From Vicinamibacteria bacterium (GTDB lineage Bacteria > Acidobacteriota > Vicinamibacteria > Marinacidobacterales > Marinacidobacteraceae), in NCBI GenBank assembly GCA_963555995.3, contig OY821641.1:1824001-1888000 (forward strand): a DNA stretch of 64,000 nt, in the 5' to 3' direction. Shown here piece after piece: positions 1 to 64,000 of the stretch. Made by a program: the position numbers and the translations under genes. The notes beneath the pieces are model-generated. The model made no database searches, had not been told where the DNA came from, and worked only from the letters and a program-made list of their open reading frames with translations. Positions within the stretch are counted from its first letter, which is position 1. Every line of letters begins with the position of its first letter.

Positions 1-1
1 C

Positions 2-2965
2 CTGCAGGCCCGGCTCTACGCCCGCCTCGCCGGGGGCGGCGCGTCGGCGGAGATCGCCGTCCCCTTCTTCCGCGACCGGGTCTGGGGCGAACCCGACAAG
101 CCGGACGAACTCGACGAGAAGATCCGCGAGGCGCGCGACGGGCTCGCCGACGGGGAGTTCCCGGTCCCCGAGAACGAGATCAAGTCCTTCGACTGGCCGC
201 TCGCCATCCGCCCCGACCTCCCGGATGCCGCTCCGGCGCGCGCCCGTCCCGTCCCGGCGCCGCCGCCGGGGGCGCCGCCCCCCGCTCCCCCGGCGGCGAC
301 CTTCCGCCCCGGCGACCACGACCAGCGGGTCGCCGCCGGCGACCCGAAGCGCCACGTGGTGCTGCGCGCCTCGGCGGGGACCGGAAAGACGACCGTGCTC
401 ACCGAGCGCTACCGGAACCTGGTGCGCGCGGGCGTCCCGCCCCGGCACATCCTGGCGCTCACCTTCACCCGCAAGGCGGCGGCGGAGATGAAGGAACGCA
501 TCGTGAAGCGGCTCGCGGGCGCAGACGTCGAGGGGAACCCGGACCTCGCCGAGGTCGGGGTCTCCACCCTCGACGCCTTCAACCTCGGCCTCATCCGGGA
601 GTTCCCCCTCGACGCGGGCGTCGCGCCCGGGGTCGAGGTGCTCGACGAACGCGAGATGCCGGTGCTCCAGCAGGAGGCGGTCGAGCGGGTGCTGAGCGGC
701 GCGACCGGTTTCGACCGCCGGACGCTGGCGGAGCTCCCGCTCCTCGGGCGGAGCCTCTCCCGGCTCGACGAGATCGCGAAGACCTTCCTCGACAACCGGC
801 TGACCTGGCGCGACACCTTCGAGGAGGAGGCCGGACGGCGCGCCCGCCGGTCCAGCTCCGGGCAGCCGGTGCTGCGGGAGCGGTTCGGCCCGGTCGCGGA
901 CGAGGTCGGCCGGTTCCTCGGCGGCTACGGCGGGCCGGTGCCGCTGCCCGTCCGGCTCGCGCTCCGGCTCGCGCCCCGCCCCCCGTCCGGGGACGCGCTC
1001 GACCGGGAGTTCCTGACCGGCTGGCTGCGGCCGGACCTCAAGACCGCCCCCCGGGGCGCCGCCGGCCTGGTGAAGCCGGTGGGCCCCGAGTACCAGCGCC
1101 TGAAGGCGGTGCTCCGGGATTTCAACCTCGACTGGCGGGACGCGCTGAACGAGCGCACCTTCGGCCCCGTCTGGGAACTGCTCCAGGCGGTCGAGTCGGA
1201 GTACGACGCCCTCAAGGAGGACCGGGGGGTGATGGACTTCGACGACCTGACGAGCCGCGCCACCCGGCTGCTGCGGAACACCGGCGAGTTCGCCGAGAGC
1301 CGTTTCCGGCTGGAGGCCCGCTACCACCACCTGCTGCTCGACGAGTTCCAGGACACCAGCGACCCGCAGTGGCGGCTGCTCCGCGCCATCGCCGAGCCGT
1401 GGACCCACGGCGAGGGCCTCGCGGCGGAGGAGGTCCGGAAGGTCACCAGGGGACGGCTGCGCGAACCCACCCTCTTCGTGGTCGGGGACCACAAGCAGTC
1501 CATCTACCGCTTCCGGAACGCCCGCGTGGAGATCCTCGGCGGCGCCGAGGCCTGGATCGGCAGGGCGTTCCGCACCCGGCCCCGGAACGTGCTGTCGTGG
1601 AACTTCCGCTCCCGCGCGCCGCTCCGGCGCTTCGTGAACGACGTGGCGGGCGCGGTCGCGGAGGCGGACGCGGCGACCGAAGGGGACTGGCGGTTCCGCT
1701 ACGACGGGGAAAACGACCGGTTCCCGGAGGAGCCCGGGCCGGAAGAGGACGCCCCCGGCGGGGAGGGCGCGGCGACCCCGAGCGCCCTCGCCGTATCGGT
1801 CGCGGAATACGACGAAGAGGCCGCGAAACACGACCGGGACGCACACCACAAGGAGGCCGCCCGACGGGTGGCGGCGCGCATCCAGGCGCTCGCCGACGGG
1901 GGCGTGCGGCTCGACGACATCGCGATCCTCGCGCGGGTGAGCACGCGGCTTTCCCTGTACCGCGAAGCGGTGGAGGGGCGCGGCCTGCCCACCTACCTCG
2001 TGCGGGGCGCCGGCTTCTTCGAGACCTCCGAGGTGCGCGACCTGACGGCGCTCGCCCGCTTCCTCGCCCGCCCCGCCTCGGACCTCCGGGCGGTGGAGCT
2101 GCTGCGGTCGCGGTTCTTCGCGGTCCCGGCGGCGGCGCTCGCCGCGCTCCGGGCGGCGGACCCGTCCGCCGACACGCCGTTCAGCGACCTCCTGCGGGGC
2201 GGCGGCGCGATCCCGGGCGACCTCCCGCCCCCGGACGCGGCGGCGCTCCGGGAGGCCGGGGAACGCGCGGCGGCGTGGATCGCCCTCTCCCGCCGCCTGC
2301 CCCCCTCGCTCGCGGTACGGCGGATCCTCGCGGACACCGGCTACCTGGCGCGGGCGCGCGCGGCGGATGGCGGCGGCTTCGCCGGCCGGCAGCAGGCGGC
2401 CAACGTGGAGCGGGCGCTCCAGCACGTGCAGCGGGTCGAGCGGAGCGGCTTCGCCACCTTCGCGGCGGTGGCGCGCCACCTCGAATCCGCCGCCGCGAAC
2501 GGCCACGACGCCACCCAGGCGCCGCTCCGCGCGGCGGGAGCGGTCCAGGTGCTGACCATCCACGCGGCCAAGGGGCTCGAGTACGAACAGGTCTTCCTCG
2601 TGGACCTGAACGCCCGGACCCGCGGCCCCGGGGGCGGCCTCCGGGTGCAGGAAGGCGACGACGGCCGCTGGAGCATCGCCCTGGTCGCGGAGTCGAGCGA
2701 CTGGGAGATCCGCGACGGGGGACGCAGCAGCGCGGAGGAGCGGCGCTGCCTCTACGTCGGCATGACCCGGGCGAAGCGCGGCCTCACGCTCTCGGGGACC
2801 ACGCGGTTCACCGCGAAGGGGGCGCCCGGGAAGGCCCAGGGGCTCGCCGGCTACCTCCCGCCCGACCTGTGGCTCGCCGCCGCGAGCACCGCCAGGGAGC
2901 CCCGTCCCGAGATCGCGTGGAAACGCCACCGGCTCGCGGTGCTGCCCCCGTCGGACTCCGGGTGA
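2..2965 (+). CDS. UvrD/AddA-like SF1 helicase, 5'-partial; frame open from the window edge and includes an upstream AddB-like nuclease C-terminus
   Basis: Motifs ASAGTGKT, LTFTRKAAAEMKER, LLDEFQDT, VGDHKQSIYRFR, NFRS, TIHAAKGLEY and EERRCLYVGMTRAK. The same frame reads without a stop from nt 2 (LQARLYARL...) through a Pro-rich linker into the Walker A motif. Confidence 0.9.
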   Translation: MQARLYARLAGGGASAEIAVPFFRDRVWGEPDKPDELDEKIREARDGLADGEFPVPENEIKSFDWPLAIRPDLPDAAPARARPVPAPPPGAPPPAPPAATFRPGDHDQRVAAGDPKRHVVLRASAGTGKTTVLTERYRNLVRAGVPPRHILALTFTRKAAAEMKERIVKRLAGADVEGNPDLAEVGVSTLDAFNLGLIREFPLDAGVAPGVEVLDEREMPVLQQEAVERVLSGATGFDRRTLAELPLLGRSLSRLDEIAKTFLDNRLTWRDTFEEEAGRRARRSSSGQPVLRERFGPVADEVGRFLGGYGGPVPLPVRLALRLAPRPPSGDALDREFLTGWLRPDLKTAPRGAAGLVKPVGPEYQRLKAVLRDFNLDWRDALNERTFGPVWELLQAVESEYDALKEDRGVMDFDDLTSRATRLLRNTGEFAESRFRLEARYHHLLLDEFQDTSDPQWRLLRAIAEPWTHGEGLAAEEVRKVTRGRLREPTLFVVGDHKQSIYRFRNARVEILGGAEAWIGRAFRTRPRNVLSWNFRSRAPLRRFVNDVAGAVAEADAATEGDWRFRYDGENDRFPEEPGPEEDAPGGEGAATPSALAVSVAEYDEEAAKHDRDAHHKEAARRVAARIQALADGGVRLDDIAILARVSTRLSLYREAVEGRGLPTYLVRGAGFFETSEVRDLTALARFLARPASDLRAVELLRSRFFAVPAAALAALRAADPSADTPFSDLLRGGGAIPGDLPPPDAAALREAGERAAAWIALSRRLPPSLAVRRILADTGYLARARAADGGGFAGRQQAANVERALQHVQRVERSGFATFAAVARHLESAAANGHDATQAPLRAAGAVQVLTIHAAKGLEYEQVFLVDLNARTRGPGGGLRVQEGDDGRWSIALVAESSDWEIRDGGRSSAEERRCLYVGMTRAKRGLTLSGTTRFTAKGAPGKAQGLAGYLPPDLWLAAASTAREPRPEIAWKRHRLAVLPPSDSG

Positions 2966-3519
2966 GCGCCCGCCGCCTCCTCGCCACCCGGCGGCTCGCC
3001 CACCTCCTGCTCGAACGCGCGGCGCGGGGGAGGCCGGCGGACCGCCAGCCGGATCGGGAAACGGCGGCCCGGCTGCTGGACCCGCGCCTCGCGCCCGGCG
3101 CCGAAACCCGGCGGCGGGTAATCGCCGAGGCGCTCGCCCTCGCCCGCGCCGCCGCGGCCGCCCTCGGCGGCGACGAACGGCTGGCGGGCGAACTGCGCAC
3201 GAACCTGCGCATCGCGCTCCGGGACCGGGAGGGCAAGCCGTTTTCGGTGCTGGCGCCGAGCGTGGTGCGGCGCGCCGACGGGACCGCGGCGGTGCTCGTC
3301 ATGGTCCCGGACGGCGACCGGGGCGCGGAGGCGCGGGCGCGCCGCTACCGCTTCGCGGTGGGACGCCTCACGAAGCGCCGGGCGGACGCCTTCCTGGTCC
3401 ACCCGGACGGAACCGTCGGGGAAGCGCCCGTCAGTCGCAGCGGACCGCGCGGGGCGGCGTATCCAGACAGAGGATGTTCGCCGTCCGGCCGTCCGCGATC
3501 CGGGCGCAGGCCCCGGTGA
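2962..3519 (+). CDS. Degenerate PD-(D/E)XK-like nuclease domain resembling the AddA C-terminus, encoded as a separate ORF
   Basis: GTG at 2962 overlaps the helicase TGA (GTGA). HLLLE ... VVRRADGTAAVLV ... RRYRFAV ... ADAFLVHPDG follows the AddA nuclease layout but lacks the D/DxK residues. Confidence 0.5.
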   Translation: MSARRLLATRRLAHLLLERAARGRPADRQPDRETAARLLDPRLAPGAETRRRVIAEALALARAAAAALGGDERLAGELRTNLRIALRDREGKPFSVLAPSVVRRADGTAAVLVMVPDGDRGAEARARRYRFAVGRLTKRRADAFLVHPDGTVGEAPVSRSGPRGAAYPDRGCSPSGRPRSGRRPR

Positions 3520-3706
3520 TCGCGGCGCGGATCGCGTCGGCCTCGGTGGCGCCCTGGGCGGTCACGGTGGCCTCGCGGCCCGCCATCTCCATGGTGACTT
3601 CGCAACGCGCCTCTCCCATCGTCAGGGTGGAAACCACGAGGAAGACGACCAGCAGGGCGAAGAGCCCGAAGACGAGCCAGCCGATCCGGCGGATCCGGGG
3701 GTTCAT
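3431..3706 (-). CDS. Small membrane-anchored protein with four Cys (91 aa)
   Basis: MNPRIRRIGWLVFGLFALLVVFLVV hydrophobic N-terminus; ATG overlaps the stop of the upstream amidinotransferase gene. Confidence 0.7.
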   Translation of the reverse strand: MNPRIRRIGWLVFGLFALLVVFLVVSTLTMGEARCEVTMEMAGREATVTAQGATEADAIRAAITGACARIADGRTANILCLDTPPRAVRCD

Positions 3707-4608
3707 GCCGCGGCCCGCACCAGCGGCCGGGTCAGGCAGGTGGGGCCGCCCGAGCCGTTCTGGCTGATCTCGCCGCCCTCGTAGGTCAGCACCTCGAAGC
3801 CGGCGTCGCGCATCCGGACGTTCGTCCCGCGGTTGGCGGCGATGGCCAGGAGCGTCCGTTCCCCGAGGGCCAGCACGTTCGCCGCCATGGTCTCCCGCTC
3901 CTCCTCCACGATGGGGACGAAGTCGAACCCCCTTCCCTTCAGCATCTCCACCGTGGGAACGCCGAGGAACCGCAGGTCGGCCACCATCGTCCGGGAGTCG
4001 AGCACGCTGATCAGCGACATCAGGTGGAGGCAGGCGTGCGGCCCTTCGCCGAACGGCAGAGGCACGGAGATCACCTCCACACCGTCCTCCGCGAGGATTC
4101 GGCCGAGCTGCGCGATGCCCGCCGCGTTCGTGCGGTAGCCCTCTCCCGCCAGCAGGGTGTGTTCGTCGAGCCAGACCAGGTCGCCGCCCTCGGCGAGCCC
4201 CGGCGCCTCGACGGCGCCGATCACCGGAATCCCCTGCCCCTCGTAGATCCGGGCGTGCGCCGCAGGTTCGCCGCTCCGGCTCCCCTTGCCCATCCGCATC
4301 AGGATCATGCCCCTTCGTGACGGAAACGAGGCATCGTGGCAATAGACGGCGTCCGGGCTCAGCCCCCGGAGAGGTTCGTCCGGCTCCACGATATCCACCC
4401 CGCGCCCGACCAGCAGCGACCGGATCGCGTCGTGCTGGCGAACCGCCGCCTCCGGCGCGGGCGCATGCAGATACCCGATCTCCCGCCAGCCCGCGCCGGG
4501 CTCCCACCCGGCAACCCGCGGCCCGATCAGCAGCGCCCGCCGGAGCCTCCCGCACATGCTCGGGGCGCCGAGCGGCACGGAAGTCGGGGCGGTCGCAAGC
4601 GGCGTCAT
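3703..4608 (-). CDS. Amidinotransferase / dimethylargininase (arginine deiminase superfamily)
   Basis: PDAVYCHD, EGGDLVWLD, GYRTN, CLHLMS and C-terminal GGPTCLTRPL (catalytic Cys). Start placed at MTPLAT. Confidence 0.85.
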   Translation of the reverse strand: MTPLATAPTSVPLGAPSMCGRLRRALLIGPRVAGWEPGAGWREIGYLHAPAPEAAVRQHDAIRSLLVGRGVDIVEPDEPLRGLSPDAVYCHDASFPSRRGMILMRMGKGSRSGEPAAHARIYEGQGIPVIGAVEAPGLAEGGDLVWLDEHTLLAGEGYRTNAAGIAQLGRILAEDGVEVISVPLPFGEGPHACLHLMSLISVLDSRTMVADLRFLGVPTVEMLKGRGFDFVPIVEEERETMAANVLALGERTLLAIAANRGTNVRMRDAGFEVLTYEGGEISQNGSGGPTCLTRPLVRAAA

Positions 4609-4701
4609 CGGCTGGACGGCGGGGAGCCTATCGTGGGCTGATTCACCCACCTGACCGTCAAGTGTCGCATTTGATGTCACTAGAGATGCCCAATTGATAC
4701 C

Positions 4702-5277
4702 ATGAGCGTCCTGGAGATGACACCGGTAGCAACGTCCCTCCCGTCCGGACGATTCGTCCTGCGGATGCCTCCACCCCTGCACGAGTTGCTGCGTGGCGAA
4801 TCGAAGGCTGCCGGATTGTCGTTGAACGAGTACTGCGTCCGCCGGCTCACAACCGGCGGCTTGGTGGAAGAGGATGCCGTGACCCTCGTTTCGCGCTGCA
4901 CCTCGGTCCTGGGGGGCGGCTTCGCCGCCCTCCTCCTGCACGGATCCTGGGTGCGCGGCGACGCCTCGGCGGGCTCGGATGTGGACGCGCTGATCGTGGT
5001 GCGCCCCGAGGTCGCGCTCGACCGGTCGCTCTACCGGGAATGGGACGCGCAGCCCCTGCGCTGGCGTGGCCTGCCCGTGGATCCCCACTTCGTCCACCTG
5101 CCGGCCCCGGACACCTTCAGCGGGCTGTGGGCCGAGGTGGCGACCCACGGCCTGACCCTCTTCGATCGGGACGGGCAGCTTGGCTTGCACCTCGCGCGTG
5201 TCCGGAGCGCGATTGCCGACGGTCGGCTGCGGCGGCGTTTCGCCCACGGCCAGCCCTACTGGGCGGGGGCCGCGTAG
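4702..5277 (+). CDS. Antitoxin-like protein: HicB/RHH-like DNA-binding domain fused to a minimal nucleotidyltransferase (MNT)
   Basis: N-terminal SGRFVLRMPPPLH...GLSLNEYC; MNT motif LHGSWVRGDASAGSDVDALIV. Confidence 0.8.
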   Translation: MSVLEMTPVATSLPSGRFVLRMPPPLHELLRGESKAAGLSLNEYCVRRLTTGGLVEEDAVTLVSRCTSVLGGGFAALLLHGSWVRGDASAGSDVDALIVVRPEVALDRSLYREWDAQPLRWRGLPVDPHFVHLPAPDTFSGLWAEVATHGLTLFDRDGQLGLHLARVRSAIADGRLRRRFAHGQPYWAGAA

Positions 5278-5690
5278 TGCGGAACCCGGCGCTCGCTGCG
5301 GACCACCTGCGCCGCGCGGAAGGCCGCCTCATCGCGATCCGTGCCCTCCATGAGGCCCAGCATTGGGCCGATGTCGTCCGGCAATCCCAGGAAGCCGTGG
5401 AACTCGCGCTCAAGGGACTCCTCCGCGCTTCCGGCGTGGACCCTCCCCGCATCCACGACGTCGCCGACGTTCTGGAAGCCGAACGGGACCGCCTGCCCGA
5501 ATCGCTGATGGAGGATCTCCCTCGCCTTGCGGCTGCCTCGCGCAGCCTGCGACGGGATCGGGAACTCGCTGTGTACGGCGCCGATGACCTGACGCCCTCG
5601 GTGTTCTATCGCCGCGAGGACGCCGACGAGGCCTGGAGTACCGCGCGTTTCGTCGTGGAACGCGTGCGTCCCCTCGTCCCCGGCGACTGA
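5277..5690 (+). CDS. HEPN-domain protein (HEPN/MNT toxin partner)
   Basis: GTG overlaps the MNT TAG; VVRQSQEAVELALKGLL...PPRIHDV...RELAVYG is typical HEPN. Confidence 0.8.
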   Translation: MRNPALAADHLRRAEGRLIAIRALHEAQHWADVVRQSQEAVELALKGLLRASGVDPPRIHDVADVLEAERDRLPESLMEDLPRLAAASRSLRRDRELAVYGADDLTPSVFYRREDADEAWSTARFVVERVRPLVPGD

Positions 5691-5758
5691 GCGTCCCGCA
5701 GCCGTAGCGGCCCCGCGCCGGCCCGGATATGCTCGGCGGCCCGGAGGTCGCCCGCCCG

Positions 5759-7063
5759 ATGTTCACCCGCTCCACGCTGTCGAAACTCCTCGTCGCCGCC
5801 CTGCTCGCCCTCGGCGTGGGCGCCTGCGCCTCCGAGCCGCCGCCGTTGCCGGGCGTGACCGCGTTCACCGGCGCCACCCTCTGGGACGGCGCCGGAGGCG
5901 CGGCGGTCGAGAACGCGGTCATGGTCGTGGACCACGGACGCATCGCGGCCGTGGGGTCGGCGGACGAGGTGGAAGTCCCGCCCGGCGCCGCGGTGGAGGA
6001 CCTCGCCGGCAAGACCGTGGTGCCGGGCCTCATCAACGCCCACGCCCACGCGAGCGACGTGATGGGGCTGGAGACCGGCCACTACGGCCGGGAGAACCTG
6101 ATCCGCCAGCTCGGCCTTTACGCCCGCTACGGGGTCACCAGCGTGGCCTCGCTGGGCGGGGACGGCCCCGAGGCTGCGGCGCTCCGCGACGAGCAGGACG
6201 ACGGCCTCGACCGCGCCCGGATCTGGATCGCCGGCGAGGTCATTTCGAGCGGCACCCCCGAAGAGGCCGCCGAATCGGTGGCCCGGAGCCTCGCGCTGCC
6301 CGCCGACTTCCTGAAGATGCGGGTGGACACCAACCTCGGCGCGAACGAGCGCGTCTCCTCGGAGACCATCGAGAAGGTGATGGAACTCGGCCGGGAAGCC
6401 GGAAAGATGGTCACGACCCACATCTTCTACCTCGACGACGCCAAGGAGGTACTGCGGGCCGGGTCCGGCCTCATCGCCCACAGCGTGCGGGACCAGCCGG
6501 TGGACGAGGAGTTCCTCGAGCTGATGAAGGAGAAGGACGTCTGCTACGTCCCCACCCTGGTGCGGGAGATCTCCACCTACGTCTATGCCGAGGTGCCCGA
6601 GTTCTTCGACGACCCGTTCTTCCTGAAGGACGCCGATCCCGCGGTGCTGGAAGCGCTCCAGGATCCCGAGCGCATGGAGCGCGTGGCGAACAGCCGTTCC
6701 GCGCAGGGCTACCGCGAGCACTACCCCATCGCGATGGCGAACACGAAGGCGGTGGCCGACGCCGGGGTCACGATCGCGTTCGGCACCGATACCGGGCCGC
6801 CGGGCCGCTTCCAGGGTTACTTCGAGCACATCGAGGCGGGCGAGATGGCCGAGGCCGGCCTCAGCGCCGAGCAGATCCTGATGTCGGCCACCGGCGACGC
6901 GGCGGCCTGCCTCGCCCTTGACGGCGTCGGGACCCTGACCGCCGGGAACTGGGCCGACTTCATCGTGCTGGACGAGAGCCCGCTGGAAGACATCGCGAAC
7001 CTGCGGTCCATCGCCCGGGTGGTGATCGCCGGGAACACCGTCCCCGGCAGCGCCGGCGAGTGA
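5759..7063 (+). CDS. Amidohydrolase-family lipoprotein
   Basis: Lipobox VGAC; VVPGLINAHAH, GVTSV, FGTDTG and GTLTAGNWADFIVL. Confidence 0.85.
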   Translation: MFTRSTLSKLLVAALLALGVGACASEPPPLPGVTAFTGATLWDGAGGAAVENAVMVVDHGRIAAVGSADEVEVPPGAAVEDLAGKTVVPGLINAHAHASDVMGLETGHYGRENLIRQLGLYARYGVTSVASLGGDGPEAAALRDEQDDGLDRARIWIAGEVISSGTPEEAAESVARSLALPADFLKMRVDTNLGANERVSSETIEKVMELGREAGKMVTTHIFYLDDAKEVLRAGSGLIAHSVRDQPVDEEFLELMKEKDVCYVPTLVREISTYVYAEVPEFFDDPFFLKDADPAVLEALQDPERMERVANSRSAQGYREHYPIAMANTKAVADAGVTIAFGTDTGPPGRFQGYFEHIEAGEMAEAGLSAEQILMSATGDAAACLALDGVGTLTAGNWADFIVLDESPLEDIANLRSIARVVIAGNTVPGSAGE

Positions 7064-7094
7064 CCTCCGGCGGGATTCCTTCCCTCGCCCGCGG

Positions 7095-7137
7095 TCGTGA
7101 TGTGTTGATGACGTCTTGATGATGCTATGATGCGTCC
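7095..7137 (+). promoter_or_regulatory. Putative leaderless promoter/operator of vapBC with TGATG direct repeats
   Basis: About five TGATG units; TATGAT (-10-like) at 7126-7131 ends 6 nt before the ATG at 7138; no Shine-Dalgarno. Confidence 0.45.
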
Positions 7138-7401
7138 ATGCGCACCACCGTCAACCTCCCGGACGACCTCCTGCAGGACCTGAAGGAACTCAGCCGGGCT
7201 CGCAAGACTTCGCTCACCGCCACGGTGACCGAGGTCCTGCGAGCCGGGCTCGCACGGATCGCGAAGCCGCGCGCCAAGCGCCGGTACCGGGAGAAAACCT
7301 ACGACATGGGCGTTCCCAGGGTGGACCTCACCAAGGCGCTGCGACTCGCCGCCCAGTTGGAAGACGAAGAGATCATCCGGAAGATGAAGCAGGGCAAGTG
7401 A
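7138..7401 (+). CDS. vapB: VapB-like antitoxin (RHH)
   Basis: MRTTVNLPDDLL N-terminus; overlaps the downstream PIN gene. Confidence 0.8.
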   Translation: MRTTVNLPDDLLQDLKELSRARKTSLTATVTEVLRAGLARIAKPRAKRRYREKTYDMGVPRVDLTKALRLAAQLEDEEIIRKMKQGK

Positions 7402-7832
7402 AGGTCGTTGACGCGAACGTCCTGCTCTACGCCTCGAATCGCGCTGCCGCACACCACCGTCGGGCGCTCGCCTGGTGGGAGTCCGCGCTGGAGGGGGATG
7501 AGCCCGTGGGACTCCCGTGGGTATCGCTACTCGCCTTCCTGCGATTGAGCACCAAGCCGGGGATCTTTCCGCAGGCGCTCTCCGTGGCGGAGGCCGGCGC
7601 CAAGGTCAGGCGCTGGCTGGCGCAACCCATGGTGCGGCTGATCCGTGAAACCGACGAGCACGCGGAGTGTCTGCTGGCGCTGCTCGGCGAGACGGGGACG
7701 GCGGGCGATCTCACCACCGACGCCCATATCGCCGCGCTGGCGTTCTGCCGCGGCGCCACCGTCGTCAGCTTCGACGGCGATTTCAGCCACTTCCCCCAGG
7801 TGCGCTGGATGGTTCCGCCGCCCCTCGCTTGA
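7398..7832 (+). CDS. vapC: VapC PIN-domain toxin
   Basis: VVDANVLLYA...DAHIAALA...SFDGDF PIN motifs. Confidence 0.9.
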   Translation: MKVVDANVLLYASNRAAAHHRRALAWWESALEGDEPVGLPWVSLLAFLRLSTKPGIFPQALSVAEAGAKVRRWLAQPMVRLIRETDEHAECLLALLGETGTAGDLTTDAHIAALAFCRGATVVSFDGDFSHFPQVRWMVPPPLA

Positions 7833-9339
7833 CGTTCGCCGCTCCGTCGGCGGGGGTCTCCCGGAGGCCCCACTTCCGGCCTTTCCTCCGCGCGCGGCCC
7901 TCGCACTCCAGCTTGCGGAGCCCGGAGGTCAACGCCATCTCCGCCAGCCGGCGACCCGGCCCCACGCGCGGAACCTCGCTCGTCGGATAGACCCTGAGGC
8001 CGATGGCCCGCAGGCTCGCCGGCTCCGCGCCCAGCGCCTCGAGCACGCGCGCCTCGCGCGCCTCCCGGTGCTGGAGCTGCCCCCGGAGGAGGTCGGCCCC
8101 CGCCACCACCGGGACCCCGTGGCCCGGGTACACCACTCCCCGGCACTCCGCCGCGAGCCGCCGCAGCGAGTCCATGTACTGCCCGAGGTCGCCGTCCTCC
8201 GGCGAAATCAGGATCGAGGACAGCGAGGACACCATGTCCCCGGCGACCATCGCCCCGTAGCGGCTCTCCACGAACGCCAGGTGCCCGGGCGCGTGCCCGG
8301 GCACGAACCGCACCCCGAGGGTCCAGCCGGGCGACCCGTCGGGGGCGTCGCCGAGATCGAGCACGTCGCCCTCGCCCAGCTCCCGCACCCCGCCGGGCGG
8401 CGCGGGAATCCGCGCCAGGGTCTCGGGATGGGCGCCCGCGGGAACCCCGTAGCGCGCCGAAGCGGCGGCGACCGAGCCGATGTGGTCGGGGTGGTGGTGC
8501 GTCACCAGTACGCCCTCGATCCGGTCGCCGGGCCCGAGCAGCCGGTCCACCATCTCGAACAGCATCTCCCGTTCCGCGCGCCGCTCCGCCGCCGGGTCCA
8601 CGAGATAGCGGCGGGCCGTTCCGACGAGGACGGCGTTTGTGTGGGTGGCGGGCGGCAGCGTCCGGGTCCGGCAGGGAATGACCGCGATGCCGGGGGAATA
8701 GCGGACCGCCGGCCGCAGCCGCCCCTCTTCCCGGTTGCGGCTGCGGAAGACCGCGTTGTCGGGCGACCAGCGCTCCAGCAGGCCGATGATGGGCGGCGCG
8801 AGCGCCATCTCCCCCCCGAGCCAGGCGTCGAGCGCCGCCTCCGGCGTGCGCATCGCCGCGTCCACGATCTCGCCGGGCCAGACCGCCGGTTCCGTCCCCT
8901 CCGGCAGCGGCAGCCGGTAGAAGCGGGTATCGAAACGGAAGGGCGCCGACTCCGGGGTCACGAGGTCCTCGACCGGTGCGAACCGGGAGGCGGCGATCTC
9001 CGCGCCGGAGCGTTCGAGGATCGCCGGCAACCCGGTCTCGCCGGAGAGCAGGCCACGGCGCATGGCGTCCCACGCGGCGGGAGGCAGTTCGCGCCCCCCC
9101 GCCCCCAGGAACACCCCGGTCTCCTCGAACACCTCCCGCACCGCCGCCGCGATCCGGGCCGCTTCCTCCGTGTCCCCGGCCCCGGTCACCGGGGTGTCGC
9201 GGTCGGCCGGCGAGAGCGTCCCCCCCGGAAACGCCCAGAGGTTCGCGAACGCCTTCAGCCGGGGCGAACGCCGCACCAGCAGCACCTCGTCCCCGCGGGT
9301 GAGCATCACGGAGACCGCGCGGCGCGGCGGGTTCTTCAT
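7783..9339 (-). CDS. NUDIX hydrolase / metallo-beta-lactamase-fold fusion
   Basis: NUDIX region WAFPGG...AAVREVFEETG and RFDTRFY; MBL motifs THHHPDHIG, PGHAPGH, AGD and YPGHG. Confidence 0.85.
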   Translation of the reverse strand: MKNPPRRAVSVMLTRGDEVLLVRRSPRLKAFANLWAFPGGTLSPADRDTPVTGAGDTEEAARIAAAVREVFEETGVFLGAGGRELPPAAWDAMRRGLLSGETGLPAILERSGAEIAASRFAPVEDLVTPESAPFRFDTRFYRLPLPEGTEPAVWPGEIVDAAMRTPEAALDAWLGGEMALAPPIIGLLERWSPDNAVFRSRNREEGRLRPAVRYSPGIAVIPCRTRTLPPATHTNAVLVGTARRYLVDPAAERRAEREMLFEMVDRLLGPGDRIEGVLVTHHHPDHIGSVAAASARYGVPAGAHPETLARIPAPPGGVRELGEGDVLDLGDAPDGSPGWTLGVRFVPGHAPGHLAFVESRYGAMVAGDMVSSLSSILISPEDGDLGQYMDSLRRLAAECRGVVYPGHGVPVVAGADLLRGQLQHREAREARVLEALGAEPASLRAIGLRVYPTSEVPRVGPGRRLAEMALTSGLRKLECEGRARRKGRKWGLRETPADGAANVKRGAAEPSSAPGGSG

Positions 9340-9527
9340 CGCGGGGGAGCATAAGAGCCCGTGGACAAGGTGACGTGAACGCCGAGGCGCGCGGCGCCGT
9401 CGCCGTCAAAACGCGGCCCCCGTCGAACGTCAACCAGCGAAGTCGCGCCGCGCCTGGGAGCGCCGGCCAGTTGCCGTGCAAGAGCGGCTCCCGCGGGTCC
9501 GCCAACAGCCGTGAGGACGCTGCCGCC

Positions 9528-9732
9528 GGGAACGCCGGCTTCAGCCGGCACAGCCCGCCGAAGGCGGGCGGCGGGAAGGATCTCGTCTGCCGGGACGGCG
9601 CGAAGGCCGGGAACGCGGACCACCCGTTCTTTCGTGGCGCCTTGCCCGGCCACGCGCCGGGCGGGCCGGAGGCGTCCGTCGTTCCGTTGCGCGCTGCGCA
9701 GCGGGTGCCGGCTGAAGCCGGCGCTCCCAGCC
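9528..9732. repeat. REPIN-like palindromic element (type-A ends, interior family I)
   Basis: GGGAACGCCGGCTTCAGCCGGCAC ... GTGCCGGCTGAAGCCGGCGCTCCC inverted ends; interior homologous to the elements at 34411 and 50104. Confidence 0.85.
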
Positions 9733-9835
9733 GTTTCCGCCACTTTCAGGACGGGCGGGGTGCACACGCGCATGGGCGTTTCTCCCGGTGGGGTGCGCCG
9801 AAGGCCGCCGATCTGGAAGCTGCGAACATACCGGG

Positions 9836-10717
9836 ATGCACGAACCCACCGGAGTCCCGTTCGGCGGACTGCTCGCGTCCGGGGCGGACGCCGAGCGGGC
9901 TCCCGCCTCGCTGCTCGGCGTCATGGACGCCACCCAGTCCACCTACCGGGACCGCTGCGCCGAAGCGCCGCCCGCCATCCGGACGGCCTACGACGGCGCC
10001 TGCTACAACACGGTCTCGGAAACGGGCGTGGACTGCGCCGGGAGCGTCCTGGACCTCGGCGACCTGCGCCCGGCGGGAGGAAGCTTCCGCGAGGATGCGA
10101 CCCGCTACACCGCCGCGGTGGCGGCGGAACTCGAGCGGGGCCGCACTCCCTTCATCCTGGGCGGCGACCACGCCATCACCCCCGCCCTGGTGGCCGCCTA
10201 CGCCGGGCGGGGTCCCCTCCACGTGGTGCAGTGGGACGCCCATCCCGACATGTACCCCGACTTCGAAGGCAACCGGGACTCGCACGCCTGCGTCGCGGCG
10301 CGTCTCCTCGAAATGCCGCACGTCGCGACCATCACCCAGATCGGCATCCGCACCGAGACCGCGGTGCAGCGCGGGGTCCGGGAAGCGGCGGGCGGGCGCG
10401 TCACCCAGATTCCGGCGTGGGAGGCGGAGAAGCGCGCGGCGCTGCTGGCGCACCTCCCGGAGGACGCCGCGATCTACCTGACCGTGGACATGGACGGCTT
10501 CGACCCCGCGTTCGCGCCGGCGGTGGCGCACCCGGTGCCGGCCGGCCTCTCCGCCCGCGCCGGACTCGAACTCGTCAAGGAGACCGGGGCCGCCGCCCGC
10601 CGGCTCGCGGGGATGGACGTCGTGGAAGCCTGTCCCGACGACCGGGACGACCGCACCCTGATCCTCGCCGCCCGCCTCATCCACGAAGGCGTGGCCATCG
10701 TCCTCTCGCGCCGCTGA
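9836..10717 (+). CDS. Agmatinase / arginase-family ureohydrolase
   Basis: LGGDHAIT, WDAHPD, SHAC, QIGIR, TVDMDGFDPAFAP and GMDVVE. Confidence 0.88.
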   Translation: MHEPTGVPFGGLLASGADAERAPASLLGVMDATQSTYRDRCAEAPPAIRTAYDGACYNTVSETGVDCAGSVLDLGDLRPAGGSFREDATRYTAAVAAELERGRTPFILGGDHAITPALVAAYAGRGPLHVVQWDAHPDMYPDFEGNRDSHACVAARLLEMPHVATITQIGIRTETAVQRGVREAAGGRVTQIPAWEAEKRAALLAHLPEDAAIYLTVDMDGFDPAFAPAVAHPVPAGLSARAGLELVKETGAAARRLAGMDVVEACPDDRDDRTLILAARLIHEGVAIVLSRR

Positions 10718-10781
10718 CGCAACCGGTGGGACCGCCGGCCGCGGACGTCGTGACGGACCTCATCTGCCGGGACGGCGCAAC

Positions 10782-10946
10782 GGCTTGGAACGCCGGCTTC
10801 AGCCGGCACAGCCCGCCGCCGGCGGGCGGCGGCGCAAACCTCATCCGTGGAGGTGGGACACCGCCCGGAACATCCGGCAGCACGGCGATTCGCCGTTCCG
10901 CTGCGCTCCGCGCAGCGGGTGCCGGCTGAAGCCGGCGTTCCAAGCC
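10782..10946. repeat. REPIN-like palindromic element (type A)
   Basis: GGCTTGGAACGCCGGCTTCAGCCGGCAC with its perfect reverse complement at the other end; lies between convergent genes. Confidence 0.85.
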
Positions 10947-10956
10947 GGAGGCGCCG

Positions 10957-12252
10957 TCAGGGCGAGGCGATCAACGCCTCGATCTCGTCGTCGGTGAGGA
11001 GCCGCCGCGCCTCCTTGGCGGCGCGGAAGATCCGGTGCTTCAGCTCGTCGGTCGGTTCGTGGCCGTGTTTTTCCAGCCAGTAGATGACGTTCGAGAGGCC
11101 GCTCATCGGCCCCACTTCCACCTGCTGGTGGAGGCCGTAGTCCCCGGCCGGGACGCCCGAATAGACGCGGTCGGCGAGCCAGTCGTCGCCCTTGGCCATC
11201 GCCTTGATGATGGCGGCGGCGTGCACGCCGGTCCCGGTCCGGAAGGCGTCCTTGCCCACCACCGGGTAACCGGCCGGGATCCGCGTTCCCGTCGCCTCGG
11301 AGACGGTGCGGCAGTAGTCCGCGAGGTGCGTGAGGTCGTTTTCGATCCAGCCGAGCAGCCGCAGGTTCACGAGCAACTGGTCCATGGGGGTGTTGCCGCA
11401 GCGTTCCCCGATGCCGATCGCCGTCCCGTGGACGCAATCGGCGCCGGCCTCGATCGCGGTGAGGCTGTTCGGGACGGACAGCCCGCGGTCCCGGTGCCCG
11501 TGCCAATCGAGCTGCACGTCCTCACCGGTGTCGGCAATGACCTCCCGGACGAACTGGAGGAGCCGCGTGACCCCGTCGGGGGTGGCGTGCCCCACCGTGT
11601 CGCAGACGACGACCCGCCGGGCCCCCGACTCGATCGCGACCGTGTAGAGGCGGCGGACGCTCTCGGGGCGCGCCCTGGTGGTGTCCTCGGTCACGTACAT
11701 GGGCGGCACGCCGTGGGCGACCGCCCACTTCACCGCTTTTTCGGTGTGGCGGAGCAGCAGGTCGAGGTCCCAGTCCTCGGCGTACTGGCGGATCGGGCTG
11801 GACCCGATGAACATGGCCACCTCGATCGGCATGCCGACCGCATCGGCCACCCGTGCGATCGGCTCGATGTCGGAGATCACCGTCCGCGCCGCGCAGTTCG
11901 GGCGGATCCGCATCCGGTGGTTCGCGATCTCGCGGGCGAGGTGGAGCACCTGCTCTTCCACGTGCGGGCCGGCGGCCGGAAGCCCGATATCGGCCGAATC
12001 AATGCCGAGCGACTCCATGAGGTGGAGCACCTCGGCCTTCTTCTCCAGCGTCGGGGACGTCACCGACGGGCTCTGGAGCCCGTCGCGGAGCGTCTCGTCG
12101 TTCAGCTTGACCGGCTTCGGAGGGAACCAGGCGCGGGCGGGATCCGGCCGGTTCCAGTCATAAATGAGGGCGTCCGTGGTGGGAACGCCGCCGTTCCCCG
12201 ACGAAAATCGCGGTTCGCCCCGTTCCTCGAGGTTCCGGGCCGGGTCCGTCAT
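10957..12252 (-). CDS. 2-isopropylmalate/homocitrate synthase family (LeuA-like, no regulatory domain)
   Basis: DETLRDGLQ, EDTTRA, CDTVG, WHGHRDRG and GIGERCGN. Confidence 0.88.
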   Translation of the reverse strand: MTDPARNLEERGEPRFSSGNGGVPTTDALIYDWNRPDPARAWFPPKPVKLNDETLRDGLQSPSVTSPTLEKKAEVLHLMESLGIDSADIGLPAAGPHVEEQVLHLAREIANHRMRIRPNCAARTVISDIEPIARVADAVGMPIEVAMFIGSSPIRQYAEDWDLDLLLRHTEKAVKWAVAHGVPPMYVTEDTTRARPESVRRLYTVAIESGARRVVVCDTVGHATPDGVTRLLQFVREVIADTGEDVQLDWHGHRDRGLSVPNSLTAIEAGADCVHGTAIGIGERCGNTPMDQLLVNLRLLGWIENDLTHLADYCRTVSEATGTRIPAGYPVVGKDAFRTGTGVHAAAIIKAMAKGDDWLADRVYSGVPAGDYGLHQQVEVGPMSGLSNVIYWLEKHGHEPTDELKHRIFRAAKEARRLLTDDEIEALIASP

Positions 12253-12270
12253 CGGGTGCGCCCGTCAACC

Positions 12271-13062
12271 TCACGCGCCGAGCCCGGGGATCGTCGCGCC
12301 CAGCGCGTGGAAGCCGCTGTCCACGTGGAGCACCTCGCCGGTGACCCCCCGCGCGGCGTCGGACAGCAGGAACGCCGCCGCGTCCCCCACCTCCGTCGGA
12401 TCGGTGCCGGCGCGGAGCGGCGCGTGCTCGCGGTAGTGCTCGACCATCTTGCCGATCCCGGAGACGCCGGACGCGGCGAGCGTCTTCGCCGGGCCGGCCG
12501 AGATCGCGTTCACCCGGACGCCGCGCGGCCCCAGGTCGCTCGCCAGGTAGCGCACCGAGGACTCCAGCGCCGCCTTCGCCACCCCCATCACGTTGTAGTG
12601 GGGAACCGCGCGCTCGCCGCCCAGATAGCTGAGGGTGAGCGCGGAGCCGCCCCCGTCTGCTTCGAGCAGCGGCGCGAAATGGCGGACGAGCGCGGTCAGC
12701 GAATAGACCGAGATGTCATGGGCGACCCGGAAGCCTTCGCGGGAGGTGGAAACGAAGTCGCCCTCGAGGTCTTCGCGCAGCGCGTAGGCGACGGCGTGGA
12801 CGAGGAAGTCGAGCCCGCCGAAGCGCTCGCGGACGGTCTCGGCGGCGCTTTCGAGCTGCTCCTCGCTCGAGACGTCGAGCGGCAGGGTGAGCGTGCCCGG
12901 GATCTGCGCCGCCAGCTTGTCCACGTTCCGCTGGAGCCGCTCGTTCTGGAAGCTGAGGGCGAGCGCCGCGCCCTCCCGCGCCGCGGAGCGGGCGATCCCC
13001 CACGCGAAGGAGCGGTGGTTCGCGACCCCGACGATCAGTCCTCGTTTGTTCTCAAGCAGCAC
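12271..13062 (-). CDS. fabI: Enoyl-ACP reductase FabI
   Basis: GLIVGVANHRSFAWGIA, YNVMGVAKAALE, RVNAISAGP and TGEVLHVDSG. Confidence 0.95.
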   Translation of the reverse strand: MLLENKRGLIVGVANHRSFAWGIARSAAREGAALALSFQNERLQRNVDKLAAQIPGTLTLPLDVSSEEQLESAAETVRERFGGLDFLVHAVAYALREDLEGDFVSTSREGFRVAHDISVYSLTALVRHFAPLLEADGGGSALTLSYLGGERAVPHYNVMGVAKAALESSVRYLASDLGPRGVRVNAISAGPAKTLAASGVSGIGKMVEHYREHAPLRAGTDPTEVGDAAAFLLSDAARGVTGEVLHVDSGFHALGATIPGLGA

Positions 13063-13080
13063 GGTCTTTCACTTTAGCAG

Positions 13081-14643
13081 TCACCGCGCCGTTCCCACCC
13101 GTGGCTCCCGCATCGGGATGGCCCCACTCGCTTCGAGCCAGGCGGCCAGCCGGATGACGGCGAAATCCGCTCCCGGACCGCCGACGAGCTGCGCCCCGAG
13201 CGGCATGCCCGGCGCATCGAAGCCCGCCGGCGTCGAGAGGGCCGGGAGTCCGGTGAAGTTGAAGGGGCCGACCAGGCGGATGAGCCCGGGACGGATGTCC
13301 TCCGCGGTCGCGAGCGGCTCCCCCGCCTCCGGGGCGCCCGCCGGGGTGGACGGGACCACCAGCACGTCCACGTCCTCGAAGAGCCGCGCGAACGCGCCGG
13401 CGACGAGGCGCCGGCCCCGGAGCGCGGTGATGAGGTCGGCAGCGGACAACACGCCTCCGACATCCAGGAGCCGCCGGACGTCCTCGCTGATGTCGTCCGG
13501 CCGGGCCGCCAGCCGCTCCCGGTGGACCACCGCCGCCTCCCCGAAGGCGAGCACGTTCCGGCAGACGCCGCTCAACTCCACTTCCGGGATCCTCACTTCG
13601 ACGCGCTCCGCCCCCAGCCCGACGAGCGCCGCGACGATGCCGTCCGCCGCCCCGCGGGCGTCCCGGACCAGGTCGGTGTAGAAGAAATCGAGCGGCACCC
13701 CGACCCGCACCCCGGCGAGGGGCTCCGAACCCGCGGCGCGCGGCGACGCCGGGCCGGGAGACCGGCCCGAGAGGACCTCGAAGAGGAGGGCGATGTCCCC
13801 GGCGCTCCGGGCGATGGGCCCGACGTGATCGAGGCTCCACGACAGCGGGGTCACGCCCGCCCGGGACACGGCGCCATAGGACGGTTTCAGGCCGAAGACC
13901 CCGTTGAGCGACGCCGGGATGCGGATGGATCCCCCGGTATCGGTCCCCACCGAGCCGTAGCCCATGCCGGTGGCCACCGCCACCGCGGAACCGGAGGACG
14001 ACCCGCCCGGGATGCGCGCCGGATCGTGCGGGTTCCGGGTCCTCCCGAAGGTCGGGTTGTCGCCGCTGACGCCGAAGGCGAACTCCTGCAGGTTGTTCTT
14101 GCCGAGCAGGATGGCCCCGGCGTCGGCGAGCCGCCCCCAGGCCGGAGCGCTCCGGGCCGCCTCGTGCGGGAACTTCGACCCCGAGGTGGTGGTCATCCCG
14201 GCGACGTCCACGATGTCCTTGACGCTGAGGGGGATCCCGAGGAGGGGCCGCCCGCCGCCCCCCTGCCCCGACGCGCCCGGCGACCCGGTCAGCCGCCGCG
14301 CCTCCGCGAGCGCCTCTTCTTCCCGGAGCTTCAGGAAAGCGCCGAGATGGCGCCCCGCCCGCGCGCGTTCGAGCGCCTCCTCGACCAGGTCCACCGCCGA
14401 GCGGCGCCCCGCGGCGAGGTCGGCGCGCGCGGCGGCGATCGTCCCCGGCGCGGAATCCGCCGGCGGCGCCGGAACCCCGGCCGCCCTCGGGCGGCTCCTG
14501 TCGGGGAGCGCGCCGGCGGCCAGCTCGCCGGCTGTCAGCGGCTCCGGAGGGTCCGGCAGCCGCGCGAACGCCCGTTCGACCGCTTCGAGTTCCTTCCGCA
14601 GCGCGTCGGCCCGTTCCTCGGCGGCGGCCAGCCGTTTTGTCAT
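13081..14643 (-). CDS. Amidase-signature family enzyme (GatA-like)
   Basis: PLLGIPLSVKD, PGGSSSGSA and GTDTGGSIRIPAS. Confidence 0.9.
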   Translation of the reverse strand: MTKRLAAAEERADALRKELEAVERAFARLPDPPEPLTAGELAAGALPDRSRPRAAGVPAPPADSAPGTIAAARADLAAGRRSAVDLVEEALERARAGRHLGAFLKLREEEALAEARRLTGSPGASGQGGGGRPLLGIPLSVKDIVDVAGMTTTSGSKFPHEAARSAPAWGRLADAGAILLGKNNLQEFAFGVSGDNPTFGRTRNPHDPARIPGGSSSGSAVAVATGMGYGSVGTDTGGSIRIPASLNGVFGLKPSYGAVSRAGVTPLSWSLDHVGPIARSAGDIALLFEVLSGRSPGPASPRAAGSEPLAGVRVGVPLDFFYTDLVRDARGAADGIVAALVGLGAERVEVRIPEVELSGVCRNVLAFGEAAVVHRERLAARPDDISEDVRRLLDVGGVLSAADLITALRGRRLVAGAFARLFEDVDVLVVPSTPAGAPEAGEPLATAEDIRPGLIRLVGPFNFTGLPALSTPAGFDAPGMPLGAQLVGGPGADFAVIRLAAWLEASGAIPMREPRVGTAR

Positions 14644-17258
14644 CCGGACTCGGTTTCCCGCGCCGCCGCCAGTTCCTCCGGGGTCACGTCCCCGGCGGCG
14701 AGCCGCCGCAGCTCCTCCTCCCCGCCGACCGGCACCCCCAGCCCCCGGGCCTTCTCCAGCTTGGAGCCGGCGCGTTCGCCGGCCACCACGAGCGACGTGC
14801 GGCTGCTGACGCTCGAGACCACCCGCCCGCCGTGGCGTTCGACGAGTTCCCCGGCTTCCTCGCGGGTGAGCCCGGCGAGTGTCCCGGTCAGCACGATCCT
14901 GAGGCCCGAAAGCGTGGACTCTCCCGTCGCCTCCCAGACCGGGGCCACCCCCGAGCGGGCGAGGTCCTCCAGCTCCCGCCGGTTCGCCTCGTCCGCGAAG
15001 AAGCCCGTCACCGCGTCGGCCACCTGCTCGCCGACCTCGTGCACCTCAAGGAGCGCTTCCCGGTCCGCCGCCGCCAGCCGCTCCAGCGACCCGTAGCGCG
15101 CGGCGAGCACCCGCGCCACGTGCTGGCCGACGTGCGGGATGCCGAGCGCGAACAGGAACCGGTCGAGCCGCACGCCGCGGCTCTCCTCCAGCTCCCGGAG
15201 CAGGTTCGCCGCCGACTTCTCGGCGAACGGACGGCGCCGGCGCTCGGGCAGCGCGAGGAGGTCCGCTTCCGTCAACCCGAAGAGATCCGCCGGGCGGGCC
15301 ACCCGGCCCGAATGCACCAGGTCGGCGGCGATCCCTTCGCTCAGCCTCGGCAGGTCGAGAGCGTTCCTGTCCGCGAGCCGGGCGATCGCGGCGGCGAGGG
15401 CGGCGGGCTCCCAGCGGAAGGGCTCGTCCCGGCGCTGCCCTCCGGCCGCGCCCCGCACCACCCCGGCCTCGACCAGGTCCTCCAGCAGGGCGCGCTTGCC
15501 GGGCGAGGCCAGCGCCTTCAGCGCCTCGTCGGCGCGGCCCGCCGGTCCTTCGCCGGCCCGGCGTTCCGCGTGCGCCCGGAGGGCGGCCAGGTCGAAGTCC
15601 CGCGCCATCGTCTCCGCCCGCGTCGGGCCGACTCCGGGCAGGCCCAGCGCCACCAGCACCCTCCCGAGCGGCGCGTTCCGGGCCGCGCCGAGGCGGCGGA
15701 CCAGCTCCGCCGCGCCAGCGGGATCGAAGGGCCGGCCGGCGGGCTGCGGCGGCACCGCGAGGAGCTTCTCCCGGGTCAGCCGGTACAGGTCCCCCGGCGA
15801 CCGCACGAATCCGCACTCGACGAGGAGTTCCACGAGTTCGTCGCCGAGGGTCTCGATCTCCATGCCGCCCTTGCCGACGAAATGGACCAGCCGGGCCTTC
15901 CGCTGCGCGGGGCAGCTCCAGCCTCCGGAACAGAAGTGGTTGGCGCCTTCCGCCAGCACCGGCCTGCCGCATTCGGGACACCCGGGCGGCATGGACCAGG
16001 GCGCCGCGTCTTCCTCGCGGGCGCGGGAGACGACCTCCACGACCTGCGGGATGACGTCTCCCGCCCGCTGGATGCGGACGCGGTCGCCGGGCTGCGCCCC
16101 GAGCGCCTGGACCATCCCCTCGTTGTGGAGCGTGGCGCGGCTCACCGTCACCCCGGAGACGAGCACCGCATCCAGCCGCGCCACCGGGGTGAGCTTCCCG
16201 GTGCGTCCCACCTGCACGTCAATGGCGAGGAGCGTCGTCTCCGCCTGCCCCGGCGGGAACTTGAAGGCGACCGCCCAGCGGGGATTCCGGGACCGCTCGC
16301 CCAACTCTTCCTGGTCGGCGATCCGGTCCAGCTTGACCACCGCCCCGTCGAGTTCCACGGTGAACCGGTCCCGTCCCTCGATCAGGAGGCGGTGGTAGGC
16401 GAGGACCCGACCGGGGCCGCGTCCCACCTCCCACCAGACGGACCGCCGGCCCGTTGCGCGGCCGCCGTCCCCGCGCGACTCCGGCGCCACCCGGAACCCG
16501 AACCCGGCGAGGGTGCGGAGCACCCCGGACTGCGTCTCGGGCGCCGCGAGCCCGCCGTCGTCCCAGACCAGGATGTCGTAGGCGTAGAGCGCCAGCGGAC
16601 GGGCGGCCGCAATTCCCGGGTCGAGCTGGCGCAGCGAGCCGGCCGCCGCGTTCCTCGGGTTCTTGAAGGTGTCCTTCCCGGCACGCTCGAGACCCTCGTT
16701 CATGCGTTCGAAGTCGGCCACCGGCAGGACGGCTTCGCCGCGCACCGCGAGCCGCTCCGGCGTTCCGTCCCCGGCAAGCCGGAGGGGCAGCGACCGGATG
16801 GTCCGCAGGTTGGCGGTGATGTCCTCCCCGATCGCGCCGTTCCCCCGCGTCGCCCCGCGCACGAACCGGCCGTCCGCATAGACGAGTTCCACCGAGAGCC
16901 CGTCGAACTTCGGCTCGAGGCAGTAGTCGAGGTCGTCCCGGCCGATCTCCCGCTCCATCCGGTCCGTGAACTCGCGCAGCTCGGTCTCGTCGTGGATGCT
17001 CTGGAGCGAGAGCATCGGCGCCTCGTGGCGGACTTCCGGGAACCCCTCGGCCACCGCGCCGCCGACGCGCTGGGTGGGCGAGTCGGGGGTGACGAGTTCC
17101 GGGTGGTCCCGCTCCAGTCCCTCCAGTTCCCGGAAGAGCGCGTCGTAGTCGTGGTCCGCGATCTCCGGCGCGTCGAGGACGTAGTAGCGGTGGTCGTGAT
17201 GGCGGATCGCGTCCACGAGTTCCCGGTGCCGCCCGGCCGGGTCGCGACCTGTCTTCAC
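14640..17258 (-). CDS. ligA: NAD-dependent DNA ligase LigA with a duplicated HhH region
   Basis: YYVLDAP, EPKFDGLS, TRGNGAIGEDIT, NPRNAAAGSLRQ, RAGDVIP, Cys4 zinc finger and C-terminal BRCT. Start at GTG (VKTGRD). Confidence 0.93.
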   Translation of the reverse strand: MKTGRDPAGRHRELVDAIRHHDHRYYVLDAPEIADHDYDALFRELEGLERDHPELVTPDSPTQRVGGAVAEGFPEVRHEAPMLSLQSIHDETELREFTDRMEREIGRDDLDYCLEPKFDGLSVELVYADGRFVRGATRGNGAIGEDITANLRTIRSLPLRLAGDGTPERLAVRGEAVLPVADFERMNEGLERAGKDTFKNPRNAAAGSLRQLDPGIAAARPLALYAYDILVWDDGGLAAPETQSGVLRTLAGFGFRVAPESRGDGGRATGRRSVWWEVGRGPGRVLAYHRLLIEGRDRFTVELDGAVVKLDRIADQEELGERSRNPRWAVAFKFPPGQAETTLLAIDVQVGRTGKLTPVARLDAVLVSGVTVSRATLHNEGMVQALGAQPGDRVRIQRAGDVIPQVVEVVSRAREEDAAPWSMPPGCPECGRPVLAEGANHFCSGGWSCPAQRKARLVHFVGKGGMEIETLGDELVELLVECGFVRSPGDLYRLTREKLLAVPPQPAGRPFDPAGAAELVRRLGAARNAPLGRVLVALGLPGVGPTRAETMARDFDLAALRAHAERRAGEGPAGRADEALKALASPGKRALLEDLVEAGVVRGAAGGQRRDEPFRWEPAALAAAIARLADRNALDLPRLSEGIAADLVHSGRVARPADLFGLTEADLLALPERRRRPFAEKSAANLLRELEESRGVRLDRFLFALGIPHVGQHVARVLAARYGSLERLAAADREALLEVHEVGEQVADAVTGFFADEANRRELEDLARSGVAPVWEATGESTLSGLRIVLTGTLAGLTREEAGELVERHGGRVVSSVSSRTSLVVAGERAGSKLEKARGLGVPVGGEEELRRLAAGDVTPEELAAARETESG

Positions 17259-17284
17259 GGCGCCTCCGCCCTGATAGCAGCGCC

Positions 17285-17486
17285 GGCTTGGAACGCCGGC
17301 TTCAGCCGGCACCGCGGGCCGCCGGCTCGCGGGGGACGTGTCGCGGTTCGGCCTTGCGGGACGCCATGACCGGAACGTCCCGTCCGTTCGGGTCGGCGCA
17401 GAAAAAGAACCGCTCCGCCGGTGGGCGTCGCGCCATGCGCTGCGCTGTCGCGCAGCGCGTGCCGGCTGAAGCCGGCGTTCCAAGCC
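17285..17486. repeat. REPIN-like palindromic element (type A)
   Basis: 28-bp terminal inverted repeats with subterminal hairpins. Confidence 0.85.
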
Positions 17487-17531
17487 GTTTCCGCCGTGTT
17501 CATGACGTGCGGGGGGCGCGAGTGGTCCCGG

Positions 17532-17846
17532 TCATCGGGGTTTGGCCTCCCCACCCCGCGCTGTCCGCCGTTTCACGAATCCGGCCAGGCGGTCGGTGAC
17601 CGCCCGGGACCAGGGGAGGTCCTTCCCGAGCACCGCCAATCCCGCCAGGATCATCAGCACGCCCTGCAGGATCGGGAGGAAGAGCCCGATGACCCCAAGC
17701 GCGAGGAGGAGGAACCCGGAGGCAATCCGCAGGACCCGCCAGGGACGGAAGCGCCGGGCCGCCGGTTGCTGCGAAGAAGCAGTCCCGCCGGTCCGCCTGG
17801 GAGCGCCAGTTTCCGGCTGGCCCCGTCCTCCCGGTGGAGCCGGCAC
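17532..17846 (-). CDS. Small membrane protein (PGPGW/DUF454-like hairpin); start uncertain
   Basis: RIASGFLLLALGVIGLFLPILQGVLMILAGLAVL...PW; flanked on both sides by REPIN-like elements. Confidence 0.55.
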   Translation of the reverse strand: MPAPPGGRGQPETGAPRRTGGTASSQQPAARRFRPWRVLRIASGFLLLALGVIGLFLPILQGVLMILAGLAVLGKDLPWSRAVTDRLAGFVKRRTARGGEAKPR

Positions 17847-17847
17847 A

Positions 17848-18013
17848 GGAGCGCCGGTCTTCAGACCGGCACCGCGGGCCGAAAGCCTGCGGATGTCGCG
17901 TCGCAATTCGCGCTGATGAACCGAAAGCGGAACGCCACCGCGCAGGTCAGCGTCGCGCCGTGCGCTGCGCTGTGGCGCAGCGCGTGCCGGTCTGAAGACC
18001 GGCGCTCCCAGCC
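17848..18013. repeat. REPIN-like element (type-B ends, interior family II)
   Basis: GGAGCGCCGGTCTTCAGACCGGCAC ... GTGCCGGTCTGAAGACCGGCGCTCC. Confidence 0.85.
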
Positions 18014-18157
18014 GGCGGCGCAACGTGCGCTGGTTGACGTTTCGCCGAAACCGCACTTTCGCGGCGGACTTGCCGCCGGACCCGGCCCCGGGCGGGCGGC
18101 GATAATCTGCGCTCGGTCCCGCGGCCATCGCCGTGAAGGTAGCACCCGAGCCCCATT

Positions 18158-19462
18158 TTGAAGAAGACATCCGGCCTCGCCACGGTCCCGCAGGTGCTGG
18201 CCACCTTCGCGGCCACCTTCGTCGCGATCATCCTCATCGGCGTCGTCATCGCGCGGACGGGGTTGCCGTTCGACGTCGCCATCCTCGCGACTCCGGGCGT
18301 CACCCTGCTCGTGGCGCTGGCGGCCATCCGGCTGTTCCGCCTGAACCCCTATCGCGCGTTCCGGCTCCGGCCGGCGAAGAACAGCCAGCTCCTGCTTTCG
18401 GTTCCGATCGCCCTCTCGCTGTTCGTGGTGAGCGACCAGCTCGCCAACCTGAGCCGGGCGTTCCTGCCAATCGACGAGCAACTCGTCCAGACCGTCGCCG
18501 AACTGGTGCGCGCCGAGGGACTGTTTTCCTGGCTGATCCGGCTGGCGGGCATCGGCTTCGGGGCGGCGCTCGCCGAGGAACTGCTGTTCCGGGGCGTGAT
18601 CCTCACCGGGCTCCGGCCCCTCGGCCGGGGCGGCGCCCTCGTCGTTTCGGCGTTGCTCTTCACCGTGATGCACGGCCTGCTGCTGCCCAACTACTTCGTG
18701 GCCGGGCTCGTCCTGGGACTGGCGGCGATGGCCACCCGCAGCATCCTGGTCCCGATCTCGATCCATCTCTTCCACAACGTCGCGGCGCTCCTCCTCTTCA
18801 ACCTGACCGACATCGAGACCCTGGGGGACCCCCTCTGGATTCCGGGCGGGATCCTGGTGCCGGCGGCGGGCATCCTGGCGATCGGGGTCTTCCTCTACCT
18901 GCGGGACCTGGGGGCCGAAACGGCCGGAAAACCCGCGGCGCCGGCGCCCGACGTCCCGCAGGAGACCTGGCTCCCCCCGCCTCCCCCCGGCGCGCTCAGC
19001 CTCGGGGAGGACCTGCGGGAGGTGCCCTCCGGTTCGCGCCGTCTCGGCTTCGTCTTCCTGGCGCTCGCGATGATCGCCGGGGTCTTCATCGCCGTCGGGC
19101 TCTTCATCTACCTCGGCTACCTCACCAACCCGGGGCCCCAGCGCGCCGCCGCCATCCAGCAGCTCCGCCAGATCGCCCACGAATCGCTGGCCGACGAGGC
19201 GGCGAGCCGCGAGGCCGAGATTGACGCGGCGTTCGAGACCCTGACCGAACTGAACCGCGAGGGCCGGGTCGGATTCCGGCACGTCTGGAGGGCGGCCACC
19301 GTGGTCGCCGCCGCCACCACCGACGGGGAGTTCGGGAACGGGGACGTCGAATCCCTGCTGATGGCCGTCGGGGGGATCCGCCAGGACGCCGAGGAACGGC
19401 GTCCGCGCCGGGAACCGCGTCCCGAAGCCGCGCAACCGGCCCGCGCCGGAGAAAGCGAATAG
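18158..19462 (+). CDS. CPBP (CAAX/Abi) intramembrane metalloprotease with a C-terminal extension
   Basis: AEELLFRG, SALLFTVMH and SIHLFHN; multiple TM segments. Confidence 0.85.
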   Translation: MKKTSGLATVPQVLATFAATFVAIILIGVVIARTGLPFDVAILATPGVTLLVALAAIRLFRLNPYRAFRLRPAKNSQLLLSVPIALSLFVVSDQLANLSRAFLPIDEQLVQTVAELVRAEGLFSWLIRLAGIGFGAALAEELLFRGVILTGLRPLGRGGALVVSALLFTVMHGLLLPNYFVAGLVLGLAAMATRSILVPISIHLFHNVAALLLFNLTDIETLGDPLWIPGGILVPAAGILAIGVFLYLRDLGAETAGKPAAPAPDVPQETWLPPPPPGALSLGEDLREVPSGSRRLGFVFLALAMIAGVFIAVGLFIYLGYLTNPGPQRAAAIQQLRQIAHESLADEAASREAEIDAAFETLTELNREGRVGFRHVWRAATVVAAATTDGEFGNGDVESLLMAVGGIRQDAEERRPRREPRPEAAQPARAGESE

Positions 19463-19465
19463 CCG

Positions 19466-19987
19466 CTACCGCGGAACCCTCGTGCGCCGGAACCGGCCGA
19501 AGAAGAGGGGGAGCCACATCGCCGCCACTCCTCCCACCATCATCAGCCCCCCGACGAGCGGCCGCCACGACAGCAGCACGAAGCCCCCGGACAGCAGGTG
19601 GACCACGACACTCATGTAGCTGGACAGCACCACCAGCCGCATCGGGGAGTCCGAGGTCCGCATCGCGAAGAGCGGGAACATTTCGAGGACCGCGGTGAAC
19701 AGGGTGCTGCGGGCCAGGAGCGCCCACAGGTTGAGGTCCTCGCGAAAGGCCATTCCCACGATCGCGGAGAAGAGGGACGCCGCGAACGCCGACTGGTAGG
19801 GGCGGCGCCCGTCCAGCCAACGGATCATCAACGCCTTGAGCGGCGTGAACAGCGCCACCAGTCCCAGGGCGAGCAGGAAGTCCGCCGGATCTTCGATCGT
19901 GCCGGCCACCCGGACGGCCGCCAGGATGGTGAGCAGCCCCAGCGCCCCGAGGAGCGCGAATCGGGGGGAAGGGCTCGGCGCGTTCAC
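19466..19987 (-). CDS. Hypothetical integral membrane protein
   Basis: About 5-6 hydrophobic segments; start overlaps the lysA stop. Confidence 0.65.
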   Translation of the reverse strand: MNAPSPSPRFALLGALGLLTILAAVRVAGTIEDPADFLLALGLVALFTPLKALMIRWLDGRRPYQSAFAASLFSAIVGMAFREDLNLWALLARSTLFTAVLEMFPLFAMRTSDSPMRLVVLSSYMSVVVHLLSGGFVLLSWRPLVGGLMMVGGVAAMWLPLFFGRFRRTRVPR

Positions 19988-21288
19988 CAGGAAACCCCCG
20001 CCGGCTGCCGGCCGAGTTCGCGGGCGGCGAGGTCCGCCGGCGTCTCCGCGGGCCGGGCCAGGACCGCGCCTCCGTCCCGGACCACGACCTCGGCGGGCCG
20101 CGGACGCAGGTTGACGTTGGAAGCCATCGAGTAGCCGTAGGCGCCGGCGTCGAGCACGGCGAGCAGGTCTCCCGGCTCGGGGGGCGGCAGCGCGCGGTCA
20201 CGCGCGAAAGCGTCGCCGGACTCGCACACCCCGCCCACCACGTCGAAGATGCGCTCCGGTCCCGGGCGGGGGGCAACCGGCGCCACCCGGTGCCAGGCGC
20301 CGTAGAGCGCCGGCCGCAGGAAGTCGTTCATGCCCCCGTCCACCACGCAGAACTCCCGGGTTCCCGTCCGCTTGGTGTGGAGCACCCGGACCACGAGGGC
20401 GCCCGCCGGCCCGAAGAGCGCCCGTCCCGGCTCGAAGACGACCGCGGGGTCGGCATCGGCGCCTTCGCTCTCCAGGACCTCGCGGAGCGTTCCGAGGACC
20501 CGGGCGGCATAGGCGGACATCGGAATCTCTTCCTCCCCGTCCCGCTGCGGGATCCCGAGCCCGCCGCCGACGTCCACGACCCGCACCGGCAGACCCGCGC
20601 CGCGCAGCCGGGCGAACACCCTTCCGAGCCGCTCGGCGCTCCGCGCCAGCGTGGCGAGCTCCCGGATCTGGGACCCGACGTGCGCGTGGACCCCGAGGAT
20701 CTCCACACCCCGCCAGTCGCGGGCTCCGGAGGCCAGCGCGAGGAGGTCCGCCGCCGCCATCCCGAACTTGGCGGCGCGGGTGCCGGTGGCGATCTTCGGA
20801 TGGGTCGCGGCCTCGACCCCGGGATTGAGGCGGAGGAGGGCGCGGGCCCGGCGGCCGCGGCGAAGCGCCAGGCGGTTCAGGAGTTCCAGTTCGCCCCGCG
20901 ATTCGACCGAGACGAAGCGCACGCCGAGATCGAGCGCCGTATCGAGGTCCGCCGGGGTCTTGCCGACCCCGGACATCACGATGCGGTCTCCCGTGAACCC
21001 GAGCCCGTCGGCGACCAGCAGTTCGGCCGCCGAGACCGCCTCCACCCCCGCCCCCAGCTCCCGCAGCGGGGTCAGCAGCGCCGGGAGGGCGTTCGCCTTG
21101 AGCGCCACCGCGACGAGGTGCTCGGCGCCCGCGAGCGCCTCCTGGAGCGCGGCGAAACGCGCGACGACCGCGCGCGAGCTGTACACGTAGGCCGGGGTCC
21201 CGGCTCCCGCCTCGGCCAGCGCCGCGTCCAGGCACAGCCCGTCCGCAGCGAGGCGACCGTCCGTCCCGGGACGAAAAACGGAGTGCAA
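19984..21288 (-). CDS. lysA: Diaminopimelate decarboxylase
   Basis: TPAYVYS, ALKAN (PLP Lys), THPKIATG..AKFG, HAHVGSQ, DVGGGLG, EPGR, CESGD and AGAYGYSMASN. Start approximate. Confidence 0.92.
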   Translation of the reverse strand: MHSVFRPGTDGRLAADGLCLDAALAEAGAGTPAYVYSSRAVVARFAALQEALAGAEHLVAVALKANALPALLTPLRELGAGVEAVSAAELLVADGLGFTGDRIVMSGVGKTPADLDTALDLGVRFVSVESRGELELLNRLALRRGRRARALLRLNPGVEAATHPKIATGTRAAKFGMAAADLLALASGARDWRGVEILGVHAHVGSQIRELATLARSAERLGRVFARLRGAGLPVRVVDVGGGLGIPQRDGEEEIPMSAYAARVLGTLREVLESEGADADPAVVFEPGRALFGPAGALVVRVLHTKRTGTREFCVVDGGMNDFLRPALYGAWHRVAPVAPRPGPERIFDVVGGVCESGDAFARDRALPPPEPGDLLAVLDAGAYGYSMASNVNLRPRPAEVVVRDGGAVLARPAETPADLAARELGRQPAGVSW

Positions 21289-21437
21289 GGTTCTGGGAGC
21301 CTGGTCCCGGCCGGGCCGCGCGCCGATCCGCAAGGACTTCCGGCTCGGGAGGCGGCGGGGGCGCCTTCGCCGAGGGCCGCAGGGGGGTTCCGAATGTATC
21401 ATCGAGAGCCGTTTCGAGACGCCCGGAGGCTTTCCCC

Positions 21438-22634
21438 ATGACTCGATGGTTCCGATTCCCCGCTGCATCCGTCCTGTTCGTCGTCGCACTTGGCTGCGGT
21501 GGCGGCGCGGGAGAAACGCCCGAGGCCCCGGCGCCGGCGGGGGATCTCGGCCTCCCCTTCTCCGAATACCGGGAGAGCGGCGACCTCGTGTACCTGGCGG
21601 GCGCCCTCGGCAACGTGCCGGGAACGCTCGATCTCGTGCCGGGAGGCATCGAGGCGCAGGTCCGCCAGACGATGGACAACCTCGGCGCCACGCTGGAGAG
21701 CGCCGGGCTCGACTTCTCGCGGGTCGCGGCGGTCAATGTCTATCTCTCGGACGTCCGGCACTTCCAGGCGATGAACGGGGTGTACCGCGAGTACTTCCCG
21801 GAGGACCCCCCGACGCGGGCCACCGTCGAGGCGGGCATCGCGATCCCGGGGGCGCTCGTCGAGATCTCGATGGTGGCGGTGAAAGCCGGGGTCGAGCGCG
21901 AGGTGATCAACCCCGAGGCGATGAAGAGCCCGGAGCTTCCCTATTCCTGGGGGATCAGGGCGGGCGACACGCTCTTCGTCGCCGGCGCCACCGCCCGCGA
22001 CCCGGACACCTACCAGCCGGTCGCCGGGGGCGTCACCGAGCAGATGGCGCGCATCATGGGGAACATCGGGCTCGTCCTCGAAGCGGGGGGAATGGACTAC
22101 GCGGACGTCGCCAACTGCCGGGTGTTCCTCGATGACCCGCGCACCTTCGGCGAGATGAACGCGGCCTACCGGGAGTTCTTCCCCGAGGATCCCCCCACCC
22201 GCGCCACGGTCGAGGCCCGGCTCGCCAACCCGCTCTTCACGGCGGAAGTGCAGTGCGTGGCCTCAAGCGCCGAGCGGAGCGTGCTGGCGCCCGACGGTCC
22301 CCGCTCGGGAAGCCCGCTCTCGCCCGGTATCTGGGCCGGCGACCGGCTCTATCTCTCGGGCATGGTGGCGCCGGGCCCGGACCGCAGCGAGGACGCCGGG
22401 GACCAGACGCGCGCCGTGCTCGGGCGGCTGAGCGCCGCACTCGAGGCCGGCGGGCTGAGCTTCTCGGACGTGGACGACGCGATGGTCTACCTCGAGGACA
22501 TGCGCGACTACGCCGCGATGAACGAGGTGTACCGGGAGGTCGTCGGCGCCCCGTTCCCGCCCCGCGCCACGGTGGAGACCCAGATGATGGGCGCCGGCAT
22601 CAAGGTCGAGATCATGATGACCGCAACCCGGTAG
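21438..22634 (+). CDS. RidA/YjgF-family lipoprotein with three tandem domains
   Basis: Lipobox ALGC; three repeats each ending in MNxxYRExx...P(T/P)RATVE...E. Confidence 0.85.
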   Translation: MTRWFRFPAASVLFVVALGCGGGAGETPEAPAPAGDLGLPFSEYRESGDLVYLAGALGNVPGTLDLVPGGIEAQVRQTMDNLGATLESAGLDFSRVAAVNVYLSDVRHFQAMNGVYREYFPEDPPTRATVEAGIAIPGALVEISMVAVKAGVEREVINPEAMKSPELPYSWGIRAGDTLFVAGATARDPDTYQPVAGGVTEQMARIMGNIGLVLEAGGMDYADVANCRVFLDDPRTFGEMNAAYREFFPEDPPTRATVEARLANPLFTAEVQCVASSAERSVLAPDGPRSGSPLSPGIWAGDRLYLSGMVAPGPDRSEDAGDQTRAVLGRLSAALEAGGLSFSDVDDAMVYLEDMRDYAAMNEVYREVVGAPFPPRATVETQMMGAGIKVEIMMTATR

Positions 22635-22672
22635 GCAGTCGAGCCCGCACGTCGCAACCCCCACGGCGCAAC

Positions 22673-22919
22673 GGCTTGGAGCGCCGGCTTCAGCCGGCAC
22701 AGCCCGCCGCAGGCGGGCGCCGGGGCGGACCCCATCCGCGAGGATGGCGCGACGGCCGGGAACGCCGGCTTCAGCCGGCACAGCCCGCCGCAGGCGGGCG
22801 CCGGGACAGACCCCATCCGCGAGGATGGCGCGGCTGCGCGCGCCAATGCACCCGGGGCGGCGACGAACCGTCCGCGACCCTGCGGGCCGCGGCGCCGGCT
22901 GAAGCCGGCGTTCCAAGCC
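22673..22919. repeat. REPIN-like element with an internal direct duplication of about 80 bp
   Basis: Two direct copies of GCCGGCTTCAGCCGGCACAGCCCGCCGCAGGCGGGCGCCGGG..GACCCCATCCGCGAGGATGGCGCG, closed by an inverted type-A end. Confidence 0.85.
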
Positions 22920-23004
22920 GGCGGCGCCATCACGGCGCTGGCCAACCCCGCTCGACCGCGTTTTCACAGCGGGGGCCGCGTGGATTTCACCACCGGCATT
23001 GCCG

Positions 23005-24114
23005 CTACGCGTCGTCGAAGGAGACCGTCTTCAGCAGCGCGAACACCTCGCGGCCGGGTTCGAGCCCGAGCTCGGAGGCGGCGTCCCGGGTGATCCGGGC
23101 CACGAGCCGCTGATCCGCGATCGCGACGCCCACTTCGGTGAAGGGAGTCTCCGGCAGGCCGCGCACCTCGACGATGCGGCCGCGCAGCACGTTCCGGATG
23201 CTGATCGCGGTCGGCGCCTCCGTGGCGAGCGCCACGTCCCGGGCCCGCACCCGCAGGCGCGCCTCGGTTCCGGTCGGACGCTCGGCGCCCGGGACCCGGA
23301 GGCGCTGTCCGCCGAGGTCGAGCTCCGACAGCCCGAGGGCCGGAAGCCGCGCCCGGACGGTCGCCGTCAGCACGCTGCCGGCCTCGAACCGCGAGAGCAG
23401 ATCGCCGGCCGGCAGGTGATGGATCGCCCGCGCGGCCGGGGCCGCGCCGGTGACGGAGCCGCTCGCGATCGGGGCGATCCGGTGCGCGACGTCCACCACC
23501 TCCCCGAGGTCGTGGCTGACGTAGAGGATCACCATGCCGGACGCCTCGCCCAGGGCGCGCAGCCAGGGCAGGATGGCCGCGCGGGCCGGGCGGTGGAGGC
23601 CCGACAGGGGCTCGTCGAGCAGGAGCGCCGCGGGACGCGCGAGCAGCGCCCGCGCCAGCGAAACGCGCTGGCGCTCACCCCCCGAGAGCCCCCGCGGCAG
23701 GCGCCCGAGCTGCCCGTCGAGTCCGAGACGTTCCACGACCCCGGCGAAGGAAACGAGCGGGTCCGCTTCCGGCTCGCCGCTGCGGCGCTCGGCGTAGCGG
23801 AGGTTGCCCTCGACGGTGAGGTGATCGAACAGGGCCGGCTCCTGGAAGGCGAACCCGATCCGCCGGCGATGCGCCGGCACGAAGACGCCGCGGCGGTCGT
23901 CCTGCCAGGTGGCCGGCCCGAGGGCGAGCCGTCCGGGAAGGCGGGTGAGGCCGGCGACCGCGCGGAGGAGCGTCGTCTTGCCGCTGCCGGAAGGACCGAA
24001 GATCGCGGTCGTTTCCCCGGCCCGGGCCTCGAAGGCCGCCTCGATTCGCAGTTCTCCGACCGCTCCCCGCAGCCCCACTTCGAGCGCGCCGGGCGCGGCG
24101 CCCGAGCCGGTCAC
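23005..24114 (-). CDS. modC: Molybdate ABC transporter ATP-binding protein
   Basis: [28 protein letters not shown] and a C-terminal TOBE domain (ISIRNVL...VFALLK). Confidence 0.92.
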
Positions 24115-24791
24115 CGGTCCCCGCCTCCCATCTTCCTCTGGAGGCTGAGGGTCAGCGCCACCACCACGAAGGAAAACGCCAGCAGGCTCCCGGAAAGCAG
24201 GTGCGCCGTGCCCCACTCCATGAGTTCCACGTGGTCGTAGATGGCGATGGACAACACCCGGGTGGCGCCCGGAATGTTGCCGCCGATCATCAGGATGACC
24301 CCGAACTCTCCGACGGTGTGGGCGAAACCGAGCACCGCGCCGGCGATCAGGCCGGGCCGGGCGAGCGGTACCGCGACGGTCCAGAAGGCGTCCCAGGGTG
24401 AGGCGCGGAGCGTGGCGGCCGCCTCCAGCGGACGGTCGCCCACCGCTTCGAAGGCGCTGCGGATGGGCTGCACGGTGAACGGCAGCGAATAGATGACCGA
24501 CCCGATCACGAGGCCCGGGAAGGAGAACGCGAGGGACCGGTCGCCGAACAGCCGGGCGACGAAACCCCCGGGCCCGTCGGGACCCAGGGCGATCAGCAGG
24601 TAGAAGCCGAGCACGGTGGGCGGCAGGACGAGCGGAAGCGCGACCAGCGCCGCCACCGCTTCCCGGAAACGGAACCGCGTCCTGGCCAACCACCAGGCGA
24701 TCGGGGTCCCGAGGAGCAGCAGGAAGACCGTCGTCATCCCCGCCAGCTCGAGGGTGAGCCGGACGGGCGGCCAGAGGGTCTCGGCGTTCAC
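24111..24791 (-). CDS. modB: Molybdate ABC transporter permease
   Basis: [24 protein letters not shown] and GGNIPG. Confidence 0.95.
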
Positions 24792-25579
24792 GGTCCGCGG
24801 CGTCCGCCGGGCGCCGTCTGTTCGGTGCGGTAGCCGTGCCGGCGAAGGATTTCCCGGGCGGTCGCCGACCCGAGGAAATCGAGGAAGCGGGCGGCGGCCG
24901 GGTTGTCGCGGCCGGCCTCGAGCAGCACCGCCTGCTGCCGGATGGGGGCGTGGAGGTGTTCGGGGACGAGCCACCGGGACCCGTCCGCGCTCCGGACAAC
25001 CTGGGAGAGGGCGAGGAACCCCAGCTCGGCGTTGCCGGTACGGACGAACTGGTGCGCCTGGGACACGTTCATGCCGATGACCTGACGGTCCCGCACGACG
25101 TCTTCGACCCCGAGCGCCCGGGCCGCCTCGAGCGCCGCTCGGCCGTAGGGGGCGAGCGCCGGATTCGCCAGCGCGATGCGCCGGAGGCCGGGGTCCCGGA
25201 GGGCGTCAGGGCCGGCGACCCGCCCCGTGTCCGTGCTGAAGAGCACGAGCCTCCCCACCGCGTAGGTCCGGCGGCTGCCGGGAACGGCGAGTCCCTCGCG
25301 CTCCGCGAGCTCCGGGCGCGCCTCGTCGGCCGCGAGGAACACCTCGAAGGGAGCGCCCTGGAGGATCTGGGCGTAGAGCTGGCCAGTCGAGCCGAAGCTG
25401 AGGAGCGCGCGGTCTCCGGTGGCGTCCTCGAACGCGGCGGCGATCTCGCGAGCGGCCGCGGTGAAGTTGGCGGCCACCGCCACCGTGACGATATTGACGC
25501 CCGGTGGTGTCCCTGCGAACGCGGCTCCGGCGAGCAGGTGCACGATCAGGATCGCGGACGGCAGGGCGGGTCGCGTCAT
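24788..25579 (-). CDS. modA: Molybdate ABC transporter substrate-binding protein
   Basis: [30 protein letters not shown] and ALANP..APYG. Confidence 0.93.
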
Positions 25580-25614
25580 CGCTTCGACCTGACGGACGTC
25601 GGGCCTGCGGACAC

Positions 25615-25865
25615 GGCTTGGAACGCCGGCTTCAGCCGGCACCGCGGGCCGAAGGTCCGCGGACGTCGTGCCGGCATCCGCGGTGATGGACCGCGAGCCG
25701 AACGCCATAGCCCGGGACAGCGTCGTGCCGTCCGCTGCGCTCCGCGCCGCGGGTGCCGGCTGAAGCCGGCGCTCCAAGCCGACGCGTCCTCCGCGCAGAT
25801 CAGCCATACGTCGGTCCGCTGCGCTCCGCGCAGCGGGTGCCGGCTGAAGCCGGCGTTCCAGCCGG
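25615..25865. repeat. REPIN-like element (type A, interior II) plus an extra right-end copy
   Basis: Inverted pair at 25615-25780 and a third REP arm at about 25815-25863. Confidence 0.85.
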
Positions 25866-25878
25866 TGTGTCATACGGA

Positions 25879-27561
25879 TCAGGAGCCTGTCCGGCCGGGG
25901 CCTGGGCAGTCCCGGGGTTCCACCAGCAGCAGGTAGCGGCCGGGGGCCGCCTCAATTTCGTGTTCGCAGCCCGAGAGCCAGCGCACCCGCACCCGGAAGG
26001 GGCCGGCCTCGGATCCCAGGCCGAAGAGAACGCGGGGATCGCTTGAAGCGAGGTAGCTCCCCGCCGACCGTGCCTCCCGCACCCGGGAGCCGCCGTCGCC
26101 GGTCAGGACGAGCCGGGTCCCAACGCCGTCGCGCGGGCTCCGGCGACCCACCAGCCGGAACCCCGCCCAGGCGGCGGCGGTGTCGGTGTCGTTGCGGAAG
26201 AGCGCCGGCGAGCCGTTCATGACGGTCGCGAGCAGGTCGGGGTCGCCGTCGTCGTCGTAGTCGGCGAAGGCCGCGCCGCGGTACACGCGCGGGACCTCGA
26301 GCGCGGTCGGCGGGACCTCGTCGAAACCGCCGTCCGTCCGGTTCCGGAAGACGAGGCCCCGCTGGGCGTAGTCGCTCTCGGTGATGCCTCCCTCGACCTC
26401 GGGATAGACGTGCCCGTTCAGGACCACCAGGTCCAGCCAGCCGTCCCGGTCCAGGTCGCGGAACCCGGTCCCCCAGCCGAGATAGGGATAGCTCGGTTCG
26501 GCCACCCCGGCGGCGAACGACTCGTCGAGGAACCAGCCCCCTCCCACCGCCCGGTAGATGGTGTTGTAGTCATGGGAGAAGTTCGTGACCACGATGTCGA
26601 GCTGCCCGTCGTTGTCGTAGTCGCCGAGGTCCACCCCCATGCCCGCCTGCGCGCGGCCGTCCTCGTTGTAGGCGACCCCCGCGGCAAGGCCCACATCGGT
26701 GAAGTCGAACCCCCGGGCACCGGTGTCGTTCCGGTAGAGGTTGTTGGGGGTCTGGTCGTTCGCCACGTAGACGTCGAGGTCCCCGTCGTCGTCGAGATCG
26801 CCGAACACGACCCCGAGACCGAAGTACCGCTCCGCGCCGATCGCCTGCCCCTCCACCCGCGTGAAGCGGCCGTCGGGAAGTCCCCGGTAGAGGAGGGCCG
26901 GCGCCGGGGTCAGGCCGTTCGGGCCGCACATCACCGGCAGCCCCCGGAAGAAGCAGAACGGCTCTTCTCCCGGCCGTGGTGTCTCCTCCACCCGGAAGTC
27001 CACGTAGTTCACGACCACGAGGTCGGAGACGCCGTCCCGGTCCAGGTCGCCGAACGCGGCCCCCGCCCCCCACTGCGGATCGTCCAGCCCCACCTCCCGG
27101 CCGACCTCCGCGAACGTCCCGTCGCCCCGGTTCCGGTAGAAGAGGTTCCTCCCGTAGCGCGTGACCAGGAGATCGAGGTCGCCGTCGTTGTCGTGGTCCA
27201 CGACGAACGCGCCCTGCCCCCAGCCGTAGGACTCGAGCCCGGCGGGGCCCGTCACCTCCCGGAAGCGCCCGCCGCCCTCGTTCCGGAACAGCGCGTTCGA
27301 AAGGCTCTGGCTCGCGTCGTACCCGAGGCGGGACCCGTTGACGAGGAACAGGTCCAGGTCCTCGTCGCCGTCGTAGTCGAAGAACGCCGCGCCGGTCCCG
27401 GTCGTCTCGAGGATGAAGTCCTTGCTGCGGACGCCGCCGTACATGTTGATGAAACGGATGCCCGACGCCTCCGCCACCTCGGTGAAACGGATGTCCGGCT
27501 GGGCGGACACGACCGCCGCCAGCACGAGGAGGGCCCCGGCCATGGCGCTGACGGCCTTCAT
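25879..27561 (-). CDS. CRTAC1 / ASPIC-UnbV family FG-GAP repeat protein
   Basis: Signal peptide, repeated DxDxDGDxD motifs, GMGVDLGDYDNDG and C-terminal GSYLASSDPRVLFGLG. Confidence 0.9.
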   Translation of the reverse strand: MKAVSAMAGALLVLAAVVSAQPDIRFTEVAEASGIRFINMYGGVRSKDFILETTGTGAAFFDYDGDEDLDLFLVNGSRLGYDASQSLSNALFRNEGGGRFREVTGPAGLESYGWGQGAFVVDHDNDGDLDLLVTRYGRNLFYRNRGDGTFAEVGREVGLDDPQWGAGAAFGDLDRDGVSDLVVVNYVDFRVEETPRPGEEPFCFFRGLPVMCGPNGLTPAPALLYRGLPDGRFTRVEGQAIGAERYFGLGVVFGDLDDDGDLDVYVANDQTPNNLYRNDTGARGFDFTDVGLAAGVAYNEDGRAQAGMGVDLGDYDNDGQLDIVVTNFSHDYNTIYRAVGGGWFLDESFAAGVAEPSYPYLGWGTGFRDLDRDGWLDLVVLNGHVYPEVEGGITESDYAQRGLVFRNRTDGGFDEVPPTALEVPRVYRGAAFADYDDDGDPDLLATVMNGSPALFRNDTDTAAAWAGFRLVGRRSPRDGVGTRLVLTGDGGSRVREARSAGSYLASSDPRVLFGLGSEAGPFRVRVRWLSGCEHEIEAAPGRYLLLVEPRDCPGPGRTGS

Positions 27562-29249
27562 CGCACCGCTCCGGCCCCGATCCCGATGCTCGCGACGCGC
27601 CCGGCGCCTTCCTTGAGGACGTGGACCGCTCCCGCCGGCAGGAGTCCGAGGGACTCCTCCTTCCCCGACGGCCAGCGAACGCTGACCTCGCTCGCGCCTG
27701 CCGCCGGGCCGAGACCGAACCAGAGCACCGGATCGTGCTGGGAGAGGTAGCTCGCCCCCGCCCGCCGCTCCTCCTCCTGCCGCACGCCGCCCCCTGCGAG
27801 CCGGACGCGCGCGCCGATTCCCTCCCGGTTCCCCTCGGCGCCGATCAGCAGCAGACCCACAGTGTTGCCGGCCTCGGCCCCACCCCGGTTCTCGAGGAGT
27901 TCCGCCGGGCCGCGGTTGTTGGCGAGCACGAGGTCGAGGTCCCCGTCGAGGTCGTAGTCGAGGGTGGCGAGGCCCCGGCCCACCCGGGGCCGGGCGAAGT
28001 CGCCCTCGCTCCGGCGGCGGCGCCGGAGCCGCCCGCGGTCGTTCCCGAACACCTGGCCGGGCTGGGCGAAGGTCAGGTTCGACTGGATCCTGGCGATGTT
28101 GTCGAGGATGTGGCCGTTCGCGACCACCAGGTCGAGCCAGCCGTCGTTGTCGAAGTCGGCGAGGTCGCAGCCGAAGGCCAACTCGGTGAGGCTCTCGCTC
28201 CCGAGTCCGAACGACGCCGTCGCGTCGAGGAAGAGGCCCCCGCCGAGGTTCCGGTAGAGCGTGTTCGTCTCGAAATCGAAGTTCGTGACCACGAGGTCCA
28301 TGCGCCCGTCGCGGTCCACGTCCCCGAAGTCGTTCCCCATGCCGGCTTCGGGAAGGCCCTCCTCGTTGTACGCGACCCCCGACGCGAGCCCCTCCTCGAA
28401 GAACCCGACGCCACCCGGCCCGGCCGTCGTCCGGAACAGGAAGTTGGGGGTGGTGTCGTTCGCCACGTGCACATCGGGCGCGCCGTCCCCTCCCAGGTCG
28501 CTGACCACCACGCCGAGACCCTTCCCGTCCTCGGAGCCGGGCACCGGAGACGCCCGGAAGGTCCCGTCGCCCAGATTCTCGAAGAAAGAATCGGCCGCGC
28601 CCGGGTACTCCTGCGGGTGGCAGTAGGCGAGCAGTTCCCGGACCGGGCTGACGCAGTCCCGGTGCCGCTCGATCGCGTAGTCGAGGTAGTTCGCGGCGTA
28701 GACGTCGAGGTCCCCGTCGCGGTCCGGATCGAAGAGCGCCGCGCTCGTGGTCCAGCGGGGGTCGGTCGCGCCGGCCGCGCCGGACGCTTCCCGGAAGGTG
28801 CCGTCCCCCCGGTTCCAGAAGAGCCGCTCCTCCCCGAAGTGGGTAACCAGCAGGTCCGGATCGCCGTCGCCGTCGAGGTCGCCCGCGACCGCGCCCATAC
28901 CGTAGCGGAGCCGGTCCGGCGGATCGAGAAGCCCGGCGGCTTCGGTGCGGTCCCGGAAGGTGCCGTCTCCGCGGTTCCGGAAGAGGCGGTTTCCGACCGT
29001 GGCCCCGCCCGGGTCGCCCGGCAGCGGATGCCCGTTCACGAAGAAGAGATCGGGCCACCCGTCGCCGTCGTAGTCGAGCACCGCGACGCCCGACCCCACG
29101 ATCTCGATCACGTAGCGCCGGCCGCTCCCCCCGTCCTCGTGGTGGAACCGGATTCCGGCTTCCTCGGTCCGGTCCACGAAGACGAAGTTCTCGGCCGCCG
29201 CCGGCGCCGCGGCGAGCAGCGCGGCGAACCCGAAGCGGAGGTGCGCCAT
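27558..29249 (-). CDS. CRTAC1 / ASPIC-UnbV family FG-GAP repeat protein
   Basis: GSGVAVLDYDGDGWPD, VANDTTPN and SYLSQHDPVLWFGLG. Confidence 0.9.
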   Translation of the reverse strand: MAHLRFGFAALLAAAPAAAENFVFVDRTEEAGIRFHHEDGGSGRRYVIEIVGSGVAVLDYDGDGWPDLFFVNGHPLPGDPGGATVGNRLFRNRGDGTFRDRTEAAGLLDPPDRLRYGMGAVAGDLDGDGDPDLLVTHFGEERLFWNRGDGTFREASGAAGATDPRWTTSAALFDPDRDGDLDVYAANYLDYAIERHRDCVSPVRELLAYCHPQEYPGAADSFFENLGDGTFRASPVPGSEDGKGLGVVVSDLGGDGAPDVHVANDTTPNFLFRTTAGPGGVGFFEEGLASGVAYNEEGLPEAGMGNDFGDVDRDGRMDLVVTNFDFETNTLYRNLGGGLFLDATASFGLGSESLTELAFGCDLADFDNDGWLDLVVANGHILDNIARIQSNLTFAQPGQVFGNDRGRLRRRRRSEGDFARPRVGRGLATLDYDLDGDLDLVLANNRGPAELLENRGGAEAGNTVGLLLIGAEGNREGIGARVRLAGGGVRQEEERRAGASYLSQHDPVLWFGLGPAAGASEVSVRWPSGKEESLGLLPAGAVHVLKEGAGRVASIGIGAGAVR

Positions 29250-30181
29250 CAGCGCGGGCGGGCCTTCGCGCGGGTGCGGGAAAGCGAGCGTCCGGGTTCC
29301 TCCCCCGCCGCCGCGGCCTCGGCGAACCGGCGGCGCACCGCGGCCGCCTCTTCCGGGCGCCCGAGCAGCGCCAGCGCGGCGGCGAGGTTGTAGAGCGCCT
29401 GACGGTGGCCGGGGTTCGCCGCCAGCGCGGCCTCGAAGGAGGCGACGGCGCGTTCCGGGCGGCCCGCCTCCAGTTCGAGCCTCCCGAGCCCCACGAGGGC
29501 GGCCGGCAGTCCGGGCGCCTCGGCGAGCGCCGCCCGGTAGGCCTCCCGGGCCTCTTCCGGACGCCCCAACTGGGAGAGCGTGCGCCCGAGCGCCACGTGG
29601 GCCTCGACGTTCCGGGGATCCAGGACCACCGCCTTCCCGAAGGCTTCCGCCGCCGGCTCCAGCGCCCCGAGGGCGGCTTCCGCCAGCCCCAGGTAGAAGG
29701 GGGCCTGCGCGTTGTTCGGCGCCACCGCCCGCGCCCGGCGCAGGACCGCGCGGGCGGAAATGCCATCGAGCCTCGTGTAGTGGGTGTACCCGAGCTGGAC
29801 GAGGATGGGAGCGGCGCGCGGGAAGCGCTTCGCGCCCTCCAGAAGGACATCCACCGCCTCGCCCGAGGCGCCCGTCCGCAGGAGCGCCGTGCCGAGCGAC
29901 AGCGTCAGCGCCGGATTCGGGGTTTCCGCCAGGGACTCCGCCCGGCGGAGCGCGTCCACCGCCTCTTCCGGCCGGTCGTCCTGGAGGAGCGCGACTCCCA
30001 GGTAGTAGTGGGACCGGGAGTCCGGAGCCGCCGCCACCAGCCGGCGGAACGATTCCACCGCCGCCCGGGGGTTCCCGGCATCGAGCCAGCGCTGGCCGGT
30101 GCGCAGCAGGGCCTCGGGGTCCTGGCCGCCGAACCCCACCGCCGCCGAGAGCAGCAGCGCGGCCGTTAGCGAACGGATCAC
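29249..30181 (-). CDS. Secreted tetratricopeptide-repeat protein
   Basis: Signal peptide VIRSLTAALLLSAAV and repeated TPR consensus; the longer ORF start lies within a repeat element. Confidence 0.8.
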   Translation of the reverse strand: MIRSLTAALLLSAAVGFGGQDPEALLRTGQRWLDAGNPRAAVESFRRLVAAAPDSRSHYYLGVALLQDDRPEEAVDALRRAESLAETPNPALTLSLGTALLRTGASGEAVDVLLEGAKRFPRAAPILVQLGYTHYTRLDGISARAVLRRARAVAPNNAQAPFYLGLAEAALGALEPAAEAFGKAVVLDPRNVEAHVALGRTLSQLGRPEEAREAYRAALAEAPGLPAALVGLGRLELEAGRPERAVASFEAALAANPGHRQALYNLAAALALLGRPEEAAAVRRRFAEAAAAGEEPGRSLSRTRAKARPR

Positions 30182-30201
30182 GCGCGGAGCGCCGGGGTAC
30201 C

Positions 30202-30380
30202 GGGAGCGCCGGTCTTCAGACCGGCATCGTCTCCCGCAGGGAGACGAAACTCCCATGCTTCGTCTGCCGCCTGGCAGGGCGTCACCCGAGACGGCGTTAC
30301 GCCAGGCGGCAGCGTGATCACGGGAATTTCGCCCGTCCTCCGGACGGGCGATGCCGGTCTGAAGACCGGCGCTCCCAGCC
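30202..30380. repeat. REPIN-like element (type B)
   Basis: GGGAGCGCCGGTCTTCAGACCGGCATC ... GATGCCGGTCTGAAGACCGGCGCTCCC. Confidence 0.85.
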
Positions 30381-30408
30381 GTATCCGCCATCTTCACTAC
30401 CGGATAGA

Positions 30409-31410
30409 TCAGGATCCCCCCGGGAAGAGCGCCGCCAGGAACTCGTCGTCGAGGCCCGGATGCCGGGTCCAGCGCAGCGTGGACTCGAGCTGGCCGCGGA
30501 AGAGATCGTTCATCCCGGCGGCCTTCCGGAGGACCTCGAGGGCGCGGTCCCGGTTGCCCAGCGAGTAGCTCAGCAGGCCCAGGTGCAGCCAGGGGTCGGA
30601 GGCATCGGGCCAGAGTTCGGTGGCCCGTTCCGCCGCCGCCAGCGCGCCGGCGCCGTCGCCGGCCTGGTTCCGCTCCCGGCTGCGGGACATCGCGGTGATC
30701 GCGAGGTTGATGTTCAGCACCCGTCCGAGTTCCTCGATCGGGCGCGGGTGGTCCTCGACCTGGAGCCTCGCCACCACGTCGTTGTTGATGTTCCGGCCCA
30801 TCCCCTTGCCGACCACCAGCAGCGCCGACGACTGCCGCCCGCGGGCGTCTCCGCCGGCCTCCTGTCCGGCGACCATCGCCGCCTGCATCTTCTCCGCGAG
30901 CGTGCCCCCGGCGGCCTCGAAGGCGTCCCCCATCGCCTCCACGACCTCGGGTCCGGTCAGGATGTTCCCCTGCGCCGAGTAGTGCTCACCCACCCGGTGC
31001 CCGGCCCAGAACGTGGCGGTCGGCCCGGTGTGGGCCGCGATCCCGCCGTTCGCGTCCACCACCGCGAACTGCCGTCCCTCGAGGCCGGGGAAGGTGTCCT
31101 CGGCGAGCAGCCGGTCCTTCACCTCCTCGGCGCTCAGCCCCTGCCGCAGGAGGTCGAGTCCCTGGAGGCCGTAACCGGCGTTCACGTTGGCCTGGGTGGC
31201 GACCACGCCGACTCCGGCCTCTCCCCACGGAACCACGTGCCCCACCGAGAAGTACCGGGACTGGACCGCGACCCCCATCTCCCCGGTGTCGGGGTCGTAG
31301 GCGACGATGGAGAAGGTCGCGACCGGCGGGTGGGTGGCCTGCGCCAGCGCCGGCGCCGCGCCCACCCCGAGAATGAGGAGGGCGGTGATGAGGATTCGTC
31401 TCGCGCGCAC
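30409..31410 (-). CDS. DUF1028 (Ntn-hydrolase-like) protein with a C-terminal TPR
   Basis: ATFSIVAYD..GVAVQS, GVVATQA, AQGNIL and GGDARGRQSSAL; GGAGG RBS before the GTG. Confidence 0.85.
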   Translation of the reverse strand: MRARRILITALLILGVGAAPALAQATHPPVATFSIVAYDPDTGEMGVAVQSRYFSVGHVVPWGEAGVGVVATQANVNAGYGLQGLDLLRQGLSAEEVKDRLLAEDTFPGLEGRQFAVVDANGGIAAHTGPTATFWAGHRVGEHYSAQGNILTGPEVVEAMGDAFEAAGGTLAEKMQAAMVAGQEAGGDARGRQSSALLVVGKGMGRNINNDVVARLQVEDHPRPIEELGRVLNINLAITAMSRSRERNQAGDGAGALAAAERATELWPDASDPWLHLGLLSYSLGNRDRALEVLRKAAGMNDLFRGQLESTLRWTRHPGLDDEFLAALFPGGS

Positions 31411-31516
31411 GTTGCAGTTCCTCCCGTGTCTGGACAGCGGGCTCATGGTACGCGCCTCCGGCGGGCTCCGGCGAAACCAACCGCGCGTCAGCCAGGCGCC
31501 GTGATGGCGCCGCCGG

Positions 31517-31727
31517 GGGAGCGCCGGTCTTCAGACCGGCACGCGCTGCGCAAGCGCGCAGCGCACGACACGAGGCTGGCCGGCGCGGTGGCGCTCGGCT
31601 CCCGGTTCATCACCGCAGACAGCGACTCGACATCCGCGGGCCTGCGGCCCGCGGTGCCGGTCTGAAGACCGGCGCTCCCGGGCGTTTCGCGCTTCCGCGT
31701 GATGCCAGCCGGAGGCTGGCGCTCCGA
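31517..31727. repeat. REPIN-like element (type B, interior II) plus a single type-C arm
   Basis: Inverted pair at 31517-31680; GATGCCAGCCGGAGGCTGGCGCTCCGA at about 31701-31727. Confidence 0.8.
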
Positions 31728-31731
31728 CGGA

Positions 31732-32871
31732 TCAGCGGGGAGGTTCCGGCCGGGCGCCCTCCTCCCGGTTGAGGTCCTCGAAGCGCTCGAGCGCCGCCGC
31801 GGCTCCTTCCTCGTCGCCGAGGCGGCGCCGCGCGAAGGAGAGCTGGTAGTAGGCGTCGGCATAGTCCGGGGCGTGGCGGATCGCGGTCTCCAGCAGGCGG
31901 GCCGCCTCCTCTGCGTCGCCCCGGCGGAGCGCGATCTTCCCGAGGTTGAGCCACGCCTCCGGGAAGTCCTCTCCCTGTTCGAGGGCGCGCCGGAACGCGG
32001 CTTCCGCCCGGTCCAGTTCCTGCCGGCGCAGCGCCGTCAGCCCGAGGAAGTGATGGGCGCGGCGGAGTCCGGGGTCGAGCGCGATGGCCCGTTCGAGGCG
32101 CGCCTCGGAAGCCTCGAAGTCCTCGCCGCGCCAGTCGAGGTAGCCGAGCTGCAGGAGCGTCTCGGCGTCGTCCGGCGCGAACTCCAGGTGCCGCTCGTAG
32201 GCGGCCCGGGCCTCCTCCAGCCGTTCCTGACCGACGAGCGCCGCACCGAGGTCGGCGAAAATCGCCGGATCCTCCCGGTAGCCGAGCTCGAGCGCCCGTT
32301 CGAGCCCCGCCTGGGCCTCCGGCCAGCGTTCGAGGCGCAGCAGCAGACGGCCCAGGAACCGGTGCATCCCGGGGTCGCGGGGCGCGAGTTCGACCGCTCG
32401 CCCGGCCGCCTCCACCGCTTCGGGGAGGCGTCCCGCCTGGTCGAGCACGGCGGCGGCGAGATAGGGAGCCTCATACCGGGAGGGCTCCATCTCGGCGGCG
32501 GCCTCGAGGTGTTCGAGCGCCTCTTCCACTTCCCCGAGCTGTCCGAGCGCCTGCCCGAGCGCCAGCCGGCTGTCCACGAACTGCGGCGCCCGCGCCACCG
32601 CCCCCTCGAGCGGCGGAACCGCGAGTTCCGGCTCCCCGGCGAGGAGCCACATCGCCCCGACCTGGTGGAACGCCGGGACATCCCAGGGCCGGCCCACCAG
32701 GAACTCGTTCAGAAGCCGGGCCGCCTCGTCCCGTTCTCCGGCGGCGATCAGGGCCGCCGCCTCCTCGAAGACCGGCTCCGGCGGCGGTTCCTCCTGGCCG
32801 AGCGCCAGCAGGGCCGGAAGCGCCCACACGGCGGGCGCGAGCAAGAGGGTTCGGAAGGCGCCCGTCCGCAT
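31732..32871 (-). CDS. Secreted tetratricopeptide-repeat protein
   Basis: Signal peptide and about 9 TPR-like helical repeats. Confidence 0.82.
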   Translation of the reverse strand: MRTGAFRTLLLAPAVWALPALLALGQEEPPPEPVFEEAAALIAAGERDEAARLLNEFLVGRPWDVPAFHQVGAMWLLAGEPELAVPPLEGAVARAPQFVDSRLALGQALGQLGEVEEALEHLEAAAEMEPSRYEAPYLAAAVLDQAGRLPEAVEAAGRAVELAPRDPGMHRFLGRLLLRLERWPEAQAGLERALELGYREDPAIFADLGAALVGQERLEEARAAYERHLEFAPDDAETLLQLGYLDWRGEDFEASEARLERAIALDPGLRRAHHFLGLTALRRQELDRAEAAFRRALEQGEDFPEAWLNLGKIALRRGDAEEAARLLETAIRHAPDYADAYYQLSFARRRLGDEEGAAAALERFEDLNREEGARPEPPR

Positions 32872-32894
32872 GAGACACAATCGGCGCCGACCGG

Positions 32895-33806
32895 ATGCTG
32901 GAGCGAACCCGGCCACGCCGCCTCCCGGATTATGCCGCCCGCGGCGTATTCGCGGCGCTGCTGCTGGCGGGCGGCTGCGGCGAGCGGCCGGAGGAGGAAC
33001 TCCGGTCAGCGGACCCGGAACCCACGGCTGATGCGCTTCCCCCCGAAGCGGAGGTCCTGCCGGTCGGCGGCGACATCCAGCGTCCCGAGCGGATCCGGTT
33101 CGAGCCCCCCGCCTACCCCGAGGCGGCGCGCCAGCGGGGCGAAGAGGCGCTCGTCATCCTGGAGCTGACCGTGGACCGGGACGGCAGGGTGGCCGAAGCC
33201 CGCCCGCTCCGGGGACCCGAGGATCTCGGGACCGCGGCGGCGGAGGCGGCGCGCCGCTGGGAGTACGAGCCGACGCTCGTGGACGGCGAACCCGCCGCGG
33301 TGCGGTTCGCCGACACCATCCGCTTCGTCCTCCGCCCGGCCGGCGGCCACGGCATGCGCCTGCCGCCCGGCGCCACCGCGCCCGGGCCGCGCGTCGGCGA
33401 CTTCCCCGACTGGGAGGTCTCGGGGCACGCCTTCACGGCCTGTCCCTGCGACACCCCCTGCCCGTGCCGGTCGAACGGCCCTCCCTCGCACCCTCCCTGT
33501 CACGCCACCACGGCCACCGAGATCACCGCGGGCCACTACGGCGGCCTCGACCTCGCCGGTTCGCGGTTCGTCACCCTCGGGCCGGAAACGTGGGTCGCGC
33601 TCTACTTCGACGAGGCGATGGGCGAACCGCGGCGGCGGGCCATCCTCGGGATCTTCCGCAGCCTCGCTCCGGGGGCGCCCCAGCGCTACCGCGCCATCCG
33701 CCGGGTCCCGCTCTCGATCAGCGAGTCCCGGGGGCCGGGAGAGATCCTCCGGCGCGCCCTCATTCCGGGAATCCTGGAGATGGAGACCACCCTGCCGCTC
33801 AGGTGA
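32895..33806 (+). CDS. TonB C-terminal domain lipoprotein fused to a probably truncated DUF1326-like Cys-rich domain
   Basis: Lipobox AGGC; PAYPEAAR..LTVDRDGRV..WEYEP (TonB-C); WEVSG..ACPCDTPCPC (DUF1326-like). Confidence 0.65.
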   Translation: MLERTRPRRLPDYAARGVFAALLLAGGCGERPEEELRSADPEPTADALPPEAEVLPVGGDIQRPERIRFEPPAYPEAARQRGEEALVILELTVDRDGRVAEARPLRGPEDLGTAAAEAARRWEYEPTLVDGEPAAVRFADTIRFVLRPAGGHGMRLPPGATAPGPRVGDFPDWEVSGHAFTACPCDTPCPCRSNGPPSHPPCHATTATEITAGHYGGLDLAGSRFVTLGPETWVALYFDEAMGEPRRRAILGIFRSLAPGAPQRYRAIRRVPLSISESRGPGEILRRALIPGILEMETTLPLR

Positions 33807-34273
33807 AGTGGGTGGAGCGGATCGAGGTCTGGCCCTCGCGATTCGCCGGCTGGTTCCAGGCCAAGGACTACGTCACCGTGCGCGGAACCGAAACCCCCTC
33901 GGGAATCCTCCACACCGCGAGCGCCATCGGCCGGATGCGGCTCAAGTCCATCATCACCCGCATCGAGCGACCGGCGGGCGGGGACCTCCGCGTCCACGGC
34001 CTCGCCTGGAACGACGGCGCCTCCGAGATCAGCGGCGTCGAGGTGCGGCTCGACGGGGGCGCCTTCCAGCCGGCCGAACTCCTTCCCACCTCCCACCGCT
34101 TCGGCTTCCGCCACTTCCGGCTCGACTGGCCGGCGCCGGCGCCGGGAGAGCACCGGCTCGTTTCCCGGGCGCGGGACGCCGGCGGCGTGCAGCCGACCGA
34201 GGAGGAGGCGTCGCGCTACAAGGCGACTCCCTGGGAGAACAACGGCCAGGTGGTGCGGCGCATCCGCGTCTGA
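33803..34273 (+). pseudogene. C-terminal fragment of a sulfite-oxidase-family molybdoenzyme (dimerisation domain)
   Basis: Starts at VKWVERIEV (end of the Moco-binding domain), then KSIITR, GLAW, VEVRLDGG and SRARDAGG; the catalytic N-terminal part is missing. Confidence 0.65.
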
Positions 34274-34410
34274 GCAGCGCTGTGGATTTGCTGTGAAGGC
34301 GCGGTCTTGCGGGGTTGGCCAACAGCCGTGATCGCGCCGCCGGCCTGGAACCTCCACCGGGAGAAACCGTCATGATCGGTCCACCCGCACCCCGCGCCGG
34401 ACATGACAAC

Positions 34411-34815
34411 GGCTTGGAACGCCGGCTTCAGCCGGCACCCGCCGCGCGGAGCGCAGCGGAACGACGTACCGCGGCTGCCCGCATGGCGCGTGGGCAGGCG
34501 AGGGGCCAGCGAAAGAACTGGTCTCCGGCGTTCCCGGCCTTCGCGCCATGCCGGCAGATGAGATCCTTCCCGCCGCCCGCCCTTGGCGGGCTGTGCCGGC
34601 TGAAGCCGGCGTTCCAAACCGGCGGCGCCCTCACGGCTGTCGGCGGACCCGCGGGGCTGTATCTTCACAGCAACCGTGCCGGCTGACGCCGGCGTTCCAA
34701 ACGGTCCCCGCCCCCTTGGGCCTCGGCGTCGCGGCCCGCAGCTTCATGCCCGGCGGGGTGCGTTTCGCTCCGCTATTGCGGAGCGATGCCGGTCTGAAGA
34801 CCGGCGCTCCCAGCC
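34411..34815. repeat. REPIN-like element (type A, interior I) plus two extra single arms
   Basis: Inverted pair at 34411-34620; further arms at about 34675-34702 (type A) and 34785-34815 (type B, inside the MFS 3' end). Confidence 0.8.
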
Positions 34816-36128
34816 CGGGGGGCGGCGATGCCGAAGTCCCGGAGGGTGCTCTCCATAGTCGGCTTCTTCAGGCGGATGCGTTCGTCGTTCAGCAGGTAGG
34901 AGAAGAGATAGCCACCGCCGAGCATCAGGATGCCGATCAGGAAGCAGTACATGACCGCCCGGTCGGGATAGGTGTCCTTCAGGTAGCCCACGTAGAGCGG
35001 GCCGGCGATCCCCGCCGCCGCCCAAGCGGTGAGCACCGCGCCATAGACCGCCGACATCCGGCGCGCGCCGAACATGTCCAGAATGAAGGGGGGCATGGTG
35101 GCGAAGCCGCCGCCGAAGCAGAGCAGGACGTAGCAGACGAGTACCGAGAACACCCAGGGGTTCGTCTCGGTCATGAGGACGCCGAAGACGATCATCTGGG
35201 TGGAGAGCAGGATCCGGAAGACGGCCACGCGGCCGATCCGGTCCGAGAGCAGTCCCCAGAACAGGCGGCCGACGCCGTTGAAGACCGAACTCACCGCGAT
35301 CAGGGTGGCCCCGTACTCGGCGAGCACCGCCGGCTCCAGCGAGGGGTCGGCGAGGCTCCAGACCTCCCGGAGCAGTTCCGACTGGAAGCTGATGATGGAG
35401 ATGCCGGCGGCGATGTTGAAGAAGAAGACGACCCACAGCAGCAGGAACTGCCCGGTCTTCAGGTAGGCGCCGACCGAATCGGACTCCTCGCTTCCCGGCG
35501 CTCCGGCCGCCGCGGCTCCGCCCGCCGCCGGAGCCGCGGCGGGCGGATTGCTCATCAGCAGGCTCGCCGGGAGCAGGATGAGCGCGAAGACGCCGCCCAG
35601 CCCGAAAAAGACCAGCGGCAGCTCGCCCGCCGTCTGGACGACCAGCACCGGGGCGAGGCCCTTGCTGAGCAGGAGGGCGCCCACCCCGAAACCCATGACC
35701 ACGATGCCGGTGGCGAGGCCTTTCTTCTCGGGAAACCACTTCGCCACGGTGGCCACCGGGGTCACGTAGCCCATGCCGATCCCGATCCCGCCGATCACCC
35801 CGTAGCCGAGACAGAACAGCGGCACGCTGTCCACCTGGAGCGCAAAGCCCGCGATGAAGTAGCCGCCGCAGAACAACGTGCTTCCGGCAAGCGCCAGCTT
35901 CCGCGGTCCCACCCGCGGCAGCACCTGGCCCGCCCACGCCGCCGAGACGCCCAGCGAAAAGATGGCCACGCTGAAGGCCCAGGCGGTCTCCGTGAAGGTC
36001 CAGCCCGACTGCCGGACCAGCAGGGTCTGGAAGAAGCTCCACGCGTACACCGTCCCGAAGCAGAGCTGCAGCACCGTGCACACGGTGACCGCCAGCAGAC
36101 GGGAGAGACCCGGCGGCAACGAGATCAA
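34773..36128 (-). CDS. OFA (oxalate/formate antiporter-like) family MFS transporter
   Basis: GTVYAWS, GIGIGMGY..VAKWFPEKKGLATG and FNGVGRLFWG.LSDRIGR. Confidence 0.88.
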   Translation of the reverse strand: MISLPPGLSRLLAVTVCTVLQLCFGTVYAWSFFQTLLVRQSGWTFTETAWAFSVAIFSLGVSAAWAGQVLPRVGPRKLALAGSTLFCGGYFIAGFALQVDSVPLFCLGYGVIGGIGIGMGYVTPVATVAKWFPEKKGLATGIVVMGFGVGALLLSKGLAPVLVVQTAGELPLVFFGLGGVFALILLPASLLMSNPPAAAPAAGGAAAAGAPGSEESDSVGAYLKTGQFLLLWVVFFFNIAAGISIISFQSELLREVWSLADPSLEPAVLAEYGATLIAVSSVFNGVGRLFWGLLSDRIGRVAVFRILLSTQMIVFGVLMTETNPWVFSVLVCYVLLCFGGGFATMPPFILDMFGARRMSAVYGAVLTAWAAAGIAGPLYVGYLKDTYPDRAVMYCFLIGILMLGGGYLFSYLLNDERIRLKKPTMESTLRDFGIAAPRAGSAGLQTGIAPQ

Positions 36129-36161
36129 ACGGTTCCCCTCAGCGGGACGGCGCGGCGGCCG

Positions 36162-36926
36162 TCACGCCGCCGAGCGGGCCTCTCCCTCGTTGGGAAGCGC
36201 CCCGGGGCCCGAAGGGGGACGGGTCTCGGACAAGTAGAGGATCAGCCGGGCCAGTTGCCCGACCTCGTCGTCGCGCTCGAGCAACCCCTCGTTCCGAACC
36301 GCATGCGCCCGTTGCTCCGGGGGACGCCGGGCCGTCTCCACGGCATACGAGAGCAGCTCCGCCAGCGGCCGGGCAACCAGGTTGACCAGCCAGATGGACG
36401 CCAGGATCCCGAGCACCAGCAGGATGGAGATCAGATAGACCTGCTGCCCGATGGCCCGCTGGATCTTCAGGGCGACGAGGTCCAGGTCCATCCCGAGGTG
36501 GACCGTCCCCGCGACCCCGGCCAGGATGGGGCTGCTGACCTCGATGAAGTCGCCCATTCCGGGCAGGTTGCGTTCCACGGGCTCGGTCCGGAAGGGATCG
36601 CTCTCCCGGATCGCTTCCGGAATCCCCGGCACGAAGGTGTGGGCGAGGAACTCGCCCGTCTCGTCGGTGATGTAGATGTAGCGGATCCCCTGCACCTCCA
36701 CGAACTGGTCAATCAGCGACTGCAGGGTCGCGAGGTTCCGGTTCAGCAGGATGTCCACGCTCGCGTCGGCGATGGTCTTCGCGATGCTCTGGCTGTTGGC
36801 GGCGTATTCCGCCGAGAGCTCGGTGTCCACCGTCCGGATGCAGAGCAGCGAGGTGGACAGGACGATGAGCCCGAACAGCGCGAAGATGCCGAACCGCATC
36901 CGTTGGAAGAGCTTGTGAACTTTCAT
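36162..36926 (-). CDS. Membrane sensor-like protein (periplasmic domain + HAMP) with no output domain
   Basis: Two TM helices flanking a periplasmic region; HAMP-like RPL...RDDEVGQLAR followed shortly by the stop. Confidence 0.7.
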   Translation of the reverse strand: MKVHKLFQRMRFGIFALFGLIVLSTSLLCIRTVDTELSAEYAANSQSIAKTIADASVDILLNRNLATLQSLIDQFVEVQGIRYIYITDETGEFLAHTFVPGIPEAIRESDPFRTEPVERNLPGMGDFIEVSSPILAGVAGTVHLGMDLDLVALKIQRAIGQQVYLISILLVLGILASIWLVNLVARPLAELLSYAVETARRPPEQRAHAVRNEGLLERDDEVGQLARLILYLSETRPPSGPGALPNEGEARSAA

Positions 36927-36927
36927 G

Positions 36928-38289
36928 TCAGGCGGGTAGGGCGTTCCAGTCGGTCAACGGAACGAAGCGGCCGTCCTCCACGACGGTGTAGTAGACGCGC
37001 TGGAGTCCCTGGCGCCGGTCCGGCCCGAAGGACACCTGCTCGCCGATGCCGAGGTCGAAGTTTCGGATCGAGAACACCGCGTCCTCCAGTCCGGCCCGGG
37101 TCGGTTCCCCGTCGAAGCGCCGGAAGATCTCGCACATCAGCTTCGCGTTCATGAACCCCTCCAGGCTGACGAAGCTCTGGGGCAGCGGGTCGTAGGGGTC
37201 GTCGAGGAACCGCTCCGGGATCTGCGGGTCGTGGCGCGCCATGAGCTCGCGGTATTCCCGGACCGCCGGCACGGTTTCGTCCTCGTAGCTGGGCACCACC
37301 TGCGAGTTGACGAGCCACCGGGTATAAGTCTCCGGGTCGTCGCGCCCCTCGCTGAGCAGGTTCACGAGGTTCTCGCTGCCGACGAAGGAGAGATTCGCGA
37401 TGGGCACCCGGAGCCCCAGGTCAATGGCGTCCCGGGCGAACGCGGCGCAGGCCGCGTACGCCCCCACGCAGATCACGGCGTCGGGCGCCGCCCGCTGGAG
37501 GATTTCGACCTGGGCGCGCATCGTGCCGGTGAAGCGGGCGCCCCGCTGATAGGTCGCCTCGCCGGCGATCGTCTCCCCGTGGTTCTCGAGCGCGGCCCGG
37601 ACTCCGGCCCAGCCGCTGCGGCCATAGGCATCCGCCTGGTAGAAGACGGCGATGCGGCGCCGACCGGTGGCGAGGAAGTTCTCGACCAGCCCGGCCGTTT
37701 CCTGGCGGTAGGAAGCGCGCAGGTTGAACGCGAAGTCGCCGTAGGGCGGCTCCCGCTGCGGCTGCGCCCCGGTGAACGGGAAGAACATGTAGATCTGTTC
37801 TTCCTGGAACTTCTTGAGCATCGGCAGCACCCGCGTCACGGTGGGCGTGCCCACGTAGCCGAACAACAGGAAGACCTGGTCCTCCAGCATCAGTTTGAGC
37901 GTGTTCTGGACACACGGGTCGGGCTGGTAGCCGTCGTCGTACAACTTCAGCGTGACCCGGCGTCCGCCGATGCCTCCGGAGTCGTTGACCTGGCGGAAGT
38001 AGGCCATCGCGCCCCGGTACAGCTCGTTGCCCAGTCCCCGCGATGGACCGGTGAACGCGGCCGACGTCCCGAGGACGATCGCGTCGCCGGAATCGCCCGG
38101 GGCCGGGGTCTGGCGAGCCGGCGCCGCCGGGGATCCCCGCCTCGCCCCCAAGCCCGGAGCGGCATTCGCGAACCGGGCCCAGGGAGCGAGCAGCGCCGCC
38201 GCGCAACCGTACCGGACGAGGGACCTGCGACTCCGGAGCGGCTCGGGCTCACCCGTTCCTCTCCGGCCGGACTGCGTCGAACTCGTCAT
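36928..38289 (-). CDS. ABC-type branched-chain-amino-acid-like substrate-binding protein
   Basis: LGTSAAFTGP, YDDGYQP, GYVGTPT, FNLRASY and YQADAYG; RR-containing signal peptide. Confidence 0.85.
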   Translation of the reverse strand: MTSSTQSGRRGTGEPEPLRSRRSLVRYGCAAALLAPWARFANAAPGLGARRGSPAAPARQTPAPGDSGDAIVLGTSAAFTGPSRGLGNELYRGAMAYFRQVNDSGGIGGRRVTLKLYDDGYQPDPCVQNTLKLMLEDQVFLLFGYVGTPTVTRVLPMLKKFQEEQIYMFFPFTGAQPQREPPYGDFAFNLRASYRQETAGLVENFLATGRRRIAVFYQADAYGRSGWAGVRAALENHGETIAGEATYQRGARFTGTMRAQVEILQRAAPDAVICVGAYAACAAFARDAIDLGLRVPIANLSFVGSENLVNLLSEGRDDPETYTRWLVNSQVVPSYEDETVPAVREYRELMARHDPQIPERFLDDPYDPLPQSFVSLEGFMNAKLMCEIFRRFDGEPTRAGLEDAVFSIRNFDLGIGEQVSFGPDRRQGLQRVYYTVVEDGRFVPLTDWNALPA

Positions 38290-38441
38290 CCTGCTCCTTG
38301 CCCTTCCGCGCACCTCTCAGGGCGCTGGTGGAGCGCCCGGGTTGCCACACCGCCGGGACGCCAATTTCTCGATGATACCGTGGCGATGAGACCTCCGGTT
38401 CCCGCCGGTGAGACAATCACGGACGCGATCGGAGCACACCC

Positions 38442-39728
38442 ATGCGTCACCCGAACGACCTGACCCCGAACCGCCGCCGGTTCCTGCGCTACCTGGCGGG
38501 AAGCCCGCTGCTGCTCGGCGCCGGGTGCTGGGAGCCGCGCGCCGCCGCCCAGGGCCCGGCTCCGGGTTCCGATCAGGAGAGCGCGGAACTCTTCGGGTAC
38601 AACGGCTTCCCCCGGACGCCGATCGGCTCGCCCGAAGAAGCGGCGGACATCTTCGACTTCCGGGTGCTGGCGGAGCGCAACCTGCCGCCGGCCCACTACG
38701 GGTACATGGCGACCGGAGTGGACGGCGAAGGCACCCTGGCCGCGAACCGCCGGGCGCTGGAGAACGTGGGGATCAGGGCGCGCCGGCTGGTGGACGTCTC
38801 GGACCCCGACATGTCGGTGGAGATCTTCGGCCGGCGCTGGACGTCTCCCATCGCCATCGCCCCCTGCGGAAGCCAGAAGGCGTTTCATCCCGAAGGCGAG
38901 GTCGCGGTGGCCCGCGCGGCGCGGACGATGGACCACCTCCAACTGCTGTCCACGGTGACGACTTCCAGCGTGGAAGAGGTCAACGAGGCGCGGGGCGAAC
39001 CGGTCTGGTACCAGCTCTACCCGACCACCAACTTCGAGGTGACGAAGCAGCTCGTAGCGCGGGCGGAGGCCGCCGGTTGCCCGGCGGTGGCGCTGACCGT
39101 GGACCTCCCGGTGGGAAGCAACCGGATCAGCACCCCGCTGACCGCTCGCCTCGACGAACGGGAATGCGAGATCTGCCACGTTCCCGGCCTCGCGGGGTAC
39201 GTGTCCCGCAAGCGCATGTTCGACGGCATTGACGTGGCGGACATCACCGGGCGCAGCCGCTATGCGGGGCTCAACCAGCCCCGCCTCACCTGGGAGGTCG
39301 TGAAGCGTCTCCGGGACATGACCTCCATGAAGGTGCTCCTGAAGGGCATCGTCACCGCCGAGGATGCCGAACTCTGCCTCGAGCACGGCGTGGACGGGAT
39401 CGTGGTCTCGAACCACGGCGGGCGCGCCGAGGAGAGCGGGATCGCCACCATTGACAGCCTTCCCGAGGTGGTGCAGGTCATTGGCGGACGGATTCCGGTC
39501 ATCATGGACAGCGGCATCCGCCGCGGGGTGGACGTATTCAAGGCGCTGGCGCTGGGCGCCGACGCCGTCCTGATCGGCCGCGCCTACCTCTGGGGGCTGG
39601 CCGCCTTCGGGGAAGCGGGGGTGGAGATGGTCCTGCGGATTCTGCGCGACGAGCTGCGCGTCGCGATGCAGCTCGCGGGGACGCCGAGTCTTGCGGACAT
39701 CGGCCCGCGATCGGTGCTCCGCCGCTGA
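38442..39728 (+). CDS. FMN-dependent alpha-hydroxy-acid oxidase/dehydrogenase with a Tat signal
   Basis: NRRRFL; WYQLY, LTVD, LKGI, VSNHGGR and DSGIRRG. Confidence 0.9.
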   Translation: MRHPNDLTPNRRRFLRYLAGSPLLLGAGCWEPRAAAQGPAPGSDQESAELFGYNGFPRTPIGSPEEAADIFDFRVLAERNLPPAHYGYMATGVDGEGTLAANRRALENVGIRARRLVDVSDPDMSVEIFGRRWTSPIAIAPCGSQKAFHPEGEVAVARAARTMDHLQLLSTVTTSSVEEVNEARGEPVWYQLYPTTNFEVTKQLVARAEAAGCPAVALTVDLPVGSNRISTPLTARLDERECEICHVPGLAGYVSRKRMFDGIDVADITGRSRYAGLNQPRLTWEVVKRLRDMTSMKVLLKGIVTAEDAELCLEHGVDGIVVSNHGGRAEESGIATIDSLPEVVQVIGGRIPVIMDSGIRRGVDVFKALALGADAVLIGRAYLWGLAAFGEAGVEMVLRILRDELRVAMQLAGTPSLADIGPRSVLRR

Positions 39729-41356
39729 TCCTTCGGCTCCTCGTCGCCGGCGCGCTGTCGGGCGCCACCGTCGCCGGGGCGCCGGCCGGCGCGCAGCCGC
39801 GCTTCTCCGACGTGACCTCCGCTTCCGGCGTCGAGTTCACCCACCGCACCGGCAGGGAGGACGCCGGCCGCCCTGCCTACTTCATGCCCGAGATCATGGG
39901 GTCGGGCGTGGCCCTCTTCGATCGGGATGGCGACGGTGACCTCGACCTCTATCTCGTCCAGGGGGAGGGCCCGGACCGGTTCTTCGAAAACCGGGGACCG
40001 GGGATCCGGTTCGCCGAGATCGCCGGGACTCCGGGCGGCGGCGCCTACGGCATGGGCGTGGCGGCCGGGGACGCCGACGGTGACGGCGACCTCGACCTCT
40101 TCCGGACCGGATACGGACCCGACGCGCTCTTGTTCAACGCCGGACCGGATGGGTTTCGCGTGTCCGGCGCGGAGGACTGGGACGACGGTTGGGGCGCGTC
40201 CGCGACCTTCTGCGACTACGACGCCGACGGGCGCCTCGACCTCTTCGTGACCCGCTACATGGACTACGACCCGGACTTCTCGTGCTTCGCGGCCACCGGG
40301 GAGCAGGACTACTGCGACCCGACGGACGTGCCCGGGTTGCCGGACCTTCTCTACCGGAACACCGGGGACGGGCAGTTCGTCGAGGTCGGGAACGAGGCCG
40401 GGATCGCCGCGCTCCCGGCAAGAGGACTCGGGGTCGTCTGCCACGATTTCACCGGCGATGGGCGGCTGGACTTCTACGTGGCGAACGACACCGAGGCGAA
40501 TCACCTCTGGGTGAACCAGGGCGATGGGACGTTCACCGAAGAGGCGTTGCTGCTCGGGGCCGCTCTCAGCGGCTTCGGCCGTCCCGAGGCCGGCATGGGG
40601 ATCGAGATCGGCGACCTGAGCGGCGACGGCGTCTTCGACATCCTGCTCACCCACTTCGCCGACGAGACGAACACCGTCTATCTCGCCGAACCGGGGATCG
40701 GCTTCGTGGACGGCTCCATCGCTCTCGGGCTCGGAACGCTCGGCCTCGCGACGACCGGGTTCGGAGTCGCCCTCGGCGACTTCGATCTGGACGGCTTTCT
40801 CGACGCGGTGATCGCCAACGGGCGGGTGGCGCGTCGGCCGGGCGAGTCCCCCCGCCCTCCCTTCTTCGCCCAGTACGAAGAAGCGGCCCTGGTCCTGCGC
40901 GGAGGACGCGAGCGGTTCGAGGATGCCGGCGCCGCGTCGCCCGAGCTGAGCGGGCGGAGGGTCGTCGGCCGGGGGCTGGCGGCCGGGGATCTCGACGGCG
41001 ACGGCGATCCCGATCTCGTGCTCACCGCCGCCGACGGTCCGGCCCGGATCTTCGAGAACGTTTCGGACCACGACGGGAACTGGCTGCTCGTGGCGGCCCG
41101 GCTGCCCGGCGGCGCGCCCGATCACGGGGCCGCCGTCAGGCTCCACACCTCCGCGGGAACGCGGGTCGCCCGCGCCAACCCCGGCGTCTCCTACCTGAGT
41201 TCCGGCGATCCGCGCGCCCACTTCGGGATTCCCGCGGGCGCCGCCATCGAGGGTCTGACGGTCCGCTGGTCCGACGGCTCGGAAGAGGCCTTCCCCGCAC
41301 CGCCGCCGAACGGGGTCGCGCTGGTGGTCCGCGGCGCCGGAACGATCCATGACTGA
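39725..41356 (+). CDS. CRTAC1 / ASPIC-UnbV family protein; probable CTG start
   Basis: MGSGVALFDRDGDGDLD, VANDTEAN and SYLSSGDPRAHFG; an in-frame signal peptide (LILRLLVAGALSGATVAGAPAGAQP) lies upstream of the annotated 39812 start. Confidence 0.85.
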   Translation: MILRLLVAGALSGATVAGAPAGAQPRFSDVTSASGVEFTHRTGREDAGRPAYFMPEIMGSGVALFDRDGDGDLDLYLVQGEGPDRFFENRGPGIRFAEIAGTPGGGAYGMGVAAGDADGDGDLDLFRTGYGPDALLFNAGPDGFRVSGAEDWDDGWGASATFCDYDADGRLDLFVTRYMDYDPDFSCFAATGEQDYCDPTDVPGLPDLLYRNTGDGQFVEVGNEAGIAALPARGLGVVCHDFTGDGRLDFYVANDTEANHLWVNQGDGTFTEEALLLGAALSGFGRPEAGMGIEIGDLSGDGVFDILLTHFADETNTVYLAEPGIGFVDGSIALGLGTLGLATTGFGVALGDFDLDGFLDAVIANGRVARRPGESPRPPFFAQYEEAALVLRGGRERFEDAGAASPELSGRRVVGRGLAAGDLDGDGDPDLVLTAADGPARIFENVSDHDGNWLLVAARLPGGAPDHGAAVRLHTSAGTRVARANPGVSYLSSGDPRAHFGIPAGAAIEGLTVRWSDGSEEAFPAPPPNGVALVVRGAGTIHD

Positions 41357-42770
41357 GGCGCGGGCGCTTCGGCGCGGGGGCGCGGGATGCCTCCTGGCGC
41401 TCGTCGCGCTGTCGGCGGCCGCCTGTGGAGGGCCGGAGATTCCCGAAGTCGGGTCCGACGGCATGGAACCCGCCGTCCGCGAGGCCATTCGCGGCGCCCG
41501 GGACGCCCTCGCCGCCGACCGGGGAAACGCGACTGCCTGGGGGCGCTTCGGCATGGTGCTCCACGCCCATCGACTGGCGCCTCCCGCGGGCCTTGCCTAT
41601 GCCGAGGCCGCCCGTCTCGACGCGGACGACCACCGCTGGCCGCACCTCCACGCCCGCCTTCTCGAAACCGCCGAACCCGCGCGCGCGCTGGGTCTGGCGG
41701 ACGAGGCGCTCCGCCGGAGTCCCCGTTTCGCCCCCGCGCTCGCGCTCCGGGCGCGGGTGCTCGAGGGAATGGGTGACGACGACGCGGCCGAAGTTGCCTG
41801 GGAGGCGCTCCACGCGGCGGCGCCCGGATCCATCGAGGCGCCGCTGGCGCTCGGACGCCGCCGCCTCCTGCGGGGAGATCTGGAGGGCGCGCGTACGGCT
41901 TTCGAGCGCGTCGTCGAGCGCCTTCCGTCCTCCACCGCCGGTTGGTCCTTCCTGGCGCAGGTGTTGCTGCGCACCGATGACCCGGAGGGCGCCGCTCAGG
42001 CAGCCGCCCGAGCCCGAATCGCCGCCCGGTCGGCATCGCTCGGCGCCACCGCCGATCCGGATCCCCTGCTGATCGCCGTCGAGGACCTCCGCGCCGACAG
42101 TCACGGTCGGGAGGCCCGCGCCCGGCGCGCGGCTGCGTCCGGAGACCACGACGGGGCGGAAGCGATCTACCGGCGGCTGGTGAACGAACGGCCCGGGAGC
42201 GCTGACCTCCACTACAACCACGGCAACGCCCTGGCCCGGCTGGGCCGCACCGAAGAGGCGGAAGCGGCCTATCGCACCGCCCTCTCACGCGACCCCGATT
42301 CGAGCGCGGCGATGGCGAACCTCGCGAATCTGCTCGCCCGGAGCGGCCGGGACGGGGAAGCCGACGACCTCTACCGCCGCTCCATCGCCAGCGACCCCGG
42401 CCACCTCCCCACCCTGCTCGGGGCCTCGAGCCTGCACTTCCAGCGCGGCGACCTGCGGCAGGCGGAGCGGTATCTCCGGAACGCGCTGGAGCGTGATCCC
42501 GGCCATCCCGGCGCCCTCCAGGGTCTCGGTCAACTGCTCGCCACCGCGGGCCGGCTGGGGGAGGCGGCGGAGACGCTGTCCCGGGCGCTCGCCGCCGCCC
42601 GGGAAGCAGGGGCCGCCCCCGGCCAGCTCGCCGGGATCCACTTCCTCCTCGCCGACGTGGAGCGCCAGCGGGGCCGCACCGCACAGGCCCGAACCCACCT
42701 GACGGAGGCGGAATCCCTCGGGATGACCATCCCTCCCGCCTTCCGCGCCCTCCTCGAACCCGAACGCTGA
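41349..42770 (+). CDS. TPR-repeat lipoprotein
   Basis: Lipobox AAAC and multiple TPRs (LHYNHGNALARLG). Confidence 0.82.
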   Translation: MTEARALRRGGAGCLLALVALSAAACGGPEIPEVGSDGMEPAVREAIRGARDALAADRGNATAWGRFGMVLHAHRLAPPAGLAYAEAARLDADDHRWPHLHARLLETAEPARALGLADEALRRSPRFAPALALRARVLEGMGDDDAAEVAWEALHAAAPGSIEAPLALGRRRLLRGDLEGARTAFERVVERLPSSTAGWSFLAQVLLRTDDPEGAAQAAARARIAARSASLGATADPDPLLIAVEDLRADSHGREARARRAAASGDHDGAEAIYRRLVNERPGSADLHYNHGNALARLGRTEEAEAAYRTALSRDPDSSAAMANLANLLARSGRDGEADDLYRRSIASDPGHLPTLLGASSLHFQRGDLRQAERYLRNALERDPGHPGALQGLGQLLATAGRLGEAAETLSRALAAAREAGAAPGQLAGIHFLLADVERQRGRTAQARTHLTEAESLGMTIPPAFRALLEPER

Positions 42771-42787
42771 CCCGTGCCGTTGACCAT

Positions 42788-43150
42788 CGGAGCGCCGGCC
42801 TCCGGCCGGCACCGCCGACCGCAGGGAGGCGAAACGCACGCCGCCACCGATTCCCATGGTGTGGTCCCAACCGGAACCGGCGCCACGTCGCCCGAAAAGA
42901 GCCGCACGTTCGCGGGGGAGGAGCGCCATCAGCGCGGGTTTCGCGCTCCCGCGCGATGCCAGCCGGAGGCTGGCGCTCCGACGCGGACCGGAAGAGGTCA
43001 CATTTTCACAGCAACTCGGCGGCGGGAGTTTCACCACAGGCTGCTGGCCGCAGCGCCGACGACCCCGCGCCGTCGGGCGAGGTGGCACCCCCGGCTTGGA
43101 ACGCCGGTCTCCAGACCGGCACGCGCGGCGCTCCGCGCCGCGCACGGCGC
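42788..43150. repeat. Type-C REP pair plus a single type-B arm
   Basis: CGGAGCGCCGGCCTCCGGCCGGCA ... TGCCAGCCGGAGGCTGGCGCTCCG; GGCTTGGAACGCCGGTCTCCAGACCGGCAC at about 43093. Confidence 0.7.
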
Positions 43151-43252
43151 AACTTCATGCCGCCCTCGCGGCACCCCGGAAGTTGCCCGTCCCGAGGGGC
43201 CCCGATACAGTGATTTCGGGGGCACCGGCCCCCCAGCGTAGTTGAGGACGCC

Positions 43253-44422
43253 ATGAACAACATCCCCAGGCGACGTTTCCTTGAGGCCGGGGCCGTCGGA
43301 CTCGGGGCCGGGCTTCTCGCGCCCGTGTCCGCCGCCGGCCGATCCCGCACCACCCCCTCATCCGCCACCGACTCCGCCCGGGTCCGGATGACCGGGGACG
43401 GGCTCGGGCTGACGCCCGCCGAGCAGGGACGCCTGCTCGCGCGGATGGCAGAAGAGGGCCGCATCGAGCGGGATTCCTATTCGAACGGGGGCGTCGTCCA
43501 GGTGCTCGAGGAGGCCTTCGCGCGGGTCCTCGGGAAAGAACGCGCGGCCTTCATGCCGACCGGGACCCTGGCCAACCACCTGGCGGTGCGCAGCCTGGCC
43601 GGTCCCGGCGGCGGCCGGGCGATCGTGCAGGCCGAGGCCCACCTGTACAACGACTCGGGAGACTGCGTGCAGACGCTGAGTGCGATCCCGCTGGTTCCGC
43701 TCGCACCGGGCCGCTCGACCTTCAGCCTCGAGCAGGTGCAGGAGATCGTGGAGCGCACCCGCGGCGGGCGCGTGGCGCGGCCGGTCGCGGTGATCTCGAT
43801 CGAGACCCCGGTGAGGCGGCGGTCGGGCGAGACGTTCGATCAGGGCGAACTCACCCGGATCGCCGCCTACGCGCGGAGCGAGGGCATCCGGCTGCACCTG
43901 GACGGGGCGCGGATGTTCCTGGAGAGCGCCTACACGGGGATGGACGTAGCCGAACTGGCCCGCCCCTGCGACACCGTGTACGTGTCGCTCTACAAGTACT
44001 TCAACGCGGCCTCGGGCGCCATCCTCGCCGGCCCGGCCGCGCTGCTCGACGGCATGTTCCACACGCGACGGATGTTCGGCAGCGGACTCCCCGGCGCCTG
44101 GCCCTTCGCGGCGGTCGCCCTCAACTTCCTCCCGGGATTCATGGACCGATTCACGAGCGCGGTGGGGGTCTCCGAGTCCTTCATCACCGAGGTGACACGG
44201 CACGGCGCGTTCTCCGTCGAGCGGCTGGCGGGCGGCACCAACCTGTTCCGGATGCGGGTGGACAGCGCCGACCCCGAGGCCTTCCGGCGGCGGCTCCGCG
44301 AGCGGGAGGTGGATCTGGGGGGCGTCCGCCCGGACGGGCGGTTCATGATCGGCGTGAACGAGACCTGGAACCGCGCCGCGCCGGACGAACTGGCCCGGCG
44401 TTTCCGCTCCGCGCTGGCCTGA
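43253..44422 (+). CDS. Low-specificity threonine aldolase / beta-eliminating lyase family PLP enzyme with a Tat signal
   Basis: PRRRFLE; FMPTGTLAN, LHLDGAR and SLYK (PLP Lys). Confidence 0.85.
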   Translation: MNNIPRRRFLEAGAVGLGAGLLAPVSAAGRSRTTPSSATDSARVRMTGDGLGLTPAEQGRLLARMAEEGRIERDSYSNGGVVQVLEEAFARVLGKERAAFMPTGTLANHLAVRSLAGPGGGRAIVQAEAHLYNDSGDCVQTLSAIPLVPLAPGRSTFSLEQVQEIVERTRGGRVARPVAVISIETPVRRRSGETFDQGELTRIAAYARSEGIRLHLDGARMFLESAYTGMDVAELARPCDTVYVSLYKYFNAASGAILAGPAALLDGMFHTRRMFGSGLPGAWPFAAVALNFLPGFMDRFTSAVGVSESFITEVTRHGAFSVERLAGGTNLFRMRVDSADPEAFRRRLREREVDLGGVRPDGRFMIGVNETWNRAAPDELARRFRSALA

Positions 44423-44464
44423 CGGGTCCCCGGAGACGCCCTCGGCCGGGGCGCGGCGGATCTC

Positions 44465-46651
44465 CTACCGGGAGCGGTCCGCGAGGTGCTCCCCGAAGAA
44501 GCGCCCGACCCGGGTCCAGGCGTCGCGCAGGACGTGCTCCCGGTGGAAGTAGTGGAACTCCCCGGGATAGGTCACGAGTTCGAAGTCCTTGCCTTCCCGG
44601 AGGAGGCCGTCGGCCAGGTTGATGGACTCGAAGTAGGACACGTTCACGTCCGACGTCCCGTGCAGCATGAGCAGCGGGCGTTCCACGCGATCCACCCGCT
44701 CGGCGGGCGCCGCGAGTTCATAGACGGCGGGGTTCTCCGCGGGGTTCCCCATCCGGCCCACCACCCAGGGGCCGCCGGGGTCGCGGAACCAGAGCCCGAA
44801 GTCGCCGACGCCGGCGACGTTCACCCCCGCTGCGAACAGCGTGGGGTCCAGCGTGAGCGCCTGCATCGTCATGAAACCCCCGTAGCTGAGCCCCCAGACC
44901 CCGATCCGGTCCGGGTCCACGAACTCGAGCGTCCGCAGGTAGTCCCCGGCGGCCGCGACGTCCTGGTAGTCCCCGCCCCCGACGTCGCGGTAGGACTCCT
45001 GCCGGAAGTTCCGGCCGTAGCCGATGCTCCCGCGATAGTCGGGCATCAGCACCACGTAGCCCTCGGAGGCGAGAAGCTGGTGGAACGAGTGGTACACCCC
45101 GTAGTCGCGGCGGACGTGCCAGCCGTCGTAGTTCTGGGCGATCCCGTCCCCGTGCACCCACACGATCGCGGGATGCTGCATGGAACGATCGAGGTCCTCG
45201 GCGACGAAGAGGTAGCCGGGCACCTCACCTCCGTCACGCGCCGGATACCGGAGGAACTCCCCTTCGGTGAAGAACGCCGGGTCGAGGGACTCGGGCAGCG
45301 AATTGGTGAGCCGTTCCGGCTCCCCCGATCCACGGGTCTCCGTCACGAAGAGGTCGGGAACGGCACGCGGTCCGGTGTGCTGGAACACGATGCGCGAGCC
45401 GTCGGGAGAGAACCCGCCGTGTTCCGAACTCAGCCGGAATCCGGTGGCGACGGACGGCTGGGTGTTCGTGCCCCGCGCCGCGGTGATCCGCGTTGGAGCG
45501 GCGTCCGGGAGCTCCGCGGTATCCGCGACGAAGAGCTGGCGCTGTCCGGGATGGTCGGGATTCGCGTCCCAGCCGAGCATTCCGCCGTCGGGCGACCAGG
45601 CGAAGCGCCGCGCCTCTTCCCGAGGCCCCGTGAGGGCGTGCGCCGAACCGTCGGCCAGCGAGACCACCACCAGTTGGTCCCAGCCGGAGGAGTCGTCCAC
45701 GAGCGCCACCCACTCACCGTCGGGAGAGGGCCGCGGTTCGCCCCCCAGGTAGTTGAGGCTCCACCACTTCTCGTCTTCGGTGACGTGCAGGGGACGGAGC
45801 GAGCCGTCGCGGAGGTCGGCGAGGACCACCGAACGCGTCCGGACGTCGGGCGCGACTTCCTGGAAAACCAGCCGCGCCGTGTCCACCCAGCGGGGGCTCG
45901 ACACGGCGCCGGGTCCGGCCGCGATGCGCCGCGCCACCCCGTTCCGGACCACCGGCGCCACCCAGAGGTCGGGCGCCGTGCCGCGAAACCGGCGATAGAG
46001 CAGCGAGTCTCCCGAGATCTCGTGGGTCTCGTCCACCGTTTCCCGGTTCGAGACCGTGTAGGCGATGAACCGGCCGTCCGGGGACCACGCGGGTTCGCCG
46101 TCCGTCCGGTCGTCCGTCGAGGTCAACCGGATCTCGGCGCCGTCGGCGAGATCGCGGACGAACAGATCCCCGCCCCGCAGGAACGCGATCCGGCGGCCGT
46201 CGGGGGAAGGGACGAAGCCGGACTCACCGCCCGGCTCGTCATGGAAGACGGCGCGCAGCGTCCCCGCGAGGTCCGGATCCATCTGGTAGAGCCGCCCGTT
46301 GCGGGTGAAATGGAGCAGGTCGCCGTCCCCGCCCCAGAAGAGCCCGCCGATCACCTCGTAGGAGTCCCCCCAGCGCGTCAACTGGCGCGGGGGCTCGCCG
46401 GAGCCCGGCGCCACCGCGTAGAGGTCCATCTGCTGGTTCAGGTCCCAGACGAAGAACACCTCGTCGCCGTCGGGACTCCACACGGGCGCCGTCGGATGCC
46501 GGATGTCCAGGACATCCTCCAGGGTCATGCGGGGCGCTTCCTCGGGCTGGTCGCAGGCGGCGAGGAGCAGCGCCGCACCGAGCAGGACAAACACCTCGCC
46601 CGCAACGACGCTTCTCGAAACGGGTGGTCGCGCTTGCGTCTCGTTTCTCAT
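44465..46651 (-). CDS. S9 family (prolyl oligo-/dipeptidyl aminopeptidase-like) peptidase with a beta-propeller
   Basis: WSPDG repeats, GVWGLSYGG nucleophile, HGTSD and YPGEFH; lipobox LAAC. Confidence 0.9.
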   Translation of the reverse strand: MRNETQARPPVSRSVVAGEVFVLLGAALLLAACDQPEEAPRMTLEDVLDIRHPTAPVWSPDGDEVFFVWDLNQQMDLYAVAPGSGEPPRQLTRWGDSYEVIGGLFWGGDGDLLHFTRNGRLYQMDPDLAGTLRAVFHDEPGGESGFVPSPDGRRIAFLRGGDLFVRDLADGAEIRLTSTDDRTDGEPAWSPDGRFIAYTVSNRETVDETHEISGDSLLYRRFRGTAPDLWVAPVVRNGVARRIAAGPGAVSSPRWVDTARLVFQEVAPDVRTRSVVLADLRDGSLRPLHVTEDEKWWSLNYLGGEPRPSPDGEWVALVDDSSGWDQLVVVSLADGSAHALTGPREEARRFAWSPDGGMLGWDANPDHPGQRQLFVADTAELPDAAPTRITAARGTNTQPSVATGFRLSSEHGGFSPDGSRIVFQHTGPRAVPDLFVTETRGSGEPERLTNSLPESLDPAFFTEGEFLRYPARDGGEVPGYLFVAEDLDRSMQHPAIVWVHGDGIAQNYDGWHVRRDYGVYHSFHQLLASEGYVVLMPDYRGSIGYGRNFRQESYRDVGGGDYQDVAAAGDYLRTLEFVDPDRIGVWGLSYGGFMTMQALTLDPTLFAAGVNVAGVGDFGLWFRDPGGPWVVGRMGNPAENPAVYELAAPAERVDRVERPLLMLHGTSDVNVSYFESINLADGLLREGKDFELVTYPGEFHYFHREHVLRDAWTRVGRFFGEHLADRSR

Positions 46652-46771
46652 GAATACCTTGCCTCTCGTCGCACGAAACTGCGGGGACGTGCGCCCGCCG
46701 ATGGTATCCGGCCGGCCAGGAGCGGATCGCGGTAGAGTTGGCGCCATCAGCGAGAGACCCGAGTCCTCCCA

Positions 46772-47092
46772 ATGACACAAGAGAAACTGCGCGCCGTCGA
46801 ACAGTTCATCAAGAGGCTCTACGAGGAGACCTATGAGGGCAAGGTGCGATTCGGACCGGTTTTTGCCAACTCGGACTCCGATGACGATGGGGACTACATC
46901 AGGGTTCGTGTGATCTACGACTCTCCCTCCGGCAAACTGGATCCGAAGAAAACCATCGCCCTGCTCCTGCGCATCGAAAAGCACCTGGAAGAGAACATGG
47001 AGATCACCGCTCCGGCTGTGATCTCGCACGTGGATCGGACTGAAGAACGAGAGTGGACACCCGATGTCTTCCAGCTTGCTGAAGACTTCTGA
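46772..47092 (+). CDS. Hypothetical protein, possible antitoxin with a degenerate nucleotidyltransferase-like fold
   Basis: Lower-GC codon usage, acidic DSDDDGDYIRVRVIYD segment, overlaps the downstream HEPN-like gene. Confidence 0.55.
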   Translation: MTQEKLRAVEQFIKRLYEETYEGKVRFGPVFANSDSDDDGDYIRVRVIYDSPSGKLDPKKTIALLLRIEKHLEENMEITAPAVISHVDRTEEREWTPDVFQLAEDF

Positions 47093-47519
47093 GCACCTGC
47101 TCCCGACGGGTCCGGGGCGGCCCCGGCAATCCGATCTGCGCCGTGCGGTGAGCACCGCGTACTACGCGCTGTTCCACGAGCTGGCGAGGACTTGCGCGGA
47201 TCGCCTCGCGGGCACGAGGGCCAGAAAGAGCGAAGTGTGGAGACAGGTCTATCGCGCACTCGACCACGCCGGCGTCCCGAACGCACCCGGAGAGCGGGTG
47301 AGAAGACTTGACCCTGCGGTCCAGGGATTCGTGGCCGTCTGGAAACTCATGCGGCACGCGAGGAACGAAGCCGACTACGATCCCTGGAAACGCCTCTACA
47401 AGTCAGAGGTCGAAGACAACATCGCGACCATCCGCCAAGCGATGCACCAGTTCGCCAAAGCGCCGGCGGCAGAGCAGCGAGCACTGGCGATCCTCGTGCT
47501 GATGAAGACGCGCATCTGA
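47064..47519 (+). CDS. HEPN-like domain protein
   Basis: DLRRAVSTAYYALFH and RNEADYDP motifs. Confidence 0.75.
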   Translation: MSSSLLKTSEHLLPTGPGRPRQSDLRRAVSTAYYALFHELARTCADRLAGTRARKSEVWRQVYRALDHAGVPNAPGERVRRLDPAVQGFVAVWKLMRHARNEADYDPWKRLYKSEVEDNIATIRQAMHQFAKAPAAEQRALAILVLMKTRI

Positions 47520-47938
47520 CCCATCAGGCCGCGTCGCGCCGTTTGCCGTAGCTCTCCGACATGCGATTTCCCCCGCCTGGGGCAGGACGGCACCGGCCCC
47601 GCCGGGGGAATTCGGCTGGAGGTCGGCATTCCCGTACAGTGACCCGCGACGACGCGGCTCCGGGGACTGCCCGAAAAGGTGTCCCGTTCTGGCTCCGTGA
47701 GGAAGGAAGGAGACGGATGGAGGTGGGCCCGGAAACCCGGACCCTGGAGCCGCGCACGGGACGAGCGCACCCGAAACGCCGATTGCGGGAAACCGGCAGG
47801 GCACCGGCAGATTAGCGCGCCCCGTTCGGCTGTCAAGGACCGATTCCGCCGCAGAATCCCGGACGGCGTCCGGCCTCCGAATTCCGTTCCGGAGACGCGA
47901 AAATAGGGGCGCCGGACCGCGACCCCGACGCGCCGCCC

Positions 47939-50053
47939 ATGCCTGACCAGCGATCCAAGACGATCACCGCCTACGAGGAGAAGCGGGATTTCGGACGGAC
48001 ACCCGAACCCCCCGCGGGCGGCGCCGCGGACGCCGGGACGCCCGGCGGCCGGCGCTTCGTGGTCCACCGCCACGAGGCGCGCCGCCTCCACTATGACCTG
48101 AGGCTGGAAATGCACGGCGTCCTCCGCTCCTGGGCGGTCCCGCGGGGCTTTTCCTACGACCCCGACGTGAAGAAGCTCGCCGTCCGGACCGAGGACCACC
48201 CGCTGGCCTACACGCACTTCGAGGGTGTGATCCCCGAGGGCGAGTACGGCGGCGGCACGATGGGCATCTGGGACCGGGGCGCCTACCGGATCACGGAAGG
48301 GGGCGAGGACCAGGGAGCCGCCGGCGTGGCCGCCGGGAAGCTCGTGGTCCTCCTGTCCGGCCGCAAGCTCCGCGGCGCCTGGCACCTGGTGAAGACGAAG
48401 CGGGGCCCGGACGAATGGCTGCTGTTCAAGGGGCGCGACCGCTACGCGCGCGCCGACGCGGAGCGGCAGCCCTTCTTCGACCTGAACGGCGCCACGCCCT
48501 GGACCGGCGAGCCCCCACCGGTTCCCGTGCTCCCCGAGGGCGAGCGGGAGCCGTTCACCGACCAGGACTGGATCTTCGAACCTCAACTCGAGGGCGTCCC
48601 CGTCTTCCTCGAACGCTCCGGGGCGCGGCTCCGGCTGACCCGCGGGGATGACGGCGCCGGGCTCGACCTGCCCGAGGTGCTGGCCGAGGCCGAAGCGGTG
48701 CGCGCGGAGCAGTTCCTCCTGGGCGGAACCCTGGTGAGCACGGACGAAGCCGAAAGGCCCTCGCCCGGGCGCCTGGCGGCGCGGCTCGACGGGGACCCGT
48801 CGGCGCCGGTCTCGCTCTACCTGAACGACCTGCTCCGCTACGAGGAATGGGACATCCGGGGCGTCCCCCTTCTCGAACGGAAGGAACTGCTCGCCACCCT
48901 GCTGCCGCCCGGCGGAACCCTGCTCTTCGGGGACCACGTCGCGGTCCGGGGAGAGGAGTTCCACACGGCCTGCGAAGCCGCCGGGCTGCCGGGAACCATC
49001 GCGCGCCGCGGCGGCGCGGCCTATCCGTCTCCCGGGACTCCCCCCGGCGACCGGGCCGCGGGTCCGGACTGCGTGCGCATCCCCTCACGCGGTACCGGGA
49101 CCCCGGACCCCGCCGAGCATCTGCTCGCGGGCCTCTCGCGCCAACGGGCGGTGCGCGAATCCGCGCAGCCGCTCCACTTCACGAACCTCGACAAGGTGTT
49201 CTGGCCCGATCACGGATACACCAAGGGCGACCTGATCCGCTACTACGACCGCGTCGCCGAACACCTCCTCCCCTACCTGCACGAACGCCCGTCGCACCTG
49301 CTCCGCTACCCCGACGGCGTGGGGGGCAAGGCGTTTTACCAGAAGGACCTGCCGGACCACACGCCGGACTGGATCGTCAGCGAAGAGATCCCGTCGGGAC
49401 ACCGGGGCGAAACGATCCGTTACCTCATCGTCAACGACGCGGCGGCGCTCCTCTACGCCGCCAACCTCGGGAGCATTGACATCCACCCCTGGCTTTCGCG
49501 CCGCACCCGGCAGGACACCCCCGACTGGGCGGTCTTCGACCTCGATCCCGGCGGCGGGCCGTTCGGCGACGTGGTGCGCCTCGCGCGGGCGTTCGGCAAG
49601 GTGCTCCGCGGGATCGGGCTCCGTCCCTGCCTGAAGACCTCGGGCGCCACCGGGCTCCACATCTACGTTCCCCTCGAACCGGTGTACCCCTACGAGGTGG
49701 TCCGGCAGTTCGCGGAGGCCGTCTCCACGCACGTCGCCGGGGAACACCGGGACATCGCGACCGTGGAACGAACCACCTCCCGGCGCCGGGGACGGGTCTA
49801 TCTCGACTTCCTGCAGAACCGGCGGGGGCAGACCGTGGTCCCTCCCTACGCCGCCCGTCCGGTTCCCGCGGCGTCGGTCTCGACCCCGCTGGACTGGGAC
49901 GAACTCGACGGGGACCTCCATCCCGGACGGTTCACCATCGCCAGCCTTCCCGAGCGGCTCGACCGGCTCGGGGACCTGTTCGCCGGCGCCCTCCACGACC
50001 GCCAGCCCCTCCTCCCGGCGATCGAGAAGTTCCGGGACCGGTACCTGTCCTAG
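47939..50053 (+). CDS. ligD: LigD-like NHEJ protein: phosphoesterase + degenerate ligase + primase/polymerase
   Basis: Phosphoesterase HEARRLHYDLRLE and EDHP..Y..FEG; polymerase DLDP, KTSG..GLH and YLDFLQN; ligase motif I reads EPQLEGVP. Confidence 0.85.
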   Translation: MPDQRSKTITAYEEKRDFGRTPEPPAGGAADAGTPGGRRFVVHRHEARRLHYDLRLEMHGVLRSWAVPRGFSYDPDVKKLAVRTEDHPLAYTHFEGVIPEGEYGGGTMGIWDRGAYRITEGGEDQGAAGVAAGKLVVLLSGRKLRGAWHLVKTKRGPDEWLLFKGRDRYARADAERQPFFDLNGATPWTGEPPPVPVLPEGEREPFTDQDWIFEPQLEGVPVFLERSGARLRLTRGDDGAGLDLPEVLAEAEAVRAEQFLLGGTLVSTDEAERPSPGRLAARLDGDPSAPVSLYLNDLLRYEEWDIRGVPLLERKELLATLLPPGGTLLFGDHVAVRGEEFHTACEAAGLPGTIARRGGAAYPSPGTPPGDRAAGPDCVRIPSRGTGTPDPAEHLLAGLSRQRAVRESAQPLHFTNLDKVFWPDHGYTKGDLIRYYDRVAEHLLPYLHERPSHLLRYPDGVGGKAFYQKDLPDHTPDWIVSEEIPSGHRGETIRYLIVNDAAALLYAANLGSIDIHPWLSRRTRQDTPDWAVFDLDPGGGPFGDVVRLARAFGKVLRGIGLRPCLKTSGATGLHIYVPLEPVYPYEVVRQFAEAVSTHVAGEHRDIATVERTTSRRRGRVYLDFLQNRRGQTVVPPYAARPVPAASVSTPLDWDELDGDLHPGRFTIASLPERLDRLGDLFAGALHDRQPLLPAIEKFRDRYLS

Positions 50054-50103
50054 CAACCCGCCGGAGCGGCGAGAGGGACTGCGTCCGCCGGGAGGGCGCC
50101 GGC

Positions 50104-50373
50104 GGCTTGGAGCGCCGGCTTCAGCCGGCACCCGCTGCGCGAGGCGCAGCGGAACGACGTACGCCTCCTGCCCACACGGCGCGTGGGGAGGCAAGGCGCC
50201 ATGAAAGAACCGGTGGTCAGCGTTCCCGGCCTTCGCGCCATCCCGGCAGATGAGATCCTTCCCGCCGCCCGCCTGCGGCGGGCTGTGCCGGCTGAAGCCG
50301 GCGCTCCCGGCCGGCAGCGCCATTCGCGCTCATTGGCGGCGGGCGGTGCCGGCTGAAGCCGGCGTTCCAAGCC
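50104..50373. repeat. REPIN-like element (type A, interior I) plus an extra arm
   Basis: Inverted pair at 50104-50310 and a third arm at about 50346-50373. Confidence 0.85.
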
Positions 50374-50425
50374 GGCGGCGCCATCGCGGGCGCTTGGCCG
50401 ATCCTGGGGTTTACCGGGCGACCCC

Positions 50426-52573
50426 TTACCGGGGATCGCCGAGCCCGGCGAGGCGGTCCCGGACGCCCTGCTGTCCCGGATTGAGCTCCAGCGAGCGCTC
50501 GAACATCTCCCGCGCCCGTTCGCCGTCGCCGACCTGCTCGTGGCAGTCCCCCAGCGCGTTCAGGAGCGACGGGTCCGCCGCGCGCAGGGTGAGGGCATGC
50601 GTGAGTCGCGGCAGCGCCTCGTCGCACTCCCCCCGAATGTAGTAGGCGAAGCCCACTCCCTCGGTCACCTCGATCTCGTTCGGGTAGTCCGCCTCGATCG
50701 GGAGCAGCAGATCGAGCGCCTCGTTCGCTTCCCCGGTGAAGAGCAGGGCGCTCGCGAGCTTCCACTTCGCCATCGGCAGGTCCGGATTCGCCGTGGCCTC
50801 CCGGAAGGCGACGGTGGCTTCCGGAATCCGCCCGTGGGCCATGAACTGGTCGCCGAGCGCCAGCGCGAGCAACCCCGGGAAATGGGTCGCGAAGGACCGG
50901 CGGACGATGAATCCGGGCCGATCCACGGCCGCCCGCGGCGAGACCAGCAGCGGAGCGTCGCGGGAGGCGATCACCTCGCCGGCGCCGTCCAGCAGGTCCG
51001 CCGTCACCCGATACCTTCCGGCGCCGAGTTCCGCCAGCGGGAACTCCTCGATGGCGGGCGCATCCGCGCTCCCCGCGGCCACGGTCCGCTCCACGAGCGG
51101 ACTGGCCGAAACGAGCTCCTCCTCGCCGAGGCCGGCATCCGGAACGATGCGAAACCGGGTCCGATGCTCGCCACCCGCATTCACCGGCTGGGCGGCGACG
51201 CTCAGCAGGTCGCGGGAGGCGAAGATTCCCGCGACGGCCGGCTCCATCACGGTCGAGCCGAACTGAAAGGTCCCGAAGCGCAGGCCCGACAACTCGGACT
51301 CCCGCTCCGTCCGGTACGCGAGGACGAGATCGGCCAGACCCACCGAGCCGGCCCCGGTCGCCGGAACCCGCACCTCGGAACTCGCCACCGTGTACTGCTG
51401 CGTGGCCCGGTTCCGCACGATGACGCTCACCTCGTATTCCCCGGGAATCACCGGCAGGTTGTCCCGGTAGGCAAAGGGACTGCCGCCGGCGCTCCGCTGC
51501 TGGCTTTCGGTGAGGCGGATCTGGGGCTGGTTCCGGTGCATGGCCACGAGCTGGCCGTCCATCGTCCGCAGTTCCAGGTCCACGTCCAGGGTCGTCTGGT
51601 ACACGTTCTCGCGATCATCGAATTCCAGCGCGAAATCCTCGGGAGCGAGCTTGACGCTGTAGTGGATGAACGGGGTGTTCCGGGGCCCCAGGAGCACCCG
51701 GAAGTCCGCCTCGCTCTTCACGAACCGGAACGAGTACTCGGCGGTCACCCGGTCGCCGTACCGGAGATAGCCCTCGATCTCCTCGAGATCCACGATCTTG
51801 TGGGGAGACTCGGTGATGTCGATGAGATTCTTGTCCACGCTCATCGAAGGCCGCACGGTGTCGAGCCGGGGGGAGATCGTGTTGGTGGCCGAGAGGAAGT
51901 CGGCGTGCGGGTCCGTGAGGTCCACTACCAGGGTGGCGCGCGCCAGGTCCATGGAGACCATTTCGAGGATGTCCACGGCGGCGTGCTGGCGGTTGCGGAG
52001 CAGCTCTCCCCGCCGGACCAGCGCGTCGGGTCCGTCGGACCACGGGTGATAGAGCTCGTACTCGCCGATGTCCTCCCTCTTGAAGAACAGGAGGTTGAAA
52101 CGGGGAGGCAATCCGACCGAGGTGTCCCCCTGGTAGATCCAGAGGTCGGCGCTTACGATCTCGTTCCGTCCGTCGAACTGCTCCCGGGTGCGGGGTTCGC
52201 CGAGGATGATCCAGAAGCGACCCCGGTCCGTCTGCCACCCCGGCCGGGGAGCGTCCCGCCCGAGATACCGGTTGGCGTAGTCGAGCCGCTCGTAGTGCTC
52301 GGTCCGGAACTCGTTCTCCTTCGTGGCCGGCACGGGGTCCCGCCGCAGCCAGAACGCCTCGATGAAGTGCTCGCGCTCCTCGAAGCCCTCCACCCCCAGG
52401 AACACCTCCCGCTCGGCCTCGGTGATGATGTACACGACCTCTTCCTCGAGCCACACCCGGTGCTCCTCCGGCAGGCGGTCCACCCGCTCATCCGCTCCGG
52501 CCAGAGCCGCAACCGACACCGCGACCGCGGCGAGCGGCAACTTGAACAACAACAGGCGAGCGAAGGAAGTCAT
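50426..52573 (-). CDS. GWxTD domain protein with C-terminal TPRs
   Basis: WLEEEVVYII, FW..RDP, GWQTDRGRFWIILGEP; TPR tail. Confidence 0.9.
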   Translation of the reverse strand: MTSFARLLLFKLPLAAVAVSVAALAGADERVDRLPEEHRVWLEEEVVYIITEAEREVFLGVEGFEEREHFIEAFWLRRDPVPATKENEFRTEHYERLDYANRYLGRDAPRPGWQTDRGRFWIILGEPRTREQFDGRNEIVSADLWIYQGDTSVGLPPRFNLLFFKREDIGEYELYHPWSDGPDALVRRGELLRNRQHAAVDILEMVSMDLARATLVVDLTDPHADFLSATNTISPRLDTVRPSMSVDKNLIDITESPHKIVDLEEIEGYLRYGDRVTAEYSFRFVKSEADFRVLLGPRNTPFIHYSVKLAPEDFALEFDDRENVYQTTLDVDLELRTMDGQLVAMHRNQPQIRLTESQQRSAGGSPFAYRDNLPVIPGEYEVSVIVRNRATQQYTVASSEVRVPATGAGSVGLADLVLAYRTERESELSGLRFGTFQFGSTVMEPAVAGIFASRDLLSVAAQPVNAGGEHRTRFRIVPDAGLGEEELVSASPLVERTVAAGSADAPAIEEFPLAELGAGRYRVTADLLDGAGEVIASRDAPLLVSPRAAVDRPGFIVRRSFATHFPGLLALALGDQFMAHGRIPEATVAFREATANPDLPMAKWKLASALLFTGEANEALDLLLPIEADYPNEIEVTEGVGFAYYIRGECDEALPRLTHALTLRAADPSLLNALGDCHEQVGDGERAREMFERSLELNPGQQGVRDRLAGLGDPR

Positions 52574-52719
52574 TGGCAGCGGCGAGGGTTTCGGTCGCGC
52601 CCGGCCACCCCGGCGCCCCTCACGAGTGAGCCTACCGCGCCGTCCGCCAGCGCCGCAACGGAACCGCTGGCCACCCCGTCCGTGAGCCGCACTAGAATCG
52701 CCGCCGGAGGACGCACCCG

Positions 52720-53235
52720 ATGACCCATTTCCCCAGGCACCGACTGGTTCCGGTACTCGCCGCCGCCCTGGCGGTCGCCACGATCGCGCTCGCGCACAAC
52801 CCGCGCGGCAAGGCCGAGGCGAGCTTCAACGGCAAGGCGGTGAGCGTGGAGTACGGCCGGCCGAGCCTGAACGGCCGGGACATGCTCGCGCAGGCGACGC
52901 CCGGCATGGTGTGGCGGCTCGGTTCCGAGAACGCCACCACCATCACCACCGAGGGCGACCTGATGATCGGCAGCAACATGGCGGCTGCCGGCGCCTACAG
53001 CCTGTTCGCGCAGAAGACCGACGACGGCTGGGACCTGCTGGTGAACAGCGAGACCGGACAGTCCGGCCTCGCGCACGATCCCGAAAAGGACCTCTTCAGC
53101 GCTCCGCTGAAGGTCGAGAAGGCGGACGACTCCGCCGAGATGTTCACGATCACCCTCATGGCGGACGGGATGAACGGCACCCTGAAGATGCAGTGGGGGA
53201 GCACCGCGCTCGTCACCGACCTGATGGTCCACTGA
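52720..53235 (+). CDS. DUF2911 family secreted protein
   Basis: VEYGRPSLNGR, WRLGSENAT and AGAYSLF; signal peptide; TAGAAT upstream at about 52693. Confidence 0.85.
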   Translation: MTHFPRHRLVPVLAAALAVATIALAHNPRGKAEASFNGKAVSVEYGRPSLNGRDMLAQATPGMVWRLGSENATTITTEGDLMIGSNMAAAGAYSLFAQKTDDGWDLLVNSETGQSGLAHDPEKDLFSAPLKVEKADDSAEMFTITLMADGMNGTLKMQWGSTALVTDLMVH

Positions 53236-53410
53236 CGAGGGCCGTACCCCGACGGCCGGAACCCCCGCAGGGGTTGCGGCGTATCTCACCCACCGGATAC
53301 GCTCCCCCGTTGAGCCAATTGATGACAGGAAAGGTACTGGCGAACGCGCCGGCCGTCACTCCGCAGTCGCTCGCGAGACCCGAGCACCCACACGATCAGG
53401 GAGAACCCCG

Positions 53411-54598
53411 ATGAAGACCACGCGTCGCAGTTTCCTCAGTCTGGCGCCCGCCGCCGGCAGCGCCGCATCCCTCCATGCGATCAGCGCCCGGGGCCGGGAG
53501 GCCTGGGAGGCCGAGAACGGCTTCCGGGGCGGGCCGGTCTTCGTCCCTCCCCCCGAGGACGACGAGATCCGGATCAGCAGCAACGAGAACCCACTGGGAC
53601 CGGGGCCGGCCGCGGTGGCGGCGCTCCGGGACGCCTACGGATCCATCATGCGCTATCCGATGAACGCACGGGTCAGCGGGACCGACCTCCGCAGCAAGCT
53701 CGGGGAGATGCACGGGGGCAAGGCCGGGAACGTGGTGCTCTCGGCCGGGTCCGGGGAGATCCTGCGGACCGCGGTCCGCGTCTATACCGGCCCCGACCGG
53801 CCGCTGGTCACCGCGGAATGCTCCTACGAGAGCCCGGTACGGGCCGCCCGCTACTTCGGCGCCTCCGTCAAGGCCCTCCCCCTGACCGGCGGCCTCGGAC
53901 TCGACCTCGACAAGATGGCGGGAGCGGCGATCGGCGCCGGGCTCGTCTTCCTCTGCAACCCCAACAACCCGACCGGCACCGTCCATTCCCTCGCCGACGT
54001 GACGGACTTCGTGAACTTCGTCAAGAAGGAGTCGCCCTACACCGCCATCCTGCTCGACGAGGCCTACTACGACTACGCCTCGCATCCGGGCTTCGACACC
54101 GGCGCCGGACTCGCGATGGAGCACCGCGACGTGTTCGTGGCGCGGACCTTCTCGAAGGCCTTCGGGATGGCCGGCCTCCGGATCGGCTACGGCTTCGGGC
54201 AGGCGGACACCATCGCAAAGCTCGCGCCGCTGCAGCTCACCTTCGGCACCTCCGTCCTCTCCATCGCCGCGGCGATGGGATCGCTCGAGGATCCGGACTA
54301 CATCAAGAAGGAAATTCAGCGGAACGAAGCCGCCCGCAAGCTCACCCACGACTTCTTCTCGGGCCATGGCCTCGATCCGGTCCCCAGCAACACGAACTTC
54401 ATCTTCGTGAACATCGGCCGGCCGGCGAAGGAGTTCCGCGAGGCCTGCGCCGAGCGGGGCATCATGGTGGGGCGGGACTTCCCTCCCTACGAGAACACCC
54501 ACGCCCGCATCTCGATCGGCACCCTCGAGGAAATGCAGCGCGCCACCGCGGTCTTCGCGGAAGTGCTCGGCCTCGCCACCGCGGATCAACAACAGTAG
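53411..54598 (+). CDS. Class I/II PLP aminotransferase (HisC-like) with a Tat signal
   Basis: TRRSFL; SNENPLG, CNPNNPTG, DEAY and RTFSKAFGMAGLRIG. Confidence 0.9.
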   Translation: MKTTRRSFLSLAPAAGSAASLHAISARGREAWEAENGFRGGPVFVPPPEDDEIRISSNENPLGPGPAAVAALRDAYGSIMRYPMNARVSGTDLRSKLGEMHGGKAGNVVLSAGSGEILRTAVRVYTGPDRPLVTAECSYESPVRAARYFGASVKALPLTGGLGLDLDKMAGAAIGAGLVFLCNPNNPTGTVHSLADVTDFVNFVKKESPYTAILLDEAYYDYASHPGFDTGAGLAMEHRDVFVARTFSKAFGMAGLRIGYGFGQADTIAKLAPLQLTFGTSVLSIAAAMGSLEDPDYIKKEIQRNEAARKLTHDFFSGHGLDPVPSNTNFIFVNIGRPAKEFREACAERGIMVGRDFPPYENTHARISIGTLEEMQRATAVFAEVLGLATADQQQ

Positions 54599-54655
54599 TT
54601 TCAGCCCATCAGCGAAGAATCCGAGATCCCCCCGCTACGAGGAGGTAGCCACCCC

Positions 54656-55831
54656 ATGCTCTCCCGCCGCAGTTTCCTGAGTCATGCCTCCGCCGGCGCC
54701 GCCGGCCTCTACGCCGCCACCTTCGTGCGCTCGCGTCTGCGCGAGCAGTACGCCTTCGCCGCCGAAATGGGGATTGCCCCCGAAGAGGCGATCAACCTGG
54801 CCAACAACGAGAACTCGCTCGGCCCCGGCGATTTCGTGATGGACGCTCTCGACTCGGTGATCGGTCCCGAAGGCGTGATCGCCGGCCGGTATCCGTTCCG
54901 TTTCACCGGCCCGCTGCGGGAGGCGATCGCCGAGAAGTCGGGCGTCAAGCCGGAGAACGTCCTCGTCGGCGCCGGCTCCACGCAGATCCTGGTGGACTGC
55001 ACGCACCAGTACGCGAGCCGGGAGAAGGCGCTCGTCGGGTCCCTCCCGACCTACGAGGAGTGCTTCGGCTATGCGGCGCTCATGGGCTACCGGACCAAGG
55101 CGGTGCCGCTGACCGCCGACTTCAAGATGGATCTCGACCAGACGCTCCACGCCTGCAAGGGAAGCGGGATGCTCTTCTACTGCAACCCGAACAACCCGGT
55201 GGCGACGCTCGTGGACCCGGCGCAGGGCAAGGACTTCCTGATGCGGGCGCTCGACGTGGAGAAGAACCTCCGCATCCTGGTGGACGAGGCCTACATTGAC
55301 TACGTGACCACGCCGGGCCACGAGACCATGATCCCGACCGCCATCGAGAACCCGCGGCTCATCGTGGCGCGCACCTTCTCGAAGGCCTACGGAATGGCCG
55401 GGCTCCGGGTCGGTTACGCGATCGCCCACGAGGACACCATCGCGGAACTCGACGAGTTCCACCTGGGCAACTCGGTGAGCACCCCGGCGCTGGTCGCCGC
55501 CAACGCCGCCCTCGAGCGCGACAAGGCGGACCCCGACTACCTCCCGAACGAGAAGAAGCGGAACGCCGAGGCGCGGGACTTCATCATCAAGTTCTTCGCC
55601 GACCGCGGCCTGAGCGCCACCGACGCCCAGACGAACTTCATCTTCGTGGACGTGGGGATGCCAATCGAGCAGTTCCAGGCGGCCTGCGCCGCCGAAGGCG
55701 TCCGCGTCGGCCGGCCGTTCCCCCCGCTGTGGACCCGCTGCCGCATCTCCATCGGCACGATGGACGAGATGCAGCGCGGCGCCGCCAAGATGGCCACGGT
55801 CCTCGACGCCGCCCAGAAGCTGGCCGCGTAA
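54656..55831 (+). CDS. Class I/II PLP aminotransferase (HisC-like) with a Tat signal, tandem paralog
   Basis: SRRSFL; NNENSLG, CNPNNP, DEAY and RTFSKAYGMAGLRVG. Confidence 0.9.
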   Translation: MLSRRSFLSHASAGAAGLYAATFVRSRLREQYAFAAEMGIAPEEAINLANNENSLGPGDFVMDALDSVIGPEGVIAGRYPFRFTGPLREAIAEKSGVKPENVLVGAGSTQILVDCTHQYASREKALVGSLPTYEECFGYAALMGYRTKAVPLTADFKMDLDQTLHACKGSGMLFYCNPNNPVATLVDPAQGKDFLMRALDVEKNLRILVDEAYIDYVTTPGHETMIPTAIENPRLIVARTFSKAYGMAGLRVGYAIAHEDTIAELDEFHLGNSVSTPALVAANAALERDKADPDYLPNEKKRNAEARDFIIKFFADRGLSATDAQTNFIFVDVGMPIEQFQAACAAEGVRVGRPFPPLWTRCRISIGTMDEMQRGAAKMATVLDAAQKLAA

Positions 55832-55832
55832 C

Positions 55833-56082
55833 GGCTTGGAACGCCGGTCTCCAGACCGGCACCAGCGGCGCTCCGCGCCGCGCACGGCCTGACGCCACCG
55901 GCGCCGGGCGGCTTCCCCGGCTTGGAACGCCGGCTTCAGCCGGCACCGCGGGCCGAAGGCCCGCGGATGTCCTCTCCCCGTCGCGGTGATGTGACGCGAG
56001 CCAGGCATCACCGGGCAGGTCACCTTGGTGCCGCCCGCTGCGCTCCGCGCAGCGGTGCCGGCTGAAGCCGGCGCTCCAAGCC
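55833..56082. repeat. Type-B arm followed by a REPIN-like element (type A, interior II)
   Basis: Arm begins right after the TAA; inverted pair at 55919-56082. Confidence 0.85.
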
Positions 56083-56180
56083 GGCGGCGTCCTCACAGCT
56101 ACTGACGGCGCGCCGGAGGCGCACACGACTTACTCTGACGACGCGCCACAACGAAACGCCAACTCTTGCCTGGCATGGTA

Positions 56181-56212
56181 GATTCCTCCGTCAAATCCTC
56201 CAAGGAGGAATC
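56181..56212 (+). promoter_or_regulatory. Inverted repeat covering the vapB Shine-Dalgarno (operator or RBS-occluding hairpin)
   Basis: GATTCCTCC (56181-56189) is the reverse complement of GGAGGAATC (56204-56212). Confidence 0.5.
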
Positions 56213-56214
56213 AC

Positions 56215-56469
56215 ATGCCGCTGAACATCAAGGACTCCGAAACTCACACCCTGGCGAAGCAGCTAGCCGGGGTTACCGGAGAAACCCTGACCCAGGCTGT
56301 CCGCCAGGCGATTCACGAGCGCCTCGCTCGCGCCCGGACGGTTCACGATGCGACTTCGCTCGCGGGCGAACTGGACCGCATCGCACTCCACTGCGCGCGC
56401 CTGCCGCGACGTGACACCCGCAGCGCCGACGACATCATCGGATACGACGAGCGAGGCATCCCTCTGTGA
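56215..56469 (+). CDS. vapB: VapB antitoxin (Rv0623-like)
   Basis: MPLNIKD..LA..LA..TGETLT.AV...IIGYDERG. Confidence 0.88.
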   Translation: MPLNIKDSETHTLAKQLAGVTGETLTQAVRQAIHERLARARTVHDATSLAGELDRIALHCARLPRRDTRSADDIIGYDERGIPL

Positions 56470-56867
56470 TCGTGCTCGACTCATCGGCGCTGGTCGCCAT
56501 CCTGAGTGACGAGCCCGAGCGGCGCGCTCTCAACGAACGGATCGCGGAGGCCGCCGAGGTCCGTATCAGTGCGGCGAATCTCCTCGAGGCGCGGATCGTC
56601 CTGTTCGCCCGCTACGGCGAGGACGCCGTCCGGGATCTGGACGCTTTTCTGCTCCGCAGCGGGACGACCGTCGTGGAGGTATCCCCCCGAAACGCCGACG
56701 TGGCATTTGATGCCTACCGGCGGTACGGTCGAGGTACCGGCCACCCGGCGAGACTCAACTACGGCGACTGCTTCGCGTACGCATTGGCGAAGCAGTCCGG
56801 CGCCCCGCTTCTGTTCAAGGGCGACGATTTTTCGCAAACCGACATTCCGGCCGCAGCTTCCTCCTGA
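56466..56867 (+). CDS. vapC: VapC PIN-domain toxin
   Basis: VLDSSALVAIL..EPE, LNYGDCFAYA and LLFKGDDF. Confidence 0.92.
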   Translation: MIVLDSSALVAILSDEPERRALNERIAEAAEVRISAANLLEARIVLFARYGEDAVRDLDAFLLRSGTTVVEVSPRNADVAFDAYRRYGRGTGHPARLNYGDCFAYALAKQSGAPLLFKGDDFSQTDIPAAASS

Positions 56868-57014
56868 AAGACACCCGACAGTGGAGCCCTCCGTCGGTCG
56901 GCGCCTCGTGTTGAGGGTCACGGCGCCCAAGGCAGCCGGTGGCCGCTTGCCATCCCGGACTCGAAACCCGCATCGTTAGCCCGGTCGCGCGCTTCGCGGC
57001 CCAGGAGGCAGACC

Positions 57015-58484
57015 ATGATCCGTCGAACCATCGCAATCGTCATCCCGCTGCTGCTCGCGGCCACCTTCGCGACCGCCCAGCCCGGCGTCCACTCCTCGAG
57101 CAGCGGAGGCGAGGTCATGCGTCTCCTCCGGCGGGACAAGCTCGACCTGATCCTGCCCGGCGCCATGCGCGACAACGGCGTGGACATGTGGGTCCACGTC
57201 ACCCGTCACGGCGACCCCGACCCGATGGCCTACTGGTTCGGGAACACCTACGGCTACCTCGTCTTCACCGACCTCGGCGACCGGATCGAACGGGCGGCCT
57301 TCGGGAGCGCCGGAGCGGTGGAGGACATTGATGTCCGGGGTTCCGACGACTTCGCCCGCACCATCTCCAGCTACGGCCGCGGCTACCAGATGGCGTTCCA
57401 CTACGGCGACGAGGTGTACGACGAGTTCACCGAATTCGTCGCCGAGCGGGACCCGCAGACGATCGCCGTGAATACCTCCGAATGGCTGGCCGAGGCCGAC
57501 GGGCTGTCCCACACCTCGTACCTGAAGCTGGTGAAGATCCTGGGCCCCACCTACGCCGACCGCATCGTCTCCGCCGAAAACGTCATCAACGACTTCCTGG
57601 TGCGGCGGACGGTCCGCGAAGTGGCCGAGCAGATCAACAACCTCGAGGCCGCCCGCCAGCTCACCCAGGAGGCCCTCGCCCGGATCGAGCCGGGCCGCAC
57701 CACGATCCGGGAGATCACCACCTGGGCCCGGGAGTGGGCCTACGACCGCCACCTGGCCGGATTCAGCACCGGAGGACGGGGCGGCATCCGCCTCTACTAC
57801 ACCGCGGTGTCCGAGGATCCGCCCTACCCGCCGGACGCCCGCTACTGGATCTGGCACGAGGACTACGTCTTCCAGCGCGGCGACTTCTTCGCCTTCAACG
57901 TCGGGGTCAACTACATGGGCTTCGGCACCGACACGAAGACCCACGCCTACATCCTGCGCGAGGGCGAGACCGCGCCTCCGGAGAGCATCCAGAAGCTCTT
58001 CGATCTCGCGATCGCCGGCCAGTGGATCATGCGGCCCCACATGCGGGTGGGCATGACGGCCAAGGAGTCGCTCGACGCCATGGTCGCGGCCATGGAGGAG
58101 GCGGGCTACATCTATACCCCGTTCGTCAACTCCGGCATCCAGGGGGTCGGCCGGACCCCCGACGGCGAAAGGAACCTCGACTACGTGATCATCCAGGAAG
58201 GGCTCGGCGACGGCGACCAGCCCGGTTTCGCCATTGACCACCACGCCTACGGCACGGTGGGCACCGGAACCGTCGGCCCCTCGGTGACGAATTTCCGCGC
58301 CGACCGGCACCACCTGGTGATCCAGGAGAACCACCTCTTCGCGTATGAGTACATGGTGCACATGAACATCCCCGAACGGCCCGGGTTTCCCCTGGCGATC
58401 AACATCTCGAACCCGCACGTCGTGACCAGCAAGGGCATCGAGTGGCTCCAGCCGCCGAACGAGAAGATCTTCCTCATCAACTGA
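57015..58484 (+). CDS. M24 (Xaa-Pro aminopeptidase-like) family secreted protein
   Basis: Signal peptide; MRDNGVDMW, GDFFAFNVGVNYMGFGTD...AY and HHAYG; metal ligands look partly divergent. Confidence 0.7.
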   Translation: MIRRTIAIVIPLLLAATFATAQPGVHSSSSGGEVMRLLRRDKLDLILPGAMRDNGVDMWVHVTRHGDPDPMAYWFGNTYGYLVFTDLGDRIERAAFGSAGAVEDIDVRGSDDFARTISSYGRGYQMAFHYGDEVYDEFTEFVAERDPQTIAVNTSEWLAEADGLSHTSYLKLVKILGPTYADRIVSAENVINDFLVRRTVREVAEQINNLEAARQLTQEALARIEPGRTTIREITTWAREWAYDRHLAGFSTGGRGGIRLYYTAVSEDPPYPPDARYWIWHEDYVFQRGDFFAFNVGVNYMGFGTDTKTHAYILREGETAPPESIQKLFDLAIAGQWIMRPHMRVGMTAKESLDAMVAAMEEAGYIYTPFVNSGIQGVGRTPDGERNLDYVIIQEGLGDGDQPGFAIDHHAYGTVGTGTVGPSVTNFRADRHHLVIQENHLFAYEYMVHMNIPERPGFPLAINISNPHVVTSKGIEWLQPPNEKIFLIN

Positions 58485-58560
58485 CCGGTCTAGCGTCGGC
58501 TGGCGCCGCCAGATGCGCGCGTCCTCCCGCGCACCCGGCCGGTCATCAAAACGGCAAAAG

Positions 58561-58726
58561 GGCTTGGAACGCCGGCTTCAGCCGGCACCCGCTGCGCGGA
58601 GCGCAGCGGACGGCACGACGCTGGTGCGCCCGACGGCGTTCGGCTCTCCGTCCATCACCGCGCACCGCGGTACGACGTCCGCGAGCCTTCGGCTCGCTGT
58701 GCCGGCTGAAGCCGGCGTTCCAAGCC
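58561..58726. repeat. REPIN-like element (type A, interior II)
   Basis: Perfect 28-bp terminal inverted repeats between convergent genes. Confidence 0.85.
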
Positions 58727-58754
58727 GTCTCCGCCATTTTCGTGACGCGCGGGG

Positions 58755-59708
58755 TCATCCGAACGCTTCGAGTAGCCGCCGCCAGTTCTCGCGTTCGCGC
58801 TCGGGGCTGAACAGCGGGGCGCGCGCCGCGCCGTGCCGCGTGAGGTGCTCGAGGAAACCCGGCTCACGCTCCGCGCGCCGCAGGAGGCCCCGGAGTTCCC
58901 CGGTGTCTTCGGGCCGGAAATAGCCCGGGTGGTCCGGACCGAGTAGCCCGACGTTTCCGGGGATCCGGGACGCGGTGACCGGGAGCCCGGCGGCCACCGC
59001 CTCCGACACCACGTTGGCTCCCCCCTCCGTCAGCGACGAGATCACCATGAGGTGCGCCCGTTCGTAGAGCCGCCGCACGCGCCAGGCCGGGACTTCGCCC
59101 AGCCACCGGTAGCGCGGGTTGCGCGCCATTTCACGGCGCGCGGCTTCCGCCCATTCGGGGTCCCGCGCTCCCCCGGCGTGGAGGACCCGCAGGCGCGAGT
59201 CCGCCGGCATCCCCCGCGCCGCCCAGGCCGTTCGCAGCGGGTCCTTCTCCCGGCGGAGGTGCCCCACGACGCACACGTCGAAGGTCCGTTTCGAGGGACG
59301 GCGCTCCACGCTCCCGCCTGAGACCGACTGGTGCACCACGCGCACCCGGGCGCGGAATTCCGGCGGCAGCGCCTCCCCGACCAGGTCGTGCAGCCCGACG
59401 AGCACGTCGGCGCATTCGAGCGACGGACGGGTGGTCTCCGGCTCCGTCTGCAGGAACCCGTAGATGTCCGTCCCGGTCAGCGCCACGATCAGCGGGCGGG
59501 TGGGAAAACGCGCCCGGAAGCGGCCGATCGAAGCGGCGCTCCGCCAGGCGTGGAGGGCGATCATCGCGTCCGCGGATACCCCGTCCCAGGCCGTCCGGAC
59601 AGCCACCCGGTGGCCGAGCGACCGCAGCAGCGCCGCCCAGCGCCTCGCGGTGATCCGGTTCCCGAAGCGGGACCGCGCGCCCGCGGGGGTTACTAGAATG
59701 ATTCGCAC
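58755..59708 (-). CDS. senB: Selenosugar synthase SenB (TIGR04348-type glycosyltransferase)
   Basis: MRIILVTP...GNRITARRWA, ALHAWRSAASI, ALTGTDIY, VGHLRREKDP, SLTEGGANVVSEA and GNVGLLG; adjacent to an EgtB-like gene. Confidence 0.85.
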   Translation of the reverse strand: MRIILVTPAGARSRFGNRITARRWAALLRSLGHRVAVRTAWDGVSADAMIALHAWRSAASIGRFRARFPTRPLIVALTGTDIYGFLQTEPETTRPSLECADVLVGLHDLVGEALPPEFRARVRVVHQSVSGGSVERRPSKRTFDVCVVGHLRREKDPLRTAWAARGMPADSRLRVLHAGGARDPEWAEAARREMARNPRYRWLGEVPAWRVRRLYERAHLMVISSLTEGGANVVSEAVAAGLPVTASRIPGNVGLLGPDHPGYFRPEDTGELRGLLRRAEREPGFLEHLTRHGAARAPLFSPERERENWRRLLEAFG

Positions 59709-59728
59709 GGGCGGACCCTGCCTCCAGC

Positions 59729-61024
59729 ATGACCCAGCGCGTTCCCACAGATCGTCTCGCCGCCATCATGGAAGACGCCCACCGTCGCAGCATCGCGCTG
59801 ACCGCGGACCTCGACGACGACCAGTTGATGGGGCCGCGGTCGCCCATCGTGAATCCGCTCAGGTGGGAGATCGGGCACGTCGCGTGGTTCTACGAGAACT
59901 TCATCCTGCGCGGCCTCTACGGGCACGCAGCGATCCTCCCGCAAGGAGACGAACTGTACGACTCGGCAACCGTCCTCCAGGACACGCGCCGGGCGCTGCC
60001 GCTCCTCGGCATCGAGGAAACGATCCACTACGCCGAGACCGTCAGGGACCGCTGTCTCGAACGGCTCGCTCCGGGTACGGCCAGCGAGCGGGACAGCTTC
60101 ATGTACCAGTTCGCCACCTTCCACGAGGACATGCACACCGAGGCGTACATCTACTCCCGGCAGACCCTCGGCTACCCGGCGCCGCGGCTGGGCCGAAGCC
60201 CCGCCCGGGAACCGTCCGGCAGTTGCCCCGGCGACGCCTCCGTTCCCGGCGGGACCTTCCGGCTGGGAGCGGAGCGGGACGCGCCCTTCCGCTACGACAA
60301 CGAGAAGTGGGCGCATCCCGTGCGCGTAGAGCCGTTTTCGATCGCGAGGGCGCCGGTCACGAACGCGGAGTTCGCCGAGTTTGTCGAAGCCGGGGGTTAC
60401 CGGAAGCGGGAGTTCTGGAGCGAGGCGGGCTGGACCTGGCGGGAACGGGCCGGCGCCTCCCGCCCCGTCTATTGGCTCTCCGGCGGGGAGCACGGGTTCC
60501 GGGTGCGGCGCTTCGACGGGATCACGCCCCTGCCGCCCGCCGAGCCGGTCATCCACGTCAACTGGTTCGAGGCGAACGCCTGGTGCGCCTGGGCCGGCCG
60601 GCGGCTGCCCACCGAGATCGAGTGGGAGGCCGCCGCGCTCGGGGAACCCGACGGCGACCGGCTGGCTCCGACCAAAAGGACGTACCCGTGGGGCGAGGCG
60701 CCTCCCGAAGCCCACCGCGCGAACCTGGACGCCTGGGCGCTCGGATGCCTCGACGTGGGAGCGCTTCCCGAGGGGGACAGCGCCTTCGGCTGCCGGCAGA
60801 TGCTCGGCAACGTCTGGGAGTGGACGGCGGACACCTTCAGGCCCTTCCCCGGTTTCCGCCCCGACTCCTACCGGGACTATTCCGAAAGTCGGTTCCACCG
60901 GACGAAGGTTCTGCGCGGCGGCGCCTGGGCCACCCGCGGCCGGCTGCTGACCGGCCGCTACCGCAACTTCTTCGGCCCGGAACGCCGCGACATCATCGCG
61001 GGGTTCCGGACCGTGCGGACGTAG
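59729..61024 (+). CDS. senA: Selenoneine synthase SenA (EgtB homolog; DinB + FGE-sulfatase domains)
   Basis: VNPLRWEIGHVAWFYE, LYDS, FHEDMHTEA (metal His), DNEKWAH, GNVWEW and YRNFF..RRDI.AGFR. Confidence 0.85.
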   Translation: MTQRVPTDRLAAIMEDAHRRSIALTADLDDDQLMGPRSPIVNPLRWEIGHVAWFYENFILRGLYGHAAILPQGDELYDSATVLQDTRRALPLLGIEETIHYAETVRDRCLERLAPGTASERDSFMYQFATFHEDMHTEAYIYSRQTLGYPAPRLGRSPAREPSGSCPGDASVPGGTFRLGAERDAPFRYDNEKWAHPVRVEPFSIARAPVTNAEFAEFVEAGGYRKREFWSEAGWTWRERAGASRPVYWLSGGEHGFRVRRFDGITPLPPAEPVIHVNWFEANAWCAWAGRRLPTEIEWEAAALGEPDGDRLAPTKRTYPWGEAPPEAHRANLDAWALGCLDVGALPEGDSAFGCRQMLGNVWEWTADTFRPFPGFRPDSYRDYSESRFHRTKVLRGGAWATRGRLLTGRYRNFFGPERRDIIAGFRTVRT

Positions 61025-61034
61025 CGGTTCGGGT

Positions 61035-61472
61035 CTATTCGTCCGGGGCGCCCGGGTACACCCGCTCGCCCTCGTAGTCCCTCAGACCGCAGAAACCGAC
61101 GACTTCGTATCCGTTTGCCTGTAGCAGCTCCGCGGCACGCGCGGCTCTTCCGCCACCCTGTCAAGCGGTGAGGATGGGAACTCCGGCCGGGAGTTCGCCG
61201 ATCCTCGCCTCCAGTTCATCGATCGGAATGTGGACGAAGCCGTCAATCGTGCCGTGCTCGGCGAGTTCCTCGTCGGTGCGGACGTCGAGCAGCAGCGCGC
61301 CGTTCGTGAGGGCGGCGTCAATGTCCGCCGCCTCGACCCGGGGAGCCGGCTCCGGGGCCGGCGCTTCCGCGGCGGGAGCGGGGGCCTCGGCGGGAGGCTC
61401 TCCACCTCCGCAACCCGAGGCGACGGCCGCGACCGCGAGTCCGACGCCGGTCAGCAGGAAGAGTTTTCGCAT
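61035..61472 (-). CDS. Rhodanese-domain lipoprotein, predicted selenoprotein (in-frame TGA = Sec104)
   Basis: GGAGG RBS, lipobox ASGC and LLDVRT. The frame continues past TGA (61161-61163) as ILTA-U-QGGGRAARAAELLQANGYEVVGFCGLRDYEGERVYPGAPDE*. Confidence 0.85.
61130..61147 (-). promoter_or_regulatory. Putative SECIS hairpin of rhodanese 1
   Basis: GAGCCGCGCGTGCCGCGG begins 13 nt 3' of the UGA; CCGCG/CGCGG stem with a CGUGC loop; identical in the paralog. Confidence 0.6.
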
Positions 61473-61491
61473 CGTGGACCTCCGTTGAGAA

Positions 61492-61833
61492 TCAATCGAG
61501 CGGCCGGTACTCCCGGTCACCCGCGTACTGCTTGAGGCCGCAGAAACCCACGACCTCGAATCCCGCGTTCTCCAGAATGGCCGCGGCACGCGCGGCTCGT
61601 GGTCCCACCATTCAGGTGGTGAGGACCGGACGGTCACGCGGCAGCTCGTCCACTCGGTCCGCCAGCTCTCCGAGATGGATGTGGACCGCGCCGGGAATCG
61701 TCCCCGATTCGGCCAATTCGAGCGCGGTGCGCACGTCCAGCAGGAGCACCTTTTCGTCGCGCAGCACCTCGTCAATCTGACCGGCGGCGACGAACGGCGC
61801 CCGCGTCCCGAGCGCGCGCCCCATCAGGCTCAT
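61492..61833 (-). CDS. Rhodanese-domain protein, predicted selenoprotein (in-frame TGA = Sec74)
   Basis: LLDVRT..GTIPGAVHI. The frame continues past TGA (61612-61614) as VLTT-U-MVGPRAARAAAILENAGFEVVGFCGLKQYAGDREYRPLD*. Confidence 0.85.
61580..61598 (-). promoter_or_regulatory. Putative SECIS hairpin of rhodanese 2
   Basis: GAGCCGCGCGTGCCGCGGC; 6-bp GCCGCG/CGCGGC stem at the same distance from the UGA as in the paralog. Confidence 0.6.
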
Positions 61834-61979
61834 GTTGCGAGCGTATCAGGGGGGAGTCCGAGCCACCGGGAACTCGTGAGTTCGCTGTCTCGCCTCCCTG
61901 CGGACCCTCACCGGGAGAAACCGCCATGAGGCGGGTCCTCCGGCACACGCCGCCGGTCATGAAAATGTCTGAAGCAGCC

Positions 61980-62233
61980 GGGAACGCCGGTCTTCAGACC
62001 GGCACGCGCTGCGCGACAGCGCAGCGCACGGCACAACGCTTCCGCGTGCGATGGCCCTCGGCTCTCGGATCATCACCGTGAACACCTGCACGACATCCGC
62101 GGGCCTCCGGCCCGCGGTGCCGGTCTGAAGACCGGCGTTCCCAGCCGGCGTCGCCACTTCCGCTGGTTGACGTCGCGCCGGAACCGCATTTTCACAGCAA
62201 CCGGGGCGATGCCGGCCGGAGGCCGGCACTCCG
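61980..62233. repeat. REPIN-like element (type B, interior II) plus a type-C arm
   Basis: Inverted pair at 61980-62146; TGCCGGCCGGAGGCCGGCACTCCG at about 62210-62233. Confidence 0.82.
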
Positions 62234-62242
62234 AGGCGCCGA

Positions 62243-64000
62243 TCACTCCCGCCCCAACGCGCGGGCTTCGGCGAGGAAGCCTTCGTAGATGGCGCGGGCC
62301 TCGTCGAACTGGGCGTACACATGGGCCTGCTCGGCCTCGGAACGCCAGTACTCCCATCCCTCGGCCATCGCGCGCAGCCGATCAATCCAGCGGATCGAGT
62401 ACTCGGCGGCGGCGGCGCTCCGCACCGGCTGGTCCCCCGCCCGGACCCAGACGGGATTCGTGAACGCCTGCGCGTAGCCGCAGTCCAGCGGGCGCGCCTC
62501 GTCGGGCGACCCCTCCGCGCGGAGGATCAGCCAACCGCTCCGGTCCATCGGAACCCATCCGGTGGCCCGCGCCGAGCGCCGGTCCTCCGAGAGCGGCACC
62601 TCCGCGACGTCCTCTCCCCCGGAGACCACCCAGGCGCGTTCGAGCGGCGTCGGGGAGCGCACCCAGGCGCTCCACTCCACCTCGCCCCCCGCGTCGGGAA
62701 GCTGGACGTCGTCTCCCGGAATGCGTCCGTTCACCCGGAAGTCGAGGACCGGCCCGCAGCTCACGAAGGCGCGTCCCTCCCGGATCCCTTCGAGGAAGGC
62801 GCCGAGGTCCAGGCCCCGTTCTCCGGTGTGCACGTAGGTGCGGACCGACCCCACCAGCTTGGACCGTTGCATGTTGCTGATGGAGTCCTCCCCGCCCACC
62901 GCGGTGACCCGGAGACCGTTGTTCATCGTGGCGTACCAGGGGAAGAAACCGGAGCGCGACGCCGAGGACCACTCGACGGCGTCCGTCATGCCGAGCGCCG
63001 CGTCCACCATGTACCCCTTCGCGCCCCCGAGGCTCCCCGGGCTCCCGTCGGGAGCGACCAGGGGATCGTTCTCGCCGAAGAAGGCGTGCACGTAGCCGAC
63101 GGTCGCGCCCTGGGCCTTCGCCTTCCGGAACATGTCGGTGTTGGACGGGTAGAGGCTCTCGATCCCGGTGCCCTCGTAGCCCGTCGTATAGGGCGAGATC
63201 AGGTGCTCCTCCAGCCCGAAGTAGAAGACATGGCCGTAGAACGGGGGCCGGTACTCCTGGCCCACGACCAGCACCATCTCGTCGGTCGAGAGCGGGTGGG
63301 CGCCGCCGCCGGGCACGAAGTGCTGGTAGTCGAGGATCCGGTTGTCCTTGTTGGCGATCTGTTCGAGGACCACGTCCTGGTCCTCGGCGGCGGACATGAA
63401 CATCAGGTTCTCCAGCGTGTTGTGGAGGTTGCCGGCGTAGTTCATGTGGACGTGGGTCGAGCCGCTCCACCACCCCTTGGCCGCCATGTCGGTGATCCGG
63501 GGCAGCCGCAGCGTCAGTTCGCTGACGTCGCCCGCGGCGATCTCGACGCTGGCGGTCACCGGCTCGTACTCGAAACCGCGCACCGCTTCGATTTCGAGCG
63601 GCCCGACCGGAAGCTCCATCCGGAAGCTCCCCGCCTGGTGGAAGGAGTGCTCCCCGGCCCCGCCGATCCGGGCGAAGGCGTCCGGCGGGGCATAGAAGCG
63701 GCCGTCGGCGGCGGTGAGGTGGATCCGCGAGGCGACCTCCTCGCCGGTCGCGCCGTCCACGGTGCGCACCGAGAGCACCCCCATGGGCCGGCTCCAGTTC
63801 CGCCGGGTAATCTCGACGACGCGCCGCTTCCCGCCGTAGGTCTCGAGGAGCGCGAGCTGCGGCAGCCCCCCCGCGTTGTCAATGTAGGCGATCCACTCGC
63901 CGTCCGGCGACCAGCGCGGATGGAAGGCGTCGTGCTGGAAGAAGGTCAGCTTGTAGGGCGAGCCGCCGTCGGTCGGCTGCACGTAGAGGTTCGAGAACTG
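62243..64000 (-). CDS. CehA/McbA-family (PHP-like) metallohydrolase with N-terminal PD40/TolB-like repeats, 5'-partial
   Basis: HPRWSPDGEWIAY, WWSGSTHVHMNY, GQEYR..GH, GYVH, GGEDS..GSVRTY and AFTNPVWV. Confidence 0.8.
   Translation of the reverse strand, partial: QFSNLYVQPTDGGSPYKLTFFQHDAFHPRWSPDGEWIAYIDNAGGLPQLALLETYGGKRRVVEITRRNWSRPMGVLSVRTVDGATGEEVASRIHLTAADGRFYAPPDAFARIGGAGEHSFHQAGSFRMELPVGPLEIEAVRGFEYEPVTASVEIAAGDVSELTLRLPRITDMAAKGWWSGSTHVHMNYAGNLHNTLENLMFMSAAEDQDVVLEQIANKDNRILDYQHFVPGGGAHPLSTDEMVLVVGQEYRPPFYGHVFYFGLEEHLISPYTTGYEGTGIESLYPSNTDMFRKAKAQGATVGYVHAFFGENDPLVAPDGSPGSLGGAKGYMVDAALGMTDAVEWSSASRSGFFPWYATMNNGLRVTAVGGEDSISNMQRSKLVGSVRTYVHTGERGLDLGAFLEGIREGRAFVSCGPVLDFRVNGRIPGDDVQLPDAGGEVEWSAWVRSPTPLERAWVVSGGEDVAEVPLSEDRRSARATGWVPMDRSGWLILRAEGSPDEARPLDCGYAQAFTNPVWVRAGDQPVRSAAAAEYSIRWIDRLRAMAEGWEYWRSEAEQAHVYAQFDEARAIYEGFLAEARALGRE

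Follow-up and report, generated by a model that had tools for sequence, protein, structure and literature searches.

Tandem rhodanese genes with in-frame UGA codons and covarying hairpins in an Acidobacteriota genome probably encode selenoenzymes of sulfane-sulfur transfer

Two tandem rhodanese genes on the minus strand of the window (the whole 64,000-nucleotide stretch of DNA analysed here), each of which standard ORF calling ends at an in-frame TGA, are very likely selenoprotein genes, a reading supported by the conserved UGA column, the tails that follow it, a covarying hairpin, the selenocysteine (Sec) machinery of the genome and the existence of cysteine homologues. The insertion of Sec at both UGAs appears almost certain, and we consider it probable on the whole that the products are selenoenzymes transferring sulfane sulfur, with RhdB exported and RhdA cytoplasmic.

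The gene rhdA (61492..61833, minus strand) would encode a predicted cytoplasmic, single-domain rhodanese of 113 aa with Sec74 in a U-M-V-G-P-R loop, its true stop being a further TGA that is replaced by TAA in 2/26 orthologues. The gene rhdB (61035..61472, minus strand, stop TAG) would encode a predicted lipoprotein of 145 aa with Sec104 in a U-Q-G-G-G-R loop, laid out as signal peptide, Cys21, Pro/Ala/Glu linker and rhodanese domain. As a first, sequence-only reading of this DNA had noticed, the Sec-UGA codons, at 61612..61614 in rhdA (minus strand, residue 74/113, TGA in 27/27 orthologues) and at 61161..61163 in rhdB (minus strand, residue 104/145, TGA in 30/30 orthologues), fall at the catalytic-Cys column: the Pfam Rhodanese match crosses the TGA in both read-through proteins (RhdA, E 5.8e-12, residues 19-93; RhdB, E 3.4e-10, residues 51-124 of a 146-residue query), the curated PF00581 cut-off of 22.2 bits is passed by both (46.4 and 40.7 bits), homologues show TGA or Cys at this place, and HMMER comparison with solved structures aligns the TGA residue to the catalytic Cys of CoA-disulfide/persulfide-reductase rhodanese domains. 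The same reading had described homologous tails of about 40 codons past the TGA, and this too was borne out, with 39 open codons in rhdA and 41 in rhdB, mutually homologous and conserved. These tails are under purifying selection, the within-family pN/pS past the UGA being 0.16 for the rhdB-type copies (B) and 0.30 for the rhdA-type copies (A), as compared with 0.16 and 0.18, respectively, ahead of it.

Conservation of the UGA extends well beyond the window. In 61 related genomes, all 78 matches at E<=2.4e-20 carry one TGA, the next match lying at 1e-12, and both genes are found in 26/27 other genomes of the family, G007 (89% complete) having neither. The 30 B and 26 A copies that we extracted have the TGA at the identical column throughout, as does the A copy of L034, which brings A to 27, and their tails end 37-48 codons past Sec. 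A sample of the phylum yielded a match at E<=1e-14 in 34/401 genomes, with a TGA in 34/36 matches from 32 genomes, one of which (G107) is unpublished; the TGA position was inspected in L104-L131, excluding L132, G102, G318 and the second G062 copy, and it coincides with the catalytic-Cys column in all 28 of these loci. The Sec-rhodanese family is widespread in Acidobacteriota, and close database homologues belong to named members of the phylum. The gene selA occurs in 32/32 genomes with the TGA form versus 300/401 overall, a comparison in which kin are not independent; two genomes with weaker, TGA-free matches (G170 and G285) gave no selA match, and selB is present in 27/27 genomes of the family. 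Contigs from RNA runs of relatives span the rhdB UGA (X2, 60891-61352; X5, 61061-61352; word shares small) and also include the 5' part of rhdA, such contigs being unable to show transcription or strand.

Full-length homologues with Cys in place of Sec were also retrieved (P0064, P0067, P0076, P0147, P0148, P0149, P0208 and P0209), together with one full-length homologue, P0061, that does not have Cys at the Sec column. A quick tree, built from 75 rows over 102 columns and leaving many forks open, supports the A clade at 98 and the family B clade at 95; the six Cys forms included (P0064, P0067, P0076 and P0147-P0149) sit, with weak support, in three places among the Sec forms, which suggests that the change from Sec to Cys happened repeatedly.

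The genome has what is needed for Sec decoding, as a search for selA, selB, selC and selD proposed along with the sequence-only reading made clear: SelA (490 bits, cut-off 268), SelB (297 bits, cut-off 242) and SelD (247 bits, cut-off 125) all exceed their cut-offs, and a tRNA-Sec is present (69.7, cut-off 47). None of the three outcomes set beforehand as speaking against selenoproteins was encountered, the machinery being present, the homologues carrying TGA or Cys at the column, and tail and hairpin being conserved. The selD gene lies about 1 Mb from the window, near selA, and its product apparently carries a fused oxidoreductase-like region at the N-terminus. In at least seven further genes of the same genome, a recognised domain contains an in-frame TGA at the column of a redox Cys. 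Likely selenoprotein genes on G000:C1 are those for a Prx-like UxxC protein and, 1.1 kb from it, an OsmC-like protein (1619913(+) and 1621024(+)), a Prx of TxxU type and a CYCXC-family protein over the NF041379 cut-off (1183397(-) and 1335270(-)), an AhpD-like CxxU protein and a Trx7/PDZ-type protein (3698142(+) and 3532433(+)), and a MerB-like lyase (1026209(-)). Five further read-through candidates from the genome screen (L136 and the L139-L143 group, together six loci) looked like ordinary gene junctions and were dropped.

Downstream of each UGA lies a candidate SECIS element, namely an apical hairpin in rhdA (61580..61596, minus strand) with a 6-bp stem and a loop of 5 nt, its second nucleotide being G, that lies 21 nt past the UGA, and in rhdB (61121..61156, minus strand) an apical 5-bp hairpin (61144-61130) with a predicted lower stem. 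The bSECIS model, as given in the accessible part of PMC13188914, has a loop of 3-9 nt with G in its first two positions and a stem of 4-16 bp situated 16-37 nt from the UGA; the hairpins fit this geometry, with 5 nt in the loop, G as the second of them, stems of 5-6 bp and a distance of 21 nt, and the loop obeys the published G[G/U] rule. The sequence-only reading had drawn attention to an identical 18-mer at the same distance from both UGAs and to its stem-loop, and the former indeed begins 14 nt past each TGA (61598-61581 and 61147-61130) and occurs nowhere else in the 3.8 Mb genome. Since the 18-mer encodes identical residues (AARAA) in both paralogues, its identity is by itself modest evidence: codon usage gives P ~0.016 for five identical codons, and the codon is shared at 27/46 identical residues of the compared paralogue stretch, the codon string of the 18-mer being used by 0/48 AARAA motifs in long coding ORFs.

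As for the stem-loop, folding energy does not single it out (z-scores of +0.8 to -0.4 against shuffles), and the hairpin is absent from the 60- and 80-nt minimum-energy folds. Its five pairs have probabilities of 0.93-0.98 in a 42-nt context and 0.30-0.43 in a 60-nt context. In the RNA-folding check that had been proposed, the hairpin is not unusually stable. The hairpin energies, -9.9 kcal/mol for A and -6.5 kcal/mol for the isolated B hairpin, are no better than those of shuffles; with flanks they range from -9.4 to -17.8 kcal/mol, and B reaches the published limit of -7.5 only with its lower stem. Folding energy as proof of a SECIS was consequently set aside as not significant, and covariation tests were used instead.

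It is these comparative tests that uphold the stem-loop. Codons +6 to +10 of B have a synonymous heterozygosity of 0 and are identical in 30/30 copies, including an Arg CGT of 5% usage, and the mean is 0.04 over codons +4 to +10 versus 0.40 elsewhere; the element is looser in A than in B (0.29 versus 0.04). In a survey of the stem pairs over 82 sequences (63 distinct, some loci being shared between searches), pair +7.3:+9.3 is G-C in 78, C-G in 3 and A-U in 1 (pairing 100%), and pair +6.3:+10.3 is C-G in 76, U-G in 3, U-A in 2 and broken in 1 (pairing 98.8%); with three pair types each, the two predicted pairs lead the ranking of 66 third-position pairs. In the same 82 sequences, the codon in the loop is CGT in 75 and CGG in 7 and never CGC, leaving loops with GU or GG only, and in rhdA the figures are CGT 19/26 and CGG 7/26. 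Compensatory changes within rhdA comprise C-G to U-A (L018 and L021) and G-C to A-U (L032). In a hand-picked 28-row alignment enriched for variants, the covariation amounts to 0.158, a value attained by 0/500 shuffles and approached by no slid register (<=0.092), but double-change pairs number 2, a figure that 69/500 shuffles reach. Given that synonymous sites are frozen, that two stem pairs covary and that the loop shows no variants other than GU and GG, we accept the SECIS as real, on comparative grounds rather than on folding energy. Separately, a distant Sec-rhodanese subfamily (L122-L131) with a V-F-Y/F-U loop and an FCG/FCA tail keeps the UGA with different hairpins, and has Cys relatives in P0152 and P0159.

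The two proteins would act on different sides of the cytoplasmic membrane, again as anticipated by the sequence-only reading. A predicted lipoprotein signal peptide with the lipobox Cys21 at its end occupies 61410..61472 (minus strand), and this N-terminus, with its charged start, hydrophobic stretch and lipobox Cys, is conserved in the family; judged by pattern match only, the lipobox is found in 26/30 B copies versus 0/26 A copies, RhdA having no signal peptide. Ahead of rhdB lies the Shine-Dalgarno sequence GGAGG (61479..61483, minus strand), a similar motif preceding most B starts. A scan for sigma-70 promoters and terminators found nothing; ahead of rhdA, comparison of orthologues brought out a predicted extended -10 element (TG-n-TAnnnT, 61840..61848, minus strand) that ends 6 nt before the start codon. 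The distance of TAnnnT to the rhdA start is 12-13 nt in 19/26 orthologues and 15-16 nt in 5, the motif being absent in 2. Genome-wide, TAnnnT peaks at offsets 12-13 from ATG (119 and 128 occurrences versus ~45-80 at offsets 14-29), which points to a large number of leaderless genes in this genome, and the position of the motif before rhdA at this very peak leads us to predict a leaderless rhdA transcript. The two genes are likely transcribed together, from the rhdA start codon onward.

A separate tandem exists in another family (L144, G052:C212:2300-4300), where a signal-less Sec rhodanese is followed by a lipoprotein copy, the SECIS stem being a U-A or U-G variant; as both of its members have B-type loops, the inside/outside arrangement may well have arisen twice. 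With regard to the window's own family, RhdA would most likely have arisen there by duplication, losing the signal peptide and mostly exchanging the Cys of the FCG motif for Ser.

Which reaction the two proteins catalyze is a question on which the family chemistry offers guidance, and we regard sulfane-sulfur transfer as their likely main job. Thiosulfate-specific enzymes typically carry a basic residue after the nucleophile. The loops of RhdA and RhdB have none, and by this rule polysulfide or persulfide donors would be favoured. In the mechanism that we propose, SelB-tRNA(Sec) would bind the hairpin loop and insert Sec, as established Sec biology suggests; the selenolate would then take sulfur from a polysulfide or persulfide by nucleophilic attack, giving an Se-S adduct on the enzyme, and the sulfur would pass to a thiol acceptor, with RhdB, tethered as a lipoprotein, working outside the cytoplasmic membrane and RhdA inside. 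In line with such chemistry, the accessible parts of two reports describe persulfidation, in cells, of the Cys in the rhodanese domains of CoA-disulfide/persulfide reductases (PMC9405070) and the production of cellular sulfane sulfur by PspE, a stand-alone rhodanese of E. coli (PMC10215317).

A different use of the same selenol is the leading alternative. The proteins might be thiol/selenol oxidoreductases acting on peroxide, arsenate or disulfides, with the Sec of RhdB cycling through a selenenyl-sulfide with the FCG Cys, a reading that we hold to be unlikely without dismissing it. In rhdB this Cys (61089..61091, minus strand) is a candidate second redox residue, being invariant in 30/30 orthologues and in 26/26 further B-type loci and found in the Cys homologues as well, and an AlphaFold model of the RhdB domain (mean pLDDT 85, from a 28-sequence alignment) places Sec at the end of strand 54-58 and the FCG Cys in strand 78-83; the genome, moreover, holds several other redox selenoprotein candidates. 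The equivalent position of rhdA, in the GF(C/S)G motif (61540..61542, minus strand), is not conserved, with Cys in 6/27 and Ser in 21/27 A copies, which argues against the FCG Cys as a general resolving residue; hence the resolving role once suggested for this Cys fails for A, leaving B with a Cys that is invariant in 56/56. Rhodanese-fold reductases do figure among the fold matches of the model, albeit at lower Z; by sequence as well as by fold, the domains that match best are of sulfurtransferase type.

The genomic neighbourhood raises another prospect: as selenium carriers, the Sec rhodaneses would take up selenium at the cell envelope and supply both SelD and the adjacent selenoneine pathway (SenB/SenA) with it. 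The selenoneine synthase gene senA (59729..61024, plus strand; NF041186, 481 bits, cut-off 420) stands tail-to-tail with rhdB at 10 nt, and the selenosugar synthase gene senB (58755..59708, minus strand; TIGR04348, 413 bits, cut-off 300) is placed head-to-head with senA at 20 nt. The adjacency of senA holds in 15/15 genomes of the window's genus that have the pair, and G007, the only genome of this genus without the pair, also has no senA over the cut-off. Against this, the convergent arrangement means that the genes are not co-transcribed; 12 genomes of other genera in the family carry the pair without a SenA that exceeds the cut-off; senA is far from the rhodanese in other families; and the 101 neighbouring proteins that we scanned, from 43 loci, include no selenium gene and give no functional hint outside the genus. 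The link to senA and senB is positional and confined to one genus, and we regard a role in selenium delivery as improbable. A conserved functional neighbourhood was likewise rejected, these 101 proteins belonging to unrelated families, with ribosomal L28 recurring upstream within the family. Besides the pair, the genome has one other rhodanese, a tandem-domain protein; a CoA-disulfide reductase over the cut-off that could act as a partner was not found in it, and among 22 longer homologues, long linkers aside, none was an informative fusion of this subfamily, which is weak evidence.

Several features of the surroundings may be recorded in passing. The upstream same-strand gene (window 62243-64000) encodes a CehA/McbA-family metallohydrolase with propeller repeats and is syntenic in 14 loci of the genus. 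A repeated intergenic element at 61950-62250, for which the contig depth summed in run X9 is very high, is probably a REP-like repeat; palindromic stretches of a similar kind are present near 55880-56000 and 58550-58700. Five genomes from two further families of this order (G045, G039, G030, G043 and G042; loci L145-L155) carry a B-type Sec rhodanese within a unit of ~600-720 bp comprising promoter region, gene and SECIS, with a sharp 5' boundary and 94-100% identity across genera and families. Full copies number 5 in G045, 2 in G039 and 2 in G030, their flanks differ and are rich in insertion-sequence remnants, the unit adjoins a ~105 bp repeat with dozens of copies per genome, and the L148 copy has a nonsense change in its signal peptide; by its sequence, the unit looks like a recently mobile selenoprotein cassette. 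A far-reaching picture would unite these strands: RhdB and RhdA would form a two-sided selenoenzyme relay, in which lipid-anchored, Sec/Cys redox-active RhdB captures polysulfide sulfur or selenium outside and RhdA passes it on within the cell, feeding selenoneine synthesis in this genus. The family as a whole would be a selenoprotein class that extends across the phylum, is missing from the catalogues and also spreads as a self-contained mobile unit of promoter, gene and SECIS. Taken jointly, these propositions are rather a long shot.

More radical departures fare worse. It is conceivable that rhdB alone is a selenoprotein gene and that the UGA of rhdA is a true stop, its tail being translated from the following ATG to give a split, non-catalytic protein; an ATG does stand directly after the UGA in 27/27 A copies, and both hairpin and tail are under weaker constraint in A than in B. 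We nonetheless judge this very improbable: the A copies retain the hairpin through compensatory changes as well as the G[G/U] loop, a Met after the catalytic residue is also found in L130 and in the Cys protein P0151, and the catalytic residue would be lost while the rest of the loop stays conserved. A changed code in which UGA is read as Trp, Gly or Cys, or pseudogenes or sequencing errors, is hardly credible, for although gene callers do take TGA as a stop, TGA ends 929/1451 long ORFs in this genome as an ordinary stop, so that the code is unchanged, the only tRNA with a TCA anticodon is tRNA-Sec, the TGA is conserved across many families with tails under selection, and a contig of run X9, which may be the source sample, matches 61387-61810 with zero differences.

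These findings correct a systematic annotation error. A common enzyme of the Acidobacteriota has been recorded without its active site, since 150/207 retrieved proteins end at the residue preceding Sec, just ahead of the catalytic position; that ORF callers miss both genes, as had been supposed, is thereby apparent in public records, which hold truncated entries of, for example, 73 aa. The family also supplies a very short SECIS with phylum-wide covariation, and its natural Sec/Cys pairs allow a direct test of what selenium contributes to rhodanese chemistry; our literature search returned no such measurement for a Sec rhodanese from bacteria. The pair leaves the accepted view of Sec decoding as it was.

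Sec rhodaneses as such are already known, and the position of Sec is common to the known UxxG forms, from which the present proteins differ in architecture and C-terminal motif. In the accessible part of PMC13188914, five forms are listed and Sec at the catalytic position is already catalogued. Form 2 (COG0607 form 1, UxxG, representative MBM9537886.1; PMC13188914 and PMC12013277, as far as accessible) resembles the window proteins in its PF00581 domain, in the replacement of the catalytic Cys by Sec and in the U-x-x-G-x-R loop, here U-M-V-G and U-Q-G-G. The form 2 examples at hand, the representative and three more, have ~150-180 residues past the rhodanese domain and retain the usual L-x-GG motif (PMC12013277, accessible part), whereas the window family, compared by eye only, has a lone domain of ~100 residues, a G-F-(C/S)-G-L motif and mostly exported members; the long C-terminal extension and L-x-GG are absent from the window proteins, and the authors are not stated to treat this architecture as defining. 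BSepDB, which rests on homology search over genomes including Acidobacteriota, may already file these proteins under form 2. Form 4 (COG2897/SseA type, MCY3690685.1) likewise has a UxxG motif whose Sec occupies the catalytic position, but it is a tandem-domain protein of ~280 residues and the window proteins are single-domain. Form 3 (NF041203, rhodanese_LYCAU) is also a small, single-domain and often exported rhodanese selenoprotein; it has a CxU motif where the window proteins have L-T-(A/T)-U, and rhdA reaches 24.7 bits against a cut-off of 115, with 11/28 alignment members matching at E<=1e-3. Form 1 (UxxS), a multi-domain protein with Sec five residues past the loop Cys, and form 5 (NF045694, TsoB), a rhodanese/DsbD fusion with UxxxxU, have motifs that the window proteins do not share, and NF045694 is matched by 0/28 alignment members at E<=1e-3. 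Neither window rhodanese passes any NCBIfam cut-off, and the 28 alignment members match only weakly.

Among solved structures, the best PDB sequence matches (E 6e-18) are the rhodanese domains of CoADR-RHD, Npsr and CoA-persulfide reductase (3icr, 3nta and 8a56), which are Cys-based and fused to a flavin reductase, a fusion of which this genome has no example. With VIA-align as the means of comparison, the RhdB model matches 3gk5, of rhodanese fold, best (Z 15.2, rmsd 1.3, 91 aligned), and 3nt6 at Z 13.7 (rmsd 2.4, 88 aligned). GlpE and PspE of E. coli are stand-alone proteins of the same fold (Z 12.3 and 12.0), differing in being Cys-based and in other loop residues, and the window proteins score far below their family cut-offs; the division into a periplasmic PspE and a cytoplasmic GlpE parallels that predicted for RhdB and RhdA. 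The small stand-alone form described here, of which one copy is predicted to be exported and the other to be cytoplasmic, differs from the catalogued forms with which it was compared.
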